Shown piece after piece: positions 1 through 38,494 of a DNA stretch of 38,494 nucleotides (within the stretch, counting starts at the first letter, position 1; the number at the start of each line of letters is the position of its first letter). Source of the DNA: Cystobasidiomycetes sp. EMM_F5 (Eukaryota); contig JBPGPT010000012.1 of the NCBI GenBank assembly GCA_051047955.1, positions 496,001 through 534,494 on the forward strand, in the 5' to 3' direction. Made by a program: the position numbers and the translations under genes. The notes under the pieces were generated by a model. The model worked only from the letters and a program-made list of their open reading frames with translations. It was not told the origin of the DNA and ran no database searches.

Positions 1-2909
1 CTCCATGGCTTACTACTCCCAGTACACCCAAAGTCCCACTTCTCTCATCTAGCAGACCGTCGCAATCAGGAAAACAAGAAGAACGATGAACCGGCGGCTT
101 CTGTCCAAGCTACTACTTCACAAACACCACCTAATCCTGATTCAACTTCACCCACCACAACTCCCAGTATCAAGCCCAAAGATGCTGCAGTCGTAAAGAG
201 CGCAGCAGTCGACACCACACCAGGATCAGCTGCAAAAGCGACCGGAGAACAGCGTATGCAGGATGTACAGATCATCAAGCGTTTGCTCCCAAACATATGG
301 CCAAAGGGCGATGTGCAGACAAAAACGAGGGTCGTCGTAGCCCTGACTTTGCTGGTTGGTGGAAAGGTGAGTTTGGGTGGAAGTTGGAGAAGCTAAAAGG
401 CGGGAACGAATGCTGATTGTGGCTGTCTCTTCTGCGACCGTGCATTCCGTCTGTGTCTGCATTTGTATCTGCATCGTATCTCGGATCCCGTGTCTTTCGT
501 CTGTTCCTAATTTATGTTTTCGTTCTATTTCGTTGCCCTCGTGTTCTGCCTGGTGCTCCATCTCAACTCTATTCTTTCCTTCTGTTCCGCGTACGTCGTA
601 TTCTGTCTCGTTTTTCTATCTCGAATCTATTCTTTCATTCTGTCCCACGTACCTCGTGTTCTGTCTCGTCTTTTATCTCCACATTCCGTCTCCTTTGCGT
701 CCCTGTGTTTTAAATAGCTACTCAACGTCCAAGTCCCCTTCTTCTTCAAGAGCATCGTTGACTCCCTCAATATACCCTTGTCCGAACTATCCACAGATCA
801 AACCGTATGGACACTCGCAGGGAGTGTCATTATAGGCTGTAAGTCACGCTTGCGTGAATTCTATGATTGAAACAGTTAGGTAGCTTAAAACGTCTCCATG
901 ATTCTACTGCAGACGGCCTCGCAAGAGTCTTTTCAAACCTATTCTCCGAACTTCGCAACGCAGTCTTTGCAAATGTCGCACAGGGAGCAATCCGCAGAGT
1001 GGCACGAAACGTATTTACGCATCTCTTGAATCTAGATACGAGTTTCCATCTTGCTCGAAATACTGGTGGTCTTACGAGGGCCATTGATAGGGGGACAAAG
1101 TGGGTTTCTTCATACTCATTCTGAATGAGAGGCTAAACCAACATTTGGTCATCCGATAGAGGTATCTCTTTTCTTCTGACCTCTGTCCTCTTCCACGTCG
1201 TCCCTACGGCACTCGAAATTACAATGGTCTGCGGGATACTCGCAAGTCTAGCTGGTTCCACAAGGATCGTAATCTAGTCGCTGATTCCCCGAAATGACAG
1301 AGCTACAATTTTGGTGTAAACTTTGCCAGCGTGACTGTCATGACTATGATTGCCTACACGTGGTTCACTGTGCGAACCACAACCTGGAGGTAACTCCGGC
1401 ATTGCTCATGGTTACGGCTCGGCCCCTTTACTGACAACCTACTTCCGACAGGATACGATTCCGAAAAGAAGCGAATCAAGCAGATAATCGAGCTGCAACT
1501 GTATCAGTCGATTCGCTAATCAACTATGAAGCTGTCAAAGTCAGTCGCTCGTTACATTTGATCTGTCCTCCTGAATCACTGATCTGTCCATGGCCTGAAT
1601 CTGATCAGAACTTCAACAATGAAAAATTCGAGATTCAACAGTATGACAAAGCTATGAAGGATTATGAAAAGTCGTCCGTCAAGATTGCGACATCCCTGGC
1701 ATTCCTCAACACAGGACAAGGGGCTATCTTCTCGAGTGCGCTTACCTTGATGATGTACCTGGCGGCAAAGGGCGTTATGAGCGGTATGGTATACTCATTC
1801 GGCACCCAGCAGGTGAGGCTGACCTGATGCAAAATCCTGCAGGTACAATGACAGTAGGGGACCTCGTTATGGTGAACCAGCTGGTCTTCCAATTGTCTCT
1901 CCCCCTCAACTTCCTCGGGACCGTATATCGAGAGTTACGGCAATCTCTCATTGACATGGACGCGCTCTTCAGCTTGCAAAACGTACAATTGGCGATTTCG
2001 GACAAGCCGAATGCACCCCCTCTTCAACTAAATAATAGAAGTACCTCTGGCTGCGAAATCAAGTTTGAAAACGTCAGTTTTGGGTATCGACCGGACCGCA
2101 TGATTTTCAAAAATATCTCGTTCACAATACCTGCTGGTAAAAAAGTTGCAATTGTTGGACCGTCCGGATGTGGCAAGTCTACAGTCTTCAGGCTCCTGTT
2201 TCGCTTTTACGACCCGGCATCTGGGAGAGTCACGATTGACGGGCAGGATTTACGCGATGTCCAGCTTGAGTCGGTCAGGCGGGCTATTGGAGTAGTACCT
2301 CAAGATACTCCACTCTTCAACTCCGACATTATGCATAATATCCGATATGGCAGGATTGACGCGTCCGATGAGGAGGTCAAAGAAGCTGCCAAGAGGGCAA
2401 ACATATTTGAGACCGTCGAGTCTCTGCCAGAAAAATGGGCGACCAAAGTCGGCGAGAGGGGCTTGTAAGTGAAGGGCTTATAAGGAATGCCCAGTGCTGA
2501 CAGAATCTCCGTCTACAGAATGATCAGCGGAGGGGAGAAACAACGACTAGCGGTTGCGCGACTTTTACTGAAAGACTCGCCTATACTCTTCTTCGATGAA
2601 GCTACGTCGGCACTGGATACATATACTGAAGCAGACGTCATGCGGAACATCAATAATACTCTCTTGGATAAGCATAGAACGAGCGTATTCGTCGCGCACA
2701 GGCTCAAGACAATTGCCGATGCCGATCTGATTATTGTGCTAAAGGACGGGCAAGTAGCAGAGCAGGGCACGCATTCGGAGCTGCTGGCAGTCGAGCATGG
2801 AGTATACTCTACACTTTGGAAGGCGCAAGGGCAGGATGCGACAATGGAGACTATTCTAGATTCCAGACTGGCTGGCAACGCTGCAACGGTGAAGGAGGTT
2901 CAGCAATAG
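1..2909 (+). CDS. ATM1: Mitochondrial ABC half-transporter Atm1/ABCB7 (Fe-S cluster precursor export); 5'-partial, multi-exon
   Basis: Spliced TMD motifs ([39 protein letters not shown]), Walker [10 protein letters not shown], signature ISGGEKQR, Walker [14 protein letters not shown]-loop AHRL. Frame 1 is open from base 1; stop TAG ends at 2909. Confidence 0.96.
537..682 (+). repeat. Degenerate ~58-bp pyrimidine-rich tandem repeat (~2.5 copies) inside ATM1 intron 367-717
   Basis: Unit tctattctttc.ttctgt.cc.cgtac.tcgt.ttctgtctcgt.ttt..atctc starts at 568 and again at 626; a partial copy lies at 537-567. Confidence 0.75.
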
Positions 2910-3064
2910 GGATTTCCCATAGTCTGTTAAATAGCGCCAGTCTTAAAGCAGTCGTTCAAAGGTGATTTCCGTGTTCGATTTGAGTTGCATTGTGTGCCCA
3001 CTCAGACGGGCAAAACGCCGTTTCAGTAGCTGTTGCCCATGAATATCACGCTCTCCAAACCTCC

Positions 3065-5296
3065 ATGACCACTCTCAATCATGTCGCGATGTCAGAGCAA
3101 AGGTTCGGCAAAGCTGAGCGCGACCTGCTGCTTGGGTCGCTGTTCTTGAAGGTCCTGCTGTTTCCAGCATAGTGGGCGCCAATACGATTTGCGAGGCTTA
3201 GGATAGCGTATGCTGATGCGGAGGTTGTAAACAGCCGCAGTACCGACTTTGAGGTGCATAGAAATTGGTTGGCCATCACAAAGAGCTTGCCGCTGCGCGA
3301 ATGGTACTTTGAGGTGAGTTCAAGCCAGAAGTAATAGTAAACACGGCAGCTTTTGACGCAATTCATGGCATAGGCGACTTCAGAATGGACCTTAGACTAC
3401 GTTAGTGTCCATACGGAGGCATCTACACGCTTAAGTTGACGAGATCCGTCAATTACAGCCGCCCTTCTTCGCGTACTTTGAACATGCCCTATCCACCGTG
3501 GCGCATCTCATTGATCCCCAAATCACGCGCCTGAGCGCAACTCCCATCGCTACATGGTCAGTCATTGCCTTCCAAAGGTCTTCGGTCATCGTGTCCGAGT
3601 CAGTGCTCGCTTGCGCTCTTTATACGTAAGTTGCTGATCCCAGGAGACTACGACGAAGGGTGCAGCGCTGACCCCGCCTATAGCTATACCCGACCCTCTC
3701 AACCAGCTACTCGCATAGTTGCCGCTTCCCTCTTTCTACACCCTGGCTTGCTGATGGTTGATTCCATTCATTTCCAATACAATGCAATGCTCCTCGGACT
3801 CCTGCTGTTGAGTCTCATTGCAGTTCGCAAAGTAGGTGAAGGAGCAATACAACATTAAGCGATGCTGACAACATCTATACCACATTGCGCAGTCAAATTT
3901 ACCGATGTGTGCTCTGTATTTCGCCGTACTCCTCAATTTCAAGCATATTTTCATGTACTTGGCTCCACCTTTCATCGTCTATCTGTTCCGCGCGCACTGC
4001 TTCACAGCTTCAAGTAAGGAGGCTATCCCATGCAATAATTTCGATATGTTGGGCTCAACATGGTGCAGCAGGCTCATTTCAGGCGCATAGATTGGTCCAG
4101 CTAGGATTCATCGTTGGCAGCGTGTGCTTGATATCTTTCGGGCCTTTCCTAGCTGTAGGGGGTATCAAACAGCTGCAACAGATACTTTCGAGGCTCTTCC
4201 CCTTCCAACGAGGCTTGAATCACGCATATTGGGCTGGTATGCAATCCTACTTTCATTCGATATGTCTCAATGGCTGACAACGACAAATTAGGCAACGTCT
4301 GGGCAATCTATACTGCCGTCGACCGCATCTTGGTTAAATGTAGGTCCCGCATGCAACGTATGCCCAGCATATGCCTAATATCGCTATTCTAGATCTGCTG
4401 TACCGTGGCCTCCCTGTCGCAGCGGAAGCTGTACACTCGACGTCACGCGGCCTTATTGGTGATATCACCTTCGGTGTCCTGCCAGAGGTCAAGCCAGTCC
4501 ATTGCTTTGCGGTTACTATTGCAATCAATGCAGTAAGGGAAGCAGGCTAGACTGTCCGATGTTTTTTCTAATAAGACCACACGCAGCTTTTCATGTTGAA
4601 GCTCTGGTTCAAGCCCACGCATCGCAATTTCCTTCATGCGGTCACTCTTTCTGCGTTCACTTCGTTCCTATTCGGCTTTCACGTCCACGAAAAGGCGATC
4701 CTGCTGATCTTGTTTCCGTTAAGGTAAGTCCATTCACTTGATGGTGTTAAACTTCTCTCCTGACATATCTCTCAGCTTACTGGCAACAGAGCGTTACGAG
4801 TATTACCGTGTCTGGCTCGTCACGTCGGCAGCAGGGATTGCCGCACTCTTCCCCTTGCTCATCAAGCCTGAAGGTACAAGACTTTGCGCTCTCGCAAACA
4901 ACGCATACTGACGGCTCGTGCAATACAGAATCGCCTCTAAAGCTTATATACACCGCGATTTGGTTTGCTATTACAGTTCCGCTGCTCTCGAAGAACGTGA
5001 TGCGGCCTGTGCCCACTTCACTGACGCTGCTCGTTGAGTATGCTGAGCGTCTATATCTGGTAGCGCTTCCCTTGGTCCTGTTCTTGACAATGGCGGTACT
5101 ACCGTGGTACTTCAGAGTGCCGAACTACATCGACGCAGCCATTTTGGCAAGTGAGAAGGAAACAGAGATGGACAGACCAAGCATGGAATTTCTGCCTCTG
5201 ATGCTGACAAGCGTCTACTGTGCGATCGGCATTCTATGGGCATGGATCCAGCTGAGCTATCTCTACGTTGCCAATACGGGCAAGCACAAGTTGTAA
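3065..5296 (+). CDS. ALG8: Dolichyl-P-Glc:Glc1Man9GlcNAc2-PP-dolichol alpha-1,3-glucosyltransferase (ALG6/ALG8 family), many short exons
   Basis: Spliced [101 protein letters not shown]. Start is ATG 3065 or 3089. Confidence 0.93.
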
Positions 5297-5596
5297 TCGT
5301 ACAGCACGCAAAGCGAATGTATGAAGATCAAACTGGAGGTCCATGTAGTCTATCGAACAGAACACATCGAATCTGCATTGACGCAAGCTTCGCTGAGTCA
5401 GCGGTCGCTGAAAGTCAAGGATCGTTGTTTTGACGAAGGCCTGTCCCGCATTCACGTTGATGCAAAAAAGCCATAAGCTACAGTAGTAGGCTGCGCATAA
5501 GCACAGACAAAAAATGATCGAGTTGATCAAATAGTGTTGACGATGATATCTGTAAGCATAATGTCTGGCCTAGTCATACGGCTGCTATGGGTGTTC

Positions 5597-7731
5597 CTAT
5601 GCATCGATTTGTGAGCCAGAGCCGCCATCACTTGGCTCTGTCATTGGTGACTGTATAACATTCGGGTGCTTGTGTTGACCATTGATGTGGCCTTGCTTGT
5701 GTAGTGCTGATACTTTCGGCGACGGGACGATGATAGAAGTTACCTCAGCATCCTCTTCTTCCTCGTTCGTGACCGATCGCTCCCGGCTAGACTCGTCCGT
5801 ATCGCTCATGGGTGGACTTAGCGAAGAGTCACTGTCATGTTCGCCATGTGCAGCTATTCCGTCAAGGTCAGTGTCCGAATCAAAGTCTAGCTCCTCTACG
5901 TCCGTAAGGTCCGAATCGTCGCCTGCCGATGGCTTGCTGGCTCTCGCATTCCGATGCCGCGTCTGTCTCTGGGTGCTTCTGGACTGCCGCTTTTGCACCG
6001 CTTTGCTGTTCCGTACCGCAGTATCTGCTGACTTTCCTGACGCAGACGTTGAAGCATGTTTATGGGCCTGGCGCAATGCGCTCTTGGTCTTCGGTGTAGT
6101 CTTTGCTGTGGCTTTCGATGACGACGCGACCTGGCTGCGAGTGCGAGGTGCTTCTGTCTCTTCCTCCTGCTCGAGTTTACGCCTCTTTGCCTCTTTCTCT
6201 CTTTCCATCAAGATCTGGCCTGACCTGGTCTTTCGGTCTCTTTTGGCTTGTCGCCGCTGCTCCTCCTGTTCTACCGTCAACAAATGGTAAAAATCGCCTC
6301 GAAAATCCCTGTGCGCCCATCAGCCGATGTTAAACTCAGCTAACGTGATGTGATCTATACGTACTTCCGGCACGAATAGCATCGGCATTCCCGGTTTTTC
6401 CTGCCAAAGTATTCTGAACCATAGTACGAGAAGATTTCCTGCGTCAAAAATTAGCTTGACAGGTATCGGGCCATTGACGCGATCCACTGACTTCGCCTGC
6501 CGATATCGGACGGACTACCTTGAAACACAGACCTTTGCCAGTGCGAATAAGTTCGACGTTAGATTTACAGTCGTGCTAGAAAACCTTGTATCAGTAGTAA
6601 CGACGAAGAATTGTCTGTGTCGACCCACATTGACAAAGCGGGAAGGTCCCATGAGGATCTGGAAGCAGTTTTTAGTTGGGTTGTAAAGAACGCTGAACTA
6701 GAACGTTGCTATGTGATCAGCTTCTACGCAGTAGATGATGCGGTAAGCGCTCACGTCAGCTTTTAGCTGGGAAGTGTCCATTCGCATTTCATCGTCTTGA
6801 GCATCTGTCAGATCTCCCGCACTGCCAAACAACCGAATAATCTCGTGTACTTGATAATCTCGAGTAGCTTTGAAACCTAGGTCCAATGGCTTCCTTGGAG
6901 GAGCCTGCCAGTCTGATTTTTCCACTGTGCTGGTATCGGGCTTATCATTCTCTTCTGGCTGTGGCGTATTATCCCCAGAGTCTATTTGCAGCATGTCCTG
7001 ACTAGTGACTTCGCCGCCGAGATCAGCTGCCTCCGGCAAAGCCGTCATTGTAGCTGGAACCATCACCCCTCCCCGTGATAGCGTTGAGGTGCCAATTTCA
7101 TCGTCATCACTGTCCTCTGGTGGAGGTCTACGCTTTTGTGTGCGCTGTTTATAGCGATGCGTTTCAAATATGCGGAATCCAGGGTCTGGAAGGCATAGTT
7201 CCAAATAACGGTTCAAATGGCTAGAAAAGAACAAGATCAGCGGACAATTAGGGATCCGGCAGCGATGCTCACTTTTCCGCATGTAGCATCGATGCCTGCG
7301 TCGTTTTGGCGCGCATCAATTGGCCAATGGGGCCCATCTTTCGCAGCCTGATTGATGCGTCCTTGAGTGAGATGTTGCCCGACTTGAGCTGCATGGATGT
7401 CATGCGTAAGCGAATGTGTCTGTTCAAGTTTCCGGCATGGTGTCGCACTTCTACCACAACGTCCAATATCGGTAAACATTTGTCCATGTGCGGTACTTTG
7501 AAATCCTGTCTTTGCATCTTACGAGACATTTCTGGACCTTGCTTGCTGCGGTACCAATGATTCGGTCCATACTTGTCAAAGTATAGAGGCAGATCAATAA
7601 AGAGATAGCTTTAGGGGGCGGGCATTAATGGACGCGTCAAGAACATCGCGACAATCAAAAGTGGGGGGAACCTACCTGAACAGATCGTCATCTCTCTTGC
7701 ACGCCTCCAACAGCGTGATTCTGCGTCCCAT
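5597..7731 (-). CDS. SET9: Histone H4K20 methyltransferase (Set9/SUV420H family) with low-complexity acidic/basic C-terminal tail
   Basis: HLNRYLELCLPDPGFRIFETHRY, spliced LMGPSRFVN|HDCKSN, EIFSYYGSEYFG and post-SET ECRCYSC. Confidence 0.88.
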
Positions 7732-8087
7732 GGTCGCGTTGTCGAGCCAGACTTATAGATCCTCCCGTGTTTCCAATACTCGAGATGGTCAATCAGACGC
7801 GGTTTTGACGGGTCTGCAAGCGGCGAGACTGCGGAGACGCAGTTATTAGCAATGACTTGAATCCCTAATCATGGTTGTCGCGTATGTGATATTTCGTGCT
7901 TAGAAGGCAACATTCGAAATAGATCGGAGCCCTTGTCTTCGGACCTTTCGGAAACCGATCATCATGCAGGCTGTGTCCTGCTAGCGCACAAGTACAAAGC
8001 CATGTCGTTGAACCAGGGTACAGAAAACTGACGGGCTACAGGTTTCTTTCAATTCACTGCTACAGATTTGGTCACGACCTCGATTAA

Positions 8088-10522
8088 TCACGCTGCAGAG
8101 GGTTGGCCATTCGCAGGTTTGAATAGTTCCGCATCCATCGAGGTAATCACGCCTAAGCCCTTTGTTTTGCCTTCGCGGAACAGGATCCGCGAGCCAGGAC
8201 GGCAATATTCCGGCGATTTGATAAATTCCATTACCACTGCGTACAAGCTTGTCAGCAACGTCCTCCATGCAGTCGCTCTTTGTCTCACCTTGGCATCGAT
8301 CTCCCGTGCGGACAAAGGGTCTGTCGATATCAACGATCTTGACGGTCTGGCGAATAGATCCGATGTGCGCCATAGCTTGATAACCCCGCGCTATGGTCGA
8401 GTTGTGATACAGAATGAGGACGGACGCAGTGAAGCGCTGTACGGCTTTGGGTGTTGCGTCATGACTGAGCAACACCATGCCTTTCCGGACTTGATTCCGT
8501 CGTATCCGCTTCAACGCCAGGGCAACGGATTGACCGGCTTCTGCACCCGCAACGCGGACTCGTTTCCGTTCTATTGATCGAATGGATGTCGGAATGAACG
8601 CACCGAGCGAGTCAGGCTGATGTATTCCATAAGTCAGCATTGCACACAGGTAAAGTCGGAACAAATTACGCACGCCTATTAATACCGGATCTCCCGCTTT
8701 CACTGTCCCAGATAGCAAGACACCAGACACCACGCAGCCAACAAAAGGCACCGAAAACACGTCGGAGATGGACAGCTCAAGCGGAGCCGACGCGTCGAAT
8801 TTCCCTTGCGGGGCTGGATTTAGTGCATTCAAGAAGCATTCTTGTAGTGGACGCAAGTCAGCACCCGATCGCACATCGCTACGTTGCGACATACTCAGAG
8901 GCTCAAGCCCTTCGCCATTGACATTAGAGACAAGGAATATTGGAGCGGCCCTGCAAACCGCTTGTCAGAGCAATACGCAGAAAGAAGGCAATAAAGAACT
9001 GACTTCTGCGACACAAAGCCTTTTGCCAATGAGCATGCCATTCCGCGATTCTTGACGAAAACGGGAGACTTTCTGCAGCCAGGTGACCTGAGGATTTTGG
9101 CCAATTGTTTTAAGGTGGAATCCAGTACGTTGGCTGGCGTGCTGTCGATTTTCGTCACAACGCAGACTATCGGTACGTTCAGAGCCAGAGAAACTGATAG
9201 ATGCTCTTTGCTCATTCCTACGATCCCGGCATTCGCTCCAACAATCAGTAAAACAAAGTCGGGAGAACACGATGATAATGCTCCAATAGTAGTCTTGAAG
9301 TACTTCTCGTGGCCTGCCAAGTCGATGAATCCGACTACCTTGGCAGCTTCCTTGCATATCTCGTCCCACGACAAATCTCTCCGCCGAGCTGCAGCATTGA
9401 CTGTCGACGGAACGGACGTGCTGACAGTCGTCGCTTTGCCGTCTTTGATAGCTGGAGTAGGACCGCTTGTTCCGGGAACGACATCCGACATCACTTCGCG
9501 TCCGCTCGGATCGAAGCCCAATATCTCCATTCCGACTGATGATGTTCTCCCGGTCTCAATCTCGTGCTTGTGCCGGAAGAGGGCAACTCGGGCGCGACCA
9601 CGGCCGTCGTCCAGTCTGCCTTTGGTCATAACGCCAAGCAGCGTTGACTTTCCTGCGTCGACGTTGCCCACGACTGCGACACGGAGTTCGAGCAACTCCT
9701 CTGCAGTGTGCGGCTTGGCTCGAACGAGTATGTGTAACGACTCTTTGGCATCCCACTTGCGGAGAGTATCGTCATCGTTCGCTGAAGTCGCAGGAGCGTA
9801 TTTCGCCATTGATTCCTCCTCGGCAATGTTATGCGTATCGAACGGGTTCCACAAGATGGAGGCGTACAGCGATACCTCGGAGCAGGCTGCCTTTATGCTC
9901 TGAAACGCCTGGTCGACATCGGCTTGAGCAAGTAGAGGCAGAGACGTGTGGGCCGTAGGAGAAGCCGCATCACGCGTATCGAGTAGAGATGCCAGAGAGC
10001 GCTCGTTTAGATTATGGGACGACAAACATAGTAGCAGTTCGCCACGAGCATGCTCTATCTGGCCGTGCAGTAAAGAGGCCAGGGATGAAGTTGATGATTC
10101 ATTTGGGTGTAATAAGCGCTCCTGGTATGTATAAACCAGATTTCGTAATGGAAATTGTGGGAAAACGTGGGCCGGATGGGTCAACATAATTGTGGCAACG
10201 TCAGCGACAAGAGCATCGATAGGCTTGTCTGCAGGCGTCGTCTCACGAGAATAGTTCTGCCATCGTCACTGTCTTCTATCGGCGGACCCTGCTTGGGCAA
10301 TGCGTGCTCATTCTCCTTTGTTGCCAACGAGGGCACCGGTATCGCGGGCTTGACTTGGTGCCGCTGGACCTTCTTTATCGGCGACTGCGGGGCTTGCTGC
10401 TGCTGCTGGGCGGCTTTCGACTGCTTCGAGTACTGCTCAATCTCAGTCTGGAAGCTGGCAAACGATGCCATGGTTGCGCTTTCGTTGCGGAGAGGAAATG
10501 CGGGTATTGAGCTGGCTGTCAT
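8088..10522 (-). CDS. GTPBP1: GTP-binding protein 1 (GTPBP1/2 family translational GTPase)
   Basis: G1 [31 protein letters not shown]3 [11 protein letters not shown]4 VTKID, C-terminal [10 protein letters not shown]. Start (ATG 10522 or 10471) is uncertain. Confidence 0.9.
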
Positions 10523-10704
10523 TGTACGCGGTGGATCCGCCACTGTGGACTGACTCGAAGACCCGCGAGCGACGGTACAGCGCACTTAGCAGAGACACGA
10601 CATTTGTACACGCAAGGGCTATTCGCAACAACGACAAGAACATAAGGAATGGACAATTAAGGTTTAGACCTGCTTGAATATCAAGAGAATCAACAGGCAT
10701 GCTG

Positions 10705-11829
<1,125 letters not shown>

Positions 11830-12092
11830 GGTCTGGCTGTACAGCTTGCATGCATTGGGCAAGTTGACGCACCGCTCACCTGAACGGCTCGAGTGCAGCA
11901 GCCTTTGCCGGATGTCGATCAGAATCACTTCCAGCTCTCACAAAGCTCCATGTCCATCTCATGTGGACAGCTGACGTATCGCTGACATTCCGCCTTTTCA
12001 ATGCTTATCTTGGTCACGCTTCCTTAAAGTTCTTTTCAGACACGTCTTTACATCACAAAACGCAGTAATCTCCCCACGAGGCCGTGGCTACC

Positions 12093-12583
12093 TCACTTCC
12101 GTTTCATCTGCTTCACGGGCCGGTGATTGGCAGGACTTCTCTGTCCAGTCGAACTTGCTGAAGAATTGCGTCGCTGTCTTTTTCTGTGCTGCGGATCAGT
12201 GAGATACCGGGCGCGGTTGGGCCTCTACTTACTTAGATGCATTAATGTCCTGAGTCCATTCCATGGCATCTGGGATTGGCGAGCTGCCATCAAAAATATG
12301 TCAGTGACATGATCACCGCGGAACACGAGCGCAGTCCTAACGATTGTGCCAGTCTCCAGGGGAGACCTGGTTCTCGGATGCACTGTATCCGGACGCCAGC
12401 GCGAGGCCATGCGTTGCTGTATTGGGCCAGATAATCCAAAACCCTCGCATCTAGCTGGCTTTCGTCAAGATCAGGAGGCTGCCATAAACCAATAGCGCTA
12501 GTCTGCTGAAAGATGCAATGGCCCTTCCAAGTGCGGCCTCGGATGCCATAGATGGTGAATGTCTTGTGCTCGGCGACGTTCAT
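12093..12583 (-). CDS. Hypothetical protein, tandem-family copy A (127 aa; exons 12583-12342, 12283-12233, 12183-12093)
   Basis: Core LDARVLDYLAQYSNAWPRAGVRI, exon 2 SPIPDAMEW, basic tail KKRQRR...KQMKRK. Two phase-2 GT-AG introns fall at the same positions as in copies B-D. Confidence 0.65.
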
Positions 12584-13273
12584 TGTTTATCCGGGGCAAG
12601 ACTGGCTTCTGCAAAAGATGGTCGCTGAAGACAATCCGGCATATCTAGGATACCCACATTCACTGATCTACGCTGTCGAAGCTGTGCATGCGCAGTACGT
12701 TTACACTGTCTCAGCCGCTAAAGCGTACTACAACACTGCGCAAAGGCATAGCCATTACTGCTAGCAGTGTGCAACACACCAGCAGTGATGGCAAGATGCA
12801 CAGCGATGCAAGTACCCCACATGCATCACGGACAGTCAGAGTCTGTTCGGGTATCTTTTGAGCAACAGCACGGGCATGTCAACCTCCGTCTGATGGCCTG
12901 ATTGCGAGCGCTTGACCTACCTTCAATTGCTGTGTTAGAGCGCGTGCCTCGGGACGCAATGGCTCCTCTTGGTAGCTCGTCATTTTAGGCCCTTTCCGCT
13001 TTGTGCAAATGAAACAATGGCGAACTTCGGATTATGTGCAACTTAACTGACGCAGGGCATGGGGCTTCTCTGCTGTGCGAGAACTCCCGTCGGCAAGTTA
13101 TTAGACAAGCCTGTTTGTAATGCACGTATATTTAATTGAAAGCGATATTCCGATACGAACAACCTAAAAGCAAAAGCTTCCCATATAACTGTTCGGCAGC
13201 ATACAGCCTCGGGGACGCGCGTCCATGGCTGCTACAATTAAAATCGCAGCGTGTCCAGGTAAGATAGCGGTCA

Positions 13274-13831
13274 TCATCGAGAAGCTCGCCCACGTTTATT
13301 GGAAAGCCATCCAGATTTCGGTGCTTCCGGCCTGCGAACGACATTTCCGCGCAGATGAATCGATTTTGGCGAGAGGAGATTCAGCACGGAGGTCACGCTG
13401 AGCATGCAGTGGAACATTCGCTAACATGATTGGCTCAGAGCGAGTCTGTCGATATACGACCGAGGGCATCCACTGCATACGATTCTCATCAGGTATATGG
13501 AGAGGAGGTCTGCATCGTACTACGCGTATTAGTCCCGCCGATGGTATAATGCTGAATAGTATTACCTCTCGGACGTGCTCGCGAAACCCCAAATACCATT
13601 GTCCTTCTTCACAAGCCGCAATGTGACGCCCTCATTTGGCCATCGTTCGCCGTACTGGAGGAGATGTACGCGCACAGGCAGTTCGAGCTGGTGCGCGGAA
13701 ACGGTGTGCGTCCAAGTTGGAGTATGATGGTAGAATACCCTCTCATAATTGATCACAGCTGACTGAAAGAAGGTAACGGTAGCAGGCACAGACAACGGTC
13801 CTGCTGGACGCTTCCCGATAATTGTAGCCAT
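13274..13831 (-). CDS. Hypothetical protein, tandem-family copy B (135 aa; exons 13831-13566, 13509-13426, 13331-13274)
   Basis: Core LELPVRVHLLQYGERWPNEGVTL, exon 2 PPLHIPDENRMQWMPSVVYRQT, tail KRGRASR; two phase-2 introns. Confidence 0.72.
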
Positions 13832-14121
13832 AGCGATGGTCTATGCGTAAGTGTCGGGTACCGGTATGTCAGACTTCCGAATATAGACATGACCGAGACC
13901 CATTTTCACTGAGTTGAGTGTTTGCAGAGCCCGGCGATGTTGACCGCTGAACAGCAGGCCGGGCACCGCCCATACAAGACAGACATTTCTCGACCGCTGC
14001 AGCAAAGTCGTCATCTGGTTTATTTTAGCGGATGCATGACTGACAACGGTCATAATTTCAATTGTGCGTCATGCCTGCCGGATGCCCGCCTCTCGTACAC
14101 ACATTTTACACGACACAGAGG

Positions 14122-14684
14122 CTACGAAACGGAACGTCGACGTGCCACAACGCTGGTCGAGCGCGGTGAACCGGTTGGACTGGAGTAACAGAGGTGACGA
14201 CGGAGCCACCGTCCCGATGTATCAGTACCGTAGCTTCATACATTCGACCAAGTGCACTCACGTGGATGATCGCCTCCAGGTCTGTGGGTATACCAGAGAA
14301 GGGATCCATCGCATCTGTTGTCGGTGCGGCTTGTCTGTTGGTGGAGAGCTGCACAGTTGGGAAAGGTGTTCAGCCGACTTTCCACGACGATTCGCGGCAT
14401 TCATACCTGAGAGGGTGAAAACCGTACAATAATCCCCCGGTCTTCTGTTCATTAAGTATGTAGTGGAAGCGGACACCTTCATCTGGCCACTGTTCACCCC
14501 AACTTCGCAGGTACTCAAGAACGGGTTTCTGAAACCGTTCTGCGCGAATCTTCGCTTGCCAGTCGCGTGAGGTGTAAAAGATCTCGCCCTCATCAGCCAG
14601 GACAGCTCTTTGGTAAATTGTTAGTTCAGGAAGGTGCTCCACGGGTCGTCCTCGAGGACGCGCGCGCTCGTAAGTGGGGGCCAT
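14122..14684 (-). CDS. Hypothetical protein, tandem-family copy C (140 aa; exons 14684-14407, 14348-14262, 14179-14122)
   Basis: EGEIFYTSRDW, PVLEYLRSWGEQWPDEGVRF, exon 2 KPHRQQMRWIPSLVYPQTW, tail TPTGSPR...RRRSVS; donors GTATGA and GTGAGT. Confidence 0.78.
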
Positions 14685-15133
14685 ACCGCAAATATACTTG
14701 CCAGCAATTTCGTTCGGACGTATGCCGAGATGGGAAACAGATGACTTCCGCTGGGTCCCAGAGAATGTTGCAAGCTTGAATGGGCGGTACCGGCCTGTGC
14801 ATCCCGTATTGCGGTGTGCACCGCTCCGGTGTGCGTACCGGATGGGAAGAGGTATCTTTGGGATGCGGCGATGCCTTGTTAGCCATGTCAAACGAAAGCA
14901 ACTCAAGCAGCATGCGAAAGAATCAGTCGTTTTCATCAACGCGCTGTTGCACGTGCATATGGAAGTGTATCAGTCACAGAGTCAAAAAGGACAACAATCA
15001 TTTGATGCAAAAATGGTTAGTGATAAAGGGCGTGGAGGGAGGACGATCAAGCCGTGACGGAGGCGCATGTTGCAGCGCTAACGAAGTAGCTGCTCAGGGA
15101 ACATACTGCAATATCAAGGTGAGACATTGTGTG

Positions 15134-15698
15134 CTAGCCGGACCGCCTACGTGGTGGTCCCCGATACGTATCCGCTCGCGGCGTGCCAACAGGACTAGAA
15201 AACCTCGCCAAATTGCGTTAATGCATCAGTCACATTACTTATCGACGGATGCAAGGCATCGAGCTCACGTCACACGACATCCCCAGGTCGCCTGATACAC
15301 CTGGGAGGGCATCCAGTCCATGAGATCTGGATGTGGCTTGTATGGAGTGGGAGGGCTATTCGCCGCCAACATTCAGCCTGGTAGTCCATCAGAGACTCCG
15401 GCACGCAAATCACCGACCAATTTTTGGCGAAAGCGTACAGCCGCTGGCCGCCTATACCTTGCTTGATGACATACTGGAATTTTAGGCCCCCGTTTGGCCA
15501 CTGCCCTCCATGACCTCTTAGATGATCAAGAACGGGGAGATCGAATTCTTGCTCGCATATATATGTATTCCAATCTCTTGAAGTGTAGAAAACTTGGCCT
15601 TCGTAGGGCAGGACGGCAGAATAGTAAACGATCATCGTCTGCGGTGGCGTTCGCGGTGGAGACGATGAACGACCTCGCTTCTTGATGGTCGGAGCCAT
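15134..15698 (-). CDS. Hypothetical protein, tandem-family copy D (142 aa; exons 15698-15418, 15355-15269, 15194-15134)
   Basis: EGQVFYTSRDW, PVLDHLRGHGGQWPNGGLKF, exon 2 KPHPDLMDWMPSQVYQATW, tail TPVGTPR...RRRSG. Exon 2 is 87 nt, as in copy C. Confidence 0.78.
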
Positions 15699-16379
15699 AG
15701 CTGTTGACAAGAGTCGGTCTCGATACACCTGCAGATATGAGTATAAGTACTGCAGGATCCAGGTAACAAGCCTGCTTTCGTATGGCATTTTGGACAAATT
15801 CGTTGCAATCTACAGTAACCTTAAGCTTTGCCATTGTTTTTCTCATGCACCGCTAGACAGTACGTTGTGCGAGGTGAACGCACTTTGCGCATTTACGGGA
15901 AAGTGATGCACCGAGTGTGTGAAGTGCGACAGCTCGATCTGCATGCATATATGCAGACGTGACGTACACGAAATGGAGCGAGTCAGTTGGACTCCTGGAT
16001 CAGCGGAATCTGACGGGGTCAGCCAGGTTACGGTAGATTGAGAGCGTTGTTCTGATATATCTTTCGACATTGCTGGGATGTCAAGAGCCAAAACGCGCAA
16101 AGTTTGGACGCGCATATGGCCCCGATCGCACTCGTTGTTGTTTTGATGTTTGTCGTCTACAAAGCTGCACAACACCAACCAAGGGTGCTGCTGTATCATC
16201 TGAGGCTGATTGATGCACGACTACTGCAACGCTGATATTCCAATGTACCATCTCCGCTGAATGGGTACGACGAGACTCCTGGCAAAACAAACGTGATCGG
16301 CCATGAACATCGGCCATTTAGGACTCGCTTAGCGGCCCCTCTACGAGCGATACGTGCAGCCCTCAGCGTGCTTACCAGA

Positions 16380-19220
16380 ATGCCAGGCTCAAGCAAGGGC
16401 AATGGTTTACTCGTCCCGCCAACCGATAGCGACGACGACGATGACTTTGATGAAGATATCGTGATGAGGACGTCCAGCAGTAAGGAAGTTGGCGTAGAAA
16501 AGGCATCGAATGCACGTCCATCGAGCAAGCAACTTCATTCACTGGCATTGGCCCGGTTGCAGAGCGCACATCAAGCCAGTAGATCGAAAAGACGACCTTC
16601 AAATACCCCAGAACGAGGCAACATTGCATCTCACACGCACAATTCGCACTCGATCGACGGTACATCCTCTTCGCTGATTCGAGAGGGCCGGAATAGCTCT
16701 CCTGAAAGGCACCACCATGCAAGCAAGAGGCAAAAGATAGATACTACGGCAGACAAGACAAAGCAAAATAATACACTTGTGTACGAAGTGTTGGACGACG
16801 ACAGTGACGAAGATGTGCAGCCCTCTATTTTACAAAGCAGCCATGAAGACGACGAAGACAAGTTGCCCCCGCCAATAGAGCAAACATGGAGACCACGAGC
16901 TAGGCCGACGTTTGCAGGCAACAAGCGGTCGTCTCCTGCAGTAGAACTGCACAACTCAGTAGGAGACAGCAAGTCGAGGCTGTATACAGATTGGCGCGAG
17001 CCGGAAGATGGCTCAAGAGCCACAGACTCTTCGCACATGGAAGTGGATTTTGCAAGTGCAACGGGATCCACATCCGGAATAACGGATGCGCGACCGCCGC
17101 GCTCAAACAGCCCTCTGGACCTGGGCTTTGACTTCCTGTACAAGTCACAAAATACCTCAACGAAACCGGACGAAGACGCTCAAGCCGAAGCATCGTCTTC
17201 AAATCGCCACACAGGGCCGTCCAGTTCCACCAGTGGGCAGGTTCAATCGCATGATATGCCCTCTCCCAATCTGGGTTCCATACCAATCGCGTCACCAACT
17301 TCCACCAGCGACTCCGCAACACTTCAATCCGATCAAGCATCAGCATCATCCCTAGCTCCGTTAATGCCAGCAGGAATGTTGCTCCCCACTCCTCCTTCTC
17401 CTCCACCAGCAGCACGAGCTGTCCAGTACCCTTCACCATCGCAATCAGCATATGCCGCAAGTTCACGTTCTTCAGCAGTTGCTTCAGGTAGCAGTACAGC
17501 CATGCCCATCGAAGCGGATTCGGCGCCTTTTCACCGCGAGCCGGCGACGACTTCGAGATTTTTCGTTCGAGGATCGCCCGTTGCTGCAGCGGCAGCAGCG
17601 GCAGAAGCTAGAAACAGGGCGCAGAAAGCGTCCACTGTGCCGTTTAGGAAGGATGAAAGTGCATTCGTAATGAGTTCAGACTTTGCTGTGACTTCTTCGA
17701 AACATCATCCTCCGGCAGAAGCTGGTCCGTCGCGAGGTAGTCATACAAGTAGACCTAGCGGTAGTAAGTTTAAATTTACTGGCGACAATGGTGCCATTGT
17801 AGCACCTCCTGCAAGACCGGCTGCAACTACAAGCACAAGCAAGCAGGAAAGACAGCTGCAACGTGCGGAAACTGTGGACCGAAACGTTGCTGCACCTGCC
17901 AATCTCCCCAAGACCTTACAATACGCCACTGCTCCCGCAGCTGTGCGTCATGAATCACCTCAAACGTACAGGGGCGAGCGACAGCCTGTCAAAGGCTCGC
18001 GACAACCTTCTCCAGTACCGAGTGAGACACTACGAGCTGAAGATGGCGATGAAGCACTACTTCAGTGTTCGATTTGCGGTGGACTTGTGAGAGCACTACA
18101 CACACACTGATCGTTTGTGGTGATGAGACTAACGATGCTCCTGCCCAGTATCCCGAAAGCATGCTCGACGAGCATGAGCAAAGCGAACTCGCAAGCATGG
18201 CAGGTCATGGTCTAACGCCTGTCGCAACGGCAGCCCCCGCTCCCACAACAAGGCCCTTGGCTGCGATTCGCACATCCTCCCCGAAGAGGGCTAATCAGTC
18301 TGTGCCCTTCCAACCGACAAACCCTCCCGGGCTACTACGTGGCTTACGCAAAGAGCCTTCTCTTGCCGAAGTACTCTTTGGAGAAAGTGACAGCACGACT
18401 GCTGCCAAAGGCCGTGCTGTGAAACCGTTGACAGGCAAACAAAAAGGCAAGGCCCGCATGCGCGATGACGAAGATCAGGATATGACAGTCCACGATGAAG
18501 ACGGGGACTGGGAAACTATTCCGGACGGCTGGCTTGAGGACTTGGTGCCTATCCAAGACAGCAACGTATCAATCGCTGCCGCTAGTAGGCCGCAGCTCGC
18601 ACCTCCGGGCCCTCGCCAGCCATCCAAGCCCATCAAGAAATTTGCTGCCGTCATTGATATTCCTGATGATGATATGGATCATGTTGAAGGCACTGTGATT
18701 GCGCATCAAAAGAGGACTAGCAAAACTCCCCTTCGCCAGCAGCAGTCTAGGCAGATTACTCAGGAGGAACAAGCGGAAGAGTTTGGCATCATGAATGTCG
18801 GCAAATCTCCCGCCAAGGGATTGATCCTCCTTTCCGATTTGAGCGTAGATGACCAGGACAAATGTAAGGCAAGAAGACGTAGGCCATCCCAAATCGCTGA
18901 CTGTTCTGCCCCTCACCGTAGATTGGCAACTGATTGGCTCAACCCTCGAGACTTCAGGCCTTCAGACGAGTACGCAGCAGCGCAAAACTCGCAATGTAGC
19001 ATCTGTACAGAAACCAAGGAACGATGTACACGCGCCACCCTCTGGAATGCGAGCAGAATGGGCAGGTCTGGTAAATCAGCCAGCACAGCGGGCCAAGACA
19101 CAGCCGCAGAAGAAAACGTGGTCCCAACAAGGCAGAGGAAAGGCTGGCGGCAGTGGCAGTGGCATTCGTGCAATGAAGGCAGGTCCAGCACGAAAGGCGC
19201 CAGCGTCTAGACGCAATTGA
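16380..19220 (+). CDS. Large, mostly disordered S/P/D-rich hypothetical protein with a UBZ-like zinc-finger motif; 3 exons
   Basis: Long open frames joined by GT-AG introns near 18087-18149 and 18864-18920. Spliced CSICGGL|YPESMLDEHEQSE; NLS-like KRQK; basic C-terminus. Confidence 0.7.
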
Positions 19221-19270
19221 CACTGGTGGCAAAATATGGTACTGGTCATGAGACGCAAACCCACTCATTT

Positions 19271-19612
19271 CCCCCTTTACTTGACGTTGTGGATGATGAA
19301 AATGCTACTGCAACTTATGACAGTACGTGCTGGTAGTGGGTAATCATGTTTCAAAGACGTAGCACTGACGTCCGAGCGGGGAGAAAGCTGCTGCGCGTAG
19401 CCGCATTCGCCACAGACGTCGACTGACCCGTGACAGCTAATGGTGTATATTTGGGATGCACCAGTCTAAAGCGCCATGACAGCATAGTGACAAAGCAAGT
19501 CACATTCGGCAGTGACTTCAAACGCAGTAGACGCCTTCCACGTCAGTCGCGGTCACCATGACGCCTCATTGACGACCACATCACATGGTGAGAAGGGTGT
19601 CCAAGTTATAAA
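19271..19612 (+). promoter_or_regulatory. Putative stress-responsive promoter: TATA box plus clustered TGACG (ATF/CRE half-site) motifs and a CCCCT
   Basis: TATAAA at 19607-19612, 64 nt before ATG 19676. TGACG at 19282, 19366, 19559, 19570 and reverse at 19541; CCCCT near 19272. Short motifs, so function is inferred only. Confidence 0.35.
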
Positions 19613-19675
19613 TTGGATTGCTTCAGACATCAACCTTGCCTATGCTCATTCATATCTAACGATCAGCTCAACACA

Positions 19676-20464
19676 ATGTCCCTCTCTAACAACAACAACA
19701 ATTTCAATTCAGACGCAGAGAGACGTGACTTTGTCGGCCTCGGCGGCAATCAGGCTGTTGAAACAGGCGCAGGCTATAGCGGCCTTGACAGCAATTCCAA
19801 CGCTGGCCGAGCTTTCGAATCGTCCTTTGATGGACAACGTGGGGCAAACAATGCCCATTCAGGCAGCACCGGTGGCCCGCTCTCGTCAAATGCAAACGAT
19901 GGGTACAATACCTCGCACAACACAGGAGGATCTGGCCTCAGCACCGCCAACCCTAGCTCCAACTTCGGCAGCGGCAATGGTCTCGCAGGCTCCAGCCTGG
20001 GCTCAAATCCCTCGGGCGAAAGATATGCAACAGGCGTAAGCGGCATTGACAACCGTCAAGAGTACAAGTAAGAGACTACCCTTCATACGATACTGCCGCT
20101 GACCTTCTTCGTTGACAGTGATAACGTTCCTGTCGGGAGTGCTACTGGCGCTGCGACCGGAACTCATCTCGGCCATGAAGGTCATCATCATCATCAGGAT
20201 AGTCAGCGGGTCGAATCAGTTCACCAGGCTGGCCACGACCATCACGCTCATGACTATCATGACAAGCATTATGACAAGCACCATGACAAGCATCATGACG
20301 ACGGGCACAAGCCTAGTCTCGGCGACAAGGTGTCCGGCACCCTGGACCAAATCAAGGGAACTGTGACCAAGAATGAGGCTCTGAAGGAAGAAGGTCGACT
20401 GCGTAAGCAGGGAGACACAGTAGCGGGTGGAGACGTGCCCGTCAACAATGCCAATCGATACTAA
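19676..20464 (+). CDS. Gly/Ser/Asn-rich hydrophilin-like stress protein with His-rich tract and CsbD-like C-terminus (exons 19676-20067, 20119-20464)
   Basis: GT-AG intron 20068-20118 restores frame. C-terminal KPSLGDKVSGTLDQIKGTVTKNEALKEEGRLRKQG resembles fungal CsbD-like hydrophilin tails. Confidence 0.75.
20258..20302 (+). repeat. 12-bp coding tandem repeat encoding (H/Y)DKH
   Basis: catgacaagcat tatgacaagcac catgacaagcat catgacgac. Confidence 0.85.
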
Positions 20465-20630
20465 TGCCGTATGGCTTCACGAGATGGCGATAAGAACCAA
20501 GTCACCAATCGCCTTGCTCGCTTTCGAGGCGTCTAGCTTACGTCCTCCGTATGTAACAAATATATTGTAGCCAAATTAAACATCATTCGCGTGGCTTTAT
20601 ACCGTGGAGCTTTTGTCTCATGACCGAGCC

Positions 20631-21636
20631 ATGTCGCATTCGCACTCGCATGATGACGCTTTGCACAGCCATTCCCATGACGGATCTAAAGAACATGGGC
20701 ATACTCATGAAGTTATGGAGCATCCCGGAAAGTTTGCTATGCGCGACCTGCCGTCTTTCGACAACCGTGACTGGAAAGAGCGGGGTTTCACCGTCGGCAT
20801 AGGCGGGCCTGTTGGTTCTGGTGAGGGACCATCCTGACGTCCTGCTGTCCATCTTCTCTGACTGGCGGGTTATCAGGCAAGACTGCTTTGACGCTCGCTC
20901 TTTGCCGCCATTTCAGAAACAGGATTAACCTCGGCGTCGTCACAAACGACATCTTCACAAGGGAAGACCAGGAGTTTCTCATTCGCAACGATGCCCTTCC
21001 CGACAAAGGCCGTATCCGCGCTATCGAGACCGGTGAGCTTTGCGCTACTTGCTCCGCTCTTACACGGTCTGATTCCCACATTGCGCTATCGATAATACAG
21101 GTGGTTGCCCCCACGCCGCCATCAGAGAAGATATATCCGCAAATCTGAATGCGCTTGAGGAGCTGCAAGCGGAGTACAACTGCGAAATGCTCCTGGTCGA
21201 AAGCGGAGGCGACAATCTGGCTGCCAACTACTCGCGCGAACTGGCAGACTACATCATCTATGTCATTGACGTGGCAGGCGGTGACAAGTGCGTCGGCTAT
21301 GCTGAAGAATTCGCTCGTATCCTGGCCTGATGTTATACTTGCTGCTAGAATACCGCGCAAAGGCGGACCAGGTATCTCACAGAGTGATCTGCTTGTTATA
21401 AACAAAGTGCGCATAGTATTGCACTACGATGGAGAGCCCTGCTTATGGCTTGTGTGAACCCACAGATTGATCTAGCGCCTCACGTCGGAGCAGATCTTTC
21501 AGTAATGTCCCGAGACGCAGCCAAAATGCGGGATTCGGGACCAACGCTGTTCACCAGCGTCAGGAACAACAAGGGAGTCGAGGAGGTCGCTGCTCTCATT
21601 GAAGCGGCATGGAAGCACAGTGGTGCAGCTCAATAG
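20631..21636 (+). CDS. ureG: Urease accessory GTPase UreG with eukaryote-type His-rich N-terminus
   Basis: [92 protein letters not shown]. Confidence 0.96.
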
Positions 21637-21645
21637 AGCCGTCTG

Positions 21646-24202
21646 TCAGTCAAATCGAGCATGCTCAACGAGCCACTCAATTTCTGCCTGGAAGCTTCTC
21701 CGCTGGCCTACTGCGGTCTCGACGCGATGACCACACTCTGGGAAAACGACCATCTTGACCTTCTCGCCGTGTGTGCGAAGAGCTTGCACCCAAGCACGGC
21801 CTTGGGATCCAGCGACTCGCAGATCCTGCTCGCCAAGGATCATCAAAGTCGGCGGCACGCACGGCTTCGCTGTTGTACCTAGCAGTTTCGTAAGATGGTA
21901 GCTCGGCGAAGCCTTTCTGAGTTTGTCGAAATGTTCCTGTGGCACGAACGCTGGGGGGCTGTCGAAGGCGTACCGGACTCCGATTTGTTCAAGACACCTA
22001 AACCGTTAGGTTTCAGCGCTCTCAACCTGAGTGCTGACCTCACTTACCAGTCGGGTATGTCCACGACGGCGAAATTGCTGGGAACATCTATGACAGGATT
22101 GCTCAGAAGAGCAGAATCGAATCTTTCTGGAAACCTCGCGCTCAGATGCCCTGAGAGGAATCCTCCGTGGCTTCCGCCTTTGACATGACGTTTGCCTTTG
22201 GCTGTCGACACTAGGCCTTTTGATTCCAAAAAATCCAGCACAGCAAGTGTGGTGCGTACGTCCAGCTCCCCGCAGGCTTGCGTTAAACGCTCAATCTGCT
22301 TTTGACCAAATCCTGTGCTGCCCACATAGTTGACCAAAGCTACGGAAAATCCAGCTGCAACTCTGGTGTATCGTATCAGTCCGAAAACGTATACCCACCC
22401 TGACGCTGTACTTACAAAGCGTGTACATTCTTCGAATATGCATTGGAGTATGCTGAGTTTGGCCCTCCGTGTGGATATAAGATGAATGGAGCCGGGCAAG
22501 CCGGTCTACCGCCATAAGCGTCTTCAGAACATTATACCGCTGTATTAATATTGAGACGTACATTGAGAGAGAGGGCGTCACAAATATAGCTTCAGTCTGT
22601 TCAAATTCGGGAATCGAGATGATCGTAGCACGGAGATCTTGCGCCTGAGTTGCCCCACTGTGGAAAGTTGGCTTCCAAGCTTTCAGAAGCCTCCACTTGA
22701 CACCAACGCGGTCACCTGATGCTGAACCTGAGATTGTGCCGAAAAGTAGTTCCGGGTAGCTTGTACTGGAGCTACGAACAACGACAATGTGCTTGTGACC
22801 GTCCGTGGCCAACAAGGACAAAGCTTGCGGTGTCGTATCTGGGCTGTTCATGGCTTCGCCACTGGACTTTTCGGAATCATCACTCAGAATACGCACGTTC
22901 CCCGTATCAGCGCTGATACTCAGTATCTTGAGGAGAGAGCGCCACTGAGAATTGATGAGCAGTCCTGCTTCCTCCTCATCGGGATCAGATAGCTTGTTGG
23001 ATATCGTATCGCCATCCCGCAAGTATATGCCAGGAAACGGGTCTTGCTCGATCGTCGCATTATCGTAAGGATCATACACGGGCCCCACTAAGACTCTTGC
23101 ACTGTACTCGGCTGATAGCGGTAATTTAGCCGTTTGGATCGTAGCGCACGAGCCGTGTTCGTGGCCGAGAGGGTTGGAAAGCCAGTATAGGTAAGGAGTG
23201 CCTCTGTTATAGCGGACTGCCGCTGATCTAGCCGACACATCTGACGGACTGATTCGAGATGCATCGACAACTGAATCCGTGTCGTCGAGGCTAAGCTTGA
23301 GGCGATAGATTCCGGTCGGACGATTCACACACCACTGCAAAGATTACTTCAGACATCATAAGATCGCTTTACTGAAATGCATCCTCACGACTTGACCTAG
23401 CCGACGGCCGCTGGGCAACAACGAGTAGCCCGTTGCGAAAACAGCTAAGGTGCCTGGTTTTGACGTAGGATCGAAACACGGTTGAGCATATACAACATCT
23501 TGCAGGCCAGATTGGTGCGTTATTTGCCTGGAAGTAACCTTCGCTACGTCCCCGATGTCGAGGAGGAACAGCACTGGTCTCGAAGCCTTGTAGAGAGTCT
23601 CGCCAAAGTTGGGATAGTCCTCGAACGCTTCCAACGGCTTGTCTGCGTCTTTGTGGAAAGGTGGATTTTGCTCGGCGACGTACATAAGCATGTTCTGCTC
23701 TGCATTCCACGTAGGCTTTCCCCACGTATCTGACAAAGGCTCCTGTTAGCATCAACGTGTTTTCAGAACGGGCATATGTCTTACCACCAATAAGAAAATC
23801 CGCATGCTTGTCAGTAACGTCGATTTCAGCAACCAATCCATCTTGCGGTGAGTATAACTCCACAACCCTTTCCGTCTTGCCATTCTTGTCGGTAGCGACT
23901 CGAAAAACAATCTTGTATTGACCGTCGTCCGTAGCCGTCGAGTATTTGACTTCGTCCGGCACGGGTGTGAGTTCCGAGGTGAAGATCTCGTCACTTTGTG
24001 CAATAAATGAATAGGTCTGGGTAAATCTCCGCTCGCGCCGTGTTGTGTCAGATCGTATGCTACAATCAGCAATCACATGTACTTTCTCGCCGTTACGAAG
24101 AATCCGGGCTGAAGAGAACGACGGAATTCTTGCCATAGTCTGCTCAACGTCCAGAGCGCGCTGCACAGCTGGACTCGCTGCGGCATTGGATTGAGCCGTC
24201 AT
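21646..24202 (-). CDS. Acylamino-acid-releasing enzyme / S9C prolyl oligopeptidase family peptidase
   Basis: Nucleophile motif GGSHGGF, VNYVGSTGFGQ, Asp in GEQDLRV, His in CGHRV, preceded by a long beta-propeller-like N-terminal region. Confidence 0.88.
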
Positions 24203-24446
24203 CTGACTCGACGGAGATGTTAGGCTGCTCCCACGCCGCCAATGGATATCCTGGGATCACTAAGTCAATGTGTTAGTCTTTTTGGCAAGAATGTGACACA
24301 CTGCGCAGCCATCCATTTCGTTTGCGGTCGAACACCGATAAGCGAGATTCGGGTGATGGGCCTTTCTAAAGCTTGACGACACTGGACTCGAAGAACCGAC
24401 TATAGACAACATGCACTACCTATATTTACTGGAGATTGCCAATATC

Positions 24447-26322
24447 CTACCGCCGTCGTTGTCTCTCCATGTCCCGCAGGCGCCGGCCAGCGGCAACGAT
24501 ATCTACTGGTCGGTAGTATAGACTCGGTTGTGATGTAGTAGTCTTGTACCCGGACGTCCCTCTTGGTGGCATCCAGGCTGAGGGATCGCGGAATCCATCT
24601 TGTCGGGGCCGATCTTGCGCCGGCGCTACCGCAAAACCGTTTCGTCCAGATTGCGATGGAGGCGGGGCGTGGGAGCCGGAGCGCATTTGCGCACTTGGAA
24701 GGCTTACAGCTGCAAGCCGAGATACTGACGTTGTCATGGTACTAGGGCGAGGTATTACTGGCGCTTCAAGCCGATATGCCCATTCTCCTGCTGAGCTGTC
24801 GTACGAGGTTACCAACTCTAGCCGTGCGCGGCCGGACGTTTCTTCTTTCTGCACCAGGCTTCTTGCTGTCGATTCAGGGAGATATGTAACGTCCAGCTCC
24901 CGACCAACGCCCTCCGGCCAGACAGCACCCTGCAAAGCCTTCTTGGCACTTCGCGCGCATTGTATGTCCTCGTACTGCAGTGGTGATGTCGCTCAGTAAG
25001 CACGGTACCAGTGAGATGTGAGATCCCTATAGAACGTACAGTGAGATAGCAGTGGCTCTTTACGCTGTTGATCCAGAAGTATTCAAACGCTCCGTACTCT
25101 TCCAATTTTTCTCGCAATGCGGGAAGCGTAAACGGGCGAACGAGATGGGAGATACAAACGGTCTTGGACTCCGGAGGGCTGTCGCTGGGAATTTTTCCTA
25201 TTGAAGTGGTAATAAATGTTACTGCCTGAGCTTTTGTATGTGCCGGATCAAGCCGTACCTTGTAAACTTTGACTAGAGGCAGACGTATCTAAGTCTTGAG
25301 AAGGAGAGTCTTGAGGTATGCCCCTGGTCAACGATGCTGCGTCAAGACTGCTTTGCTCAATGTCTCTTCTATCTCGTGTGCCTGTATCATCGAGCCCCTT
25401 CGAAAATGAGGAAGATGTTTCAGCTTGCGAGGACAGTGGCACTGACAAGTTCTCGCCATCGTCAAAGGTGGTCGTCTCAGCTGCGTTTCCACTTGATTCG
25501 CCTGTAATAGTATTCGGCGCGTGCTCCACTTGCGGATTGTCCTCCTTCGCAGATCCGTTGAGGAGAGCAACCGCAGTTGGCAGATCATTCGAGTGTGAGT
25601 GCGCTACCTTTTGACGCTTGGCCTCGCCCCCTTCTGGGTCGTCTAGTCTGGCTGGGATGCCATCATTGGGCGGCTGGGCAGACTCCATTTGCACGGCAAC
25701 AGGCTTGACTGGTTCGGCCAGCGATTGGGAATCCATGGCAGGTTTCGTTTGAGGGTCTGCTTGATCTTCACGCTTCCGTTTTCTGTCATCAAGCGACAAT
25801 GGCGTATCGGCGGGAATGTCGGTGTGTACTGCATTTGGTGTAGACGATATCACACCCGGTGTTTGATCAATGGAATTGACGCTCGGTCGGACGACCGCGC
25901 TAGGTTCTGCAGAAGTATCAACAGTCGTACCAGCAGCACTTTCTTCGAGCGGTGGCTCAGTGCCAGCAATATCGGCTGCCGCTTCGACTGTCACCGCAGG
26001 TGGAACAGCAGGTAATTCCGACGGAAGGTTGTCCGTCGCTTGCATAGCTGCTTCTGCTATGGCAGGCGCGTCTCCGGAAGACTGAGCGGTCGCATCCGAT
26101 GATGCGAGACTTTCCAGTAGTCTATCCGTCAGTTCCTTCTTCAAGCCTTTTGTGGATAGATTCCTGGAAGCTAGTTCCGTTCTGAAAAGTATCACCGTCA
26201 GATGCTCACGTTCAGCATTCGTACGCTTGATTCCCTCATTACAGTCGCAATTGTGCGACTCACTTTAAATCCGCGACCTTCATTTTGGCAACAACATCAG
26301 AGGTCAACGCTTGCGAAGCCAT
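24447..26322 (-). CDS. Acinus-like protein: SAP domain, disordered linker, RRM and C-terminal RSB-like motif
   Basis: SAP MKVADLK|TELASRNLSTKGLKKELTDRLLE; RRM ISHLVRPFTLPALREKL..FWINSVKSHCY..GAVWPEG; tail YKTTTSQPSLYYRPV. Confidence 0.85.
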
Positions 26323-26542
26323 TACGTCTCAGCCTTTAAGCATGTAGTCTGTGCAGTAGTCGCAATTGCGAAGTTTGTGGTAGGTTGGTGTGCGGCGAAA
26401 GCCCTTCTATGCACAGAGGTGATCAAAGGTCGCGCGAGTGGAGCCTAATGACCGCAACAAGTAGCTATACAGACGCGACGAAGCAGGTTTTTGCACAGCA
26501 AATCATTTCATGGGATTTTGCTATCGATTCAGGACTACTACA

Positions 26543-27398
26543 TTACACAACTTCGACCTTGGTCTCCACGTTACCCTTGATGGCTCGGGAGTATGGGCAG
26601 ATCTCGTGTGCACCCTTGACTGATGGCAGGAGGAAAGAAGCAATTCAGCAAGACGTACGTCGCTATGATCGCGTCTTACCAAGAGTTTCAGCATCTTCTC
26701 GGCTCATGTCACCGAGACTGCTGTGGGGAACTTTGAGGTGAACAGCAAGCTGAAGCGTATCAATTAGTGATACTCGCTTTGGAGGATGGTAGGATACAAT
26801 TACCTTGAAGCCAGGAGCATCGGTAGCATTGCCGATGAAGACTTCTGCATGTACCTTTACGTCTTTCGAGAAATGTTTCCCGCTGGCTGTACCGAATTTG
26901 TCCTTGTAGACTGCACCCATTGCCGAGAGGAAGCACGTAGAGTAGCTATGTTGTATAGGCAGTTGAGCAGTCAGTCACTCTGAAGTCTTCGGCATCGTGC
27001 ATCCTGAGACCCTACGCCATGCCGAAGAGCTCTTCCGGGTTGTGCTTCTTGCCTGATCCGCCAAGGGCGGCAGGAAGATCCATCTTGACCTCGAGCTGAT
27101 TCGAAAAGGTTAATACAGGTCTGCAAGGTCTTGAATATCAACTTGCCTTTCCATCCTGATTAGCCCCCACACGAGTTGTCCACAGTCAGCAACCTTGGCC
27201 TCGAAAAATCATCAATGGCCAGCTCACATCTAGCTTCGAGACGCCGTCAGCTCGAGAGCCGTAGCTGGTAGCTTTCGCCGAGTATTGATGATCATCCTTG
27301 ATTGAAGACCAGTTCCGTCGCAAGACTGCAGAGTTTCGAGCGACTGCCCGTACTGCCGGGCGCAAGGCAAGGCCAGATCTTCCAGCAACGGCGAGCAT
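26543..27398 (-). CDS. ohr: Organic hydroperoxide resistance protein (Ohr/OsmC family) with putative mitochondrial presequence
   Basis: ATSYGSRADG (catalytic Arg), LGGSGKKHNPEELF, YSTCFLSAM (peroxidatic Cys), ICPYSRAIKGNV (resolving Cys). N-terminus is Arg/Ala-rich and lacks acidic residues. Confidence 0.88.
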
Positions 27399-27845
27399 GA
27401 TGAATCAGATATCGGCAGGATTATACGATAGTGAGACCTCGAGAGCAAGAGCAAGGTCGGCAGCATCGTCATAGGCCTGATCGAGTCGACGGGGGACGCG
27501 ATGAAGCAGCACGAGCAATAGACGGATAAAGCTGATCTTACTGCCCTCGTTATGCTCTTCAAGCATACTGCCTCAAGCTTTCGTTGAATGGCAGCCGGAT
27601 ATAAGCCCTTAAGCTCAACCGCTGCAGCTGACACAACTCACCTCACATACATCAATGCTGAAGCCGCGTCTGAACTCTGAACCTTTCCTCCGGGTAGGCT
27701 GGCGGGACTATCCCTTTGCGAGACAACTGCGATGCAAAAACAGAGCCCCTCCTGAGCGGTGCATTTCGAGGGTGCTAATTGAGGGCCAGACCCAGGTGCA
27801 ATCTTGGCTCATCTTCACTCAATCTTCACTGTGCGGTAACCGACG

Positions 27846-27879
27846 CTCACTCGCACTCGCACTCTCACTCTCACTCACT
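27846..27879 (+). repeat. Imperfect hexamer microsatellite (CACTCG/CACTCT) upstream of ATG 27908
   Basis: ctcactcgcactcgcactctcactctcactcact. Confidence 0.7.
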
Positions 27880-27907
27880 GTCGCTGTCCCCTGGAAAACA
27901 CACAACC

Positions 27908-28655
27908 ATGTTTTCCCGACCTGAAACTCCAAGCGCGCCATCAGCAGCTCGAAACGAACCACAGCATGCGTCGCCCATTATACGCGACTATGCCATGAAG
28001 CGTAATTCCTCCTTCCGAGAACATTTCCGCAGTGTCAGCATCGGTGCGCCATTCATTGTGCGAGGTAACGACATTGGCAGCCCTGCCGGTTACGAGCACG
28101 GAAGACCTGGTCCTCTTATGATGTCACTTCCGGATGATCCTCTGGCAGTATCAGCTCCGACCGAGTCATTGCCCACATACGCGGGCTCTGAGCAATTTGA
28201 AACTGAAAAATGCCAGACCGCGGTTTCCGATGTAAAGGACGGCTCAACTCCGATGGACGCGACGCAGACAGTGCACCAAGTTCAGCATGATCCAAACCGG
28301 AAGAAGAAGATTGTCGGCTGCAGTACGTTACCCCGCAAAGCGTTCTGATTTCTGTCGCTGATCTTGCGATATTCCCGTCAGTCATTGCGCACCACATCGT
28401 GGTCCTGCTTAATGTAGGCTTAGTGATAGCAGCCATAGAGACGGTTCAGGTAAGCGACAAAGGTCACATTCGTTCTCCGGTCACATTCTGACTCCCTGAT
28501 AGGGCCTGTCTGATCAGCCAATTACAATGGAGAAGCATCAGGTCATCAAAATCGGTCTTTTCGCCGGTTTATTGACCTCACTCCCCTGTAGTATCTTCGC
28601 TGCTGTCGCCTGGTGCGCATCGCGAAACAAGGTAAAAGCAACGACAAAGGTCTAG
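27908..28655 (+). CDS. Hypothetical membrane protein: disordered N-terminus with LPTY motif and two C-terminal hydrophobic segments; 3 exons
   Basis: GT-AG introns near 28323-28381 and 28450-28503 join IVGCIIAHHIVVLLNVGLVIAAI and IGLFAGLLTSLPCSIFAAVAWC in frame. Confidence 0.6.
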
Positions 28656-28914
28656 TCGTGCGTATGTAGTCCAGGTTCTCGCCACAGGTTGGCATGTCTT
28701 GTACTCCTGCGCAAAATAGAATCATGCACATGCGCGAGCTCGCATTCTCACTTTCTATCCGTCTGCTTCATCGTATGTAAGCAGCACAACCACGCCCGCT
28801 TATTGCTTGCTTCCGTCTGCTGTTGAACCGTTGAGCGGAGAAGAGAAATCTGCTATGCGAGCTACTCTCGGCTGTTGTACACCTTCTTCCAGGACCATCT
28901 ACAACAACTGCAGC

Positions 28915-30665
28915 ATGTGGACATCCCCTCTGATTCTGGCTCTAGTTGCGGCTCGTTTGATCTCTATCGATGCGCTGGACAATGGGCTTGGTCAACGCCC
29001 GCAGATGGTGATTCACCTCGCTAGAGGAAGTGCTACGCTATCTAAGCCTATCTACAGGGATGGAACACATGGAACCGTTTTGGGTGCGACATTAGCGAAG
29101 AACTAATCATCTCCTCCGCACAATGTATCCTCGATAAAGGTCTGCTTCAGCTAGGATATAATTACATATCCCTCGACGATTGCTGGCATGCAGAGTCCCG
29201 CGACCCGCACACCAATGCCCCTCGTGCTGATCCGCTGCGATTCCCAAATGGCATGGCATCCCTTACAGACAAATTGCACAATATGGGCTTCAAGGCGGGG
29301 CTTTACAGTAACGCTGGGACCTTAACATGCGCCAGACGGTTCGGAAGCCTAGGTTTCGAAAAGATCGATGCGGAAACAGTATGTTTTTTACGCTTGTAGT
29401 CCTAATGTTTGTAATAACCGTCTTTGTTCGACAGTACGCAAATTGGGGATTCGGTAAGTAGGGGGCGGAGGTATTATTGATGCTTTGACATTTACTGATC
29501 GGGACACAGACTATCTCAAGTACGACAACTGTTATGTGGGCTGTCGTTACTGATGCGTAACCACACATATCTGATCTGCTGTTTGACAGAATGAAGGCCA
29601 ATCCGGAACGCCGAAATTGTCATACGACCGCTACAAAGCGATGTCAGTTGCGCTGAACAACACTGGACGCCCCTTCTGGCTCGCGTTGTGCAATTGGGGT
29701 GAAGACGGTGTATGGAACTGGGGAAGCACAGTACGCCGGATGCCGCATCGTGCCTCTGGTTTTGGACTAATATTTTACGCAATCCAGGTCGCGAATAGCT
29801 GGCGTATGTCTGGAGATGTTTATGCGACGTATGACAAGCCAGATAGCCGGTGTCCGTGCGAGGTGAGAAGCATTGCGCAAGCTGGAAACTCAGGCTAAAC
29901 CGATGTCACTCTCAGAACTCGCATGAACCATGCCAGCTTGCAGGAGTTCACTGTTCTGTCATGAATATCGCAGAAAAAGCTTCTGGTATTGTACACAAGG
30001 CAAAGGCCGGCTCCTGGGCAGATCTGGATGGCCTGGAAGTTGGTAACGACGGGCTGACATACGAGGAGCAAAAGACGCAATTCAGTATCTGGGCCATCAC
30101 CAAGTCTGCCTTCATGCTGGGCAATGACGTTACCGCAATGTGAGCGCGTGATCCCCTGCAGACAAGCTGAAGCTGAGACGCTACGGATGGATTGACAGGT
30201 CCGAGGAGACACTCAGCATCATCAGCAACAAAGATGTCATTGCTGTAAACCAGGACCTGCATGGCAGTTCTGGTTACCGCGTTTGGCGTTCCGAATACCC
30301 TGATGGGGGCAATGCTCAACTATGGAAAGGGAAGTTGGGCAATGGCGAATACGCCATGCTGATTGTCAATACCGCAACCAAGAGAAGGGAGATTTGCGTT
30401 GACCTTTCCGACTTCTTCTCTGATGAAGGAGGGCAGCGCAAAAGCGAGAGATTCGACTTCAAGGATCTCTGGAGCAAAGATGTGCAAAGTAACGTTCATG
30501 GAAGACCATGCTTTGAGGTTTTACCTCACGGAGTGCGTATGTTTAAACTTACCCCAAATACATCCAGTAAATCATCGCAAAGGTACGCCCATTTGCTCTG
30601 TCTCAAAAGCCTTCTCCGTTGTTGACGCTCTTAGCAGTCGCCTTGTCGTGCAACTGCAAGCTTAG
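28915..30665 (+). CDS. Secreted alpha-galactosidase, glycoside hydrolase family 27
   Basis: Signal peptide then LDNGLGQRPQM|GWNTWN, YNYISLDDCW, nucleophile YLKYDNC, LCNWG, acid/base SWRMSGD, WADLDGLEVGN, QFSIWAITKS, VIAVNQD. Confidence 0.93.
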
Positions 30666-30857
30666 CTAAAGCAAAGCGAGTCAATAGCGCATCGTTCGTA
30701 TCCTGCCTGACCATAACGCGAGCGCGTCTCTTCAGCATGGCGTAAACCAGCTTAGGCGATTCACACAACAACACATATCACTCTTATTATTTCAATATAC
30801 ACAGTCTCGTATAGGGTGTAAGAACTGTGAGCCGCTCGAGCCTGCGCGCTCTGTGCC

Positions 30858-32312
30858 TTAATTCAAGTATCCCAGCCCCTTCCGGGTAGGTTCAACGAAT
30901 AGCGATTTCGCTTTGACTGCGCGAACGAACCACGGACCAAGTACAGTCTTGCCGAAAAGGGGCACCTCGATATAAGCCATGCCACCTTTCGTGCCTGGAA
31001 CGTAATGTCTATTCATCACGACTGTGCGACTACGCTAATGACATTGACTCACCGAGATTGACGCAGCACAACTCCTTGGGCGTTGCGCCCTTATATGACT
31101 GAGAAGCGAGGCGAACGTCAGCTCACAGGCAATAACAGCTAGGGTCGACTGACTTTGGTCGGTGCGGCACCGTTCATCAAGTCTCTAACATTCTGTACGA
31201 CTACGGCGACGTAGCCGGGAATTTTCGCAACTTGCTTTTGTTCAGGCAGGTCCGCCAGGTCTCCAATGACGAAAACGTTGTCTTTATTCTTCAGCTGAAA
31301 GGTATTTCTGACCTTGATGCCCGCTTTGGAAATGTCGCCAGGTGGAGCAAGCTTTTCCAGCAACTGCGTGTTTACTGACCCGCCCGTTGCCTGAATGACA
31401 AGATCGACGTTATCCACCTTCACTCCATTGCGAGTTGTCAAGCTCTGCGGTCCGGTAGTAAAATCAAGGTCTCCATCCAACCTATCGTTGAAGACGAACT
31501 TGATCCCGAGTGCATCACATTGCGCTTTCAAGCCGTTTCTGAATTTGTCATTGTACGTATCATTCATGACTTGTGAGGCGTTGTGAATGATGGTGATTGA
31601 CTTTTCGGGATAGCTCTCATTGATCTCGCCTGCCATCTCGAGCTGTATTTATGGACGTGTGTCGTCAGTACGTCATGTCTAGGCCGGCAACAGTCTGCTT
31701 CGCTCACTCCGACAGCCCCTGCGCCGATGATAACGATATTCTGCGCAGCCTTGACTTTGTCGCGATACTCCTTCATGCGACTAATACCATCTTCTCGCTT
31801 CTCAGGCAGATCTAGCGGAGGCATCCAAGTCTTGCCGGTTGCGACGATGGCATAGTCGAATTGCTGGACTGTTCCATCTTCCAGGAGTATGGTGTTGTTT
31901 GCCGTTATCTCAGTAGCCTGTATGGATTTGGAGGCATAACATTAGCTGACAAAAGAGGTGCTTTTCAATCAAGCGCAGTCCTGCCTTCTGGTTATAGATT
32001 TTGGCGATATCTGCATTTTTGAAGAGCTTGTCGTAGGGTACGCAGATCTTGTCTGCAATTTCCTCGCTCGATACGTTGCTGCAGGGTTGATTGGACGCGT
32101 CAAGTCAGGCTTATGGCGACTCTTCACCCTTTGGCGGCTCGCCACACTCACGCCCGCAGACCACCGACAAGGTGCAAGAAGTAGGCTTTTCCGGTAATGA
32201 GTACGATGTCAATCGTGTTGACCTTGCCGAATGCTGCTTCGAGCTGCGTAGCTGCCAAGGTAGCTGCTGCCCCTCCACCGATGATGGCGATGGTAGTCTT
32301 TGGCTTGGACAT
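30858..32312 (-). CDS. AIF/AMID (FSP1-like) FAD-dependent pyridine nucleotide oxidoreductase
   Basis: IAIIGGGAAA, FDYAIVATG, IVIIGAGAVG(V|L)EMAGEI, VFVIGD, C-terminal FVRAVKAKSLFV..GY. Confidence 0.88.
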
Positions 32313-32629
32313 GGCGTGGTTTGCGTGAGCGATAAAGGCGGGAGTCTCAGCTTTGGAATTGAGGAGGTGCAGACGGCCAAGAAATGCGCGACCGAGACGA
32401 GCTTTTATGCGGTATTTGCAAGTATGACACAGCGATTCGGCCTTGTCAGTCTTTGCAATCAACAGTTGCTGACAGGCTGACTAAGACATGACCCGAACCC
32501 CGAGCTGCCTCTTTACGCGACGAAGAGTGGACGCGACTAATTTTGCAGGAGTGTGTCAGGAGTTGATCGGAGAATGTCCCAACTGGCTCACTGCATGTAC
32601 GCTTACTATCAGTGTAGTACGTCCACATC

Positions 32630-34750
32630 ATGCCTCCTGTCTACACGCCCCGCCGAGCTGGACTCGCGCTCCTTCTGCTGCTAATCCTCTTTGTATCGAA
32701 CCGCCAAACAACGCCCAACCACCAAGCAGTTTTGCCAGACGACGATGGTCACAGCCAACAGTCATTCAAGCAGTCCGTGCCACCTATCGACAGACACTCG
32801 CTGCTCGATAAATTCAGGAGGATAGAGGTATTAGCAGGGTATGCACGATATGATCAAGACATCGCGGAACAGCGGGCAGCGGATCGCGTTCCAGCGCGGG
32901 CATCAAAGCAGCGCGAGGAATTTGTGCAGTCACACCTTCTCGATTACGAAGTCTGCCCTTATACACAGTCGACAAGCGGATTCGGGTCTTGCAAGTTTCT
33001 GTTTCCAGCGTGGATTGGCGAGCAAGAGACAAAGGCACAACTACACCTGTATCAGCTGGGATTACTCGCCATCGCACTCAATAGGGCTCTGGTGCTACCC
33101 AACATGGTCAAGGGCAGAATGATGTCGTGCGCGAAGAAGCCATTCGACTACTACTACGAGCCGGACTCTTTGACGAGACTACTGGGGAACGCGTCTACGA
33201 TATCGTTCGAGCGCTTCAGTGAATGGTCAAACAAGAGACTAGATGAGCCTACGGCGCGGATTGTCAGCATAGCCAAAGAGACGGAAAATTACCCATCCGG
33301 TGCCACAATTCAACATGGTCAGGGTGGGGTGGACAATGCAGCAATGGATCTCGGTCTAGATACTCAAGCTCTACACTTACGAATACCAAATCTACCCGAC
33401 CGGAAATTATGTCTTGACCCGCCGAGAGTAAGCCTGGATTTCGTCAAGTATGCCCCTTTGGCCATGTATCCTCCTCTGGACTGGCATAGAAGTGACGACA
33501 GCTCAATTGAGTTTGGCTCATCACTCGTTGAGACACTGGCGGCTCCTGATATCAAGCAAAGGCCGCGGTCGCGGCCGCAGCGGATGGCACAGGGAAAGCG
33601 GGCGGGGCAGAACCAGTTGGCTTTCCCTGCTGATGTTGATGACAGTAGTCCGGATGTACTTGTCATTAGCTACGAGTTGCGGTATCCCATATTTTCGGAA
33701 GATAGCTTCAACGCATTAATGGAACAACGGCAACCGTCATTCGACACGCCAGCCGTACAATCGTTCTCATACCTCGAGTATGCATCAGCCTGGACAGATA
33801 TCGGCATGCGCATCGTCAAGGCTTTGGAACCCTTCATCGCCATTCACTGGCGGCAGGAGACTATGCCATTACAGTCCATCATGCCCTGTGCGGAGTCTCT
33901 CATTGCCAAATTACTGGAGGTGACCGACGATCCGAGCAATGCGGACATTAAGACTATCTATCTGCTGACCGACTACCCCGTCGAGGCATTGACGAGTCAA
34001 CAGGGGGACGACGAGGCCGAGGGAGCCGATTTGCAGTCATCTACAGGGTCATCAAGCGCGCATTCCGGCACTTTCACAAAGTTGCTTGCCCCCCAGCATC
34101 ACGATGGGATGCGGACCTTCCTGCGCGTATTCAGAGAAAAGATAACGAAAGAAAGAGGGATCCGCTTGACAATGTTTGCAGAGGAGCGGCAGCGTCTCTT
34201 ACATGCCGAACAGCGTCACCGAGACGAGCAAGAAGCCGCCGCACTTCTGGCTTCTGAAGCAGTGGTCGCAGCTCATTGGGGCGGGCCGCACAGACCTGGT
34301 CAGCGCATAAGCTCTCCCCGCAAATATACCCTGTCACCGCTGGTATACGATGAAGAAATGGTTGAGAATCTAGCAAGACTGGATGCAGGGCTGATTGGGA
34401 TAATTGACAAGACTATAGCGACACATGCACAGTACTTTATTGCCGGTACGCCGCTCAAGGGCGTCAATACTGCTGAAGTCGCATGTGCGAAAGCGAGTAG
34501 CTTCACGAACCAGATCATTGACGCCCGCAGCGCTGCAGTCAAAGACAACGCAGAAGGCGACGATGAAGGTGCCGATGTAGACCCAGTTGCAATTAGCGGA
34601 AAATCAGAAGGTGGATTGTATCGATTGAGGAGTAAGTCTTTCTAAAGATACCTTCAGCTGTGCTAGGCTGATGGATGTACGATCGCAGACGTAGTAGAAT
34701 ACTGGTCAAGGTCATTGGCCCCAAGGAGAATGCACTTCGAGAGATTGTAG
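32630..34750 (+). CDS. Type II membrane O-fucosyltransferase-like (GT-B, POFUT-related) glycosyltransferase
   Basis: N-terminal TM anchor, WIGEQETKAQLHLYQLGLLAIALNRALVLP, FIAIHWRQE, IYLLTDYP, GIIDKTIA..A..FIAG, SSFT..I. Short last exon after a GTAAGT intron. Confidence 0.72.
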
Positions 34751-35052
34751 CCTAGGCCATCCGGAACGGCGAGAGAGGCGCGAAGCGACCTGGCATCGGC
34801 ATTCTGTATGTGCCTGATTTGTATCGAATATCATACAGAACGGACACTGTAGAATCAACATTGTCGTTGTAGAATTAGCATAGGACCAGCTCGGTTAGGG
34901 TTGGCCTGCCGGAGAGAAGACAGAGAAAGAACTGCCTAAAAAATCACGCCAACGGCAAGACGTAATTCAGCTCATTGCAAATTTCCTTCGCTCCAGTGGA
35001 CAACACATTGCAGGTAGGCAGGAGGGAACTTGTTACCGTTGTAGACAACAGT

Positions 35053-35985
35053 TTACGAAGATGCGGCAGGAGCACCTGCGCCACGGCCGACACCACCGGT
35101 GAAGCGAGGTCTGAAGTCACCACCTGCACCTTCCTTCTTTGCACCATCATCATCCGGACGACGTCTCCTGTACTCGCCGGCACCGCCTGGACCATCACCT
35201 CGTGGTGGGCGGTAGGCACCCTCTCGTCGCTCGCCGCCTGGTGCACCAGGTCGTTGCGGCTTTTGTGGCTTCTTGTGTGTCGCTGGGACAATCTCGGCTG
35301 GGAGGTGGAGGCTACAAGGAGGGAAAAGCTCACGTCATTAGCGACCGTCATCCGTTTGAAGCACGGCTTGACGAGGTATTTGGACTGACTATTCGCGGAG
35401 GTATTCGAGACCCTCATTGGTGAGGGTGTAGTAGTACCAGCCCCATGAGTACTGGGTCTTTACGTAACCGCGCGAGTTGAGAGACTGCATCGACTTGATG
35501 ACGAACAGGTTCTTGACGTCCAGCTCTACGTGCTTTGGCGCATTGTAGTCCTTTTGAGCGACAATGACGCCCTCTGAGAATTGCATAACAGTGCGATTGC
35601 AAGTGTTGCAGGATAGCATAGATGTCAGTAATTGCTTCCCAATAATCTCCTCGATTCCCTCAATCCTGCATGCATGGTACGGGAGACGGTCGTGGTTCGA
35701 GGGCCCGGTGCTGGCGGCATTTGCGACATCGTTATCGTATCATCCGTATGTCCGACCTGTATGTTGTGGTATAGCCGTCGTCCGCCCCAAGTACGACTCT
35801 TTGCGTTTGTTTCAAATATGTCGAATAACTGCTGATTTGGCCCCAGCGGGCTGTCGGTCGATCCACACATCCACGACCATCTCCCGTCCAGCAGTACACA
35901 GTCGATATCGAGCTACAAATGGTGGTCACTGACCCTTGAACAGGTTCTCGTATATGGCCTTTCGGTCGGCCTTTGGAATGAACAT
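35053..35985 (-). CDS. RPS10: 40S ribosomal protein S10 (eS10); also has a 5'-UTR intron at ~36001-36067
   Basis: [73 protein letters not shown]-terminal [19 protein letters not shown]. Confidence 0.97.
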
Positions 35986-36233
35986 GGTGGATTGCCGATG
36001 CTGGGAAATATCGGGCACAGAATATCAGAAGCCGGCCAGGAGCAGCAGTGAGTACGCGCACACTCACACAGTCGAGTGCAGTCTACGCCCTTGTGTGCAG
36101 AAACTCTCAGCCTCTGACGCGCCCTTTCGAGACTTGAGATTTGGGGTTTCTTCCACGTCCAAGGGGAAAAATCAAGTCGCAAAACTGCACAGTTTCAGAG
36201 CTTGAGTGGTCAGACAACACGCACCCGCTAAGC

Positions 36234-36860
36234 ATGGCTGCTACGTGGGGCGACGTTGTATCTCTCATTGTCATATCGGCGCTCTTCTTTGGCTGCATAG
36301 CCGCCTTCGTCTATGTCACAGAATCCGCAAAGAAGACGGCAGCGTGCGTCGAGTTGGGCAGTGCGGAGACGCTCGAATTGACTAACAATAATCTGATGTG
36401 TACCTCGTGTCTGTCCCCTGTCACGGCTGACCCTTCACTCACTCCGACTTCCCCACAATTGCACACTGCAGCGAACAGGACAGTATGCTACGCGCAAAGG
36501 GTGTCGTGCTCACACCCACAGGAGTTGATATTCGTCTAAACAAGCAAGCTCCGACCATGGGTAGGATATGTGTGGTCTGTCGTTCGCCTTATTACTGATT
36601 ACCGCAACGTGCTATAGATGAACTGGTCGACGCTCAATCTCGGTAAATCTCGATAGTTTCGGTAAAGCTGACGCATTGGCTTACTGTGTCCTGCACAACA
36701 AATGAATAGAGCTCTACGCAAAGGTGGAGAAGCATTGATGCGTCCGGGAGTAGTTACCGCTGGCGCAAAAGCGTCATTTGTAGACTCGACAGGACAGGGT
36801 CCTTCGGCATTCGATGCGCCCAATACGAACACTGTCGGCGACGAAGGAGTACGACGGTAG
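36234..36860 (+). CDS. Small hypothetical single-pass membrane protein; 4 exons
   Basis: N-terminal TM WGDVVSLIVISALFFGCIAAFVYV; spliced MLRAKGVVLTPTGVDIRLNKQAPTM|DELVDAQS|RALRKGGEAL; three GT-AG introns keep frame. Confidence 0.65.
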
Positions 36861-37167
36861 GCGATATCATCATTGATGAAAATGATCACCACACTGACGC
36901 AACGTCTATCCACTATCGAAGCCGAGCTCACGCATGATAATTCGCTGACTGCAAGATATCGTCTCCATAAAACACAGTATGTACAATCCTAGTAACGAAA
37001 GGCTACCGCAGTATCGTATTGTAGCTGTAGCCTAGCGAGCACCGTTAGCGAGGTCATCGTTGTATGTGGATAGTACCCCTATATTCATGTATCAGTCTCC
37101 AGGCCCCGGCAAGCGTTCGCGTCATTGTTCCACGCACCCCAACAAGAACCCAACGCATTAATCTGAC

Positions 37168-38494
<1,327 letters not shown>

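Follow-up and report, generated by a model that had tools for sequence, protein, structure and literature searches.

Four small, co-oriented genes in the genome of Cystobasidiomycetes sp. EMM_F5, here called D, C, B and A, are most probably real and conserved (a probability of about 0.9), and sequence comparison supports their grouping as a tandem paralog family held under purifying selection at the protein level. They lie on the minus strand of the window, by which we mean the whole stretch of 38,494 nucleotides analysed; it represents the end of a contig, in a genome with short GT-AG introns and around 51% GC. For the function of the encoded proteins, the reading that we put forward, at a probability of roughly 0.35 and on the basis of a modelled fold, is a nucleic-acid or chromatin-binding mechanism through an OB-like domain. 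The array is composed of the following features:

15418..15698, minus strand: gene D exon 1, beginning with the ATG at 15698; its N-terminal tail is basic and rich in Ser and Pro, and is followed by the core with the helix and WPxxG
15356-15417, minus strand: gene D intron 1, 62 nt, phase 2
15269..15355, minus strand: gene D exon 2, 87 nt, with the MxWxPSxVY motif
15195-15268, minus strand: gene D intron 2, 74 nt, phase 2
15134..15194, minus strand: gene D exon 3, basic tail and stop
14407..14684, minus strand: gene C exon 1, ATG at 14684; AlphaFold core at pLDDT 78-90
14349-14406, minus strand: gene C intron 1, 58 nt, phase 2
14262..14348, minus strand: gene C exon 2, 87 nt
14180-14261, minus strand: gene C intron 2, 82 nt, phase 2
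14122..14179, minus strand: gene C exon 3, 58 nt, encoding the basic tail
13566..13831, minus strand: gene B exon 1, ATG at 13831
13510-13565, minus strand: gene B intron 1, 56 nt, phase 2
13426..13509, minus strand: gene B exon 2, 84 nt
13332-13425, minus strand: gene B intron 2, 94 nt, phase 2
13274..13331, minus strand: gene B exon 3, 58 nt, encoding a basic tail; a less secure assignment (the donor is weak, and intron retention also gives an open frame)
12342..12583, minus strand: gene A exon 1, beginning with the ATG at 12583; of the four genes, A has diverged furthest
12284-12341, minus strand: gene A intron 1, 58 nt, phase 2
12233..12283, minus strand: gene A exon 2, 51 nt, P..MxW only, weak by itself
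12184-12232, minus strand: gene A intron 2, 49 nt, phase 2
12093..12183, minus strand: gene A exon 3, a very basic tail with 11 K/R in 30 aa

Three-exon models were listed by a script from each ATG, and then compared with those chosen in a first-pass annotation of this DNA, which had described four small minus-strand genes. All four were rebuilt, each with an open coding sequence (CDS) closed by a single terminal stop, and encode spliced proteins of 142 (D), 140 (C), 135 (B) and 127 aa (A). The two phase-2 introns per gene that had been reported are seen throughout: the eight introns, as predicted from the DNA, are 49-94 nt long, follow GT..YAG, are all in phase 2, and each contain a branch-like CTRAY or CTGAA. 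The length of exon 2 shared by C and D (87 nt) and that of exon 3 shared by B and C (58 nt) were likewise reproduced. The genes are adjacent, with ATG-to-ATG distances along the array of 1014, 853 and 1248 nt.

The exact protein lengths hinge on the choice of donors, the upstream ones altering the length and not the frame. Such in-frame donors exist 21 nt upstream of the modelled ones in gene D (GTACG at 15438) and gene C (GTACG at 14427), and 9 nt upstream of the one used in gene B; the downstream donors are preferred because the codons that would otherwise be skipped encode two aromatic residues that all four proteins conserve as a pair. The alternative donors of C and D fall on the same codon and are consensus-like, and a conserved alternative splicing of these two genes, which would drop the last predicted strand, is possible. 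The donors of gene B are off-consensus (GTAATA and GTTAGC), and with intron 2 retained this gene is still open, at 159 aa. In the case of gene A, an alternative to the last acceptor lies 5 nt upstream, which moves the exon start to 12188 and results in a non-basic tail. The tails of B and A as modelled are uncertain. The second introns of B, C and D are laid out alike, the branch-like site falling at nt 36-41 and a YAG-free stretch of 33-51 nt following up to the acceptor, which supports the acceptors chosen there. This branch-to-acceptor span compares with around 21-25 nt in intron 1, and all three genes keep it long in intron 2 although no similarity could be detected between the intron sequences.

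Public annotation covers these genes in part. Without splicing, the ORF of gene D falls into one 90%-identity cluster with a hypothetical protein, P0008, that its source places in the Cystobasidiomycetes, in keeping with a basidiomycete yeast of this class or very close to it. The P0008 model (15729-15834 plus 15270-15698, minus strand) has an extra upstream exon over a 22-nt gap (15750-15729) and runs straight through gene D intron 1. Since this model loses the exon-2 frame common to B, C and D, we consider it wrong, and its structure is probably a gene-prediction error. In collections, gene C figures only in unspliced form, and for B and A not even the unspliced ORF is recorded in the protein collection searched.

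The relatedness of the four proteins was evident from pairwise alignment, where the Smith-Waterman scores of D-C (274), C-B (158), D-B (155), D-A (75) and B-A (74) were reached by none of 1000 shuffles each, and that of C-A (53) by two of 1000. The corresponding identities are 42% for D-C, 30% for C-B, 31% for D-B, 20% for D-A, 21% for B-A and 24% for C-A. The proposal, already made in the first-pass annotation, that similarity decays along the array (D and C, then B, then A) as in a stepwise duplication agrees with these scores, which fit the branching order ((D,C),B),A. Gene A, the most divergent member, was tied to the family by a leave-one-out exon-1 profile of D, C and B, searched against 24,229 six-frame segments, where A exon 1 ranks directly after the three source sequences with E=2.6e-5, the next segment having E=4.6; moreover, hhalign gives a probability of 94% for A against D/C/B. 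The exon 2 of A matches its profile with E=2.5 only, and its assignment therefore rests on its position and the M-x-W pair. In the genome search, B exon 1 was matched by C (E 1.6e-6) and D (E 2.5e-8).

Signs of selection are seen when the coding sequences are compared. Across the six CDS pairs, pS ranges from 0.69 to 0.77 and pN from 0.40 to 0.58, with dN of 0.56-1.10 and dS from 1.9 to saturated; the resulting dN/dS of around 0.25-0.5 is rough, as dS is near saturation, and permits no claim of positive selection. Third codon positions are 0.28-0.37 identical, versus 0.45-0.68 for second positions. The selection that had been suspected from the spliced proteins is borne out by the D-C pair, with a dN of 0.56 below a dS of 1.9 and a synonymous change in 33 of the 52 identical residues other than Met and Trp. 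Four intact frames across such divergence point to purifying selection after an old duplication, old because the synonymous sites are saturated. The earlier description of the family as fast-evolving is not supported by these data. As for the view that conservation lies at the protein and not at the DNA level, its protein part holds; however, DNA similarity is not absent, since the CDSs of D, C and B, compared two by two, exceed all 200 shuffles. Introns and upstream regions showed no likeness above shuffles in any of 18 comparisons, where the score was reached by 16-198 of 200 shuffles. A candidate likeness between the upstream regions of C and D was rejected, its score being reached by 52 of 200 shuffles.

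Further copies were sought in the 18.3 Mb of this genome (253 contigs). Protein searches with C, B and D retrieved only B-D, and those with A only itself, at a sensitivity that a copy at an A-like distance may escape; as far as seen within that sensitivity, the array would be a single locus. Genome-wide motif patterns, covering variants other than the one carried by D, yielded 18 matches against 15 for the control and 9 against 2, none outside the array better than E 0.6. No fifth copy was found in the window. A stretch of 18 codons at 7522-7575 (minus strand) scores against the exon-2 profile with E=0.009, or 0.1 in the leave-one-out version, probably by chance.

Outside this genome, a HMMER search of the four-protein exon-1 profile against 1.84 billion representatives returned three matches, namely the C ORF, the D ORF and P0007; the last one was rejected as a homologue, being a repetitive low-complexity sequence of 682 aa with 21 positions matched. 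A profile word search likewise gave only the array's own ORFs (one match in 122 candidates at near lengths, one in 7042 at longer ones), and scans for array relatives were empty in 196 metagenome and 78 viral stretches. The ESM Atlas yielded no usable named match (best 0.88), the search of PDB sequences nothing beyond macroH2A at E 0.7, and Rfam no match in 11800-16400. The absence of a known domain stated in the first-pass annotation was upheld, with no Pfam and no NCBIfam family matched (exon 1 has no Pfam match at E<=1), and a single PHROGs family at E=0.066 for one of the four members. Literature searching at the level of titles and abstract openings found no paper on this family. It is a sequence family without a record in the searches run, while the orphan tandem family as such is familiar in fungi. 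This homologue blank is confounded, as intron-split orthologues elsewhere would escape the kind of annotation by which B and A were overlooked in this genome.

The blank is confounded by sampling as well, as the neighbourhood of the array shows. The flanking genes are a Ras-family GTPase (Pfam Ras, E=1e-12), labelled Rab4 in the first-pass annotation, and a long low-complexity gene (16383-19200, plus strand), divergent from D, in which a CxxC, an apparent intron and then His look UBZ-like by eye; it has no Pfam match in two exon pieces and no match in the metagenome GTPase loci fetched. At 32618-34645 (minus strand) there is an intron-poor ORF of 675 codons with an N-terminal hydrophobic anchor, which resembles an O-fucosyltransferase-like glycosyltransferase. 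An EF-Tu-family GTPase exon at 8895-10265 (minus strand; Pfam E=9e-20), which we take to be GTPBP1-like, has 363 metagenome relatives, of which the best 80 are just 50-57% identical, and in none of these 80 loci is there any trace of the array or of its neighbours, namely the Rab exon, the UBZ-like gene and the ABC transporter piece. Such values mark a lineage that is isolated in collections and whose close kin are unsampled, and the term lineage-specific would be only as strong as this sampling.

The encoded proteins are basic (pI 9.7-10.3), with basic or Pro-rich N-termini, Arg/Lys-rich tails and 0-3 cysteines, and a crude hydropathy test (best 19-residue value 0.0-1.06) found no signal peptide or membrane helix. 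Three tryptophans are invariant (W42, W66 and W107 in C numbering), and positions 24, 36, 37, 58 and 87 are occupied by Y, F or W; there is a single conserved acidic column, and no conserved set of Cys or His. From the four-row alignment of exon 1, AlphaFold predicted a small beta-rich domain with a mean pLDDT of 73.8 (78-90 in the blocks from 21 to 80) and the order b1-b2-b3-helix-b4-b5, which is that of an OB fold; a single-sequence model of D has a similar order at low confidence (pLDDT 48). The exon-1 model has no significant structural match in the PDB, PDB-wide or viral libraries. Among the 37 Foldseek PDB rows shown, all of them weak, 36 are proteins that we take to be OB-fold bearers, including RuvA, ExoVII, HIN-200, Lys/Asp/Asn-tRNA synthetases, RPA70N and OBodies, and re-alignment over residues 14-92 places the C-domains of eIF5A/EF-P and ribosomal eS4 on top. 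A predicted complex between the exon-1 core and the exon-2 peptide, run without alignments, scored 0.02, which speaks neither for nor against the contact. An internal repeat between two halves was rejected (probability 0.25%).

According to the explanation that we propose, the array would have arisen by an old and stepwise local tandem duplication, where A splits first, then B, and then C and D, and purifying selection on one compact domain would keep all four genes working. The proteins would be intracellular and, given only one conserved acidic column and no conserved Cys/His set, non-enzymatic, and would act as binding modules. Their OB-like beta-sheet, with its conserved aromatics, may stack on single-stranded nucleic acid or bind a chromatin partner, the Arg/Lys tails adding nuclear import and charge or affinity, and the paralogs may differ in partner or expression stage.

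Some rival explanations share the view that the genes are real, but not this mechanism. In the main one, which we put at less than even odds, exon 2 completes a fold that is new or has gone unrecognised, and the proteins work as small protein-binding adaptors, with paralogs for different partners; recognition of self and non-self, meiotic conflict and a programme tied to one stage are examples of where they might serve. However, no positive selection is seen (dN/dS around 0.25-0.5 with saturated dS), genome searches found no partner gene or second locus, and the predicted strand order fits a very common fold. The chromatin function suggested in the first-pass annotation could take the form of degenerate chromodomain-like readers, with a three-strand-plus-helix unit at residues 20-66 binding histone or other peptides, which we judge unlikely. 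This genome has around ten chromodomains, mostly near contig ends and of at least two sequence types (L011, L012, L014, L016-L021, L023), that are presumably retrotransposon-borne, and what we take to be two eEF3-type chromodomain genes (L013, L024). A profile of 13 chromodomain stretches (11 of 16 genome matches plus two further) scores C at 6 bits, a weak signal (single-comparison E=0.0006) that is out of register and leaves D unscored. Conversely, the array profile reaches at most 6 bits against those 13 stretches, the best ones again out of register, genome-wide PF00385 and PF01393 searches left the array out of their matches, and the profile-profile probability of 0.2-1% against the spliced alignment was matched by 6-18 of 60 column shuffles, the positive control (eEF3-type versus others) giving 92% and the negative one 0.5%; at the sequence level, the chromodomain version of a chromatin role failed. 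A ubiquitin-like profile (PF00240), built from 18 of 26 matches, was also tried and rejected, with a probability of 0.1% that was reached by 29-30 of 60 shuffles and a control at 96%.

The OB-like order is also compatible with diverged, amplified copies of a small OB subunit (RPA3, Ten1 or similar), one of them being this genome's orthologue. RPA3/Ten1-type subunits have sizes compatible with 127-142 aa, but they are usually single copy and have no long basic tails, and exon 1 is without a Pfam match at the threshold given above, so we regard this origin as decidedly unlikely. PF08661 and PF12658 have no matches in this genome and, searched exon by exon, none in the control genomes either, which makes the result uninformative. 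Fungal telomere proteins are reported to diverge strongly (PMC7952879), which would favour such an origin. Very unlikely, in our view, are pseudogenes, transposon remnants or chance ORFs, a reading favoured by the weak donors in B and the poorly supported exons 2-3 in A. Against it, none of the four frames is broken although the synonymous sites are close to saturation, dS far exceeds dN, and the non-coding DNA has lost its similarity. Furthermore, no inverted or direct terminal repeats and no further genome copies by protein or motif search were found, and CpG o/e of the array is 0.78-1.06 and its GC3 0.51-0.54, the latter near the 0.57 of the neighbouring housekeeping exon.

Orphan gene families grown by local tandem duplication are common in fungi, and the array resembles them in its co-orientation, shared intron phases, low identity, lack of homologues and missed or mis-spliced annotation. 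The best-known examples are small secreted effectors, reportedly such as those in a paper on a Venturia effector family; contrary to these, the array proteins have no signal peptide, 0-3 cysteines and basic tails. Their predicted three strands, helix and two strands liken them to OB small beta-barrels such as the eIF5A/EF-P C-domain, RPA/SSB and RuvA domain I, and OB barrels account for most of the weak structural matches that span the entire model. In contrast to the chromodomain, chromo shadow and chemokine folds, for which the controlled profile tests gave no sequence signal, two extra strands and the exon-2 motif follow.

Orphan tandem families being so common, the array would neither surprise a specialist nor open a long-standing question unless a phenotype, a partner or a comparison with a sister species came with it. 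Roles in conflict, non-self recognition or chromatin, as first suggested, are guesses. A bolder version, which we find rather unlikely, is a small domain not described before, whose fold is new or is a deeply remodelled OB barrel that takes its last element from exon 2; four specialised versions of it would have persisted for as long as it takes to saturate synonymous sites, in a lineage-specific nuclear job (ssDNA/RNA guarding, transposon restraint or meiotic conflict), with orthologues unannotated in other basidiomycete yeasts. What the array does offer is a clean case of selected genes missed or mis-spliced by annotation, and a small, soluble, apparently well-folded domain without a match, a target of low cost for structural work that may represent a new nucleic-acid-binding module.
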